A stretch of 64,000 nucleotides of DNA, taken from contig NC_043026.1 of NCBI RefSeq assembly GCF_006345805.1, positions 11,759,579-11,823,578 on the forward strand. Direction: 5' to 3'. The DNA comes from Octopus sinensis (lineage: Eukaryota). The number at the start of each line of letters is the position of its first letter. Position 1 is the first letter of the stretch. The notes under the pieces were generated by a model that was given only the letters and a program-made list of their open reading frames with translations, made no database searches and was not told where the DNA came from. Both the position numbers and the translations under genes were made by a program. Positions 1 through 64,000 of the stretch are shown piece by piece.

Positions 1-483
1 GTGTGTACGTATATATATGTGTGTATGCATATGTATATATGTATGTATGTGTGTGCATCTGTATGTATGTATTCTGCATTTTCATGTGCTTGCGTGTCCG
101 TGTTTGTGTATTTTCTAAGTATGGTACATAGTTGCATAACACACACACACACACACACACAGACATGCACACACAAGGAGAGAGAGGTGCATACATATAC
201 AAACACACGTTCACCCACACCCATTTTCTATAAATAGAAAATTCACAAACACGGACATGCAAGGGATCTTTTCCTTTTGATGGCCATAATTCAACACAAT
301 TTCTAGTTAACTAAACACTTTTGAAACTTCGTATACTGGTAGAATGTGTCAAAAGAAAACATTATTTTCACTTGGCTTTTTTGATAAATTTGTAATTCGT
401 TTGTTTAACGTAGTTTAATTTTTCGAATTTTAACCAATCCTATCGCCTCTATTGAGCTGAAATCATTTGCTGTTTTATCGATA

Positions 484-981
484 TCTTTATATATAAAAGT
501 CAAGTTGTCTGTCTGTCTCCTACGATTTAGATTCCTAACTACTCCCACATTTTGCGGTGCAGTTTAACCAAAACCGGGTATCTTATAGTCGTGATTCATA
601 TCGAGCCCTTCTGGGTATTAGCGCGCGTCTACGATGAGTCTACGATTAAAAAAAAAATTTACCATCATTTTTTTTCCATTTTAATGCATTTTTCGCTATT
701 ATATAAGGGAAGTAACTCTCTAAAAATGTCTACGATGAGTCTACGATTTAAAAAAAAATTTACCATAATTTTTTTCCATTTTAATGCATTTTTTCGCTAT
801 TATATAAGGGAAGTAACTCTCTAAAAATATCTACGATGAGTCAACGATTTAAAAAAAAATTTAAAATCATTTTTTTTCCATTTTTAATGCATTTTTTGCT
901 ACATTTTGGCTATAACTCTCAAAAAATGCTTATATAGTTATTTCCCTTACAAACCCGAGCAACGCCGGGCGATACTGCTAG
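484..981 (+). mobile_element. Non-autonomous Helitron with about 3 internal ~100-bp tandem repeats
   Basis: A|TCTTTATATATAAAAG...CCCGAGCAACGCCGGG hairpin...CTAG|T. Confidence 0.85.
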
Positions 982-1208
982 TTGATAAACAAACGAGGAA
1001 AAGATCCGATGCAAGCAGATAAATATGCAGGATACATACAGATGCACACACATACATACGTACATGCATGCATGTATAGGCACACACACACACACACACA
1101 AACAAAAAAGGAACGCAGTGTAAATAACGGTCAGTCAAGACTTTAAAAGGTTGCAAGACGCAACGAAAATTTTAGGAGAATAAAATAATAAGAAGTGGAA
1201 ATTTTACC

Positions 1209-1751
1209 GGCGCAGGAGTGGCTGTGTGGTAAGTAGCTTGTTTACCAACCACATGGTTCCGGGTTCAGTCCCACTGCGTGGTACCTTGGGCAAGTGTTTT
1301 CTACTATTGCCTCGGGCCGACCAAAGCCTTGCGAGTGGATTTGGTAGACGGAAACTGAAAGATGCCCGTCGCATATATATATATATAAATATATATAGGC
1401 GCAGGAGTGGCTGTGTGGTAAGTAGCTTGTTTATCAACCACATGGTTCCGGGTTCAGTCCCACTGCGTGGTACCTTGGGCAAGTGTTTTCTACTATTGCC
1501 TCGGGCCGACCAAAGCCTTGCGAGTGGATTTGGTAGACGGAAACTGAAAGATGCCCGTCGCATATATATATATATAAATATATATAGGCGCAGGAGTGGC
1601 TGTGTGGTAAGTAGCTTGTTTACCAACCACATGGTTCCGGGTTCAGTCCCACTGCGTGGTACCTTGGACAAGTGTCTTCTACTATAGCCTCGGGCCGACC
1701 AAAGCCTTGCGAGTGGATTTGGTAGACGGAAACTGAAAGAAGCCCTTCGTA

Positions 1752-1800
<49 letters not shown>

Positions 1801-2015
1801 TTGTGCGTCTGTGTTTGTCCCCCTAGCATTGCTTGACAACCGATGCTGGTGTGTTTATGTCCCCGTTACTTAGCGGTTCAGCAAAATAGACCGATAGAAT
1901 AAGTACTGGGCTTACAAAAGAATAAGTCCCGGGGTCGAGTTGCTCGATTAAAGGCGGTGCTCCAGCATGGTCGCAGTCAAATGACTGAAACAAGTAAAAG
2001 AGTAAGGAGAGTAAA
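1209..2015 (+). mobile_element. tRNA-SINE family A with a triplicated 189-bp head
   Basis: A/B-box head GGCGCAGGAGTGGCTGTGTGG..GGTTCAGTCC, MIR/CORE-like CCTTGGGCAAGT, (TA)n linker and (AGTAAAAG)n tail; heads start at 1209, 1398 and 1587. Confidence 0.88.
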
Positions 2016-2159
2016 GTGTGTTACATTATAAGGCACAAAAAGAAAATGACTCTCCCCAGACACAACAGAATATGCTTCAATACACGAACTCATATAAAGA
2101 ATCTTGCAAACCAAATCCAAAAACGAAATACCAAATATATTTTCAGAAAAAAAAAAAAA

Positions 2160-2585
2160 GGCAATCTTTCGTCTCTAGTAGACCTTTCCGTCGATTTCCG
2201 TAAAAAAAATTTTTTTTTTTTTACATATGGGCTTGCGGTAACTTTTCAAGTAATGAGAGCGAAAGAGACTAAGAGAAAGCGATTGTATGACGAGGGAAGT
2301 TCTTTTGAAGTTACCGTGCATGGGAGCATTGATGGACATGTGTGTGTGTGTGTGTTTGATGGGGTGTGGGAGACAGACAGTATGTTGTGTAAGTGAAGTG
2401 CTTCTGTTAGTGTGTGTGAAGAGACAGAGTAATGTGTGAAAGAAAGAGATAACTGAAATTTTTTACTCGGTGTATGTGTATATGTATGTATATTACTTCA
2501 AAAGTTCCCGCAAGCCCATATGTAAAAAAAAAAAAATATTTTTTACGGAAATCGACTGAAAGGTCTACTAGAGACGAAAGATCGC
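2160..2585. mobile_element. MITE with ~95-bp TIRs (GGCAATCTTTCGTCTCTAG...)
   Basis: Long inverted termini; further copies at 23893-24316 and 45183-45607. Confidence 0.82.
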
Positions 2586-3315
2586 AAAAAAAAAAAAAAA
2601 TGCATTTTTCAAGGAGAGGTGTGAAACTGCTCGTTTTCTGCTTGAAAATTTACAGATTTTACATACAGATATGAAGCAAGTAATAACATATATGCAAGGC
2701 TTTCTTTTTTCTTTTTTCGTCTAAGTTTAAAATGCGACATTGTTTCAAACACATAAATATAAGGTTGTCCCAAAAGTTCGTAGAAAGTCTTGGAAAATAA
2801 TGGTCTTTATTTTGAGGAATAATTTTTGTTGTTTTTGTTAGTACTTGGCGAGTAAAAATTCAATTTTCGCAAGTGTTTACGAACTTTTGGGACAACCTAA
2901 TAATACATAAAAAGCAGAAGCAGACGCACAAAATATTTCTCAAACTAAATCACACAACGAACTAACAAGGCAACAACAACGGACAGTTAACAAAGTAGGT
3001 TTCATAGCAATAAATAGCAGCCAAATCACGCACATATCGGACATTCTTCATCAATAAAAGTTATGTGACAAAGGATAGATGTAAAGGCGGATTGCAGGCA
3101 GAATCGTTAGCTTAGAATATTTATCTTAACAGCAGAACATTTTAATTTACTAATATTTACGTAACAGAATTTTGTGCGCGGCATACACATTTGTGAACTA
3201 TAGCTACACCTTCACATTGTCTTAAGATTATATATAAACTACAAAATAGTAGACAATAAGCTTCTCGCTCCAGAAATATATACTTGGACATAGTTAATCA
3301 GTCCCAGAAGGTGTT

Positions 3316-3909
3316 GAGCTGGCAGAAACGTTAGCACGCCGGGCGAAATGCGTAGCCGTATTTCGTCTGCCGTTACGTTCTGAGTTCAAATTCCGCCGAG
3401 GTCGACTTTGCCTTTCATCCTTTCGGGGTCGATAAATTAAGTACCAGTTACGCACTGGGGGTCGATGTAATCGACTTAATCCATTTATCTGTCCTTGTTT
3501 GTCCCCTCTGTGTTTAGCCCCTTGTGATTATAAAGAAATAGATATTTCGTCTGCCGTTATGTTCTGGGTTCAGAATCCGCCGAGGTCAACTTTGCCTTTC
3601 ATCCTTTCGGGGTCGATAAATTAAGTACCAGTTACACACTGGGGTCGATGTAATCGACTTAATCCGTTTGTCTGTCCTTGTTTGTCCCCTCTATGTTAAG
3701 CCCCTTGTGGGTAATAAGGAAATAGATATTTCGTCTGCCGTTATGTTCTGAGTTCAGATTCCGCCGAGGTCGACTTTGCCTTTCATCCTTTCGGGGTCGA
3801 TAAATTAAGTACCAGTTACACACTGGGACCGATGTAATTGACTTAATCCGTTTGTCTGTCCTTGTTTGTCCCCTCTGTGTTTAGCCTCTTGTGGGTAGTA
3901 AAGAAATAA
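3316..3909 (+). mobile_element. tRNA-SINE family B, 3 tandem bodies
   Basis: GAGCTGGCAGAAACGTTAG head, B-box GAGTTCAAATTCC, body TTCATCCTTTCGGGGTCGATAAATTAAGTACCAG. Confidence 0.85.
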
Positions 3910-3985
3910 GAAAGAATCGATGCGTCAAAAACGGAACACATGAACAGCACTAAGAGAAGAAATATTTTCATTGTTGAATACTTAC

Positions 3986-4200
3986 GGAAATGTTTTATAA
4001 AGAATAGTGTTGTTATAACTGTACGTGCAGTAGTTGAGAAATGTACTATAACTGTATAGAATTATTGAAAAAAAATGTATTATAACAGTGTGTGTGGTGG
4101 ACGAGAAATGTTTAATAAACTGTGCACGTCACTGGATTTAAAAGGAATCGATGTCGAAGGTAAAAACGGACGCCTGTTTGAAGTCCATGCGTCTCTTTTT
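3986..4200 (-). promoter_or_regulatory. Putative non-coding first exon/promoter of a ZNF paralogue whose coding exon lies left of the window
   Basis: CATTTCC|GTAAGTAT donor at 3985; the block is paralogous to those upstream of ZNF-A to D, and intron-like paralogous sequence lies at 2930-3310. Confidence 0.55.
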
Positions 4201-4230
4201 CATGTACGATTAAACGGTAGGTTTAATGCA

Positions 4231-5572
4231 CTCTTTTACTTGTTTCAGTCATTGGACTGTGGCCATGCTGGAGCACCGCCTTTAGTCGAGCAAATCGACC
4301 CCAGGACTTATTCTATCGGTCTCTTTTACTTGTTTCAGTCATTTGACTGCGGCCATGCTGGAGCACCGCCGTTAGTCGAGCAAATCGACCCCCAGGACCT
4401 ATTCTTTGTAAGCCTAGTACTTATTTATTCTATCGGTCTCTTTTACTTGTTTCAGTCATTTGACTGTGGCCATGCTGGAGCACCGCCTTTAGTCAATCCA
4501 TCAAATCGACCCCAGGACTTATTCTTTGTAAGCCTAGTACTTATTCTATCGGTCTGTTTTGCCGAACCGCTAAGTTTACTCTTTTACTTGTTTCAGTCAT
4601 TTGACTGTGGCCATGCTGGAACACCGCCGTTAGTCGAGCAAATCGACCCCGGGACTTATTCTTTGTAAGCCTAGTACTTATTCTATCGGTCTGTTTTGCC
4701 GAACCGCTAAGTTTACTCTTTTACTTGTTTCAGTCATTTGACTGTGGCCATGCTGGAACACCGCCGTTAGTCGAGCAAATCGACCCCGGGACTTATTCTT
4801 TGTAAGCCTAGTACTTATTCTATCGGTCTCTTTTGTCGAACCGCTAAGTTTACTCTTTTACTTGTTTCAGTCATTTGACTGCGGCCATGCTGGAGCACCG
4901 CCGTTAGTCGAGCAAATCGACCCCGGGACTTATTCTTTTGTAAGCCCGGTACTTATTCTATCGGTCTCTTTTACTTGTTTCAGTCATTTGACTGCGGCCA
5001 TGCTGGAGCACCGCCGTTAGTCGAGCAAATCGACCCCAGGACCTATTCTTTGTAAGCCTAGTAATTATTCCATCGGTCTCTTTTACTTGTTTCAGTCATT
5101 TGACTGTGGCCATGCTGGAGCACCGCCGTTAGTCGAGCAAATCGACCCCAGGACCTATTCTTTGTAAGCCTAGTACTTATTCTATCGGTCTCTTTTACTT
5201 GTGTCAGTCATTTGACTGCGGCCATGCTGGAGCACCGCCTTTAGTCGAGAAAATCGACCCAGGGACCTATTCTTTGTAAGCCTAGTACTTATTCTATTGG
5301 TCTCTTTTGCCGAACCGATACTTTACGGGTACGTAAACACACCAGCATCGGTTGTCAAGCGATGTTGGGGGGACAAACACAGACATACAAACATATATAT
5401 ATATATGCATATATACGACGGGCTTCTTTCAGTTTCCGTCTACCAAATCCACTCACAAGGCTTTGGTCAGCCCGAGGCTATAGTAGAAGACACTTGCCCA
5501 AGGTACCACGCAGTGGGACTGAACCCGGAACAATGTGGTTGGTTAGCAAGCTACTTACCACACAGCTACTCC
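4231..5572 (-). mobile_element. SINE A with about 9 tandem tail modules
   Basis: Repeated CTCTTTTACTTGTTTCAGTCATTTGAC units of about 90-140 bp, then one body and head. Confidence 0.88.
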
Positions 5573-5770
5573 AAGCAAATTCTTTTTTTTCATTGCTCAC
5601 ACACAATTTACGGGAAATAACTCTTTTCAGAGCCCTTTTTCTCACAGATCATTGCAAACGGTGGTGTACCTGTTATGCAAAACCAAGCTTTGTAAGGTGT
5701 ACCAGGCTATAACTCTTTCATCCAGAAAACAGACACCTCAGAAAAATCGGTCAAGATCCTCACGGGAGAA

Positions 5771-5802
<32 letters not shown>

Positions 5803-5811
5803 CCAGCTATA

Positions 5812-5976
5812 GGCGCAGGAGTGGCTGTGTGCTAAGTAGCTTGTTTACCAACCATATGGTTCCGGGTTCAGTCCCACTACGTGGCACCTTGGGCAAGTGT
5901 CTTCTACTATAGCCCCGGGCCGCCCAAAGCCTTGTGAGTAGATTTGGTAGATGGAAACGGAAAGAAGCCCGTCGTA

Positions 5977-6029
<53 letters not shown>

Positions 6030-6121
6030 TTGTCCCCCTAGCATTGCTCGACAACCGATGCTGGTGTGTTTACGTCCCCGTCACTTAGCGGCTCGGCAAA
6101 AGAGACCGATAGAATAAGTAC
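5812..6121 (+). mobile_element. SINE A, 3'-truncated
   Basis: Family A head and linker; fused to an RTE-like element. Confidence 0.85.
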
Positions 6122-6720
6122 TGGACGGTTCAACTGGGGTCTGGGGAGCCCGAAGGCTGCACCAGGCCAGTCAGATCTGGCAGTGTTTCTACAGCTGGAT
6201 GCCCTTCCTAATGCCAACCACTCCGAGAGTGTAGTGGGTGATTTTATGTGCCACCGACACATGTGCCAGACGAGGCTGGCGAACGGCCACGCTCGGATGG
6301 TGTTTTTTATGTGCCACCGACACAGGTACCAGACGAGGCTGGCGGACGGCCACACTCGGATGGTGTTTTTTATGTGCCACCGACACAGGTGCCAGACGAA
6401 GCTGGCAGACGGCCACACTCGGATGGTGTTTTTTATGTGCCACCGACACAGGTGCCAGACGAGGCTTGCAGACGGCCACGCTCGGATGGTGTTTTTTATG
6501 TGCCACCAACACAGGTGCCAGACGAGGCTGGCGAACGGCCACGCTTGGATGGTGTTTTTATGTGCCAGACAAGGCTGGCGAACGGCCACGATCGGATGGT
6601 GTTTGTTACGTGCCCACAGCACGGAGGCCAGTCGATGTGGCACTGGCTACGTTCGGATGGTTTTCTTATGTGCCATCGGCACTGGTACCACAAAGATACA
6701 AATTCCATTGATGTTCATCT
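6122..6720 (-). mobile_element. RTE-like short retroelement (family C) with about 5.5 copies of a 63-bp internal repeat
   Basis: AGGAAGGGCATCCAGCTGTAGAAA block; 63-bp VNTR at about 6240-6600. Confidence 0.75.
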
Positions 6721-6976
6721 ATTTTGATTGACAAATAATTCCATTTCATTCACATGACCCCAAATCATGTTGTATTGTCCCCATCTGTGTAAATCCTTAT
6801 GGGTAATAAAGAAATTCGTTACCTAGGTGACAAAGTCAGTAGTTGGGGTGGATGCTCTGAAAGTGTAGCTGCTAGAATAAGAATAGCCTGGGAAAAGTTT
6901 TGAGTGTTCCTATCTCCGGCTTGCCAGTCCTCAGTCAAACAGTCCAACCCATGCCAGCAGGGAAAGCGGACATTAA

Positions 6977-7281
6977 CCCCTTACCCAACAATTATTTTGA
7001 AAATAAATGTATTTTTTCAGACCTATTTTTTAATTGTTTTATTTTACTATGTTTTGAATGGTGATGAGGTATATTTCAAACCTTATTTATTATGAATTTT
7101 AATTCAATAATATTGATTTTAAATTACCGCTTTGGGCAGAAACGAGTTAACCCGTTTTTAGACGAAGGAACTCGTTTGCTGTCGATTTTGGCGAGTCTAT
7201 CTTTTGACGAGTTAACTCGCCAGAGATGGAAAAAAACGATTTCGGTCAAAACGCATATATTCGTTTCTGCCGGGTAAGGGG
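6977..7281. mobile_element. piggyBac-type MITE inserted in the tail of an RTE-like short element
   Basis: TTAA|CCCCTTACCC...GGGTAAGGGG|TTAA. Confidence 0.85.
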
Positions 7282-7333
7282 TTAAATGATGATGATGAAA
7301 TACAAACAAAAACCAGTAAGTGTATATGTAGGC

Positions 7334-7339
7334 TTTATT
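7334..7339 (-). promoter_or_regulatory. Putative polyadenylation signal of ZNF-A
   Basis: AATAAA in a TAATAAAGCC context conserved in the paralogues. Confidence 0.45.
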
Positions 7340-7444
7340 AATTATGATTCTTCCCAAGTATGACAATATTGGTTTCAACACAATAAACAAATTTAAAATC
7401 TGGAAGAAATTGCTTTTATTAAACAAATCACAGGGGTATGTATG

Positions 7445-8211
7445 GACTTGCTTGTGTGAATTCGTGTGTGTCTAGTCAACGCAGTACAATGAGTGAACGA
7501 TTTACCACAGATATCACACTGATATGGCTTCTCTCCAGTATGAATGCGTTTGTGTACAGTTAACTCACCACTTTCAGAGAATGATTTATCACAGATGTTA
7601 CAGTGATACGGCTTCTCTCCTGTATGGACTCGCTTGTGTCTAGTTAAGTAACCACCCTGGGAGAATGATTTACCATAGATATCACAGCAATATAGCTTCT
7701 CCCCTGTATGAATACGCTTGTGACATATCAAATTAGTAGGTCCAGTGAATGATTTACCACAAATACCACAGTGATATGGCTTCTCTCCTGTATGAATTCG
7801 TGTGTGTCTAGTCAACGCAGTACAATGAGAGAATGATTTCCCACAGATATCACAGCAATACGGCTTCTCTCCTGTATGAATACGCTTGTGAGAATTTAAA
7901 GCAGTACGTTTAGAGAATGATTTACCGCAAATACTACAGTGATATGGCTTCTCTCCTGTATGTACAAGTTTATGTGTAGTTAGGGTAGATTTGTGAGAGA
8001 ATGATTTACCACAGATATTACAGCAATATGGTGTCTCTCCTGTATGAATACGTTTGTGAGAAATGAGGTAGCTACACCTGGAGAAGGAATTACCACAGAT
8101 ATCACACTGATATGGCTTCTCTCCTCTATGAATCCATTTGTGAGAAGTTAAGTAATGAAGTTGAGAGAATGATTTATCACAAATATCACAGTGATATGGT
8201 GTCTCTCCTGT
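7445..8211 (-). pseudogene. Start-less near-identical copy of ZNF-A middle fingers, inserted in the ZNF-A 3' UTR
   Basis: 7491-8211 matches 9757-10474 with only a handful of differences. There is no ATG and an upstream in-frame TAA; both flanks are 3'-UTR sequence seen uninterrupted in the paralogues. Confidence 0.85.
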
Positions 8212-8401
8212 CTCTCTTTGGGGAGGTTATCACACACTGTTGAGTCTCTTTTCCAATGTGAATACATTTATAGTTATAGATGAAGGTGTTTATTCCTGAT
8301 CTTCGTACAAAAACACATTTGATAGTAAAACATATCCCTTCATGCTTTAACAAGTAACTAAAAGAGCTTGGCATCATTAAAATTTCAACCAATGTAAAAG
8401 A

Positions 8402-8737
8402 AAACAATTGCAGCGTGGAAGGTGTTTGTAAGCCATTTAAGAAACACACAAAAACCGTTCGATTCACTTCAACATTTAAGTTTAATTTGTCAAAATATTT
8501 TCATCGCTTTAAGACCGCGACCTTCTCACTGACAAAAATCCGTGCTGCATTTTGTCAGTGAACAGGTCGTGGTCTTAAAGCGATGAAAATATTTTGACAA
8601 ATTAAACTTAAATGTTGAAGGGAATTGAACGGCTTTTGTGTGTTTCTTAAATGGCTTACAAACACCTTCCACGCTGCAATTGTTTTCGTTTCAGCACACG
8701 ATCTCAGATCAAATCACTTGCCATGCAAGTACATCTC

Positions 8738-8789
<52 letters not shown>

Positions 8790-8987
8790 GCAGCACGGAT
8801 TTTTGTCAGTGAAGAGGTCGCGGTCTTAAAGCGACGAAAATATGTTGACAAATTAAACTTAAATGTTGAAGGGAATTGAACGGCTTTTGTGTGTTTCTTA
8901 AATGGCTTACAAACACCTTCCACACTGTGATTGTTTTCGTTTCAGCACACGATCTCAGATCAAATCACTTGCTATGCAAGTACATCT
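8402..8987 (+). mobile_element. Insertion of the same HHR-bearing unit (1 inverted + 2 direct copies), Penelope-like
   Basis: 13-bp TSD CCAATGTAAAAGA (8389-8401 and 8988-9000). The paralogous 3' UTRs have the empty site, and the 5' part is inverted. Confidence 0.85.
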
Positions 8988-9460
8988 CCAATGTAAAAGA
9001 CTACCTCAGAAAGGCAGCTATGATGAGTAGCTTGGCTGATGTCATGGGTAAAGTTCACAAAGGTAAGCCCACATTGTTTCAGGAGGAACTTAAAATGTTT
9101 GAAGTTCTTAGGAAATTTCCCATTGATACACTTAGACTTCTGCAGGGATACAAACATGTCCAGTTAAGCTACAACTTTGAGAGAATGATTTACCACAAAT
9201 GTCCCAGTGAAGTGGCTTCTATCCTCTATGAATACATTATATATTTTTAAATTCCTACTTCTGGAGAATGTCTTTCTGCAAATATCATGTTTATATGGTT
9301 TCTCTCCTGTATGAATATATTTGTGCTTAGGCAAAGAATCAAAATGGGAGAATGATTTAACAGATATCACACTGGTATGTCTCTTCTCTTATATGTTTGC
9401 GTTTGTTAGGAGAATATTCTCAGTAAATAATTTACCATACACATAATGGTAATGTGGCTT

Positions 9461-10738
9461 CTACACGGTATGAGTCCGTTTGTGTCTTCTTAACTTACTA
9501 CTTTCACAGAATGATTTACCACAAATATCACAACAATAAGGTTTCTCTCCCGTGTGAATACGTTTATGTATTGTTAACGAACTGCTGACAGAGAATGATT
9601 TGCTGCAGATATCACATTCATATGGCTTCTCCCCGGTATGAACACGTTTGTGAGAAATGAGATAACTACATCCAATGAAGGACTCACCACAGATATCACA
9701 CTGATATGGCTTCTCTCCTGTATGAATCCGTTTGTGAATGGTTAAGGAAGTATTTCGAGTGAACGATTTACCACAGATATCACACTGATATGGTTTCTCT
9801 CCTGTATGAATGCGTTTGTGTACAGTTAACTCACCACTTTCAGAGAATGATTTATCACAGATGTTACAGTGATACGGCTTCTCTCCTGTATGGACTCGCT
9901 TGTGTCTAGTTAAGTAACCACCTTGGGAGAATGATTTACCACAGATATCACAGCAATATAGCTTCTCCCCTGTATGAATACGCTTGTGACATATCAAATT
10001 AGTAGGTCCAGTGAATGATTTACCACAGATATCACAGTGATATGGCTTCTCTCCTGTATGAATTCGTGTGTGTCTAGTCAACGCAGTACAATGAGAGAAT
10101 GATTTCCCACAGATATCACAATACGGCTTCTCTCCTGTATGAATACGCTTGTGAGAATTTAAAGCAGTACGTTTAGAGAATGATTTACCGCAAATACTAC
10201 AGTGATATGGCTTCTCTCCTGTATGTACAAGTTTATGTGTAGTTAGGGTAGATTTGTGAGAGAATGATTTACCACAGATATTACAGCAATATGGTGTCTC
10301 TCCTGTATGAATACGTTTGTGAGAAATGAGGTAGCTACACCTGGAGAAGGAATTACCACAGATATCACACTGATATGGCTTCTCTCCTCTATGAATCCAT
10401 TTGTGAGAAGTTAAGTAATGAAGTTGAGAGAATGATTTATCACAAATATCACAGTGATATGGTGTCTCTTCTGTATGAATACGTTTGTGTTTAGTGAGCG
10501 TAGATTTCTGAGAGAATGATTTATCACAGATATCACAGTTATATGGTTTCTCTCCTGTATGAATACGTTTGTGTGTAGTTAGGTTTCCATTCTGAGAATA
10601 TGATGCACCACAGATATCACAGCGATATGGTTTCTCTCCTGTATGAATACGCTTATGTTGAATTAGGTTACCATTCTGGGAGAATGACTTTTTACAGATA
10701 GTACAGTCATATAATGGTTTTGTTGTATCTTTAGGCAT
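9461..10738 (-). CDS. C2H2 zinc-finger protein ZNF-A, 425 aa, 15 tandem fingers, single coding exon
   Basis: Uninterrupted ORF of C-x2-C-x12-H-x3-H repeats joined by TGEKPY linkers. The start context CTGAAGAC-ATG is conserved in all five paralogues. Confidence 0.93.
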
Positions 10739-10765
10739 GTCTTCAGAAAAAAATCAGTTCTTTAA

Positions 10766-10986
10766 CCCTTTAGTGTTCCGATTACTCTGTTAAATGTAAT
10801 ACTTTTTCACTCAAATTGTTTTGAATTAATCCTGGATCATCTTACAGCTTTGAGGTTTCAATGATGTGATTACTTATTTTTAGAATGGCATTGTAGGTTA
10901 GGTGTGAGAGGCTAGACATCGCCAGTTTGAATATAAAACATGTAGAATATATTGGGCCGGATTTGGCCAGTTTAAACACTAAAGGG
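10766..10986. mobile_element. piggyBac-type MITE in the ZNF-A 5' UTR
   Basis: TTAA|CCCTTTAGTGTT...AACACTAAAGGG|TTAA. Confidence 0.9.
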
Positions 10987-11649
10987 TTAAGTTTCTGTAA
11001 TATTTTTCTTCTCAAAATAAAATACGTCTATATTTCAATATATTTGTTGTCTATTCTTTAACAATGTTCTTAGCTGCTGTATTTCAGTCCAATGTTACTT
11101 TTATCTCACTCTTATGAAAATTTATCCAAGTTCAATTAGAACACAAAACTCATTTGGTATACACTCCAGATCATGATGCAGAAATTTTGCTAATAATCTC
11201 AATTCAGAGTAAAATGTCATTGGAATTTAACAATAAAATTATAGAAACAGTGCTAGATATCTCCTCCATATAGCATTTTCATTCAGTCTTTAAAAGATGG
11301 AAAGTTTTGAAGGTGCATTTTCTGTTATGCCAATGTCATCTCTTATTCTGAAATAATGAAGAAACATCAGATTAAAATATATATACTACTTAAGAAATAG
11401 ATTCAACAGTGGGAAAATTTATAACATTTCTACAGAGATTAATTGCAGAAACACATTTATCTTAACAGCAGAACATTTTAATTTACTAATATTTACGTAA
11501 CAGAATTCTGTACAAAGCATACAGATTTGTGAACTATAGCTACACCTTCACATTGTCTTAAGATTATTTATAAACTACAAAATAGTAGACAATAAGCCTC
11601 TCGCTCCAGAAATATACTTGGACATAGTTAATCAGCCCCAGAAGGTGTT

Positions 11650-12050
11650 GAGCTGGCAGAAACGTTAGCACGCCGGGTGAAATGCTTAGCCATATTTCAT
11701 CTGCTGTTACGTTCTGAGTTCAAATTCCGCTGAGGTCGACTTTGCCTTTCATCCTTTCAGGGTCGATTAATTAAGTACCAGTTACACATTGAGGTCGATG
11801 TAATTGACTTAATCCGTTTATCTGTCCTTGTTTGTCCCCTCTGTGTTTAGCCCCTTGTGGGTAGTAAAGAAATAGGTATTTCGTCTGCCATTACGTTCTG
11901 AGTTCAAATTCCGCTGAGGTCAACTTTGTCTTTCATCCTTTCAGGGTCGATAAATTAAGTACCAGTTACGCATTAATCGACTTAATCCGTCTGTCTGTCC
12001 GTGTTTGTCTCCTCTGTGTTTAGCCCCTTGTGGGTAATAAAGAAATAGGT
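11650..12050 (+). mobile_element. SINE B, 2 bodies (same ancestral insertion as 3316)
   Basis: Identical left flank CCCAGAAGGTGTT in the paralogous intron. Confidence 0.85.
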
Positions 12051-12612
12051 TAATCAGCCCCAGGTCAGCTTTGACTGAGCAAACATGATCAAAGACATTC
12101 CATCTAAGAACATCATCATCACCATGACAGAACACATTTTTCATGTTGGCAAGTGTTGGATGGTTTGACAAGAGATGGCAAGCTGGAGTGGTGCACCATG
12201 GTGTAATTTGTTTGTCATGGCATGGTTTCTATGGTTGGATGCCCTTCCTAATGCCAGCCACCTTAGATAGTGTACCAGGTGCTTTCCATATGGAACTAGT
12301 ACAGGTGTCCTTTATGTGACACGGCACAAGTAACTTTTTTCTTACCTGGCACCAGCATGGGTCGCATAACACATCCTATCTTTCTCTGTAGCATTGTTTA
12401 TCTACGACCATATTATACAAATAGGCCACAAAGTAGAAATAACATACAGAGGAACAAACATGCATGCACAAACACAGGAACAAAGCACGCACGCACAACC
12501 CATTGGCTTTCTTTTCCCAACTGACAATTTACAAGACAACATGTGGTCACGGAAATCACCGAATTCAATAATAAATCTTAGAGCGAGTTATAAACAGTAG
12601 CTGCAACACACA

Positions 12613-12864
12613 GTGACGTATATTTGCCATTTAAATATGGCTAACCCTAAGGGTGGATGCTACTGTAGTTTGTAACCCCAGGAGGACACCTCCTCCAGCT
12701 GGCTAAAGACACACTTTCTGTGCCCTGGCTTCCCTTTGCAAATACTGATAGGGCACAGAAAGTGTGTCTATAGCCAGCTGGAGGAGGTGTCCTCCTGGGG
12801 CTACAAGCTACAGTAGCATCCACCCTTAGGGGTTAGCCATATTTAAATGGCAAATATACGTCAC
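12613..12864. mobile_element. Foldback MITE (~110-bp arms, ~25-bp spacer) in the ZNF-A intron
   Basis: GTGACGTATATTTGCC...GGCAAATATACGTCAC near-perfect inverted arms; no clear TSD. Confidence 0.7.
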
Positions 12865-13057
12865 AATGTTTACATTATTTCGAGTTAAAACGAAAGATTG
12901 TCATAAAATGATTGAAGTGTAATACAATGCGTATTTTCAATGGTGTTCTGTGTTTCGTCCATTTTACTAATTCAAAATTTTTCCCTAATTCATGCATTTA
13001 TTATGGGGTCTAATTAGAAGACAGCTCTTTTACCCTTATTGCAAACCGCATTCATAA

Positions 13058-13670
13058 TCTCTCTATATTATAAAGCTGAAGTTGTCTGTGTATGCCTTCA
13101 ACTGACACTATCTCCTCCGAGACCCTGCGGCGCAAGTTGACCAAAATTGAAAGTATGATCGAAGAAGGCTTGCTCTTTATACCGTAGAAGATAAAATTCA
13201 AATAGGACCATGTTAACACCAAAAATTATTTACATCAAAAAGGTGCTTTTTTTTTCTATGAAAATCCCTATTTTTTACTATTTATAAAGCTGAAGTTGTC
13301 TGTGTGTGGAAGGTTTGGTAGCCTTCAACTAACACTATCTCCTCCGAGACCCTGCGGCGCAAGTTGACCAAAATTGAGAGTATGATAGAAGAAGGCTTGC
13401 TCTTCCTTCCATAGAAGAAAAAATTCAAATCGGTCAATGTTAACACCAAAAATTATTTACATCAAAAAGATGAATTTTTTTCTATGAAAATCCCTATTTT
13501 TTACGATTTTTTGACTGCTGTGTCGCCATTTTCGGTGTATTTCAACCAGAAAAATGTTCACTTAAAGAGAATAACAAACTACATAATGCAAAATTTTTAC
13601 TTTTAAAAAATTCCAATTCTAAAGGGTCGAAAGGAAAACAAGCCCGAGCAATGCTGGGCTATACTGCTTG
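13058..13670 (+). mobile_element. Non-autonomous Helitron with an internal ~200-bp duplication
   Basis: A|TC start, AGCCCGAGCAATGCTGGGCT hairpin, CTTG|T end (CTAG variant). Confidence 0.75.
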
Positions 13671-13863
13671 TACAAAATATTTCTCAAACTCAATCATATA
13701 ACTAACGTGGCAATGATAGACAGTCAAAAAATTAGCTCCAAAGCACGAAATAGCGGCAAAATCACGCACAAATCTGACAAGTTTCATGTATAAAAGGTAA
13801 GACACGTCAAAAACGAACGACTACAATATTAGAAGATGAAATGCTTTCTTGTATAATACTTAC

Positions 13864-14150
13864 GGAAATGGTTTATAAAGGAAATTATGATAACTGTGGT
13901 GTGCGTGGTAGTTGAGAAATGTACTATAACTGCGTAGAATTGTTGGAAATGTATTATAGCAGTATGTGTGTGTGGGACGAGAAATGTTTAATAACTACAT
14001 GATACTTGATTAAAGAGAATTCATTAAAGAGACAATATTTTGGAAGTGAATGTAGAAACGGAAGCCCAGTTTAGCGCACCTGCCGACCTCTTTCATGAAA
14101 GAATTTTTTTTTTTAAGCAATTTACGGGAGATAACTCCTTTCAGAGCTTC
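13864..14150 (-). promoter_or_regulatory. Putative first exon/promoter of ZNF-A (intron about 11348-13863)
   Basis: Conserved GTAAGT donor at 13863, conserved TTATTTCAG acceptor at 11348, and the conserved 30-bp upstream motif at 14118-14147. Confidence 0.65.
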
Positions 14151-14186
14151 TTTTTCCCTCAGGTGAACCTGGTAAAGAACAGTATG

Positions 14187-14945
14187 TATTTCTTTATTGC
14201 CCCCAAGGGGCTAAACATAGAGGGGACAAACAAGGTTAGACAAACGGATTGAGTCGATTACATCGACCCCAGTGCGAAACTGGTACTTTATTTATCGACC
14301 CCGAAAGGATGAAAGGCAAAGTCGACCTTGGCGGAATTTGAACTCAGAACGTAACGACGGACGAAATGCCTATTTCTTTACTACCCACAAGGGGCTGAAC
14401 ATAGAGAGGACAAACAAGGACAGACAAACGGATTAAGTCGATTATATCGACCCCAGTGCGAAACTGGTACTTTATTTATCGACCCCGAAAGGACGAAAGG
14501 CAAAGTCGACCTTGGCGGAATTTGAACTCAGAACGTAACGGCAGACGAAATACCTATTTCTTTACTACCCACAAGGGGCTAAACACAGAGGGGACAAACA
14601 AGGACAGACAAATGGATTAAGTCGATTACATCGACCCCAGTGCGAAACTGGTACTTTATTTATCAACCCCGAAAGGATGAAAGGCAAAGTCGACCTTGGC
14701 GGAATTTGAACTCAGAACGTAACGGCAGACGAAATACCTATTTCTTTACTACCCACAAGGGGCTAAACACAGAGGGGACAAACAAGGACAGACAAATGGA
14801 TTAAGTCGATTATATCGATCCCAGTGCGAAACTGGTACTTTATTTATCGACCCCGAAAGGCTGAAAGGCGGAATTTGAACTCAGAACATAACGCAGACGA
14901 AATACAGCTAAGCATTTCGCCCGGCGTGCTAACGTTTCTGCCAGC
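14187..14945 (-). mobile_element. SINE B, 4 tandem bodies
   Basis: Unit of about 187 bp. Confidence 0.85.
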
Positions 14946-15272
14946 CTAGTATGGAAGACAAGGACGAGAGGGTTGATGTCAGGCAACTTCATCGCTGGTC
15001 CTGCTTTGGTGGGATTCTTTATATTTCACCTAAAGAGACAAATAGGGCTGGAGAGGAGGTGCCTGAGTAAGAAAGGGTTTGATGAAAGATGGAAGAATGT
15101 CGTGTATAGAAGGTCTCTCGTGGATGCAAGATAACCTTAAAAACCAAGGTCAGTGAAGAGGCGGGGTTCGTGGGGTCCGTAAACCCGCCCCACTCCATTT
15201 ATGTAAAGAAACGTCCAGTGTGTTGTTTACTCATTCGCTTATATAAAATCATGGTAAATTTTTTATCGACCA

Positions 15273-15535
15273 GGCGCAGGAGTGGCTGTGTGGTAAGTAG
15301 CTTGCTAACCAACCACATGGTTCCGGGTTCAGTCCCATTGCGTGGCATCTTGGGCAAGTGTCTCCTGCTATAGCCCCGGGCCGACCAATGCCTTGTGAGT
15401 GGATTTGGTAGACGGAAACTGAAAGAAGCCTGTCGTATATATGTATGTATGTGTTTGTGTGTCTGTGTTTGTCCCCCTAGCATTGCTTGACAACCGATGC
15501 TGGTGTGTTTACGTTCCCGTCACTTAGCGGTTTGG
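15273..15535 (+). mobile_element. SINE A, 3'-truncated
   Basis: Family A head and body. Confidence 0.85.
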
Positions 15536-15629
15536 CATTTCCCCAGTCACCTCGCAAAGCCCAGCATTTCCCCAGTCACCCCACAAAGCCATTAAAAAAT
15601 CAATAGAAGTGACTTTTTTTGTGAATTTT

Positions 15630-15950
15630 CTATCCAAAACCAGCTAGGTGTATGTGATTGGTTGGAGATTTGGACAGTACTCGCGTGTATGTGCGCACGC
15701 ACGCAGCTGTATATGCATGCACTAGCACTATGACCTGGCGTTGCCGGGTCATAGTGCTAGTATTATATAAAATCCGTTCTGTCTGTCTGTGTGTGTGTCT
15801 TCTAGGATCTCGGACATCCTCCATCCGATTGCGCTCAAATTTGATATGTAGATACCGACGGTATAAGGATGTGTAAAAGTCATGAAAAAATTACAAAAAT
15901 CGATAAGGCCGTGGGAACGTGCATTTATAAAATCGTTTTTCTTGGAATAG
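15630..15950 (+). mobile_element. Helitron-like fragment: 3' terminus directly followed by a 5' terminus
   Basis: 41-bp palindromic end at 15721-15761 (..GTGCTAG|T) followed immediately by ATTATATAAAATCCGTTCTGTCTGTCTG. Confidence 0.55.
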
Positions 15951-16041
15951 ATAAAAAGTCTATCTTTTTCTTCGTTTGCCATGTTAGACCACTGAACTCT
16001 ACTACATGTTTTTTTATCCTTTTTTTTGATTATTTCCTCTT

Positions 16042-16083
16042 GTCCATTTCTGTTGAAGAGCATAGGCTCGAAACATGAAAGAC
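16042..16083 (+). ncRNA. Degenerate copy of the CUGUUGA hammerhead-like motif
   Basis: Same core and stem II as 62522; stem III and the cleavage site are mutated (CATG for CGTT). Confidence 0.45.
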
Positions 16084-16335
16084 TTTTTCATTTTTCCCGA
16101 GTGTCAAACTAATACCCTTGCTTGTTATTCAAACACATGTCTTTCTCATTTGTTTTTCTATAAATTTCAACTAATACATATTTATTTATACATATACATG
16201 TATTTATATATATCCTTTTATGATGGGTGGAATTATTTTCTTTTATAATTTATGTATTTAAATCTTAAGACAATAATTGTACAATCATATTATCATTGAT
16301 CTCCGGGAACACACTTGTCACGTATTTAGCTAGAC

Positions 16336-16554
16336 CAGTGCTTTTCAAACTTTTTGCTAGAGCGGAACCCCAAGGAAACATTCCACTGGCTCGAGGAACC
16401 CCTGTGCAATAATTTAATAGTGTTATGCACACATATCTGCACAGGAGGATTAAAAATTACTGCCGATTTTAGCAGTTTTGTAACTTCTTGCGGAACCCCT
16501 GGACTGTACTGGCAGAACCCTAAGGTTCCGCGGAACCCTGGTTGAAAACCACTG
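16336..16554. mobile_element. hAT-type MITE
   Basis: CAGTG(C/G)TTTTCAA TIRs; 8-bp TSD AGCTAGAC/AGCTAGAA (7 of 8 match). Confidence 0.85.
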
Positions 16555-16734
16555 AGCTAGAATGTCAAAATAAACCACTTTCTTGCCTCCGCAAATGTTA
16601 TATGTAGGGTATATATTGCTCTTTGTCATCAGATAGATATAGCAAAAAATACATTGGAGACAAACATACTTCGAATACCTTTGAAATAAAAAGAAGTGAA
16701 ATATAGGCAAACAATAACCAGTGGGTTTATAGGC

Positions 16735-16740
16735 TTTATT
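16735..16740 (-). promoter_or_regulatory. Putative polyadenylation signal of ZNF-B
   Basis: AATAAA at the paralogous position. Confidence 0.45.
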
Positions 16741-16844
16741 AATTACGATTTTTTTCTCAAATATAACAATATTGGTTTCAACACATTCAAAACAAATTCA
16801 AAATCTGGAAGAAAGTGCTTTTATATAAAATGTCACATATGTAA

Positions 16845-17155
16845 ATTGCAGCTGTGATACCAGTGCCGGTGGCACGTAAGAGAGCCATCCGAACGTGGCC
16901 GTTGTCAGCGCCGCCCCGACTGGCCTTGTGCCGGTGGAACGTAAAAAGCACGATCCGATCATGGCCGTTTGCCAGCCTCGTCTGGCATGTAAAAAGCACC
17001 CACTACACTCTCGGTGTGGTTGGCGTTAGGAAGGGCATCCAGCCGTAGAAACATTGCCAGATCAGACTGGACCTGGTGCAGCCTTCTGGCTTCCCAGACC
17101 CCAGTTGAACCGTCCAACCCATGCTAGCATGGAAAGCGGATGCTAAACGATGATG
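16845..17155 (+). mobile_element. Family C short retroelement
   Basis: Family match; CATGCTAGCATGGAAAGCGGA..(GAT)n tail. Confidence 0.8.
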
Positions 17156-17828
17156 TAAGTTATCTCAAGTGTAGGTGTTTTGATATAAAATACAGTGTGA
17201 GGAGGCTGTGGCCATACAGTTATGTCTCCTTTCTAAAGTGAATACATTTACTGTTATAAATGAGGGTGTTTATTCCTGATTCTCATACCAAGAAATTTAA
17301 CAGTAAACCATATTTGTCCATGCTATAAGAGGTTGGCATAATTAAAAGTTCAACCAGCTGTAAAAGACTACCTCAGAAAGGCAGCTATGATGAGTGGTTT
17401 GGTTTATGTCATGCATATAAAGTTCACAAAGCTAAGCCTGCCTTAACAATTTTCAGACTGATATAGTTACACTGCTGTAGGAATACAAACATGTCCAGTT
17501 AAAATACAACTTTGAGAGAATGATTTACCACAAATCTCACAGTGATGTGGCTTCTATCCTCTATGAATACATTTATGTATTTTTAAATTACTACTTCATG
17601 TTTATATGGTTTCTCTCCTGTATGAATATATTTGTGCTTAGGCAAAGAATCAATTTGGGAGAATGATTTAACAGATATCACACTCGTATGTCTCCTCTCT
17701 TATATGTTTACGTTTATGTATTGTTAAGAGAATATTCTCAGTAAATGATTTACCATACACATAACAGTAATGTGGCTCCTACACTGTATGAGTACGTTTG
17801 TGTCTTCTTAACTTACTACTTTCACAGA

Positions 17829-18163
<335 letters not shown>

Positions 18164-18198
18164 TCACAGGTAATGCAGTTATCACATTAATATGGCTT

Positions 18199-19719
18199 CT
18201 ACCCTGTATGAACACGTTTGTGAGTAATGAGATTACTACTTCCGGAGAAGGACTTACCACAGATATCACACTGACATGGTTTCTCCCCTGTATGACTACG
18301 GTCGTGCAGCCTTAAGTGACTACTTGTTGTAAATGATTTACCACAGACATGACAGGAATAAGGTTTCTCTCCCGTATGAATACGTTTATGTATTATTAAA
18401 GAACCCCTAACGGAGAATGATTTGCTGCAGATATCACACTGATATGGCCTCTCCCCTGTATGAACACGTTTGTGAGTAATGAGATAACTACATCTAGTGA
18501 ACGTTTTACCGCAGATATCACACTGACATGGCTTCTCTCCTGTATGAATCCGATGGTGCATCCTTAAGTGACTACTAGCAGCAAATGATTTCCCACAGAT
18601 ATCACAACGATACGGCTTCTCCCCTGTATGAATTAACTTGTGAGAATTCAAAGCACTACTTTCAGAGAACAATTTGCCACAAATACCACAGTGATGTGGC
18701 TTCTCTCCTGTATGAATACGTTGGTGAGATGTTAAGGCACCACCGACAGAAAATGATTTACCACAGATATCACAGTGGTATGGCTTCTCTCCTGTATGAA
18801 TACGTTTGTGTTTAGTTAGTTTACCACTTCCAGAGAAGGATTTGCCACAGATATTACACTGATATGGCTTCTCCCCTGTATGAATCCGTTTGTGATAAGT
18901 CAGGGTAGAAATCTGAGAGAATGATTCACCACAGATATAACAGCTATACGGCTTCTCTCCTGTATGAATTCGCTTGTGAGTATTTAAAGCACTACTTCCA
19001 GAGAATGATTTACCACAGATATTACACTGATATGGCCTCTCTCCTGTATGTATACGCTTGTGAGATGTGAAGCTACTACGTATAGAGTATGATTTACCAC
19101 AGATATCACAGCAGTATGGCTTTTCTCCTGTATGAATACGGTTGTGAGAAATTAAGTAATGAAACTGAGTGAATGATTTACCACAAATACCGCAGTGATT
19201 TGGTGTCTCACCTGTATGAATACGTTTGTGTGTAGTCAGGCTTGCATTCTGACAGAACGACTTGCCACAGATGTTACATTGAAACGGCTTTTCTCCTGTA
19301 TGAACACGGCGGTGAGATATCAAGTTGGTATGCACAGAGAATGATTTACCACAGATATCACAGCAATACGGATTCTCTCCTGTATGGATTCGCTTGTGGA
19401 AATATAAAGCACTCCCTCCAGAGAACGATTTACCACAAACATCACAGTGATATGGCTTCTCTCCTGTATGAATACGTCTGTGTGTAGTTAGCTGTCCATT
19501 CTGAGAGAAGGATTTGCCACAGATATCACACTGATATGGCTTCTCTCCTGTATGAACTCGACGGTGAGATGTTAAGTTACTATGTACAGAGAATGATTTC
19601 CCACAGATATCACAGCAATATTGTTTCTTCCGCTTATGTTTAATTAAGTTACCATTCTTGGAGGATGACTTTTCACAAATGTCTAATTCACACGATGGTT
19701 TTCCTGTATCTTTAGACAT
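18199..19719 (-). CDS. C2H2 zinc-finger protein ZNF-B, 506 aa, 17 intact fingers plus a degenerate first finger
   Basis: Open ORF with TGEKP-linked fingers. It ends at a TAG in the linker Glu position; two decayed fingers follow down to about 17779. Confidence 0.9.
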
Positions 19720-20460
19720 GTCTTCAGGAAAAAATCAATTTCTTACGTTTTTGACGTTTTTGCAATAATTTTTTTCTTTTCAAATCAAAATATTTCTACA
19801 TTTCTATGTATTTGTTGATGATTTTGTTTCTATTATTTATTCTTTGCCATTTTTTCTGCTGCTGTATTTCTGTCCAATGATACATTTATCTAAAAACTTA
19901 TGAAAATTTATCCCAAGTTTAATTAGAGCACACAAACTCACTTTGTATTAACTCCAGATTATGACACAGAAATTTTGTTGATAATCTCAGTTCAGAGCAA
20001 AATGTCTTTGGAATTTTACAATGAATTCATAGAAACAGTGGTAGCTGTCTCTTCCATATAACATTTACATTCAGTCTTTAAATGAAGGTACGCTTTGAAG
20101 GTGCATCTTCTGTTAGTCCAATATCATCTGTTATTCTGAAATAATGAAGAAACATCAGTTTAAAATATTGAGGCTACAGGAAAAATGGAGATTCAACTGT
20201 GAGAAATTTATAACATTGCTATAGAGGTTAATTACAGAAACCAATATTTACCTTAACATCTTAGAGGTGAATAATTAAAAGTAGTAATGAGATAAGTTTT
20301 TTAAAAATGTATGTAAATCAAATTTATAAAGCAGTGCTTCAGCCTGGCCACAGTCAAAAGAGAAACAAGTAAGGAAGAATATATATATATATAGACACAT
20401 ATTAAAACACTTATTCAATACACCTAAAAATGCTCAGACTTCTAACTTCCTTCTAAGTAT

Positions 20461-20855
20461 ACTCTTTACTTGTTTCAGTCATGAGACTGTGGCCATGCTG
20501 GAGCACCGCCTTTAGTCGATCAAATCGACCCCAGGACTTATTCTTTGTAAGCCTAGTACTTATTTTATCGGTCCCTTTTTTGCCGAACCGCTAAGTTACG
20601 GGGACGTAAACACACCAGCATTGGTTGTCAGGCGATGTTGGGGGGACAAACACAAACATGCAAACACACTCATATATATGTACATATATATACGACGGGC
20701 TTCTTTCAGTTTCCGTCTACCAAATCCACTCACAAGGCTTTGGTCGGCCCGAGGCTATAGGTGAAGACACTTACTCAAGGTGCCACGCAGTGGGACTGAA
20801 CCCGGAACCATGTGGTTCGTAAGCAAGCTACTTACCACACAGCCACTCCTATGCC
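20461..20855 (-). mobile_element. SINE A, full length
   Basis: Family match. Confidence 0.88.
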
Positions 20856-21243
20856 TTCCTATATAGGAAACTTCAAACTATCTTTTTCCCGCTTTGTTCA
20901 TGTTCTATGTAACAATTCATTTCTGTAATAATCACTTCAAAGGAAAATGTAGGGAAAAATAATCTAATGATTTTGTTTCTTTTAGAAAGACTGCGACTAG
21001 GTGTAATATCTTTTTAAAAATAACTAATATAAAGAATTTTAAATTCTAACTATATTCAGGTACAAATTCATTTCTTTCTTAACGCGATCGGAACTATTAT
21101 CAGAAGTGTTTCACTCTCAGAGATAAACATATCCAATTCATAATCATATGTGGCTTTTATGTTTGCCATAATTTGCCAGATTTTTTATGTCTTCTTATCA
21201 ATAGATTTTGAAACAAAAATTGCGACTTGACAACAATGCTTAA

Positions 21244-21718
21244 CCCTTTCGTTACTAACCCGGCCAAAACCGGCTCTGGCTCTGTAGTACAAATGTCTTA
21301 TTTTCATAAGTTTTGAATTAAAATCTTCAACCAGACCTTAGTCACAATTTATGTGCCTAACACTAGCTTAATGATAACTAAGTTATTTTACTAAATTATT
21401 TGTTATATTTAAAATTAATTGAAAGAAACACAGAGCATCTCAACAGAAATACAGTAACGAAAGGGTTAAAATATATAATAGAGAAACAATTCTTAACCCT
21501 TTCGTTACTAACCCGGCCAAAACCGGCTCTGGCTCTGTAGTACAAATGTCTTATTTTCATAAGTTTTGAATTAAAATCTTCAACCAGACCTTAGTCACAA
21601 TTTATGTGCCTAACACTAGCTTAATGATAACTAAGTTATTTTACTAAATTATTTGTTATATTTAAAATTGATTGAAAGAAACACAGAGCATCTCAACAGA
21701 AATACAGTGACGAAAGGG
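21244..21718. mobile_element. Two tandem near-identical piggyBac-type MITEs (21244-21465, 21497-21718)
   Basis: TTAA|CCCTTTCGTTACT...AGTAACGAAAGGG|TTAA in both copies. Confidence 0.88.
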
Positions 21719-21810
21719 TTAGTGAAAATAAATTACACCAAATTTGCTTCCAATCTTACAAGACAGATTTCAATATTGTCATTGTAACAAGTGGCACAAC
21801 AAAACGACAC

Positions 21811-22035
21811 TTAAGAGCGTGGGCTACTAACCCCAAGATTCTGAGTTCAATTCCAAGCAGTGACCTGAATAATAACAATAATAATAATAACATCGAAAAA
21901 TTCCTTAGGAATGAGAACCCAGGTTCAAAATTTCCCCAAGACACCTGAAGAAGGCTGGAGGGTATATCAGCCGAAACGTTGTGTTAACAACAAACAAGAC
22001 GAGGACAAATATCCGTCGAATGTAAATAATGTACA
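21811..22035 (+). mobile_element. 5'-truncated tRNA-derived SINE-like element with a hammerhead-bearing tail
   Basis: tRNA-like anticodon/T arm with B-box GAGTTCAATTCC at 21843-21854, an (AAT)n spacer, then the HHR motif. Confidence 0.65.
21940..21985 (+). ncRNA. Minimal type-I hammerhead ribozyme with canonical CUGAAGA core
   Basis: ACAC-CTGAAGA-A-GGCTG-gagggtatat-CAGCC-GAAA-CG-TT-GTGT. Confidence 0.8.
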
Positions 22036-22689
22036 TAATTCCTCATCTCTTAAATATAGAACTGTACACAAGAGATAATCTATAAATAGGGATGTTTTTA
22101 AAAGAGACTATATTTTATCATCAGAATATATATTTTTTCTCACACAACAATTAAGATATATTTATTTTAAATTGCTTCTTTGTAGAGAGAAAACTTTTAT
22201 TTTTTTTTTTCTCTTCCGTCACACAAAAATGATACCCAAGCAAGTTTGGGTGTGAAAGATTTTTTTTTTCTTAAAATGCTGGTCCAAATTTCAAATTATT
22301 TAGTTGAGAAAAACAGTGTGTATTTTGTTGGAATTAATCCAATGATCTGACAGCAAAGAGGTAAATAGTACTTTGTCAGTGAATTTTTACATGTCTACAC
22401 ATACATACACACTCTTATATATATGTATCTCGGTCTTTGAACAACTCTGATCATGAATAAATCACACTTTATATATATATATATATATAAAGCATGGTTT
22501 ATTCATGAATCAAGGTACTACTGTATTAAATGAATAAATATCAGAAAGACAAGAGATAAAGCACAATTTATTCATGATCAGAGTCGTTCAAAAACCAAGA
22601 TACTACTCTGTGTGTTTATGTGTATATTTGATGGATATATATAGAATTAAAAAAAAAAGGAAAAAAAGGTCGGCAATGCCTGTGCAGAG

Positions 22690-23150
22690 TTTTAGGTCCA
22701 ATAAGGCTTGCACAACACTTCACAGACCCTCTCCACTCTATTGACATTATCCAGAGACAAGCCGGAGCAAGATGTCTGGTGCCAATATGAGTCGCAGGCT
22801 CAGGGATGTGGGAGCGCCGTGATCTCTAGCACAAACCAAAGATCCCCAAAATGTTCAATGCCCTTCCCTGCATATCTGGTTTTATATCAGAGTGACCTTC
22901 TCCTAGAGACGTGCTTTAACAAAAGCTGAGGGGCGCCTCACTCCCAGTGGTCTTTCAGCATGCCGGACACCACCATGGAATTTCTACGTACCGTGCTAAC
23001 ATCTATTGGATGGCCGTTGACTCTCAAGAGGTCCTCCGCCCTTTGACGGGTTTTGTTTTTCATCCCGCAGGGTGTCCAATAAACATCCTCCTCACCAAGC
23101 AAGCTTGGTGGGGTTGCCGGTTTAGTCGCCGACGACCCGACCATGCAACA
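22690..23150. mobile_element. Probable LINE remnants: CR1-like C-terminus (+) abutting an RTE-5'UTR-like segment (-)
   Basis: PKMFNALP..AYL fragments; AAAACCCGTCAAAGGGCGGAGG..GAGAGTCAACGGCC resembles RTE leaders (recalled similarity only). Confidence 0.4.
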
Positions 23151-23593
23151 GGTTGTACTGGGTTACATGTTACCAGTAGCATACATATACATACACTATG
23201 ACTTCAGAAAAAATATTTTCAACTTAAAATACACACAATATAAACGTCTACATATCAATTCACATTCTTTATATATTTAATAATGAACCATGTAATCCAC
23301 ACTCTGGAAAACGTATTTCTGTAAAATGTTGAGAGTAAGGGCGTGTGTGTGTATGAAATTTCCGAGGGGTCCCACTCCACTCCACCCACCTCGTTTGCTG
23401 GACCCCAGAAAGTGTTTTGTGGCATATTAAGGGGACATTTCAATTCATTCATCGAAAATAAAAAAAAATTCCAACGATTCCGGGATTTGGGGGAGCGGGT
23501 CCAGTCTCCACCTCCCCCCTTTTTCCGGTAAATTTTGATACTTTTAACCGCACGATTGTCACTGCGAAAAAACCCCAAAAAAACTTGGATTTG

Positions 23594-23797
23594 CGTGTTT
23601 GTCCCCCCCCCCAACATCGCTTGTCAACCGATGCTGGTGTGTTTACGTCCCCGTAACTTAGCGGTTCGGCAAAAAAGAGACTGATAAAATAAGTACTAGG
23701 CTAACAGAGAATAAGTCCTGGGGTCGATTTGATCGACTAAAGGCGGTGCTCCAGCATGCCCACGGTCACATGACTGACTGAAACAAGTAAAAGAGTA
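23594..23797 (+). mobile_element. SINE A, 3' half
   Basis: Family tail match. Confidence 0.8.
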
Positions 23798-23892
23798 ATC
23801 AAGTACCCTGAACTCCTCTTAACTATTGGAAATTTTTTTCCCCCCGTTGAATGAATTCCAGTGACCTCCTAATATGTCATAAAACCCCCTTT

Positions 23893-24316
23893 GGCGATCT
23901 TTTGTCTCTAGTAGACCTTTCCGTCGATTTCCGTAAAAAATTTTTTTTTTTACATATGGGCTTGCGGGAACTTTTGAAGTAATATACATACATATACACA
24001 TACACCGAGTAAAAAATTTCAGTTATCTCTTTCTTTCACACATTACTCTGTCTCTTCACACATACTAAGAGAAGCATTTCACTTACACAACATATTGTGT
24101 GTCTCCCACACCCCATCAAACACACACACACACACATGTACATCAGTGCTTCCCATGCACGGTAACTCCAAAAGAACTTCCCTCGTCATACAATCGCTTT
24201 CTCTTAGTCTCTTTCGCTCTCATTACTTCAAAAGTTCCCGCAAGCCCATATGTAAAAAAAAAAAAATTTTTTTTACGGAAATCGACGGAAAGGTCTACTA
24301 GAGACGAAAGATTGCC
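23893..24316. mobile_element. MITE with ~95-bp TIRs, opposite internal orientation
   Basis: Reverse-complement match to 2160-2585. Confidence 0.82.
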
Positions 24317-24582
24317 AAATTTCATTTTTTTTTTTGGTTCGGAAAACGGGGTGGTTTGGGGTGAAAACCTCGGAGATTTCAACCAACACCACCCACATTG
24401 GGAAGTACAACCACACGATTTTATCACAAATAATAAAAGAAAAAACTTAACATACTGCAAGCCCCTTAGCAGCCAAATCACGCACAAATCGGATAGACAA
24501 ACGGACACAAAGAATCGACATGTCAAAAAAAATGAATGACTTTATAATAAAAGACGAAACATTTCCATCGTTGATTACTTAC

Positions 24583-24810
24583 GCAAAACGTTTATAAATG
24601 ATCGTAGCTGAGCAATGAATCGCGAATGTCAGGAATTATTGGAAATTGTACTATAACAGTGTGTGTGTATGTGTGCGCTCGTAGACGAGAAATGTTTAAT
24701 AAAACTGTGTGCGGTCTTTGGTGAGATGGAATTTATTAGGAAGAACACGAAGATGTCGAAGAGGAGAAAGAAACGGAAACCAGATCAGTGCGCATGCGTC
24801 TCGTTTTCGT
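24583..24810 (-). promoter_or_regulatory. Putative first exon/promoter of ZNF-B (intron about 20136-24582)
   Basis: GTAAGT donor at 24582, GCGCATGCG (NRF1-type) motif at about 24790, conserved acceptor at 20136. Confidence 0.6.
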
Positions 24811-24869
24811 ATGCAATTAAATACCACTTTTAATGCGCATACGTAATTTTCCGTTGCACACACACAGAC

Positions 24870-25358
24870 ATGCATACATACATACATACATACATGCATT
24901 TATACATACATACATACATATACATACATTCATACATACGTACATATATACATACAGTCATACATACATTCATACATACGTACATACATACATACATACA
25001 TATACATACACACACACACACACATACATACATACAGTCATACATACATACATACGTTCATACATACCTACCTACCTACCTACCTACCTACCTACCTACC
25101 TACCTACCTACCTACCTACCTACCTACATACATACATACATACATACATACATACCTACATACATACATACATACATACATACATACATACATACATACA
25201 TACATACATACATACATACATACATACATACATACATACATACATACATACATACATACATACATACATACATACATACATACATACATACATACATACA
25301 TACATACATACATACATACATACATACATACATACATACATACGCACGCACGCACGCA
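24870..25358. repeat. Compound (TACA)n/(TACC)n microsatellite, about 490 bp
   Basis: Read directly from the sequence. Confidence 0.97.
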
Positions 25359-25359
25359 C

Positions 25360-25512
25360 GCGTAAGTTCGGTATAGGTACCGGATACATTTCAACAAAGT
25401 GTTTTTTTATATATATGGTTGGTGGGGGGTAGGGGGGGGGGGAGAAAAGGGTTTCTGTTATCTTCAGAAATGTAAACAAAGTCACTTCCGGTACCTATAC
25501 CGAAGGATCGCC
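25360..25512. mobile_element. Short MITE of the same family as 56700-57372, inverted
   Basis: TTCGGTATAGGTACCG / CGGTACCTATACCGAAGGATCGCC inverted termini. Confidence 0.7.
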
Positions 25513-25517
25513 CCCCC

Positions 25518-25551
<34 letters not shown>

Positions 25552-25589
25552 ATTTACGGGAACTAACTCTTCTCAGAGCCCATTGTATG

Positions 25590-26177
25590 TATATGTATAT
25601 GTTTGTTCCCCAACATTGCTTGACAACTGATGCCGGGTGCTTATGTCTCTGTAACTTAGCAGTTCGGCAAAAGAGACCGACAGGATAAAAACTAGGCTTA
25701 CAAAGAATAAGTCCAAGTGTTGATTTGTTCAACTAAAGGCGATGCTCCAGCATGGCTGCAGTCAAATGACTGAAACAAGTAATAGAACAAAGAATATATA
25801 CATATATCTCTCTTACTCTTTACTCTTTTACTTGTTTCAGTCATTTGACTGCGGCCATGCTGGAGCACCGCCTTTAGTCGAGCAAATCGACCCCGGGACT
25901 TATTCTTTGTAAGCCCAGTACTTATTCTATCGGTCTCTTTTGCTGAACTGCTAAGTGACGGGGACATAAACACACCAGCATCGGTTGTCAAGCAATGTTG
26001 GGAGGACAAACACACACGGGGATTCTTTCAGTTTCCGTCTACCAAATCCACTCACAAGGCTTTGGTCGGCCCGAGGCTATAGTAGAAGACACTTGCCCAA
26101 GGTGCCACGCAGTGGGACTGAACCCAGAACCATGTGGTTGGTAAGCAAGCTACTTACCACACATCCACTCTTGCGCC
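25590..26177. mobile_element. Tail-to-tail SINE A pair (25590-25785 +, 25812-26177 -)
   Basis: Family match in opposite orientations. Confidence 0.82.
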
Positions 26178-26299
26178 TATATGGGCGATTGAGCTTAGAT
26201 AAAATGTGAAATATCTCAAATTCTAAATGCAAATCCACTGCACTTAACATGGAGAAAATTTCTTTCTAATGTTAAAAAAGTGTAAAAACACCATATCTA

Positions 26300-26637
26300 T
26301 CCAATGCTTCCTTCAGCTGGACCCCAGACATGTCTGTAGCACTTTACCATCTGAACGTGGCTGATGCCGGCGCCACCTTGACTGGCTTCCGTGCCGGTGG
26401 CACGTTAAAAGTACCAACCGATCGTGGCCGCTGCCAGACTCCCCTGGTACCTGTGCCGGAGGCACATAAAAAGCACCCACTACACTCATGGAGTGGTTGG
26501 CGTTAGGAAGGGCATCCAGCTGTAGAAACACTGCCAGATCAGACTGGAGCCTGGTGCAGCCTCCTGGCTCCCAGACCCCGGTTGAACCGTCCAACCCATA
26601 CTAGCACGGAAAACGGACGTTAAACGACGACGATGAT
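26300..26637 (+). mobile_element. Family C short retroelement
   Basis: Family match. Confidence 0.78.
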
Positions 26638-27211
26638 AATTCTCCCTCTTTGTTTCTCTCTCCTTTCTCTCTCACTTCCCCACTCTCTTACTCTTCCTTT
26701 CTCTCGGACTCTCCCTCGCTTTCTCTTACTCTCTATCTTTATCTATCTCTCTCCCATTTATAAACAACAAAAGATCTTGAGTAAGTTGAGAAATAAAATA
26801 TTTAGAAAGATCAATCATAAATATCAGGCAGTAACAACGGAAAGGTCTGCTTCAAGGCAGACAGCAAAACACTAACATTTAAAAGGGACAGACGAACTTG
26901 CAAGCTGAATAAAAATAATAAAATATTGGAAACCAAAGTTTGAAGGGATAGAATCTGAGGGTAGTAGAGTCAGCATGGATGGCATTTCTTAACGACGGAC
27001 AGCAACGTTTTGACAGTTTAACCCCTGTCGAACCGTCCAACCCGTGCTAGCGCGGAAAACGGACATTAAACGATGATGATGATGATGATGAATAGGGATG
27101 TCTCGGGTTCAGACTTAAAACTGTATATTTAACTGAAACACTGTCAGCAAAATTGATTGGGTTGTGACATTAGACCACTGGGTTGGGAAAAAAGTTACAT
27201 GCATATATACA

Positions 27212-27545
27212 GGCGCAGGAGTGGCTGTGTGGTAAGTAGCTTGTTTACCAGCCACATGGTTCCGGGTTCAGTCCCACTGCATGGCACCTTGGGCAAGTGT
27301 CTTCTACTATAGCATTGGGCCGACCAAAGCCTTGTGAGTGGATTTGGTAGACGGAAACTGAAAGAAGCCTGTCGTATATATGGTGTGTTTATGTCCCCGT
27401 TACTTAGCGGTTCGGCAAAAGAGACCGATAGAATAAGTACTGGGCTTACAAAAGAATAAGTCCCAGGGTCGAGTTACTCGATTAAAAGCAGTGCTCCAGC
27501 ATGGCCGCAGTCAAATGACTGAAACAAGTAAAAGAGTAAAGAGTA
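27212..27545 (+). mobile_element. SINE A with an internal deletion
   Basis: Family match. Confidence 0.85.
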
Positions 27546-27574
27546 ATACATACATACACATATATAGATGTGTA

Positions 27575-28005
27575 TCATCATCACTGTTTAACATCTGCTT
27601 TCCATGCTAGCATGGGTTGGACGATTTTGACTGAGGGCTGGCGAACCAGATGGCTGCACCAGGCTCCAATCTTGATCTAGCAGAGTTTCTACAGCTGGAT
27701 GCCCTTCCTAATGCCAATCACTCCGAGAGTGTAGTGGGTGCTTTTTGTCGTGCCACCGGCACGGGGACCAGTCAGGCGGTACTGGCAATGACCTCACTCA
27801 AATCTTTTTACACATGCCACTGGTACAGGTTCCAGTGAAGCAACATTGGTAACGGTCACGCTCGAATGGTGCCCTTTTACGTACCACGGGTATGGAAGCC
27901 AGTTGGCTGCTCTGGCAACGATCACACTTGGATGGTGCTCTTGGCACCCTACTAGCATAGGCATAAGTGCCAGTAAAGCGACACTGGTAACGATCATCCT
28001 TTTAT
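27575..28005 (-). mobile_element. Family C short retroelement
   Basis: Family match. Confidence 0.75.
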
Positions 28006-28392
28006 AATGGGTGGAATTATCTTTTATAATTTGCATATTGAATGCTAAGACAGTAATTGTACAGTCATATTATCATTGATCTCTAGGAGTACACTCCTAG
28101 AGTACACTAGGAGTATTTTCCTAAAAGATGCAGCCCCTAGGTCACATGCAACCCTCGAAGAGTTTCTAGGTTGCTAATTTCATACTAAGGCAAATAAAAT
28201 TAAGAAGAACTGCAAAAAATTCAGTGTAAAGTGGACAAGTAATATTTCATGCATTTGTGTTTTATCATGCAGCCCTCTCCCACTTGGAAATGGTATGAAG
28301 CGACCCTCAGTTGACAGAAAGTTACCTATTCCTGACCTAGAATGCCAAAAGAAATAACTCTAGAAATGTTTTATGCCATATATATATTCGGT

Positions 28393-29064
28393 TACTCTTT
28401 TTTTACTCTTTTACTTGTTTCAGTCATTTGACTGCGGCCATGCTGGAGCACCGCCTTTAGTCGAGCAAATCGACCCCGGGACTTATTCTTTTTTGTAAGC
28501 CCAGTACTTATTCTATCGGTCTCTTTTGCCGAACCGCTAAGTGACGGGGACGTAAACACACCAGCATCGGTTGTCAAGCAATGCTGGGGGGACAAACACA
28601 TACATATATATATACACATACATATATACGACAGGCTTCTTTCAGTTTCCGTCTACCAAATCCACTCACAAGGCATTGGTCGACCCGGGGCTATAGCAGA
28701 AGACACTTGCGCAAGATGCCACGCAGTGGGACTGAACCCGGAACCATGTGGTTGGTTAGCAAGCTACTTACCACACAGCCACTCATCTATTTTTCACTTC
28801 TTTTATATCAGTAATTGCTTAGGTCCCTTCCAAATATTTTTTACATTATTCAGAAGGCTATAAATTGATAGAGCAAAAAATATGCTGGAGAAATACACAA
28901 ATGGCGCAGGTGTGGCTGTGTGGTAAGTAGCTTGCTTACCAACCACATGGTTCCGGGCTCAATCCCACTGCGTGGCACCTTGGGCAAGTGTTTCTAATAT
29001 AGCCTCGGGCCAACCAAAGCCTTGTGAGTGGATTTGGTAGACAGAAACTGAAAAGAAGCCCGTC

Positions 29065-29115
<51 letters not shown>

Positions 29116-29332
29116 CATGTTTGTGTGTCTGTGTTTGTCCCCTTAGCATTGCTTGACAACCGATGCTGGTGTGTTTATGTCCCCGTTACTTAGCGGTTCG
29201 GTAAAAGAGACCAATAGAATAAGTACTGGGCTTACAAAAAGAATAAGTCCCAGGGTCGAGTTGCTCGATTAAAGGCGGTGCTCCAGCATGGCCGCAGTCA
29301 AATGACTGAAAGAAGTAAAAGAGTAAGAGTAA
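28393..29332. mobile_element. Head-to-head SINE A pair (28393-28784 -, 28913-29332 +)
   Basis: Two near-full-length copies about 130 bp apart. Confidence 0.88.
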
Positions 29333-29402
29333 ATGTCAAATGCCTTGCAAATAGAAAAAGTGGAGTACAGGAAAACAATGACCAGTAAGTGTGTTTATAG
29401 GT

Positions 29403-29408
29403 TTTATT
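29403..29408 (-). promoter_or_regulatory. Putative polyadenylation signal of ZNF-C, displaced by a Helitron insertion
   Basis: AATAAA at the paralogous position, 5 nt beyond the Helitron 3' end. Confidence 0.4.
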
Positions 29409-29413
29409 AATTA

Positions 29414-31969
29414 CTAGCAGATTTGTCCGGCGTTGCTCGGGGCTAAATAGCTTGAAAGTACTGTTAATGATTGCACTGAATTATGATGATTGTTCAGGCA
29501 AATATTGATATAAGTTTACGGCGAATGAATGTATTTGTAAGTGTATAGAAAGCCGTGTAAAGGGGTTCCTACCCCCTCGTAGAATGGTGTAAGAATTGCA
29601 TGTGAGGTGAGCTGTGCAGGGGGCTGAAATCATTATCCCTTGTCATGAAGTGGTATGAGTAAAAAGCTATACATGAAACAGTTTTAGATGTCGCAGCAGT
29701 GGGCTTGTTTGGTTTGTGGTGAGGAATGCCGAAATGGTACCCGTCTTCTCCATACGGAAAAAGAAGGGGATACTGCAGGGCGTCATATGACCGATGCGTC
29801 TCATTAATACACTTCAGCTCTGTCTGGCCCCGTGTTGGTGGCACGTAAAAGCACCATCCGCTCGTGTTCGTTGCCAGCCTTGGCTGGCCCTGTGCCGGTG
29901 ACACGTAAAAGCACCATCCGTTCGTGGCCGTTGTGCCAGCTCTGTCTGGCACCTGTGCAGGTGGCACGTAAAAAACACCCACTACACTCGCGGAGTGGTT
30001 GGCGTTAGGAAGGGCATCCAGCTGTAGAAACACTGCCAGATCTGACTGGGCCTGACGAAGCCTTCCAGCTTCACAGACCCCAGTTGACCCGTCCAACCCA
30101 TGCTAGCATGGAAAGCGGACGCTAAATGATGATGATGATGATGATGATGAATGCCGAAATGGTACCCGTCTTCTCCATATGGAAAAAGAAGGGGATACTG
30201 CAGGGCGTCATATGACTGATGTGTCTCATTAATACGCTGAAGACCACTGTCGCGGCTTTGAAGAACTATGTCTCGCTGATTGTGCTGTTCACCATGGAGA
30301 ACTATGGCCACTTCATTGCACGAAGGAGCGTTATATCGGCGTGCGTGCTCCCCAGAAGGCCTTTTGTCAGCATCGATGACAATGGTGAATGTTGGTGAAG
30401 GGCTGTTTCCAAGGCGTATTTGAAACTGCGAATATAGCTGTTGTGCTCATGAAGCATGTTTTGCAGACTGAGCAGCACGTCCCTGGCGAAATTGTCAGCG
30501 TCAGTGTTTGCAGGTTGTGGAATTACGCCAAAACACAAATCAAGTTGCCTATTATAATTTGAAATGAAATAAATTTGAAGGAACGAAGGTTTGCAATTTT
30601 GTAGTGGCTGGAGTACACCTGGCCCTGGACCTTGAAAGTAGGCATCCAACCAGTTTCTCTGACAACGTTAGCCCCGAAAGAAGTCATCTGAAATGCACAA
30701 TTGTACTTCCTGATGAGTTGAAGGAATTTTGATGACCTTGAGGTGGAACCAGTAAGTAATTCCTTCAAAGGGTCGGGCAGCTCCCAAAGAGGGGGCAAGC
30801 TGACCTTACCATTTAAGCAGCACATTGCAGGTGGTTCCCCAGCCCACTTTTTAGCATTGCAGAATTGGCAATTGAAGCACATTTCCCCAATATTTATGTC
30901 AGAGTGCATCGAGTAATTGAAGTTGGGCTCATACTTGAAAGTCCGTAGATGCCAGTAGGGGCTGTTTGGACTCGTCAGACTGCGGGTAGCCTCGCGGCAT
31001 CGACTGTTCCGCTGGAATGTAGAACGTTGCTGGTCTGAGTCGTGGGAATGTGTCGCATGAGTAGCAGAAGCGAAGTTTGCAATGGTAATGTACCGGCCAT
31101 CTGCATCTTGAGAAGGCATGGAAGCAGTGCAATGCGCCTCGTTCGTATGAAGGTGAGTGGTCGGTAGTTCTAAATGTTCCAAAAATGTTGAAGCAGCAGT
31201 AGCCGCAGCGTTTGTAGGTAGATAGGTGATCCTCTGTTGATTTGACTTTTGGTTGACCTAGCTGAGGTCGTAGGTGAAAGGGATAGAATCAATCAGTTTT
31301 TGACAGGATAAAGAAAAATGTTGTTGTGGTGGTTTGAGGTTGATAGTGTTATGTTGTCTGTACAGAAATAAAATTGAATTGTTGGTGTGTGTTTGCAAAT
31401 GTGTTCGAATGAGAAAGTGAATTGTGTTTGGCGCCTTTTTTACTAATAACAAACACACACGTGTGTGTGTTTGACTGTTTGTATGTAGTTGTTTGAAACG
31501 TTTGTGTTTGTCACTGTCATATATGTATATGTTTGCGTGTCTATGTGAGTGTGTGTGAGGAGTAAATCGTTATGTATTAATTTTTTTCTCTGTTTCCTCT
31601 CTGTCTTTTTTTTGAGGAGTGGTTTAAGCATTAATAAGAGAAAGTAGCAGAATGTGTGATGTTGAATGTATTTTTAAGAGTGGTAGAAAGAGGATATGAG
31701 AGTGGTATACACTTGCAAAGAGAAAGTAGCAGAAAGTGTGGTAATAGAAGGAGAAAACCAGTTGAAATGAGAGAGGCAAATCGTAAAATATTGAGTTTTA
31801 TCGAATTTTTGCTTAATTGGGGGTCAAATTGAAAAAAATTTATATGCCATGACCCAATCGAATCTACTTCGAAAAATCATAGCTAAATTCCAATTGAAGA
31901 AATTCTATATTGTACAATCGTATAGCAAAGAAACATAGTCACAGACAGAGAAAATCTGCCTTTTATAGA
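29414..31969 (-). mobile_element. Helitron deletion derivative with degenerate Rep/helicase N-terminal fragments
   Basis: 5' TC, 3' hairpin + CTAG, inserted between A and T. Fragments CQFCNAKKWAGEPPAMCCLNGKV, KYNCAFQMTSFG, PTFKVQGQVY and RINETHQSYDALQYPLLFPYGEDGY are typical Helitron motifs. Confidence 0.92.
29811..30148 (+). mobile_element. Family C element inside the Helitron, flanked by an 87-bp duplication
   Basis: 29724-29810 is repeated at 30149-30235. Confidence 0.88.
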
Positions 31970-32530
31970 TTATGATGATTCTTCCCAAATATAACAATAT
32001 TGGTCTCAACACAGTAAACACATTCACAATCCAGAAGAAATTGCTTTTATGAAAAATGTTGCAGAGTTAGGATATCCCAAGTGTTTAGGTGTTTTAATAT
32101 AAAATAACATAAAATACAGTGTGGGGAGACTGTTGGCATAGATGTTATGTCTCCTTTCCAATGTGAATACATTTACAGTTATAGATGAGGGTGTTTATTC
32201 CTGATTTCCATACAAAGAAATTTGAGAGGTTACTATAAGAGGTTGGCATAATTAAAAGTTCAACCAGCTGTAAAAGACTACCTCAGAAAGGCAGCTATGA
32301 TGAGTGGTTTGGTTTATGTCATGGGTAAAGTTCACAAAGCTAAGGTTACCTCACTTCAGGAAGAACTTAAAATGCTTGATGACAATATTAAGAATTTTCA
32401 CATTGGTACAGTTACACTTCTGCAGGGATACATACAAGTCCAGTTAAGCTACAACTTTGAGAGAATGATTTACCACAAATCTCACAGTAAAGTGGCTTCT
32501 ATCCTCTGTGAACACATTTAAGCATTTTTA

Positions 32531-32749
<219 letters not shown>

Positions 32750-32828
32750 TTATATGTTTGTATTTGTGTATTGTTAAGAGGATATTCGTAGTAAATGATT
32801 TACCATACACATAATGGTAATGTGGCTC

Positions 32829-34104
32829 CTACACTGTATGAGTGCGTTTGTGTCTTCTTAACTTACTACTTTCACAGAATGATTTACCACAAATATCACA
32901 ACAATAAGGTTTCTCTCCCGTGTGAATACGTTTATGTATTATTAAGGAACTACTGACTGAGAATGATTTGCAGCAGATATCACATTCATATGGCTTCTCC
33001 TCTGTATGAACACGTTCGTGAGAAATGAGATAACTACATCCAGTGAAGGACTCACCACAGATATCACACTGATATGGCTTCTCTCCTGTATGAATGCAGT
33101 GGTGTGTACTTAAGTGACTACTTCCAGTAAATGATTTACCACAGATACTACAGTGATATCTCTCCTGAATGAACACGTTTGTGTTTAGTTAGGGTAGAAT
33201 TCTGAGAGAATGCTTTACCACAGAGATCACAGCGATATGGCTTCTCACCTGTATGACTTCGCTTGTGAGAATTTAAGACACTACTTCCAGAGAAAGATTT
33301 ACCACAAATGCCACATTGATATGGCCTTTCTCCAGTATGTAAACGTTGGTGGAATGCTAAGCTGCTATGTATAGAGTATGATTTACCACAGATATCACAG
33401 CAGTAGGGCTTTTCTCCTGTATGAATACGCTTATGAGAAGTTAGGTATTGAAATTGAGAGAAAGATTTGCCACAAATACCACAGTAATTTGCTGACTCCC
33501 CTGTATGAATACGTTTGTGTGTAGTCAGGCTTCCATTCTGAGAGAATGATTTGCCACAGATATCACACTGATATGGCTTCTCTCCTGTATGAACACGTTG
33601 GTGAGATCTTAATATGCTTTGTACAGCGAATGATTTACCACAGATATCACAGCAATATGGCTTCTCTCCTGTATGAATTCGCTTGTGAAAATAAAAAGCA
33701 CTCCCTCGAGAGAATGATTTACCACAAATAGCACAATGATATGGCTTCTCTCCTGTATGAATACGTTGGTGTGTAGTTAACTGATCACTTCCACAGAATG
33801 ATTTACCACAGATATCACAGTGATATGGTTTCTCTCCCGTGTGAATACGTTTGTGTTTAGTTAGGCTTCCATTCTGAGAGAATGATTTACCACAGATATT
33901 ACACTGATATGGCTTCTCTCCAGTATGAACACGTTTGTGTGTAGTCAGATGTGCACTCTGAGAGAACGATATACCACAGATATCACAGCAATATGGTTTC
34001 TCTCCCGTATGAATACGCTTATGTTTAATTAGGTGACTCTTCTGGGAGAATGACTTTTTACAGATATCAAGGTCACACGATAGTTTTCTGGTATCCTTAG
34101 GCAT
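32829..34104 (-). pseudogene. ZNF-C: 11 in-frame fingers, then a 5-bp deletion frameshift and 4 out-of-frame fingers (truncated gene or pseudogene)
   Basis: The ORF from MPKDTRK (ATG about 34104) runs to 33148. The linker lacks GGCTT at 33159/33160, and fingers 12-15 continue in another frame to the stop at 32829. Confidence 0.85.
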
Positions 34105-34743
34105 GTCTTCAGGGAAAAAAATCAATTCAAGTTTTTGACGTTTGTGCAATATTTTCCATCTCAAGTCAATATATTCTATATATATATGTATTGATTTTTT
34201 TTTATTGTTTATTATTAACCATTTTCTTCAGCTGCTGTTTTTCTGCCCAATATTACCTTTATCTAAAAACTCTTAGGAAAATCTATCCAATTAACATACA
34301 AAATCATTTCGTATACTCTCCAGATTATGACACAGAAATTTTGCACATAATCTCAGTTCAGAGCAAAATGTCATTGGAATTTTACAATGAGTTCATAGCA
34401 ACAGTGCTAGCTGTCTCTTCCATATAGCATTTTCATTCAGTCTTCAAATGATGGTATGTATTGAAGGTGCATCTTCTGTTATGCCAGTAACATTTGTTAT
34501 TCTGAAAAATAACAAAGAAACATCAGTTTAAAATATAGAGACTACTTGAAAAACAGAAATTCAATTGTGGGAAATTTATAACATTTCTATAGAGATTATT
34601 TGCAGGAACAAATACTTACCTTAACAACTGATCATTTTCATTTACTAATATTTACGTAACAGAATTTTGTGTGAAACATACACAAGAGCTACACCTTCAC
34701 ATTTTGTTAACATTATATATATTTTGCATATATATATATATAT

Positions 34744-34983
34744 ATATTGTTGTATTTAGGAAGGGTCATTTTGCCAGTTTAGCCAATAAAAACACACGCA
34801 CTATATATTTGGTGTTACTTTGGTTCAGTGTTATTCATTTTTTACATTAATCTTAATCGGCGAAATAAGATTAAGATTAATGTAAAAAATAAATAACACT
34901 GAAGCAAAGTAACACCAAATATATAGTGCGTGTGTTTTTATTGGCTAAACTGGCAAAATGACCATTCCTAAATACAACAATAT
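34744..34983. repeat. Near-perfect palindrome, 115-bp arms, 10-nt loop
   Basis: Arms at 34744-34858 and 34869-34983. Confidence 0.9.
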
Positions 34984-35161
34984 CTGTTTCAACACACGAC
35001 TTCACATAAAAAATCTTGCACAACAAATATTTAAACGTATATATATATATATATATATATAGTCAAAATAAGGGTGAAAAAATTGGACATTAATTAATAA
35101 CATCAATTTAAACACCAAGTGGCCTAGCGTATAAAAGACTGGGATTCAGTAGATATTATTA

Positions 35162-35343
35162 ATACAAAACTATGAGAGAGAATCCACTATGTGGACGCTC
35201 TAACGCTAGATATAGATCCGCAAAGGGAATCCACCACCAAAGAATTGTTCTCAAGAACAATTCTTTGGTGGTGGATTCCCCTTGCGGATCTATATCTAGC
35301 GTTAGAGCGTCCACATAGTGGATTCTCTCTCATAGTTTTGTAT
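35162..35343. repeat. Near-perfect palindrome, 90-bp arms, 2-nt loop
   Basis: Centre at 35252-35253; one mismatch seen. Confidence 0.92.
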
Positions 35344-35664
35344 ATATATATATATATCTGCAGTTCTATCATGAAAAACAAAACAAACCATTCGATGACC
35401 TATAATAAAACATTGAAGTTGCGAACTGGCGCAATCATTAGCATACCAGGCAAAATGCTTAGCAACATTTCGAGCGTCTTTACGTTCTTAGTTCAAATTC
35501 CGCCGAAGTCGAATTTGCATTTCATCTTTTCGGGGTCGATAAAATAAGTACCGGTTAAGCACTGGAATTGATGTAATCGACTGTCTCACCAGCTAAATTG
35601 CCGGCCTTGTGACAAAATTTGAAACTAAATTATTAAAAAATCAGTGAAGCGTGATACAAAATAT

Positions 35665-36080
35665 TTCTAAAACTACATCACACAACAAACTAACGTAGCA
35701 ACGATGGACAGGCAACAAAGTAGGTTTCAGAGCAAGAAATAGCAGCCAAATCACGCACAACCCTCACACACAAGCATCTATCTGACTCATACACTGTTCA
35801 CTTCCCAGACATTTGTACATTACTGCATATACCTTATTTCTCAAACTACATCACACAACAAACTAACGTAGCAACGATGGACAGGCAACAAAGTCGGTTT
35901 CAGAGCAAGAAATAGCAGCCAAATCACGCACAACCACACACACAAGCATCTATCTGACTCATACACTGTTCACTTCCCAGACATTTGTACTTTACTGCAT
36001 ACACTTTATACGCACTTTCTGACAAGTTGTGGTGCACCTGAGCACTGTATACAATAATTTCATTATTATTATTATTATTT
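35665..36080. repeat. ~170-bp tandem duplication including a LINE-like 3' tail ending in (ATT)n
   Basis: Direct repeat of the conserved intron block plus CAAGCATCTATCTGACTC... Confidence 0.75.
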
Positions 36081-36162
36081 ATATTTCATGTATAAAAGAC
36101 GCGTCAAAAAACGAACGTCTACAATATTAAAAGATGGAATATTTTCATTGTTGAATACTTAC

Positions 36163-36455
36163 GGAAATGTTTTATAAAGAATAGTGTTATGACTGTATGT
36201 GTAGTGGTTGAGAAATGTACTGTATAGAATTATGGGAAAACGCCTTATGACCGTCTGTGAGGGTTAGTAGCTGTGCAAGGTGCTTGATTAAAAGGAATTC
36301 ATGAAGCAGACAAAAAATTCAGTGAAGAAAGAAACGGAAGCCAGTTTAGTGCGCATGCGTCTCTCAAGAACTATTTTAAGGCAGCACGCTTAGTACGCAT
36401 GCACTCACCATTCCCTCGCATACGCAATTTACGGGAGATAACTCTCTTCAGAGCC
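36163..36455 (-). promoter_or_regulatory. Putative first exon/promoter of ZNF-C (intron about 34502-36162)
   Basis: GTAAGT donor at 36162, GCGCATGCG at about 36351, 30-bp motif at 36425-36454, acceptor at 34502. Confidence 0.65.
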
Positions 36456-36571
36456 CCTTTTCTCTCAGATCTTTGCAAAGCTTTGCAAGGCGTACCAGGC
36501 TATAGTGCTTTCTCCTGCGCTGTATGGAGTGAAATCTGGCCGGTCTATAAGGCTCAAGCAGACAAGTTACA

Positions 36572-36960
36572 TGAATAGCTTGCTAACCAACCACATGGTT
36601 CCGGGTTCAGTCCCACTGCGTGGCATCTTGGGCAAGTGTCTTCTGCTATAGCCTCGGGCCGACCACTGCTTTGTGAGTGGATTTGGTAGACGGAAACTGA
36701 AAGAAGCCTGTCGTATATATGTATATATGTATGTATTTGTGCGTATGTTTGTGTGTCTGTGTTTGTCCCCCTAGCATTGCTTGACAACCGATGCTGGTGT
36801 GTTTACGTCCCCGTCACTTAGCGGTTCGGCAAAAGAGACCGATAGAATAAGTACTGGGCTTACAAAAGAATGAGTCCCGGGGTCGATTTGCTCGACTAAA
36901 GGCGGTGCTCCAGCATGGCCGCAGTCAAAAGGACTGAAACAAGTAAAAGAGTAAAGAGAG
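36572..36960 (+). mobile_element. SINE A, slightly 5'-truncated
   Basis: Family match. Confidence 0.85.
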
Positions 36961-36974
36961 AATATTACTCTTTT

Positions 36975-37205
36975 TGACAAGATCAGGAAGGAAGAGATAT
37001 CCTAGGGTGTGCTGGTCCGTCCTCTTACGGTGGAAATCCTCGTTGATAGAAACTTACGTTGGTTTGGCCATGTACCAAGGATGGATAACAACTGACACCC
37101 CAGACAAATCCTTTACTCCCAACACTGCAATCGGAAAAGAATACAGGGAAAACCTGGACTGAGATTCAAAGATACTGCAAAAAACGAACATGAAGTGGAA
37201 AGGAA
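36975..37205 (+). mobile_element. Degenerate RTE LINE C-terminal fragment
   Basis: Manual translation LRWFGHVPRMDNN*HPRQILYSQ..GKPGLRFKD. Confidence 0.7.
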
Positions 37206-37218
37206 ATCAGCATAATCC

Positions 37219-37665
37219 TCATCATCATCGTTTAACGTCCGTTCTCCATGCTAGCATGGGTTGGACGGTTCGACCGGGGATCTGGGAAGCCAGAAGGCTG
37301 CACCAGGCTCCAGTCTTATCTGGCAATGTTTCTACAGCTGGATGCCCTTCCTAATGCCAACCACTCCGTGAGTGTAGTGGGTGGTTTTTACGTGCCACCT
37401 GCACAGGTGCCAGGCTAGGCTGGCAACGGCCACGGTCGGATTGGTGTATTTTACATGCCACCGGCACGGAAGCCAGTCGAGGCGGCACTGGCATCGGCCA
37501 CGAGTCAGATAGTGCTTTTTACATACCACCAGACCAGGGATCCTGGCTGGTTCAATTCGATTTCGATTTCGCTTGCCCCAACGTCTTTGCAAGCAATCGT
37601 TCAACGTCCGTTCTCCATGCTAGCATGGGTTGGACGGTTCGACCAGGGATCTGAGGAGCCAGAAT
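37219..37665 (-). mobile_element. Family C element plus a second tail fragment
   Basis: Family match. Confidence 0.78.
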
Positions 37666-38182
37666 CCGTTTGTCTGTCCTTGTTTGTCCTCTCTGTGTTT
37701 AGCTCCTTGTGGGTAGTAAAAAAAAAATATGTATTTCGTCTGCCATTACGTTCTGGGTTCAAATTTGCATGTTGATAACCAGTGCAAAAAGATGTTTTCT
37801 TGGAGTTAAAATAACACTTGTTCGGCATGGAACAGCCACGTAAAAGTGATAACTGCCTTTACTGATATCATGTGAATCTCTTTCAGTGATTTAAAACCAG
37901 CTACATAATATCACTGATCTCTGGGAATATATTTCTCATGAATTTACCTACAATGTCAAAATAAACCATTTTCTTGCCTCCAAGAATGTTATATGTAGTG
38001 TATTTATTTTGTTGGTTGTGTATTTTTTTTTGTACATATTTTACAACATCAAATATTTTCACATTATTCAAAGGCTACAGATCGATACAGCAAAAAATAT
38101 TCTGGAAAGATAAACAAGCACCAACTGCCTTGGAAATAAAGAAGTGAAATACAGGTGAACAATAACAGGTGTGTTTATAGGC

Positions 38183-38188
38183 TTTATT
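38183..38188 (-). promoter_or_regulatory. Putative polyadenylation signal of ZNF-D
   Basis: AATAAA at the paralogous position. Confidence 0.4.
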
Positions 38189-38389
38189 AGTCATGATTCT
38201 TGCCAAATATAACAATATTGGTTTCAACACAGTAAACAAACTGCAAATCTAAAGAAAATTGCTTTTATTAAAAAATATCACAGAGGTAAGTTATCTCAAG
38301 TTTTTAAGTGTTTTAATATAAAATAGTGTGGAGAGGTTGTTGTTATATACTGTTATGTCTCCTTTCCAATGTGAATATGTTTACAGTCA

Positions 38390-38563
<174 letters not shown>

Positions 38564-38861
38564 TCACTTCAGTAGGAACTTAAAATGATTTACCACACAC
38601 ATAACACTAAGGTGGTTTCTCCACTGTATGAGTATATTTGTGTTTTCTTAACTTACTACTTTTATAGAATGGTTTAACACAAATATCACAGAAATAAGGT
38701 TTCTCTCCTGTATGAATATATTTGTGCTTAGGCAAAGAATCAAAATGGGAGAATGATTTAACAGATATCACACTGGTATGTCTCTTCTCTTATATGTTTG
38801 CGTTTGTTAGGAGAATATTCTCAGTAAATGATTTACCATACACATAATGGTAATGTGGCTT

Positions 38862-40057
<1,196 letters not shown>

Positions 40058-40749
40058 GTCTTCAGGAAAAATTCAATTCCTTAAGTTTCTGCAATATTTT
40101 TTTCCCTCTCAAATCAAAATATGTCTATATTTCTATATATTTGTTATTGATTTTATTTCTATTGTTTTGCTTATAATCTCAGAGCAAATATGTCACTGGA
40201 ATTTCACAATGAATTTACAGAGACAGTGCTAGATATCTGTCCAATGTTACTTTTATCTCACTCCTATGAAAATTTATCCAAGTTTAATTAGAACACAAAA
40301 CTCATTTGGTATACACTCCAGATTATGATGCAGAAATTTTGCTAATAATCTCAATTCAGAGTAAAATGTCATTGGAATTTTACAATGAATTCATAGAAAC
40401 AGTGCTAGCTGTCTCCTCCATATAGCATTTACATTCAGTCTTTAAAAGATGGAAAGTTTTGAAGGTGCCTCTTCTGTTATGCCAATGTCATCTGTTATTC
40501 TGAAATAATGAAGAAACATCAGTGTAAAATATAGATACTACTTAAAAAATAGATTCAATAATTTTATCTAAACAGCATAGAAAATGAGTTATTAGCTAAT
40601 ATTCAATGATTATACCACAAAATTTAAATATAGAAAAATCATGCAAATTCCTAGATTACTTTATCTAGATTACTTGTTTCACACACATACACAAACTCTA
40701 ACATATTTTTTAGATTAGTTCTTTATCTCTCCACAACTTCGTTATCACT

Positions 40750-41160
40750 ACTCTTTTACTCTTTTACTTGTTTCAGTCATTTGACTGCGGCCATGCTGGA
40801 GCACCGCCTTTAGTCGAGCAAATCGACCCCCGGGACTTATTCTTTGTAAGCCCAGTACTTATTCTATCGGTCTCTTGTGCCGAACCGCTAAGTGACGGGG
40901 ACGTAAACACACCAGCATCGGTTGTTAAGCAATGCTAGGGGGACAAACACAGACACACAAACACACACACGCATATAAATATATATATACATATATACGA
41001 CAGGCTTCTTTCAGTTTCCGTCTACCAAATCCACTCACAAGGATTTGGTCGGCCCAAGGCTATAGCAGAAGACATTTGCCCAAGATGCCACGCAGTGGGA
41101 CTGAACCCAGAACCATGTGGCTGGTTAGCAAGCTACTGACCACACAGCCACTCCTGCGCC
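40750..41160 (-). mobile_element. SINE A, full length
   Basis: Family match. Confidence 0.88.
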
Positions 41161-41624
41161 TATATAACCTCTATAACCTCTGCATTTTCCCTTATTCTTT
41201 TCAAACTTGCTTGAATTTTCAATCTAATGTAATCCACACTCTCTCGAAAACGTTATCGAAAAATAGGGGTAAAGAAACAGCAAAAAAAATATTTGAAAAA
41301 TGGGCGAGGGGTCAAAATTCCGAGGATTCCACCCCACCACACCCCGTTTTCCAGACTAAAAAAAAAAAAAGAGAGGTTTGTGACATATTAGGAGGTCACC
41401 GTAATTCATTCAACGGAAACAATAAAAAAAGAAATTGGAAATGATTCCGAACAAAAATAAGGGGTTTGCGACATAAGGGGTCAGATTACTTGATTCCACG
41501 CAAAAACATCCGAGTTTTTTTTCTTTTCTTTTTTTCTTAGTGAAAATCGTGCGGGTGAAACGATCGACGTTTACTAAAAAAAAACAAAAACATTCGACGA
41601 CTTATAATAAAGCCTTAAGGCGAC

Positions 41625-42025
41625 GCGCTGGCAGAATCGTTAACACACCAGGCCAAACCTTCTTCACCTTCTAAGTTCAAATTCCGCCGACGATGAATTT
41701 ACTTTTTATCTTTTCAGGTCCCGATAAAATAAATACCTGTTTAGTACTAGGGTCGATGTAATCGACTTACTCACCAGCTAAATTGCTGGCCTTGTGACAA
41801 CATTTGAAACCAAATTATAATAAAGTCATTGATGTGTAATCATTTCTGCTCTAGGCACAAGGCCTGAAATTCTGGGGGAAGTCGATCGCATCGACCCCAG
41901 TACTCAACTGGTACTTAATCTATTGGCCCTGAAGGGATGAAAGGCAAAGTCGACCTCGGCGGAATTTGAACTCAGAACGCAGCGGCAGACGAAACACCGC
42001 TAAGCATTTCACCTGACGTGCTAAT
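41625..42025. mobile_element. Two degenerate SINE B copies in opposite orientation
   Basis: Family match. Confidence 0.65.
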
Positions 42026-42246
42026 ACAAAATATTTCTCAAACTAAATCACACAATTAAATTGGCAACGATGGACAGCCAACAAAGCAGGTTTCATAGCA
42101 AGAAATAGCGGCCAATTCACGCACAAATCAGACATGTTCCATGTATAAAAAAAAGGTACGATAGACTCAAACAATCGACATGTCAAAAACGAAGGACATC
42201 AACAGGATTAAATGATTAAACATTTTCATTGTTTAATAATACTTAC

Positions 42247-42810
42247 GGAAATGTTTTTTTATAAAGGATGGAGTTGTTATAACTGTGTGTGTGTATGGTA
42301 GTTGTGAAATGTACTATAACAAAGGTGGCAACAATGGACAGTCAACAAAATAGGCTTCGTAGCCAGAAATAGCAGCCAAATCACGCAGAAAGTAGGCAAA
42401 TTTCATGTATAAAATGTAGGACAGACACAAAGAATCAATTCGTCAAAAACAAATGACTACAATATTAAAAGACGAAATATTTTCATTGTTTAATTATACT
42501 TACAGAAATGTTGTTATAACTCTGTGTGTGGTAGTTGTGAAATATACTTTAAGTGTGTAGAATTGTTGATAAAAGGTATTATAACAGTGTTTGTGGTGGA
42601 CAAGAAATGTTCAAATAAAAGTGCGTGGTGCTTGATTAAAAGGAATTCATTAAGCAGACAAATATTTGGAAGTGAAGATAGAAACGGAAGCCAGTTTAAT
42701 GCGCATGCGTCTATTTTTTCGTGACCAATTTAACGGCAGCAGATTTAATGCGCATGTATATTTCTTTTCTTTGCGTATACAATTTGCGGGAGGTAACTCT
42801 CTTCCGAACC
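42247..42810 (-). promoter_or_regulatory. Putative first exon(s)/promoter of ZNF-D with a duplicated donor block
   Basis: GTAAGT donors at 42246 and 42503, GCGCATGCG at about 42700, motif at 42780-42809, acceptor at 40500. Confidence 0.6.
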
Positions 42811-42837
42811 CTTTTCTTTCAGCTTATCAGCATTAGT

Positions 42838-43560
42838 TAAGGGCTTAGATGAAGCAATGGAAACTGGCTCTGCGGCTCAGGTGAAGGCCAAGAGACTGGC
42901 GTTAAACTAGCACCTCGAAGCCAAACACATGGGGGTGCACTGTCAGGGCTAGGCTTCGTGCAGTGGGTTGTGAACGAATCAGGGCCGCAGGATGGGCCCG
43001 AGTGGTGGAAGCCCAACGTGTTAATGATGTCACAATCCGATCTTTGATGATCCAACGAGATTAGCTGATAGACGAGCCCAAGGAGATGTGTGAGGCTTTT
43101 CAGGAGCACTTCGCCCAGCTTTTCGTGGGGAGCGGCGGACCGGATAGTAGGGGGGACCTAACGGACTTCCTCGCCTCTCGATAATTGAGGCTATAACAGA
43201 CTGTGGAGCGGGTAAGGGGCCGGGACTGGATGGTCTACCCTATGAGTTGCATAAGAGTATGCCAGACTTGCTCGGGCACCTACTGTCGAATGTCTATGCG
43301 AACTGGCAGCAGAACGGGTCAATTCCAGACCTGTGCACCGGGGAGTGGTGGTGCTTGTCAGAAAGGACCCGGATAAGAGGGATTTCATTGATAATTTTTC
43401 GGCCCATCACTCTGCTAAATGTAGAGCTGAAGATTTTGGTCAAAGTGTTATCGAAAAGATTGGTGAGTGTCGCGGATGGTCTGATCGAAGAGGCAGACAT
43501 GTGCCGTTCCCGACAGAACCATCCAGGATAATTTCCATCTTCTACGGTACACTTTACAGG
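42838..43560 (+). mobile_element. Degenerate Tx1/L1-clade LINE RT fragment
   Basis: PGLDGLPYE and FRPITLLNVELKILVKVLSKRL motifs across frameshifts. Confidence 0.8.
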
Positions 43561-43988
43561 GGTTTAATAGTAATTCTGGCAATGGCAGAATTACTATTAA
43601 ACCCCTCAAAAAGTTATGAGGGAAGAACTCGGATCTTGTGAATTTTCCGAAGTCCTTTCCCTACCCTCCCGTTCCTTTGCACGCATTTTTTTTTATATTC
43701 GTTTCCTACACATTATTTTACACCCACTCCAGTATTTTTTTTTTCATTTCCGGGTCAAGATGTAAACATTAACCAAGAACCCCATTTTCCCAAAAGTTAC
43801 GAGGGAAAAACTCGGATCTTGTGAAATTTCCGAAGTCCTTTGACCCCACCCCATTGCTTTCCACGCATTTTTATTTTCATATTCGTTTCCTAAATATTTT
43901 TTTTTACACCCGTTGCACTATTTTTCAAGTTTAGGTTTTTCAGAGGTACAGTCCCCTAAAAATCCCCTGCGTATTATACTCAAGGGCG

Positions 43989-44412
43989 GGATCATTTCGG
44001 TTTGAACGGCAGTTTTTTAAAATAATTTCCACGTAGCTAAACACTTTTAAACTTCGTATACTGGTAGAATGTGTTTATAAAACATCTTTTTCTCTTGGTT
44101 TTATTGAGAAAATTCTATGGTTTGTAAGATATTTGTTGGTTTTTTTTCTTCAATTTCTGCAATTTCAACCAATCAATGACGTCTATTGAGGTGAAAACAT
44201 TCTGTGCCGTATGAATATGTCCCTCGTTTAAGAAACAGATTGGGTTTATTTACATTTCTGAAGAAAGAAAAAAAAGATTCCCTCCCCCCCCCCCTTAACC
44301 CTAATCCTAAAACAGATTGAAATGCAATAGATCGATACTAGGGTCATAATTATGGGTGACAATTTCATATGACACCGCTAGAAAAAAACTGCCGTTCAAA
44401 CCGAAAAGATCC
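43989..44412. mobile_element. MITE with GG termini and 8-bp TSD (Merlin- or hAT-like); partial copies at 263-480 and 59763-59965
   Basis: GGATC(A/T)TTTCGGTTTGAACGGCAG TIRs; CAAGGGCG on both flanks. Confidence 0.8.
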
Positions 44413-44589
44413 CAAGGGCGGACTATACTCGAGGATTTACGGTATTATAAAGAATACAACTACCTCCATCACGACTGCCAAAACTACTAACAACAACAAC
44501 ACCACTCCCACCACTACTACTATTATACCATAGCCAGATGGTAACCATGGTGATTTACATGAAACTATTACTTTCATTTTTGTCAGAGA

Positions 44590-44742
44590 ACAGAGGTTTG
44601 TCACATGACTGTTGATACTTCCGGTTTCTTCTGCAGCCATCTTGCTTGATGCTGAGAAATCCTTCGTTTTGTCTTCAGAAGATTTTGGGATCAACCATTA
44701 AATCTATTATTGCACAAACTATAGATTTATATGCCGCAAAAG
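44590..44742 (+). promoter_or_regulatory. Putative first exon/promoter of ZNF-E (intron about 44743-48326)
   Basis: CTTCCGG (Ets-type) and GCCATCTT (YY1-type) motifs followed by an AAG|GTAAGA donor; the conserved acceptor TTATTTCAG ends at 48326. Confidence 0.5.
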
Positions 44743-44974
44743 GTAAGATATACATACATATATATATATTTGCGTGTAGACATGCATATATGCATACACA
44801 CGTATTCATACATTAAACTTGTCAAACAATGTCTGTGAAAAAACGATCGCGGCTGCAAATTGATTGAACTCGCGTTTAATCGATTTTAATTGCCTCGTAA
44901 AAAGAATGAGGTCCTTTGTAAATGGCGAGTAAAATTTTTAGAACATTTCTCTTGAGTTCAGTGGAAACTAGTGA

Positions 44975-44984
44975 GCTTTCTTCG

Positions 44985-45016
<32 letters not shown>

Positions 45017-45130
45017 CCTCCTCCTCCTCTCACCCTATCTCTCCCTCCCTCCCCTCCTCCTTCTCTCACCCTATCTCTCTCTCCCTCCCTCCCTCTCTCC
45101 CTCTCTCCCCCTCTCTCCCTCTCTCTCTCT
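44975..45130. repeat. CT-rich low-complexity tract with short internal duplications
   Basis: Read directly from the sequence. Confidence 0.9.
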
Positions 45131-45182
45131 GTTTTTGCGTTAACTAATCTGGTTTCCGAACATGTCGCAAATTAATTTTTTA

Positions 45183-45607
45183 GGCAATCTTTCGTCTCTA
45201 GTAGACCTTTCCGTCGATTTCCGTAAAAAAATTTTTTTTTTTTTTTACATATGGGCTTGTGGGAACTTTTGAAGTAATGAGAGCGAAAGAGACTAAGAGA
45301 AAGCGATTGTATGACGAGGGAAGTTCTTTTGAAGTTACCGTGCATGGCAAGCATTGATGTACATTTGTGTGTGTGTGTGTTTGATGGGATGTGGGAGACA
45401 GACAGTATGTTGTGTAAGTGAAGTGCTTCTGTTAGTGTGTGTGAAGAGACAGAGTAATGTGTGAAAGAAAGAGATAACTGAAATTTTTTACTCGGTGTAT
45501 GTGTATATGTATGTATATTACTTCAAAAGTTCCCGCAAGCCCATATGTAAAATAAAAATTTTTTTACGGAAATCGACGGAAAGGTCTACTAGAGACGAAA
45601 GATTGCC
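45183..45607. mobile_element. MITE with ~95-bp TIRs
   Basis: Direct match to 2160-2585. Confidence 0.82.
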
Positions 45608-46666
45608 GAAAAAAATTTTTTTCCTAGTCGTGTGAATTCTTTGTGTAAAATACAAATTCGTAAAAATTTTCTGAAAATTCCCCCGAAATAAAAAAGGAAG
45701 AATTCCGCTCGAATATGATCTCCAAATCAGTCGGAAACGACCAATCTGTATAGAGACAAGAGGCAGAAAGACCATCGGAGTTTTGCAGACCTACACCTCG
45801 CTTGCCTTTGTTGGGAAATAATGTTTTTGTCAGTTTTTTTTTTTTTTTTGCGTGAGTTATCAAGGTACCTGACCCCCAAACACGCTGCAACCGACCTTGG
45901 GGGGGGGGGATACTCGGACCTCCTTCCTCTGTTTTCTTTACGATATGTAATTTTTTTTTTTTCGTGTGTCATCAATGAATCGGGTCTTCGAAATAGTTGC
46001 TGATGGTTCGTGTTTTAGTTAAACATGGGTGGGGTGGGCCTTAGATGATACTCATGTGATTTGAAAAGCAACGAAATTACCATATGCAGTAGAATGGCAT
46101 TTCTAATAATATGAGAGAGAGAGAGACGGATGCAGACAGAACCATTTCTATTGGATGGATGAGAGAGAAAGAGAGAGATTTAAATATTCAATTAATTTTA
46201 CTTGACGTGTGTGATACACTAAATTCAGTCGAGGAAAACTACTACAGAGATGTCTCTGTGTGAAAATTGGGATTCTACCTTTTGGCAATTCCGTAGAAGG
46301 GATCTCGGCGGGGTTTGAAACCAGGACGTTTGCATAAATTGCAGTTTCTCTATTTTGATGGGTATTCACAGCCTTCGAAACGATGAATGGGAAAAAAAAA
46401 AAAATTTAAGATTTTTATTTTAACCTCCATCCAGACAGATTTTGGCCATTTTTTTTTTTTTGCACTACGATGGGAGAAGTCTTTTCGATAAAATGAATAA
46501 ATAAAATAAACATTAAATAATTTTGAACATTTTTTTCAAAAGAAAAGGTGTGCGATTCTAAGAAGATTTAGCTGCCGTTGCTAGCACATCCTACGATCAC
46601 TTGGTACCTTCCTCGTTTCTTAGTCGCTCTGACGTGTATTGATGTTTTCAATATTTTTTTTTCCCT

Positions 46667-47065
46667 TTACTCTTTTACTTGTTTCAGTCATTTGACTACG
46701 GCCATGCTGGAGCACCACCTTTAATCGAACAACTCGACCCCGGGACTTATTCTTTTGTAAGCCCAGTACTTATTCTATCAGTCTCTTTTGCTGAACCGCT
46801 AAGTACCGGGGACATAAACACACCAGCATTGATTGTCAAGCAATGCTAGGGGTACAAACACAGACAAACACACACACGCATATATATATATATATATATA
46901 TACGACGGGCTTCTTTCGGTTTCCGTCTACCAAATCCACTCACAAGGCTTTGGTCGGCCCGAGGCTATAGTAGAAGACACTTGCCCAAGATGCCACGCAG
47001 TGGGACTGAACCCGGAAGCATGTGGTTGGTAAACAAGCTACTTCCCACACAGCCACTCCTGCGCC
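46667..47065 (-). mobile_element. SINE A, full length
   Basis: Family match. Confidence 0.88.
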
Positions 47066-47711
47066 TGTAAACACATTTTATGGAATGATGGATCATTGCT
47101 GGAGTTTAAGCAACAAAAAAAAATTGTAATTTTCAATCCCCTCTCCCTCTGCACCAAGCAAGTCCATGTCTGTGCTTGTGTAAGAGAAAACATGTTTACC
47201 AACAGACAAATATACTATTAAAATAGGGTAACTATTTAAGAAGAGCGGTCCCGGTGCGCGCACTCACGTACTCATGCATCCGTGCTAGCTAGTCGTGACT
47301 AGTCGATCCTACGACTACCTAGCAAAGAAAATAAAACTGACTCTTTCTGATAGGAGGCACAAACACTTACACACATGTACCTACTAGGGATACAAGTTTT
47401 TTACAACTCCATAGTCCCTTATCATATTCTGATGAGCTTTTGCTAGAAAACAATGAAAATCAATGTTTCTTTTTTTTTTTTTGTATTTGATCAAAAAAGT
47501 TCACCCATGACTGAACTTTGAAATTTTTATACTTAGGTGCACTTGGGTGGATTTCCAAAAACTAGAATCCTGGTTGAATAATAAACAAAAACTGGGGAAA
47601 AGATCCAAAATGTTTAATCCATAACTGTTAAAAGGACTGCATTCTGCATTCCAGAACAATAAAAAGAAAGTAAGTCATATAAAATCAAATTAGTCAATAG
47701 TCAAGTACAAG

Positions 47712-48150
47712 GTGTACTTACTTACTTGTACTTGTGGCGACATTCACCCTGGGCGGGTTGAGTCGGCTTCTTCCACCACCCTCGAGGCATTGTATTCGCC
47801 ATTGAGAATTCATGGGAGAAGTTTCGTGGGAATATGTGGATTTGACAAGCGTTCCCCAACAATCCCGCATGTAGAGACATCCTGTTTGCTGCAGATTGTC
47901 CACAGACGCAGGGGCAGAACGACTGAGGAGCCGCCGGTTGCCGAAACAGACACTCCGAGGATTTTCACCAGAGCCCCGTCTGCCGGGTTGTGGCCCTAAT
48001 ACCTCTCGGTGTCAGACCAATCCGCCTTGGGTGGCCCTACCAGGAACCGAAGTTCCTGACGGCATAGCTCTGACACTACCCGTTGCCAGTGTCCCCACCA
48101 CAGTGAGGAGGGGATGGACCTTGGGGACGCATTGTGAAGGTGTAGCTCTT
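47712..48150 (-). mobile_element. Probable RTE-derived short element in the ZNF-E intron
   Basis: GC-rich island with an (AGTA)n-like tail and a GGTAGGGCCACCCAAGGC leader-like segment. Confidence 0.35.
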
Positions 48151-48742
48151 GTTTGCTAATATGTAAGCTTCGCAGAGAGTTTTGTGATGTAGATTTTAGT
48201 GAATTAAAACATTCAGTTAAGGTAAATCTTTATTTCTTCAATTTATCTTTATAGAAATGTTATAAATTTGAATCTATTCTTTAAGTAACCTCTGTATCTT
48301 AAAGTGTTGTTTATTTATTATTTCAGAATATCAGATGACACTGGCATAGCAGAAGATGCAGCTTTGATATTTATCTTTTGAAGACTGACTGAAAATGCTA
48401 TATGGGACGGATATTTAACACTGTGTCTATAAATTTATCATAGAGTTCAAGTGACATATTTGCAGTGAACTGAGATTATTAGCAACATTTCTGTGCGTTA
48501 TAATCTGGAATGTGTACAAAATGTGTGTGCTAATTTCATTTGGGCAAATTTTCAAGCATTTTTAGATAAAGATAAGACTGGAGAGAGATATTGAAGTTGA
48601 AAAACTTTGTAATGAATAAATTATAAAAGCAAAAATTGCAACAAATATACATAGAGGGAAATATGTATATACATATTGAGATTTGAGGTGAAAAATATTG
48701 AAAAACTGAGAAAATTAAGGAATTGATTCTTTTCCTGAAGAC

Positions 48743-50863
48743 ATGCCTAAAGATACAAGAAAACCATCACATGACTGTGATATCTGTAAAAAGTCATTCT
48801 CTCAAAAGTGTAATCTAACTAGCCATAAACTTATTCACACAGGTGAGAAGCCATATCGCTGTGATATCTGTGGTGAATCATTCTCTGTACGTAGCAGTCT
48901 AACCACACATGTACGTGTACATACAGGAGAAAAGCCATATCAGTGTGATATCTGTGGTAAATCATTCTCTGTACGTGGTAGCTTAACAACACATAAGCAT
49001 GTTCATACAGGAGAGAAGCCATATCAGTGTGATATCTGTGGTAAATCATTCTCTGTACATGGCAGCCTAACAACACATGTACGTGTACACACAGGAGAGA
49101 AGCCATATCAGTGTGATATCTGTGGTAAATCATTCTCTGTGCGTAGTAGCTTAACAACACATAAACATGTACACACAGGAGAAAAGCCATATCAGTGTGA
49201 TATCTGTGGCATATCATTCACTGAAACTGGTCACTTAACGGTACACAAACGTGTTCATACAGGAGAGAAACCATATTGCTGCGATGTCTGTGGTAAATCA
49301 TTCTCTCGGAATGGTAACCTAACGAAACACAAACGAATTCATACAGGAGAGAAGCCATATCACTGTGATATCTGTGGTAAATCATTCCCTGGCAGTGGTG
49401 ACTTAACTACACACAAACGTAGTCATACCGGAGAGAAGCCGTATCATTGTGGTATCTGTGGTAAATCATTTTCTGCAAAGTGTGCTTTAACTTCTCACCA
49501 AAGTGTGCATACAGGCGAGAAGCCATTTCACTGTGATGTCTGTGGTAAATCATTCTCTCGAATTAATTACTTAGCTGCTCACAAGCGTATTCATACAGGA
49601 GAGAAGCCATATCACTGTGATATCTGCGGTAAATCATTCAGTCAAGGCAATGACTTGACTAAGCACCACCGTATTCATACAGGGGAGAAGCCTTATCACT
49701 GTGAAATCTGTGGTAAATCATTCTATGGAAGTAGTGAATTAACTGGCCACAAACGTCTTCATACAGGAGAGAAGCGGTACCGTTGTGATATCTGTGGTAA
49801 ATCATTCACTCGAAATACAACCTTAACTACTCACAAACGAATTCATACAGGAGATAAGCCATATCAGTGTGATATCTGTAGTAAATCATTCTCCCAAATT
49901 GTCAACTTGACTGTGCACAAGCGTATCCATACAGGAGAGAAGCCGTATCGGTGTGATATCTGCAGCAAATCATTCTCTGTAATTCATAGCTTAAAACTAC
50001 ACAAACGTATTCATACAGGAGAGAAGCCATATCAATGTGATATCTGTGGTAAATCATTTAGTGCAAGCCTTAACTTAAAACGACACAAACGTATCCACAC
50101 AGGAGAGAAGCCATATCAGTGTGATATCTGTGGTAAATCATTCTCTGTACGTAGTAGCTTAACAACACATAGACGTATTCATACAGGAGAAAAGCCATAT
50201 CGCTGTGTTATCTGTGGTAAATCATTTTCTGAAAGTATTCACTTAACATCACACAAACAGATTCATGTAAAAGGAGAGACATATCAGTGTGATATCTGTG
50301 GTAAATCATTCTCCCAAATTCGTAATGTTACTAAGCACAAACGTATTCATACCGGAGAGAAGCCATATCAGTGTATTTTCTGTGGTAAATCATTCTGTGG
50401 AAGTGGTGAGTTAACTCTACACAAGCGTACTCATACAGGAGAGAAGCCATACCAATGTGATATCTGCGGTAAATCATTCTCTGGAGGTAGTGAGTTAACT
50501 ATACATAAACGTATTCATACAGGGAAGAAGCCATTTCACTGTGAGGTTTGTGGTAAGTCGTTCTCTCAAAGTAGTAATTTAATAACACACAAACGCATTC
50601 ATTCAGGGGAGAAACCATATCAGTGTGATATCTGTGGTAAATCATTTACTGTCAATAGTACCCTAATTTACCACAAACGTATTCACACAGGAGAGAAGCC
50701 ATACCAGTGCGATATCTGTAGTAAATCATTCTCCGTAAAAAGTACCTTAATAATACATAAACGTATTCATACAGGAGAAAAGCCTTATCATTGTGATATT
50801 TGCAGTAAATCATTCTCTGAAAGTAGTAAGCTAAAAGTACATAAACGTGTTCACACAGGCTAG
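48743..50863 (+). CDS. C2H2 zinc-finger protein ZNF-E, 706 aa, 25 tandem fingers
   Basis: Uninterrupted ORF with the same start context as the minus-strand paralogues; stop TAG falls at the linker Glu position. Confidence 0.94.
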
Positions 50864-50921
50864 AAGCCACACCATTGTTATATATATGGTAAATCATTCC
50901 CTCAAATTAGTAGCTTAATAG

Positions 50922-51029
<108 letters not shown>

Positions 51030-51052
51030 TAGAAGCCACATCACTGTGACGT

Positions 51053-51535
51053 CATCATCATCGCTTAGCGTCCGCTTTCCATGCTAGCATGGGTTGGACG
51101 GTTTGACTGGGGTCTGGGAAACCAGAAGGATGCACCAGGCTCCAGTCTGATCTGGCAGTGTTTCTACTGCTGGATGCCCTTTCTAATGCCAGCCACTCCG
51201 TGAGTGTAGTGGGTGGTTTTTATGTGCCAGGCAGGGCTGGCAATGGCCACGATCGGATGGTGCTTTTTATGTGCCACCGGCACAGGTGCCAGGTGGTGCT
51301 GGCAAATGGCCACAATCGGATGGTGCTTTTTACGTGCCACTGGCACAAGGGGCTGGCAACGGCCACGATCGGATGGTGCTTTTTACGTGCCACTGGCACG
51401 AAGCCAGTCGGGGCAGCGCTGGCAACGGCCACATTCGGATGGTTCTCTTACATACCACCGGCACTGGTATCACAGCTGCAATTTCCACTAATGTTGATCG
51501 ATTTCGATTCTCACTTGCCTCAACAGGTCTTCACA
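51053..51535 (-). mobile_element. Family C element in the ZNF-E 3' UTR
   Basis: Family match with internal 40-60-bp repeats. Confidence 0.8.
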
Positions 51536-51840
51536 AGTAGAGTTTTGTGTCCCCAGAAGGAAGTGATATTTCTGGTAAATCATTCTCTCAAAGATATAGC
51601 TTAGCTGGACATGTGTGTATTCCTACAGGAGTGTAACTGTATCAGTGAAAATTCTTAACACATCATCAAACATTTTAATTTCCTTCTGAAGTGAAGTGGG
51701 CTTAGCATTGTGGACTTTATCCACGCAACAACCAAGCCCTTCATTGTGGTTCTCTTTCTGAGGTTTTCTTTTATAGCTGGTTGAACTTTCAATAATGTAA
51801 CCTTTTCTATGAAAAAAAAAAAAAAACCATCTGTAAATAT

Positions 51841-52494
51841 GCGGGAAGCACTCCGTCGGTTCCGACGACGAGGGTTCCGGTTGATCCGAATCAATGGAAC
51901 AGCCTGCTCGTGAAATTAACGTGTAAATGGCTGAGCACTCCACAGACACGTGCACCCTTAACGTAGTTCTCGGGGATATTCAGCGTGACACAGAGAGTGA
52001 CAAGGCCGGCCCTTTGAAATACAGGTACAACAGAAACAGGAAGTAAGAGAAAGTTGTGGTGAAAGAGTACAGCAGGGATCACCACCGTCCCCTGCCGGAG
52101 CCTCGGATGGAAGCACTCAGTCGGTTACGACGACGAGGGTTCCGGTTGATCCGAATCAACGGAACAGCCTGCTCGTGAAATTAACGTGTAAGTGGCTGAG
52201 CACTCCACAGACATGTGTACCCTTAACGTAGTTCTCGGGGGGATATTCAGCGTGACACAGAGAGTGACAAGGCCGGCCCCTTGAAATACAGGTACAACAG
52301 AAACAGGAAGTAAGAGTGAGAGAAAGTTGTGGTGAAAGAGTACAGCAGGGATCACCACCATCCCCTGCCGGAGCCTCGCGGAGCTTTTAGGTGTTTTCGC
52401 TCAATAAACACTCACAACGCCCGGTCTGGGAATCGAAACTGCGATCCTATGACCGCAAGTCCGCTGCCCTAACCACTGGACCATTGCGCCTCCA
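51841..52494 (-). mobile_element. tRNA(Arg-like)-SINE with a duplicated 3' body, in the ZNF-E 3' region
   Basis: Head GGAGGCGCAATGGTCCAGTGGTTAGG..TTCGATTCC; 13-bp TSD CATCTGTAAATAT encloses both bodies. Confidence 0.85.
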
Positions 52495-52594
52495 CATCTG
52501 TAAATATATTCACATTAGAAAGGAGACATAACTGTGTAAGCTTCCTCACACTGTATTTTATATTAACACAACTAAACACTGTTGTGATAACTTC

Positions 52595-52795
52595 GAGCTG
52601 GCAGAAACGTTAGCGCGCCGGGCGAAATGCTTAGCGGTATTTCGTCTGTCGTTACGTTCTGAGTTCAAATTCTGCCCAGGTCGTCTTTGCCTTTCATCCT
52701 TTCGGGGTCGATAAATAAAGTACCAGTCTCACACTGGGGTCGATGTAATCGACTTAATCCCGTTGTTTAGCCTCTTGTGGGCAATAAAGAAATAT
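52595..52795 (+). mobile_element. SINE B
   Basis: Family match. Confidence 0.82.
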
Positions 52796-52967
52796 ATTTC
52801 TGTGATATTCTTAATAAAAGCAATTTCCTCCAGATTTTGAATTTGTTTATTGTCTGTTGAAACCAATATTATATTTGGGAAGAATCATAATTATTAAAGC
52901 CTGTAAACACATTCACCTGTTGTTGTTTGTCTCTATTTCTCTATTTATTTTCAAAGCAGTTGGTGTT

Positions 52968-53625
52968 TACTCTTATACTTGTTTCAGCCATTTGACTGCG
53001 GCCATGCTGGAGCACCGCCTTTTAGTCGAGCAAATCGACCCCGGGACTTATTCTTTGGAAGCCTAGTATTTATTCTATCGGTCTCTTTTACTTGTTTCAC
53101 TCATTTGACTGTGGCCATGCTGGGGCACCGCCTTTAGTCGAGCAAATCGACCCCAGGACTTATTCTTTTGTAAGCCCAGTACTTATTCTATTGGTCTCTC
53201 TTTTGCCGAACCGCTAATTTATGAGGACGTAAACACACCAGCATCGGTTGTCAAGCAATGCTAGGGGGACAAACACAGACACACAAACACACACACGCAT
53301 ATATATATATATATACATATATACGACAGGCTTCTTTCAGTTTCCGTCTACCAAATCCACTCACAAGGCATTGGTCGGCCCGGGGCTATAGCAGAAGACA
53401 CTTGCACAAGATGCCTCGCAGTGGGACTGAACCCGGAACCATGTGGTTGGTTAGCAAGCTACTTACCACACATTTATTTCTCCAGAATTATTTTTTTGCT
53501 ATATCAATATATATATATATATAGGAGCAGGAGTGGCTGTGTGGTAAGTAGCTTGCTTACCAACCACATGGTTCCGGGTTCAGTCTCACTGCGTGGCACC
53601 AGCCTCAGGCTGACCAAAGCCTTGT
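52968..53625. mobile_element. SINE A with a doubled tail (52968-53470 -) plus a head fragment (53523-53625 +)
   Basis: Family match. Confidence 0.82.
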
Positions 53626-53629
53626 AGGG

Positions 53630-54424
53630 ATATAATTTGTGTGCAGGAGTATGTATTGGGGTGGGGATCGGAGGCAGTCTGTTTTGTGGGGTGTGCGGGT
53701 GTGTACATGTGTGCTTTGGTCAAACTCTTTTTGCAGGGCCCGAGGGCATTGGTGGAAGATCGCTGGCGGAGGGTCGAAGTAAGGGACCTGTGATTGCAGT
53801 CATGGCGGAGCGCGCAGGTACGACAAAATGTACTTCCTTTCATGCGGGCAAGAAGTAAACACCTCACTCCTGCTATTCATGTAGACATCCGGGCATTGCG
53901 TACCGTTTAAGATTGCTCTCTTCTCAGCCAGGCATAATTAGCACTTCCTGCTGCTATTGAAGTACGATTTGCATTTTTCTAGGATCTTCCACTTACATAC
54001 ACAGGACTGAAGCACTTGAAGAATAAGATGTCACTCCGTGACGCATTCTCTCAAAGCCCAAACGTGCTTGGCCAGGTTTGTAGTGTTAAATTTCTTTGAG
54101 ATGTTGAAGGAGGACTTGTGGTTATTAACCCTTTAGCATTTAAACCGGCCATATCCGGCCAAAAGTATTCTGCCTGTTTTATGTTCAAACTAGCCACATC
54201 TGGTCTCTCACACCAACCCTACAATATCTTTTAAAAAATTAACAGCTACCTCATCAAAATCTCATAGTTGCAAGATAATGCATGATCAATTCAAAAGAAT
54301 GTGGATGAAGAAGCATTAATTTTGGTAGAATAATGCGAACACTAAAGGGTTAAAGTGGGTTCTGAAGTGGGCCTTCCATTGCCCCCACATACTTCCACAT
54401 GCTCAGGTGTCCATTGGGTCTGCC
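53630..54424 (-). mobile_element. Penelope-like element remnant: degenerate GIY-YIG endonuclease C-terminus and 3' UTR
   Basis: Manual translation KYVGAMEGP/FRTHFNNHKSSFN..TNLAKHVWAL..KWKILEKCKSYFNSSRKC*LCLAEKRAIL..NSRSEVFTSCPHERKYILSYLRAPP* matches the PLE YIG..HIW..CxLCxxEK..RSE..CxH pattern; it is interrupted by a piggyBac MITE. Confidence 0.85.
54129..54349. mobile_element. piggyBac-type MITE (same family as 10766) inside the Penelope remnant
   Basis: TTAA|CCCTTTAG...CTAAAGGG|TTAA; removing it restores HFNNHK. Confidence 0.9.
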
Positions 54425-54437
54425 ACTGACAAAACTA

Positions 54438-54914
54438 TGCAGCACGAAGTTTTCTCAGTGAAGAGGTCGCGGTCTCAAAGCGACGAAAATATTTTGACAA
54501 ATTAAATTTAAATTTTGAGGTGAATCGAACGGCTTTTGTGTGTTTCTTAAATGGCTTATAAACACCTTCCACGCTGCAATTGTATATATATATATAAACC
54601 TTATTCAGCATGGATTTTTGTCAGTGAACAGGTCGCGGTCTCAAAGTAACGAAAATATTTTGACAAATTAAACTTAAATGTTGAAGTGAATCGAACGGCT
54701 TTTGTGTGTTTCTTAAATGGCTTACAAACACCTTCCGCGCTGCAATTATATATATATATATATATAAACCTTATTCAGCATGGATTTTTGTCAGTGAACA
54801 GGTCGCGGTCTCAAAGCGACGAAAATATTTTGACAAATTAAATTTAAATTTTGAGGTGAATCGAACGGCTTTTGTGTGTTTCTTAAATGGCTTTTAAACA
54901 CCTTCCACGCTGCA

Positions 54915-54950
<36 letters not shown>

Positions 54951-55602
54951 TTATTCAGCATGGATTTTTGTCAGTGAACAGGTCGCGGTCTCAAAGTGAC
55001 GAAAATATTTTGACAAATTAAACTTAAATGTTGAAGTGAATCGAACGGTTTTTGTGTGTTTCATAAATGGCTTATAAACACCTTCCACGCTGCAATTGTA
55101 TATATATATATAAACCTTATTCAGCATGGATTTTTGTCAGTGAAGAGGTCGCGGTCTTAAAGCGACGAAAATATTTTGACAAATTAAACTTAAATGTTGA
55201 AGTGAATCGAACGGCTTTTGTGTGTTTCTTAAATGGCTTATAAACACCTTCCACACTGCAATTATATATATATATATATATATAAACCTTATTCAGCATG
55301 GATTTTTGTCAGTGAACAGGTCGCGGTCTTAAAGCGACGAAAATATTTTGACAAATTAAATTAAAATTTTGAGGTGAATCGAACGGCTTTTGTGTGTTTC
55401 TTAAATGGCTTTTAAACACCTTCCACGCTGCAATTGTATATATATATATAAACCTTATTCAGCATGGATTTTTGTCAGTGAAGAGGTCGCGGTCTTAAAG
55501 CGACGAAAATATTTTGACAAATTAAATTTAAATTTTGAGGTGAATCTAACGGTTTTTGTGTGTTTCTTAAATGGCTTTTAAACACCTTCCACGCTGCAAT
55601 TG
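54438..55602 (+). ncRNA. Tandem array of 7 minimal type-I hammerhead-ribozyme-like units (156-180 bp; retrozyme/Penelope pLTR-like)
   Basis: Each unit reads TTTGTCA-GTGAA(C/G)A-G-GTCGC-loop-GCGAC-GAAA-ATAT-TT-TGACAAA (stem I, core, stem II, GAAA, palindromic stem III, UH site, stem I). Confidence 0.75.
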
Positions 55603-55681
55603 TATATGTATGTGTATATATATATATAAAATAATATATAAATATATGCATATATACATACATGTATGTACATACCTACAT

Positions 55682-56511
55682 GGCGGCGAGCTGGCAGAAC
55701 CGTTAGCACGCCGAGCGAAATGCTAAGCAGTATTTCGTCTGCCGTTACGTTGTGAGTTCAAATTCCGCCGAGGTCGACTTTGCCTTTCATCCTTTCGGGG
55801 TCGATTAAATAGGTACCAGTTTCGCACTGGGGTCGATGTAATCGACTTAATACCTATGTCTGTCCTTGTTTGTCCCCTCTATGTTTAGCCCCTTGTGGGT
55901 AGTAAAGAAATAAGTTTGTCGATAACTTCCGTTACATTAAGAAACAACGGTTATCGAAGTTAACTTTTTGGTTAACGGTTAACGAAATTAACTTTTCGAT
56001 TAACTGTGCCCACCTTTGCTAATTACTGGTTATATAATAAATCAATCGATTGGTCTACGCCGAGTAGACGAAACAGAGACAATTGAAGAAGGAATATTCC
56101 CCTTCTTCAGTTGTCTCTGTTTCGTCTACTCCGCGTAGACCGATCGATTGATTTATTATATAACCAGTAATTAGCAAAGGTGGGCACAGTTAATCGAAAA
56201 GTTAATTTCGTTAACCGTTAACCAAAAAGTTAACTTCGATAACCGTTGTTTCTTAATGTAACGGAAGTTATCGACAAACTTATTTCTTTACTACCCACAA
56301 GGGGCTAAACATAGAGGGGACAAACAAGGACAGACATAGGTATTAAGTCGATTACACCGACCCCAGTGCGAAACTGGTACTTATTTAATCGACCCCGAAA
56401 GGATGAAAGGCAAAGTCGACCTCGGCGGAATTTGAACTCACAACGTAACGGCAGACGAAATACCGCAAAGCGTTTCGCCCGGCATGCTGACGATTCTGCC
56501 AGCTCGCCGCC
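55682..56511. repeat. ~830-bp spacer-less palindrome containing an inverted-duplicated SINE
   Basis: Arms of about 415 bp centred on AAT|ATT at 56095/56096. Confidence 0.93.
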
Positions 56512-56699
56512 TTCACCGACAAACCGTTAACGTTAATTTTTATTATAGAAAAAAAAAATCAGTTTTTGCTCTTAAACATCTTCAAAAGTGCCAGAACTTA
56601 TAAAATCCGTTAACTTCAATTGAATTGGACTTGTGTTTTAAATGGTCCGACGATGATTTCCAAAATTAATTCAAAAGTTAAATCATTAATGAAAATGTT

Positions 56700-57271
56700 G
56701 GCGATCCTTCGGTATAAGTACCGTAAGTGGCTTTGTTTACATTTCTGAAGATAACAGAAACCCTTTTCTCCCACCCCTACAAGGGTCCCAAAAGGCGATC
56801 CTTCGGTATAGGTACCGTAAGTGGCTTTGTTTACTTTTCTGAAGATAACAGAAACCCTTTTCTCCCACCCCTACAAGGGTCCCAAAAGGCGATCCTTCGG
56901 TATAGGTACCGTAAGTGGCTTTGTTTACATTTCTGAAGATAACAGAAACCCTTTTCTCCCACCCCTACAAGGGTCCCAAAAGGCGATCCTTCGGTATAGG
57001 TACCGTAAGTGGCTTTGTTTACTTTTCTGAAGATAACAGAAACCCTTTTCTCCCACCCTTACAAGGGTCCGTCCCAAAAGGCGATCCTTCGGTATAGGTA
57101 CCGTAAGTGGCTTTGTTTACATTGCTTAACAGAAACCCTTTTCTCCCACCCCTACAAGGGTCCGTCCCAAAAGGCGATCCTTCGGTATAGGTACCGTAAG
57201 TGGCTTTGTTTACAATTCTGAAGATAACAGAAACCCTTTTCTCCCACCCCTAACCCTAATCCCCCCATATA

Positions 57272-57316
<45 letters not shown>

Positions 57317-57372
57317 AAAACACTTTCTTGAAATATATCCGGTAGTTCCCGTACTTATACCGAAGTTACGCC
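56700..57372. mobile_element. MITE with GGCG..CGCC TIRs, 8-bp TSD and a 6-fold tandem 92-98-bp left end
   Basis: TSD AAAATGTT (56692-56699 and 57373-57380); a single-unit relative lies at 25360-25512. Confidence 0.82.
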
Positions 57373-57395
57373 AAAATGTTTACTTCGTTAATTAA

Positions 57396-57790
57396 CGCAG
57401 GAGTGGCTGTGTGGTAAGTAGCTTGCTTACCAACCACATGGTTCCGGGTTCAGTCCCACTGCGTGGCACCTTGGGCAAGTGTCTTCTGCTATAGCCCCGG
57501 GCCGACCAATGCCTTGTGAGTGGATTTGGTAGATGGAAACTGAAAGAAGCCTGTCGTATATATGTATATATATATATATGTGTATGTTTGTGTGTCTGTT
57601 TGTCTCCCTAGCATTGCTTGACAACTGATGCTGGTGTGTTTACGTCCCCGTCACTTAGCGGTTCGGCAAAAAGAGACCGATAGAATAAGTACTGGGCTTA
57701 CAAAGAATAAGTCCCGGGGTCGATTTGCTCGAATAAAGGCGGTGCTCCAGCATGGCCGCAGTCAAATGACTGAAACAAGTAAAAGAGTAA
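57396..57790 (+). mobile_element. SINE A, near full length
   Basis: Family match. Confidence 0.87.
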
Positions 57791-57924
57791 CGATTAACGG
57801 CTTGGGTAATTAGCCGTGTGTGTCTCTTCGATTGTCAGGTGCTGAAAGACTACAACGTGCTACAACGTGAGTTCGTTCGCTACTGTAAACATTTGATGAG
57901 AGAGAATGAGAGAGAGAGAGAGAG

Positions 57925-58090
57925 AGATGCGCATGCGCAGTAAACATTTCCCCGTTGCTACCTTGACATCAGAAACATTTCCCCGCACAAGAATTTCTCG
58001 TAATCACTCACCACGCGCAAATTGTAATACTTTGTAATACTCAACCTCTACCCTCGGTCAAAACAACACTACCCTTTATCAGACATTTCC
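57925..58090 (+). promoter_or_regulatory. Putative first exon/promoter of a plus-strand ZNF paralogue (F) whose coding exon lies right of the window or is lost
   Basis: TGCGCATGCGCA motif and CATTTCC|GTAAGTAT donor at 58091; the paralogous intron block lies at 59200-59590 in plus orientation. Confidence 0.6.
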
Positions 58091-58269
58091 GTAAGTATTA
58101 AATAATGAAAATATCTAATCTTTCAATACTATAGACCAGGGGTTCTGAACCATTCTTTGTTTTTTGTCTATGGGTCCCTTCGATTACTATTTTTTAGGGG
58201 GTGGACCACCGTAGTCGTTCGTTATTCGAAAATTAGTTTAATAGATACTTCTTTCAAAATTCCTATTAT

Positions 58270-58724
58270 ACTCTCTTTTCTTTTACTCTTTTACTCTTTT
58301 ACTTGTTTCAGTCATTTGACTGCGGCCATGCCGGAGCACCGCCTTTAGTCGAGCAACTCGACCCCGGGACTTATTCTTTGTAAGCCCAGTACTTATTCTA
58401 TCGGTCTCTTTTACTTGTTTCAGTCATTTGACTGCGGCCATGCTGGAGCACCGCCTTTAGTCGATCAAATCGACCGCGGAACTTATTCTTTTTTGTAAGC
58501 CCAGTACTTATTCTATCGGTCTCTTTTACTTGTTTCAGTCATTTGACTGCGGCCATGCTGGAGCACCGCCTTTAGTCGATCAAATCGACCGCGGAACTTA
58601 TTCTTTTTTGTAAGCCCAGTACTTATTCTATCGGTCTCTTTTGCCGAACCGCTAAGTGGCGGGGACGTAAACACACCAGCATCGGTTGTCAAGCAATGCT
58701 AGGGGGACAAACACAGACACACAA

Positions 58725-58757
<33 letters not shown>

Positions 58758-59174
58758 CTCATTTCTCTTTTACTTGTTTCAGTAATTTGACTGCGGCCAT
58801 GCTGGTGCACCGCCTTTAGTCGATCAAATCGACCGCGGAACTTATTCTTTTTTGTAAGCCCAGTACTTATTCTATCGGTCTCTTTTGCCGAACCGCTAAG
58901 TGGCGGGGACGTAAACACACCAGCATCGGTTGTCAAGCAATGCTAGGGGGACAAACACAGACACACAAACACATACACACACATACATATATATATATAT
59001 ATACATATATACGACGGGCTTCTTTCAGTTTCCGTCTACCAAATCCACTCACAAGGCATTGGTCGGCCCGAGGCTATAGTAGAAGACACTTGCCCAAGAT
59101 GCCACGCAGTGGGACTGAACCCGGAACCATGTGGTTGGTTAGCAAGCTACTTACCACACAGCCACTCCTACGCC
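58270..59174 (-). mobile_element. SINE A with repeated tail and 3'-half modules
   Basis: Three tails plus a duplicated 3' half sharing the private variant GACCGCGGAAC. Confidence 0.87.
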
Positions 59175-59280
59175 TATGAGTATGTTTTTTTTTTTTGTTT
59201 TTTTTTTGCATTTTAACAGGCAAAACGTTCGGGAAAGAAATCTACCTGTTTCTTGCATTACGTATAGGTGAAACTTGTTT

Positions 59281-59497
59281 ATGAATTGTGCTGGATTTAG
59301 CTGCTATTTCTTGCTAATGAATTGTGCTGGATTTAGCTGCTATTTCTTGCTAATGAATTGTGCTGGATTTAGCTGCTATTTCTTGCTAATGAATTGTGCT
59401 GGATTTAGCTGCTATTTCTTGCTAATGAATTGTGCTGGATTTAGCTGCTATTTCTTGCTAATGAATTGTGCTGGATTTAGCTGCTATTTCTTGCTAT
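59281..59497. repeat. 36-bp minisatellite, 6 perfect copies
   Basis: Unit ATGAATTGTGCTGGATTTAGCTGCTATTTCTTGCTA. Confidence 0.97.
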
Positions 59498-59984
59498 GAA
59501 AGTTAACTTTCTTTTGACTTTCCATCGTTGCTCCGTTAGTTTGTTGTGTGTTTTTAGTTCGAAGAATATTCTGCATTACACTTCAACTACTTAAATGTTC
59601 AGAAACCAATACTTGGTACTATTTAAGAAGAGTGGTCCCGGTGCGCGCACTCGCGTACTCGCGCATCCGCGCTAGCTAGTCGTGACTAGTCGATCCGTAC
59701 TTTGTGTTTTTGTGTTTTATCTACTTTGTTTTAAAAAAAATTATTTACTTTGTGTAAGAAAATGGGATCTTTTCGGTTTGAACGGCAGTTTTTAACATAA
59801 TTTCTAGGTAACTAAAAAATTTAAAACTAAGTATACTGGTAGAATGTGTTTATAAAACATGTTTTTCTCTTGGCTTTCTTGAGAAAATTCTGTATTTTGT
59901 AAGCTATTTGTTGTTTAATTTCTTGCATTTCGGCAATTTCAACCAATCAATGACGTCTATTGAGGTGAATACAATTTCTGCCAT

Positions 59985-60240
59985 AGTGTGTCAGACAGCT
60001 GGCAGGATGGATGCTAAGGTACTTCAAGACGAGACCAAGGAGTTATGCTGACACTGTGGGGGACCTTCGTTCTCAGCCACCTGGACTACTGCTCTCAGCC
60101 GTAGTCACCACATGGTGCCAAACGAACAGCAGAGTTTGAAGCAGTCCAACATCACTACACTAAAAAGATAGCAACAGTGCAGCAGATGAGCTACTAGGAA
60201 AGGCTGAAAAAACTACGACTTTACTCAGGAGTCTTGCATG
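59985..60240 (+). mobile_element. Degenerate CR1-clade LINE fragment
   Basis: Manual translation FVLSHLDYCSQP*SPH..EAVQHHYTKKI..SY*ERLKKLRLYS. Confidence 0.7.
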
Positions 60241-60348
60241 TGATAGCTGTAAGCATTACAAGACAAGGTTTGAAACAAAATGTAAGCAATGCGTGAGAAT
60301 TAATACATATAGGAAGAGAGTGAGTGTCAAAGATTACAGTAAATGTAT

Positions 60349-60880
60349 CATCATCACCATTGTTCGACCGTGGTCGAGACAATGGAATTTACCATGCTAC
60401 GCCAGACTTCACGGTCCATCATGGCATTACGGAGGTCCTGTTGCTGGATGTCTGTATCCCTGGAGATTACATCAGGGTAGGAGAGTGTGCGCCCTCTGGT
60501 ATTGCGAGTAGATGGCTTCCAGAGGAGAAGAGTAGAAATTACTTCTTTCTCAGCTCTGCAACAATGTCCAGCAAACTGGACCCTCCTACCTTTCACAAGA
60601 GATGACACAGGTGGTAGTTTCCCATATATTTGCATTTTGGTTGGATGGCGCTTCCACGAGAGATTTCGAGCTCTCATAATGAGGCGAGTGTAGGTTCCAT
60701 CCAACCGCCTCTCAAGCTTCTTTGATAACGTCCAGGTTTCTGAGCCATATAGTAGAATTGGTTCAACTGTGGCTTTGAATATTTCAAGTTTGAAGTCTCT
60801 ACTTAGATTTGATGACCAGATCTTATGCATGTCATTACAGGCTGACCAGGCCATACCCTTTCTAGTTATAAATATCTTGG
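60349..60880 (-). mobile_element. 5'-truncated RTE-clade LINE (C-terminal region after the RT)
   Basis: PILLYGSETWTL..LDGTYTRL..FAGH; (GAT)n tail; 10-bp TSD GTAAATGTAT (60339-60348 and 60881-60890). Confidence 0.88.
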
Positions 60881-60978
60881 GTAAATGTATAGAGGAAGAT
60901 AGATTAATGGTGATAGAGGGGGAGAGTTGTCAATCTAAAAGTTGAGTTATTTCTCGAAGAAAATCATATTTTTCTATT

Positions 60979-61330
60979 GAGCTGGCAGAATTGTTAGCAC
61001 GCCGGGCGAAATGATTAGCGGCATTTCGCCTGCTGCTACGTTTTGAGTTCAAGTTCCGCCGAGGCCGACTTTACTTTTCATCCTTTCGGGGGTCGATAAA
61101 TTAAGTACCAGTGAATCACTGGGGGTCAATGTAATCGACTATTTCCCTCCGCTAAATGTGCTTTTGCACCCACTACACTCTCAGAGTGGTTGGCGTTAGA
61201 AAGGGCATCCAGCTGTAGAAACTCTGCCAGATCAGATTGGAGCCTGGTGCAGCCATCTGGTTCGCCAGTCCTCAGTCAAATTGTCCAACCCATGCTAGCA
61301 TGGAAAGCGGATGTTAAACGATGATGATGA
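60979..61330 (+). mobile_element. SINE B (60979-61145) fused to the 3' half of an RTE-like short element
   Basis: Family matches; (GAT)n tail. Confidence 0.75.
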
Positions 61331-61343
61331 TTATATATATATA

Positions 61344-62490
61344 CTAGCATTAAAGACCCGTCGTTGCTGGGTCATAGTGCTAGTGCATGTATATATGTGT
61401 ACATATTACATGTACATCTATATATATACATCTACACATAAAATACAAAATACAAAGTTATATCTTGATATCGCTAGTGATAACAATACTCAAAATATAT
61501 AACAGACTGGAATTGTTAGCCCGTCTCTTGTAATTTCAATCAATTGTATCTTGTCCTCCCTCTTGTATAGAAGTGTGGCTACAATCCAGCCTACCTCTAC
61601 TTCTAGGGGGCCTTTTTTAATTTTTTTTCCAGGACGTCCTACGTCCCAGATATAAAGGTAAAAATAAAATATTTCCACTTTGCAAGTTCGAGTCGAGTTG
61701 ACTCGAACCTTGCTTCTATTGTGGCGAATTTACCGCCTCTGATTAGATACCTTTCATAGTCGCACCAAAACACTTTTCGAAGGTGCTTTCCGCCATGTGT
61801 TCAAATCTTCTTTTTTCTCTACATTGTATACTTTATAGACAATAGTCTTTTCTTTAATTTAATTTTTTATTATCCATCTGGACTATTCCATTTCTGCACG
61901 CTAATTTTATTTTTAATTTATTCCCATTCATGTGAAACCACTTATTCAAATTCAAATCATTGATGCAATTTTATACCAATTGCTATTTTTACTTTTAATT
62001 GTTATGTTACGATTTAATTATTATATCATACTTTAGTTTGAATTTAATTATTACTGACTACATATAATTCAATTGTCATTATTATTTTTATTGTTAAAGT
62101 GAAAGTATCTGACATAAAATAGAGAAACGTTTTTGTTTCACTTTTAACACGTAATACTGAAATAGTGGAGAAGATATGATATTGCTATGGGCTCGCTCTA
62201 GGCAAGAAGTTGAACATTTTTTTGCCCATGAAACTACATGGACCCTAAGTAAGGCATGTGTAAAATTTGAATGGGATTGGTTGTGTAGTTCTCAAGTTTT
62301 AGGAAATCGTAGCGGAGAAGATATGATATTGCTGTGGGCTCGCCCTAGGCAAGAAGTTGAACATTTTTTTTGCCGATGACACTCCCCGGACCCTAAGTAA
62401 GGCATGTGTAAAATTTGAATGAAATTGGTTGTGTAGTTCTCAAGTTTTAGGGAAACACACAGACAGACAGATACACATTCTCAGTTTTTC
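61344..62490 (-). mobile_element. Non-autonomous Helitron-like element
   Basis: 3' hairpin + CTAG at 61344; the 5' part is the reverse complement of 63610-64000 and has an internal ~140-bp duplication. Confidence 0.65.
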
Positions 62491-62521
62491 TCTCCTTCTT
62501 TCTGTGTTCCTTCTCTGTGTA

Positions 62522-62559
62522 TCTTTCTGTTGAAGAGCGTAGGCTCGAAACGTTAAAGA
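62522..62559 (+). ncRNA. Minimal type-I hammerhead-like motif, CUGUUGA core variant
   Basis: TCTTT-CTGTTGA-A-GAGC-gtag-GCTC-GAAA-CG-TT-AAAGA, inside a PLE-like 3'-end fragment (about 62490-62690). Confidence 0.6.
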
Positions 62560-62687
62560 CTTGTTTTATTTATATTTCCTGAGCGCCATACTAATACAAT
62601 TGTTTGTTTGTATTCCACCTGCCTTCGTCTTTTGTTTATTTCCGTAAACCTGCCTTCGTCTTTTGTCTATTTTCATAAGCTTCCCGT

Positions 62688-62719
<32 letters not shown>

Positions 62720-62735
62720 TACATACATTCATATA

Positions 62736-63411
62736 CAAGGAGGTACTGAAAACGTTCCTGGCTTTAAGGGCATTACGAAGAAGGTAGAGCATTTACCTTT
62801 ACGGGGGTGGGGGTAGGATATCTGTTAGGAAGAAGATATGCAAAAAATCGTGATGGTATGAAATATATCTTTCTCTTTTTTGCAGATTTAACGCATGATG
62901 GCAGCTCCCACAGTGCATTTTAGTAAAACTGAAGCACGGGCAGTCATGAAGTTCCTCTTCTTGCAAGGCAAAGGAGCGGCAGAAATCCATGGCGAGATGA
63001 AGAAAGTCTTGAAGGAGCGCTGCCCATCTTACTCCACAGTGAAAATCTGGGTGTCGAGGTTTCGGACTGGTCATTTTGAAGTCACAGATGAACCCCGGTC
63101 GGGACGGCCAACTTCCGTGACGACAGAGGACAAAGCAGACATTGTGCATTTCATGATTCTCAAGGACCGGTGGATTTCGGCCAAAGTCATCGCCGAGACC
63201 CTGGGGATTTCCCGCGAAAGAGTTGGCCACATCATCCACAACATTCTGAACATGAGACAGCGTTCTGCAAAATGGGTGCCAAATAGCAAAACCGAAGGAC
63301 CTTCGGAAGAAGTGTGTGAATCCGAGAAAGGAATATGTTCAATAAAATCATAATTAACTGATTCTCCTGTATTTTCTTTTACACAAAACCAGGATCTTTT
63401 CAGCACACCCT

Positions 63412-63413
<2 letters not shown>
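62736..63413 (+). mobile_element. Internally deleted mariner transposon retaining the HTH DNA-binding ORF (62895-63353)
   Basis: ORF with EARAVMKFLFL, D/EPRSGRP, second HTH and KWVP motifs; degenerate ~28-bp TIRs flanked by TA; no DD34D domain. Confidence 0.9.

Positions 63414-63414
<1 letters not shown>

Positions 63415-63470
<56 letters not shown>
63415..63470. repeat. (CA)n microsatellite
   Basis: Read directly from the sequence. Confidence 0.97.
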
Positions 63471-63473
<3 letters not shown>

Positions 63474-63602
63474 GTATATATACATTAAGGTTGTTGAATA
63501 TGTATGTAAGCAACAACCTCGAGTACAAAAGAGAAAGACCACTTAGAAACACCATGCTGCACACCCTAAAAGTCTATAAAAATTCTAAACTAAGGTATTT
63601 TA

Positions 63603-64000
63603 TCTCTATATATATAAAACTGAGAATGTGTGTGTGTCTGTCTGTCTGTCTGTGTGTTTCCCTAAAACTTGAGAACTACACTACCAATTTCATTCAAATT
63701 TTACACATGCCTTACTTAGGGTCCGGGGAGTGTCATCGGCAAAAAAATCTTTTAACTTTTCGCCTAGGGCGAGCCCACAGCAATATCATATCTTCTCCGC
63801 TACGGTTCCCTAAAACTCGTGAACTACACAACCAATTCCATTCAAATTTTACACATGCCTTACTTAGGGTCCATGTAGTTTCATGGGCAAAAAAATGTTC
63901 AACTTCTTGCCTAGAGCGAGCCCATAGCAATATCATATTTTCTCCACTATTTCAGTATTACGTGTTAAAAGTGAAACAAAAACGTTTCTCTATTTTATGT
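63603..64000 (+). mobile_element. Non-autonomous Helitron-like element, 5' part (runs off the window)
   Basis: TCTCTATATATATAAAACTGAG start; inverted copy of 62105-62490. Confidence 0.7.

What the first reader, a model, noticed from the sequence alone, without database searches (positions are those of the whole stretch)
54438..55602. Seven-copy tandem array of non-canonical hammerhead ribozymes (candidate octopus retrozyme)
Seen: seven units with cores at 54458, 54624, 54804, 54984, 55140, 55312 and 55478 (spacings 166/180/180/156/172/166 bp, varying mainly through a (TA)n tract). Each can be drawn as a type-I HHR: 7-bp stem I (UUUGUCA/UGACAAA), core, one extra G, 5-bp stem II (GUCGC/GCGAC), GAAA, a tiny stem III inside the palindrome AAAAUAUUUU, and a UU-U cleavage triplet. 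Four cores read GUGAACA, a G3-C8 swap of the conserved C3-G8 pair; three read GUGAAGA (G3/G8 mismatch), and the first unit also has a damaged stem I. Established: C3-G8 is a tertiary Watson-Crick pair whose compensatory swaps keep activity. HHRs with unstable palindromic stem III work as dimers. Tandem 150-400-nt type-I HHR repeats in animals (non-LTR retrozymes) can yield linear and circular RNAs, and minimal HHRs occur in Penelope-like elements. Inference: a transcript of this array could self-process into ~170-nt monomers or circles via double hammerheads. A standard CUGANGA search would miss this family. Caveat: shared variants in units 1/3 and 2/4 show that part of the array arose by DNA-level dimer duplication.
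Basis: partly seen in the sequence, partly recalled or inferred. Interest (0 to 1): 0.92.

Follow-up and report, generated by a model that had tools for sequence, protein, structure and literature searches.

The report
Octopus repeat with swapped-core hammerhead motif
A seven-unit tandem repeat in an Octopus sinensis zinc-finger gene region belongs to a small dispersed retroelement family that inserts like Penelope-like elements and carries a hammerhead-ribozyme-shaped motif in which a normally invariant C-G core pair is swapped to G-C or broken, so it may be a weak or dead ribozyme and only a bench test can tell.

Summary
The array is real: seven units of 166-180 bp at 54436-55622. Every unit draws as a type-I hammerhead with stems I (7 bp) and II (5 bp), an extra G before stem II, GAAA, and a 2-bp palindromic helix III. 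Rfam hammerhead models do not match, even at E<=10.

The array is one locus of a dispersed element of about 200-210 nt. Two more loci (window 8402-8987 and another chromosome) show an inverted 5' copy joined head-to-head to direct copies, (TA)n targets, a 56-nt tail at one end, and a 13-bp target-site duplication. This is the insertion pattern of Penelope-like elements.

All 12 copies have G3. Position 8 is C in 7, G in 4 and A in 1. Published mutagenesis shows C3G alone kills cleavage and C3G/G8C only partly rescues it.

The 12 young copies give one compensatory stem change and no detectable extra constraint on the motif. It is probably hammerhead-derived and retrozyme-like. Catalysis, circular RNAs and selection are untested. 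The verdict is a new variant of a known kind, of moderate interest.

The parts
54436..55622 (+). Seven-unit tandem array (u1-u7, 166-180 bp each). Each unit is the HHR-like motif, about 95 nt of conserved body, then (TA)n.
   Evidence: TRF; sequence; nhmmer; alignment A1; GC 32.7%
54451..54501 (+). u1 motif. Core GUGAAGA (G3/G8); stem I damaged (UUUCUCA). Predicted cleavage 54494/54495.
54617..54667 (+). u2 motif. Core GUGAACA (G3-C8); stem II 3' strand GUAAC gives a C.A mismatch. Predicted cleavage 54660/54661.
54787..54837 (+). u3 motif. Core GUGAACA (G3-C8); all stems intact. Predicted cleavage 54830/54831.
54967..55017 (+). u4 motif. Core GUGAACA (G3-C8); stem II has one G.U. Predicted cleavage 55010/55011.
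55133..55183 (+). u5 motif. Core GUGAAGA (G3/G8 mismatch). Predicted cleavage 55176/55177.
55305..55355 (+). u6 motif. Core GUGAACA (G3-C8); stems intact. Predicted cleavage 55348/55349.
55471..55521 (+). u7 motif. Core GUGAAGA (G3/G8 mismatch). Predicted cleavage 55514/55515.
54424..54434 (-). 11-nt inverted fragment CACTGACAAAA, the reverse complement of the unit's TTTTGTCAGTG, ending 1 nt upstream of the array. Read as a vestigial head-to-head 5' junction.
   Evidence: sequence; weak minus-strand CM hit 54419-54433
8402..8987 (.). Second locus of the same family: an inverted copy followed by two direct copies of the longer unit. Read as a single insertion event.
8404..8553 (-). L2inv, the inverted copy. 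Motif at 8486-8536 with core GUGAGAA (G3, G7, A8).
   Evidence: inverted arms 142-155 nt, 93-95% complementary
8534..8784 (+). L2a, a direct copy 5'-truncated at TTTTGTCA. Motif at 8551-8601 with core GUGAACA. Includes the 56-nt 3' tail (8683-8738) and (TA)n (8742-8789).
8785..8989 (+). L2b, a direct copy with the full 5' end TGCAGCACGGA. Motif at 8802-8852 with core GUGAAGA and U16.1->G. 56-nt tail at 8934-8989.
8389..8401 (+). Left copy of the 13-bp target-site duplication CCAATGTAAAAGA.
   Evidence: exact 13-mer; the only short direct repeat reported in the 800 bp searched
8988..9000 (+). Right copy of the 13-bp target-site duplication CCAATGTAAAAGA.
48743..50863 (+). CDS of a 706-aa C2H2 zinc-finger protein. 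Its annotated gene range (48743 to about 65094) contains the array on the sense strand.

Best explanation
The array is a locally amplified copy of a small dispersed non-autonomous retroelement of Octopus sinensis. The element is about 200-210 nt long, running from 5' TGCAGCACGGAUUUUUGUCA to CAAGUACAUCUCC 3'. It integrates the way Penelope-like elements (PLEs) do. Starting about 13 nt from its 5' end it carries a PLE-type minimal type-I hammerhead. In this family the universally conserved C3-G8 pair is replaced by G3-C8 (7 of 12 copies) or is unpaired (G3/G8 in 4 copies, G3/A8 in 1).

The most likely mechanism has four steps.
1. Dispersed copies are made by a PLE reverse transcriptase/GIY-YIG endonuclease acting in trans, with a preference for (TA)n targets. 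This leaves an inverted 5' copy, partial tandems, a one-sided tail and a target-site duplication. The architecture is shown; the enzyme is inferred.
2. At 54.4-55.6 kb one such insertion expanded to seven units by DNA-level duplication and gene conversion of one- and two-unit blocks. This is inferred from the shared variants.
3. The array lies on the sense strand inside a zinc-finger gene's annotated range, so it is probably transcribed. This is inferred.
4. In RNA, stems I and II form, as shown by folding. Two neighbouring units can pair their AAUAUU segments into a 6-bp helix III, giving a double hammerhead. G3-C8 units would then cleave after ..AUAUUU only weakly, and probably with protein help. 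G3/G8, G3/A8 and U16.1G units would be inert as catalysts.

Cleavage is probably not required for the family's spread.

My sub-probabilities are:
- Motif is hammerhead-derived: 0.85.
- PLE-type mobilisation: 0.7.
- Measurable self-cleavage by C8 dimers: 0.35.
- Monomer or circular RNA production in vivo: 0.2.
For: Motif fit: every hammerhead position other than 3 and 8 is present (U4 G5 A6, A9, G10.1-C11.1, G12 A13 A14, A15.1-U16.1, U17), together with a 7-bp stem I and a 5-bp stem II. The minimum free energy fold of the 62-nt segment is exactly stems I plus II.

Chance: the loose descriptor hits only this family in the window and in 100 kb of other octopus DNA apart from two low-complexity hits. 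It gave 1 hit in 60 shuffles, 8 hits in 60 Mb, and 1 hit in 60 Mb at the real stem lengths.

[quoted passage not shown] A natural 3-8 covariation (U3-A8) is already known in PLEs (PMC4209133; PMC3088659).

Retroelement architecture: window 8402-8987 has an inverted copy, two direct copies and an exact 13-bp TSD. L004 2590-2934, on another chromosome, has a head-to-head pair inside (TA)n, a 19-nt snap-back at the junction, and the tail at one end only. An 11-nt inverted stub sits at the array's 5' edge. These match the published PLE insertion structure and (TA)n bias (PMC8557442) and the PLE tail (PMC11167929).

Young Penelope families are annotated in O. vulgaris (PMC13282606).

The unit size, tandem arrangement and 32.7% GC fit non-LTR retrozymes (PMC7229834). 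Retrozymes derive from PLE pLTRs (bioRxiv 10.64898/2026.07.22.740005).

G3 is found in 12/12 copies across 3 independent loci, and C8 is found in the most diverged locus. The L004 stem changes all preserve pairing (G-C to A-U, C-G to U.G, U-A to U.G), and L004 has no core change.

The C3G/G8C double mutant partly restores cleavage in a PLE hammerhead (PMC11167929).
Against: - No Rfam hammerhead model, or any other ribozyme family, matches, even at E<=10 on the 1.45-kb region.
- 5 of 12 copies lack a 3-8 pair. The G8 form recurs on several unit backgrounds in both window loci, which suggests that 3-8 pairing is not needed for propagation.
- Covariation support is weak: one double change from one locus, and the shuffle control reaches the observed value 34/500 times.
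- The motif region is as variable as the rest of the unit: 11/51 variable columns against 19/82.
- Helix III is all A-U (duplex about -4.6 kcal/mol), and tandem-dimer folding prefers non-hammerhead alternatives.
- The monomer is only modestly structured (z -1.8), unlike the highly self-paired retrozyme circles.
- No PLE RT/EN was found in the larger ORFs of the window, and no homology to a PLE pLTR could be tested.
- The chance rate of the loose descriptor scales to tens or hundreds of hits in a genome of about 2.8 Gb.
Confidence: 0.6

Rival explanations
1. Dead relic. The family descends from a PLE or retrozyme hammerhead, but a C3-to-G change in the master copy killed the ribozyme. C8 is a neutral variant, and no copy cleaves. 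The element spreads because PLE machinery does not need cleavage, and the array is an ordinary small satellite grown by unequal crossing-over.
For: A single C3G change abolishes activity, and HHR mutants do not impair PLE insertion in vitro (PMC11167929). G8, C8 and A8 all coexist. The motif shows no excess conservation over the rest of the unit. PLE min-HHRs are already poorly active in vitro (PMC4209133). Shared variants point to DNA-level block duplication. No Rfam match.
Against: C8, the one base that restores a Watson-Crick 3-8 pair, is the majority state and is present in the most diverged locus. By chance that has a probability of about 1/4. All other core positions are intact in 10 of 12 copies. 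The stem changes in L004 all preserve pairing.
Confidence: 0.3
2. Fully functional retrozyme. Array transcripts efficiently self-process through double hammerheads into monomers of about 170 nt that are ligated into circular RNAs, which act as the transposition intermediates.
For: Unit length, tandem arrangement, low GC, type-I topology and palindromic helix III all match the retrozyme description (PMC7229834). The array lies on the sense strand within an annotated gene range.
Against: Only 4 of 7 units have a paired 3-8, and one of those four has a broken stem II. The swapped pair gives only partial activity (PMC11167929). The boundaries of the dispersed copies lie at TGCAGCACGG... and ...ACAUCUCC, not at the predicted cleavage site. 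Self-pairing is modest. There are no RNA data.
Confidence: 0.15
3. Chance look-alike. This is an AT-rich repeat that happens to contain two hairpins flanked by UGA, A and GAAA. It has no evolutionary link to hammerheads. The conserved hairpins serve another role, such as recognition by a reverse transcriptase, or none at all.
For: The loose descriptor's rate of about 1.3e-7 per base implies hundreds of chance hits per genome of about 2.8 Gb, and one of them inside an amplified repeat would look exactly like this. The non-canonical position 3 is what a chance hit would usually show. No Rfam hit.
Against: At the real stem lengths the rate drops about 8-fold, and no simulated hit at those stem lengths had a palindromic helix III. 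Three features outside the descriptor match PLE-HHR hallmarks: the extra nucleotide before 10.1, G10.1-C11.1, and the palindromic loop 3 (PMC4209133). The host element independently shows PLE-type insertion architecture, which is the context where such motifs are expected.
Confidence: 0.1

Closest known systems
Minimal type-I hammerheads of Penelope-like elements (Cervera & de la Pena 2014, PMC4209133; PAc element, PMC11167929)
   Same: Type-I topology. An unpaired nucleotide between A9 and G10.1. The G10.1-C11.1 pair. A tiny palindromic helix III implying dimers. No obvious loop 1-loop 2 contacts. The host insertions have an inverted 5' copy, partial tandems, (TA)n targets, a one-sided tail and a TSD. 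A natural 3-8 covariation (U3-A8) is known in this group.
   Different: Here the 3-8 pair is G-C, or mismatched, rather than C-G or U-A. The motif sits in an element of about 200-210 nt with no ORF. No homology to a specific PLE pLTR has been shown. Rfam hammerhead models do not match.
Metazoan non-LTR retrozymes (Cervera & de la Pena 2020, PMC7229834; Li et al. 2026 preprint)
   Same: Tandem repeats of 150-450 bp with one type-I HHR per unit. Low GC. Occurrence from dimers to multimers. Co-occurrence with PLEs in the genome.
   Different: Described retrozymes carry canonical cores, often with loop-loop contacts, and give abundant, highly self-paired circular RNAs. Here the core is non-canonical, only 4 of 7 units have a paired 3-8, self-pairing is modest, and no RNA evidence exists.
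Engineered C3G/G8C hammerhead double mutants (Martick & Scott 2006, as cited in PMC11167929; G3-C8 variant in PMC3884650)
   Same: The same base-pair swap at the same two core positions. Single changes kill activity and the double change partly rescues it.
   Different: Those are laboratory constructs. This would be a natural family carrying the swap, alongside copies with G8, which on its own matches the canonical base.
Hammerhead satellites of newts, schistosomes (Sm-alpha) and Dolichopoda cave crickets (PMC2837043)
   Same: A short tandem or SINE-like repeat carrying one hammerhead per unit, with an unstable helix III and dimer-dependent cleavage.
   Different: Those have canonical CUGANGA cores and demonstrated cleavage.

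Membership tests
Hammerhead ribozyme (any type) | Three-way junction: helices I and II flanking the core, with helix III closing at A15.1-U16.1 | tested here: met
   Stem I of 7 bp and stem II of 5 bp form the MFE of the 62-nt segment. They are paired in 98-99% of cells over 12 copies. Helix III is only 2 bp with a 2-nt loop, inside the palindrome AAUAUU, so an intermolecular or tandem dimer is needed.
Hammerhead ribozyme (any type) | Conserved core U4 G5 A6, A9, G12 A13 A14, A15.1-U16.1, and H17 not G | tested here: met
   All present in 11 of 12 copies. L2b has U16.1 changed to G.
Hammerhead ribozyme (any type) | C3 and G8 (tertiary Watson-Crick pair; U3-A8 is the known natural alternative) | tested here: not met
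   G3 in 12/12 copies. Position 8 is C in 7, G in 4 and A in 1. The pair is isosterically swapped in 7 copies and absent in 5.
Hammerhead ribozyme (any type) | Match to curated covariance models (the Rfam hammerhead families) | tested here: not met
   No hit at gathering score over the window, and none at E<=10 on 54300-55750.
Hammerhead ribozyme (any type) | Mg2+-dependent site-specific self-cleavage 3' of position 17 | not testable with these tools
   Requires in vitro transcription of dimer constructs.
Hammerhead ribozyme (any type) | Covariation supporting the helices across copies | tested here: inconclusive
   One double change (G-C to A-U, one locus) and several wobble-compatible transitions. 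Shuffles reach the observed score 34/500 times. The copies are 85-99% identical.
PLE-type minimal hammerhead | Nucleotide between 9 and 10.1; G10.1-C11.1; palindromic 15.2-16.2 and loop 3 (PMC4209133) | tested here: met
   Extra G after A9; GUCGC/GCGAC closes with G-C; AAUAUU is palindromic.
PLE-mobilised element | Insertion architecture: inverted 5'-truncated copy, partial tandem, one-sided tail, TSD, microsatellite target (PMC8557442, PMC11167929) | tested here: met
   Window 8402-8987 has inverted arms of 142-155 nt, two direct copies and an exact 13-bp TSD. L004 2590-2934 has a head-to-head pair in (TA)n with the 56-nt tail at one end only. An 11-nt inverted stub sits at 54424-54434. The published tail is 30-40 bp; here it is 56 nt.
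PLE-mobilised element | Sequence homology to the pLTR of an autonomous PLE in the same genome | not tested
   No octopus PLE sequence was available. There is no RT or GIY-YIG in the larger window ORFs. Penelope families are annotated in O. vulgaris (PMC13282606).
Metazoan non-LTR retrozyme | Tandem repeat of 150-450 bp with one type-I HHR per unit; GC below 45% | tested here: met
   Seven units of 166-180 bp; GC 32.7%. The caveat is that the HHR core is non-canonical.
Metazoan non-LTR retrozyme | Expressed as linear and circular, highly self-paired RNAs of unit length | not testable with these tools
   No RNA data are available. The predicted fold of the 180-nt monomer is -37.2 kcal/mol with z -1.8, much of it from the (UA)n hairpin.

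The most novel reading that the evidence does not exclude
This is a natural, catalytically competent hammerhead family whose universally conserved C3-G8 tertiary pair has been replaced by G3-C8. The 3-8 mismatched G3/G8 form still segregates in the same arrays, so the family would be a snapshot of compensatory evolution inside a ribozyme active site. It would also show that searches anchored on CUGANGA systematically miss part of the hammerhead and retrozyme diversity in animal genomes.
Probability: 0.25. Interest if true: 0.75.

Novelty: new variant of a known kind. Interest (0 to 1): 0.55.

Why it matters
Hammerheads are the most widespread small ribozymes, and C3-G8 is treated as nearly invariant. 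The papers I read report only U3-A8 as a natural alternative.

If the G3-C8 units cleave, this is the first natural example of the swap that structural biologists used to prove the 3-8 pair. It would also mean that genome censuses of hammerheads, retrozymes and PLE ribozymes need relaxed cores. The literature I could search mentions no hammerhead in cephalopods.

If the units do not cleave, the family still matters. It would show a hammerhead-bearing non-autonomous element that keeps spreading after losing catalysis. That supports the recent in vitro finding that PLE integration does not need the ribozyme.

Either way, the two extra loci define a short Octopus retroelement with PLE-type insertion signatures. 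It appears to be abundant, at 3 loci in about 175 kb sampled.

Tried and rejected
1. Rfam at gathering score over the whole window, and at E<=10 on the region: no ribozyme family. The only hits were (TA)n/(TG)n look-alikes of miRNA models, which are artefacts.
2. Opposite strand and other ribozyme classes: nothing from Rfam, and the descriptor found no separate motif on the minus strand, only the inverted family copy L2inv.
3. DNA pattern scans for more copies in metagenome (2 scans), viral and prokaryotic genome collections: 0 hits.
4. Fishing for other copies through spurious ORFs. A minus-strand frame of 58-60 aa reads the core state directly (TSSLT, TCSLT or TSSVT). The profile search gave 0 hits.
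5. Zinc-finger homologue search to reach octopus paralogues: it returned only generic, mostly vertebrate, ZNFs and was useless for this purpose.
6. Exact look-ups of other window ORFs and of an O. bimaculoides protein: not on record.
7. Sampling through mariner-HTH paralogues worked. It gave 100 kb from two species and one new locus, L004.
8. CM R1 of the 51-nt motif, run with filters off over 146 kb: no further members. One marginal singleton at L004:11823 with core UUGGUGA was not accepted as a member.
9. tRNA-derived SINE head: ARAGORN finds none in 54000-56200.
10. PLE RT/EN nearby: none in ten of the 19 ORFs of at least 150 aa. One of the ten was a zinc finger and one a mariner HTH.
11. 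Test for extra constraint on the motif relative to the rest of the unit: no difference.
Full report
**1. The observation**

Tandem Repeats Finder reports a single array at 54436-55622 with a 166-bp period, 7.0 copies and 90% matches. A 338-bp period scores slightly better at 92%.

An approximate pattern search places the seven core heptamers at 54458, 54624, 54794, 54974, 55140, 55312 and 55478. The true spacings are 166/170/180/166/172/166, and the differences come from the (TA)n tract.

The rest of the description holds:
- Each unit reads UUUGUCA-GUGAASA-G-GUCGC-(9 nt)-GCGAC-GAAA-AUAUUU-UGACAAA.
- Units 2, 3, 4 and 6 have C at core position 8. Units 1, 5 and 7 have G.
- Unit 1 has a G-to-C change in stem I.
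- Unit 2 also has a C.A mismatch in stem II.

**2. Is the hammerhead drawing more than chance?**

It allows NUGANNA, 0-1 inserted nucleotide, stem II of at least 4 bp with a 3-12 nt loop, GAA, A15.1...U16.1 with a helix III of at least 2 bp, H17, and stem I of at least 5 bp.

- On both strands of the 64-kb window it hits only members of this repeat family.
- Sixty dinucleotide shuffles of the window gave one hit in total.
- In 60 Mb of first-order Markov sequence it gave 8 hits, 1 hit at the real stem lengths (I >=7, II >=5), and none at those stem lengths with a palindromic helix III.

For one window the fit is far beyond chance. Across a genome of about 2.8 Gb, however, the loose descriptor would still find tens to hundreds of chance sites, so motif fit alone cannot carry the claim.

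Thermodynamics agree locally. The minimum free energy fold of the 62-nt segment is exactly stems I and II.

Against the claim, the Rfam covariance models for hammerheads, and for every other ribozyme class, give nothing at gathering score. They also give nothing at E<=10 on the 1.45-kb region.

**3. What the array belongs to**

The same unit occurs at a second place in the window. Positions 8402-8987 contain the following:
- An inverted copy (8404-8553, minus strand) joined head-to-head to two direct copies of a longer unit.
- The longer unit includes a 56-nt 3' extension (UUUUCGUUUCAGCACACGAUCUCAGAUCAAAUCACUUGCCAUGCAAGUACAUCUCC) and a (TA)n tract.
- The whole block is bracketed by an exact 13-bp direct repeat, CCAATGTAAAAGA (8389-8401 and 8988-9000). 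I read this as a target-site duplication.

To sample more of the genome, I first identified the source through an exact protein look-up. It is NCBI assembly GCA_006345805.1, chromosome CM016888.1. The assembly is Octopus sinensis, because a protein named as such maps to the same assembly.

Paralogues of a mariner-type HTH ORF then gave me 100 kb of unrelated DNA from O. sinensis and O. vulgaris. nhmmer found one more locus, on chromosome CM016860.1 (L004 2590-2934):
- It is again a head-to-head inverted pair.
- It is inserted in a (TA)n microsatellite.
- It has a 19-nt snap-back fragment at the junction.
- The 56-nt extension is present at one end only.

The array itself is preceded, one nucleotide upstream, by an 11-nt inverted stub (CACTGACAAAA, 54424-54434) of the unit's 5' end.

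An inverted 5'-truncated copy, partial tandems, a one-sided tail and microsatellite targets are the published signature of Penelope-like element (PLE) insertions (PMC8557442; PMC11167929). Penelope families, including young ones, are annotated in O. vulgaris (PMC13282606). [quoted passage not shown]

No RT or GIY-YIG ORF lies in the window. The family is therefore non-autonomous.

Three loci in about 175 kb sampled suggests a high copy number.

**4. How well the motif fits known PLE and retrozyme hammerheads**

Cervera and de la Pena (PMC4209133) describe metazoan type-I hammerheads as having a 1-2 bp helix III capped by a 2-4 nt palindromic loop, which forces dimeric action.

[quoted passage not shown] All three are present here.

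They and Perreault et al. (PMC3088659) also document natural covariation of the 3-8 pair to U3-A8. Variation at this pair is therefore not unprecedented, but neither paper reports G3-C8.

Unit length (166-180 bp), tandem arrangement and GC content (32.7%) fit the non-LTR retrozyme description (PMC7229834).

**5. The core**

Across 12 copies from three independent insertions, position 3 is G in every copy. Position 8 is C in 7 copies, G in 4 and A in 1.

The most diverged locus (L004, 85-88% identical to the others) has G3-C8 in both copies.

Direct experimental precedent exists in a PLE hammerhead, Anolis PAc (PMC11167929):
- C3G or G8C alone abolishes cleavage.
- The double mutant partly restores it.
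- The ribozyme needs the element's protein.
- Catalytic mutants insert normally in vitro.

By inference, G3-C8 units could be weakly active, while G3/G8, G3/A8 and the U16.1G copy should be dead.

The G8 form recurs on different unit backgrounds in both window loci. That points to gene conversion, or to mixed source arrays. It also argues that 3-8 pairing is not required for propagation.

**6. Evolutionary signal**

A formal count of the hammerhead pairs over the 12 copies gives 95.6% paired cells. It gives only one pair with changes on both sides (G-C to A-U in stem II), and both sequences carrying it come from L004, so it is a single event. Shuffles reach the observed covariation score 34 times in 500.

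The other stem changes are mostly C-to-U or A-to-G transitions that leave wobble pairs. Two array units carry disruptive changes.

Variable columns are as frequent inside the 51-nt motif (11/51) as in the rest of the unit (19/82).

With copies this young, selection on the RNA can be neither shown nor excluded.

**7. Folding as dimers and monomers**

- The AAUAUU segments of two units can form the 6-bp helix III of a double hammerhead, but the duplex is all A-U (about -4.6 kcal/mol).
- The tandem dimer has lower-energy non-hammerhead alternatives.
- The 180-nt cleavage-to-cleavage monomer folds to -37.2 kcal/mol with z -1.8, partly because of the (UA)n hairpin. This is less structured than retrozyme circles are described to be.

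**8. Context**

The annotated gene for a 706-aa C2H2 zinc-finger protein (CDS 48743-50863) spans window 48743 to about 65094. The array therefore lies on the sense strand within that range.

Whether it falls in an intron or a UTR of some isoform is unknown. Transcription is plausible but not shown.

**9. Conclusion**

The best reading is a hammerhead-derived motif of the PLE/retrozyme type, with a swapped or broken 3-8 pair. It is carried by a short non-autonomous retroelement that integrates like a PLE. The seven-unit array is a local DNA-level expansion of one insertion: u1/u3, u2/u4 and u3/u6 are each other's closest relatives.

Catalysis by the C8 units is possible but unproven. I put measurable self-cleavage at about 0.35 and circular RNA production at about 0.2.

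The main rival is a dead relic, and chance resemblance is unlikely but not excluded.

This is a new variant of a known kind. It would be notable if active, because G3-C8 was not among the natural variants reported in the papers I read and CUGANGA-anchored searches would miss it.

Noticed in passing
L004:11823-11869 (+) (O. sinensis CM016860.1): A singleton with hammerhead-like layout that shares stem I with the family: UAUGUCA-UUGGUGA-G-GUUGU-GAAUA-ACAAU-GAAA-GGACUU-UGACAAA. CM R1 scores it 23.6 bits, E about 0.004. The core deviates at positions 3 and 6. It may be a decayed older relative or a chance match.
   Followed up: partly
window 62895-63353 (+): A mariner-type HTH ORF of 152 aa. Its closest database relatives are proteins of the mantis shrimp Oratosquilla oratoria (73-79% identity), closer than most octopus paralogues (60-75%). 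This is a possible horizontally transferred mariner lineage.
   Followed up: no
window 2011-2071 (-), 1081-1210 (-); L004 2973-3108, 11889-12024, 4098-4175: An unrelated dispersed repeat of about 136 bp (GTTGTGTCTGGGGAGAGT.ATTTTCTTTTTGTGCC...). In L004 it lies immediately downstream of both the family insertion and the singleton HHR-like hit, but in the window it has no such neighbour.
   Followed up: partly
window 55680-55900 and 1209-1775, 3359-3908, 14187-14869: Tandem arrays (184-189 bp period) of an apparently SINE-like octopus repeat. One copy abuts the 3' side of the hammerhead-like array. ARAGORN calls no tRNA in 54000-56200.
   Followed up: no
window 7453-8211, 9178-10712, 18070-19614, 32493-34069, 38584-39968, 48774-51049: Six C2H2 zinc-finger arrays (84-bp period) on both strands, so the window is part of an octopus ZNF gene cluster. 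Two of the three family loci sit within 4 kb of ZNF coding arrays.
   Followed up: no
window 54903-54966, 55597-55668: Sub-threshold Rfam hits to mir-297, mir-466, mir-1277 and similar families. They are caused by the (TA)n/(TG)n tracts and are artefacts of low complexity.
   Followed up: yes
L004 2745-2790: At the junction of the head-to-head pair there is a 19-nt snap-back copy (CGGAATTTTGTCAGTGAAC) that ends exactly at core position 8. In all three loci the breakpoints of the inverted junctions fall within TTTTGTCAGTGAAC, that is, stem I 5' plus the core.
   Followed up: partly
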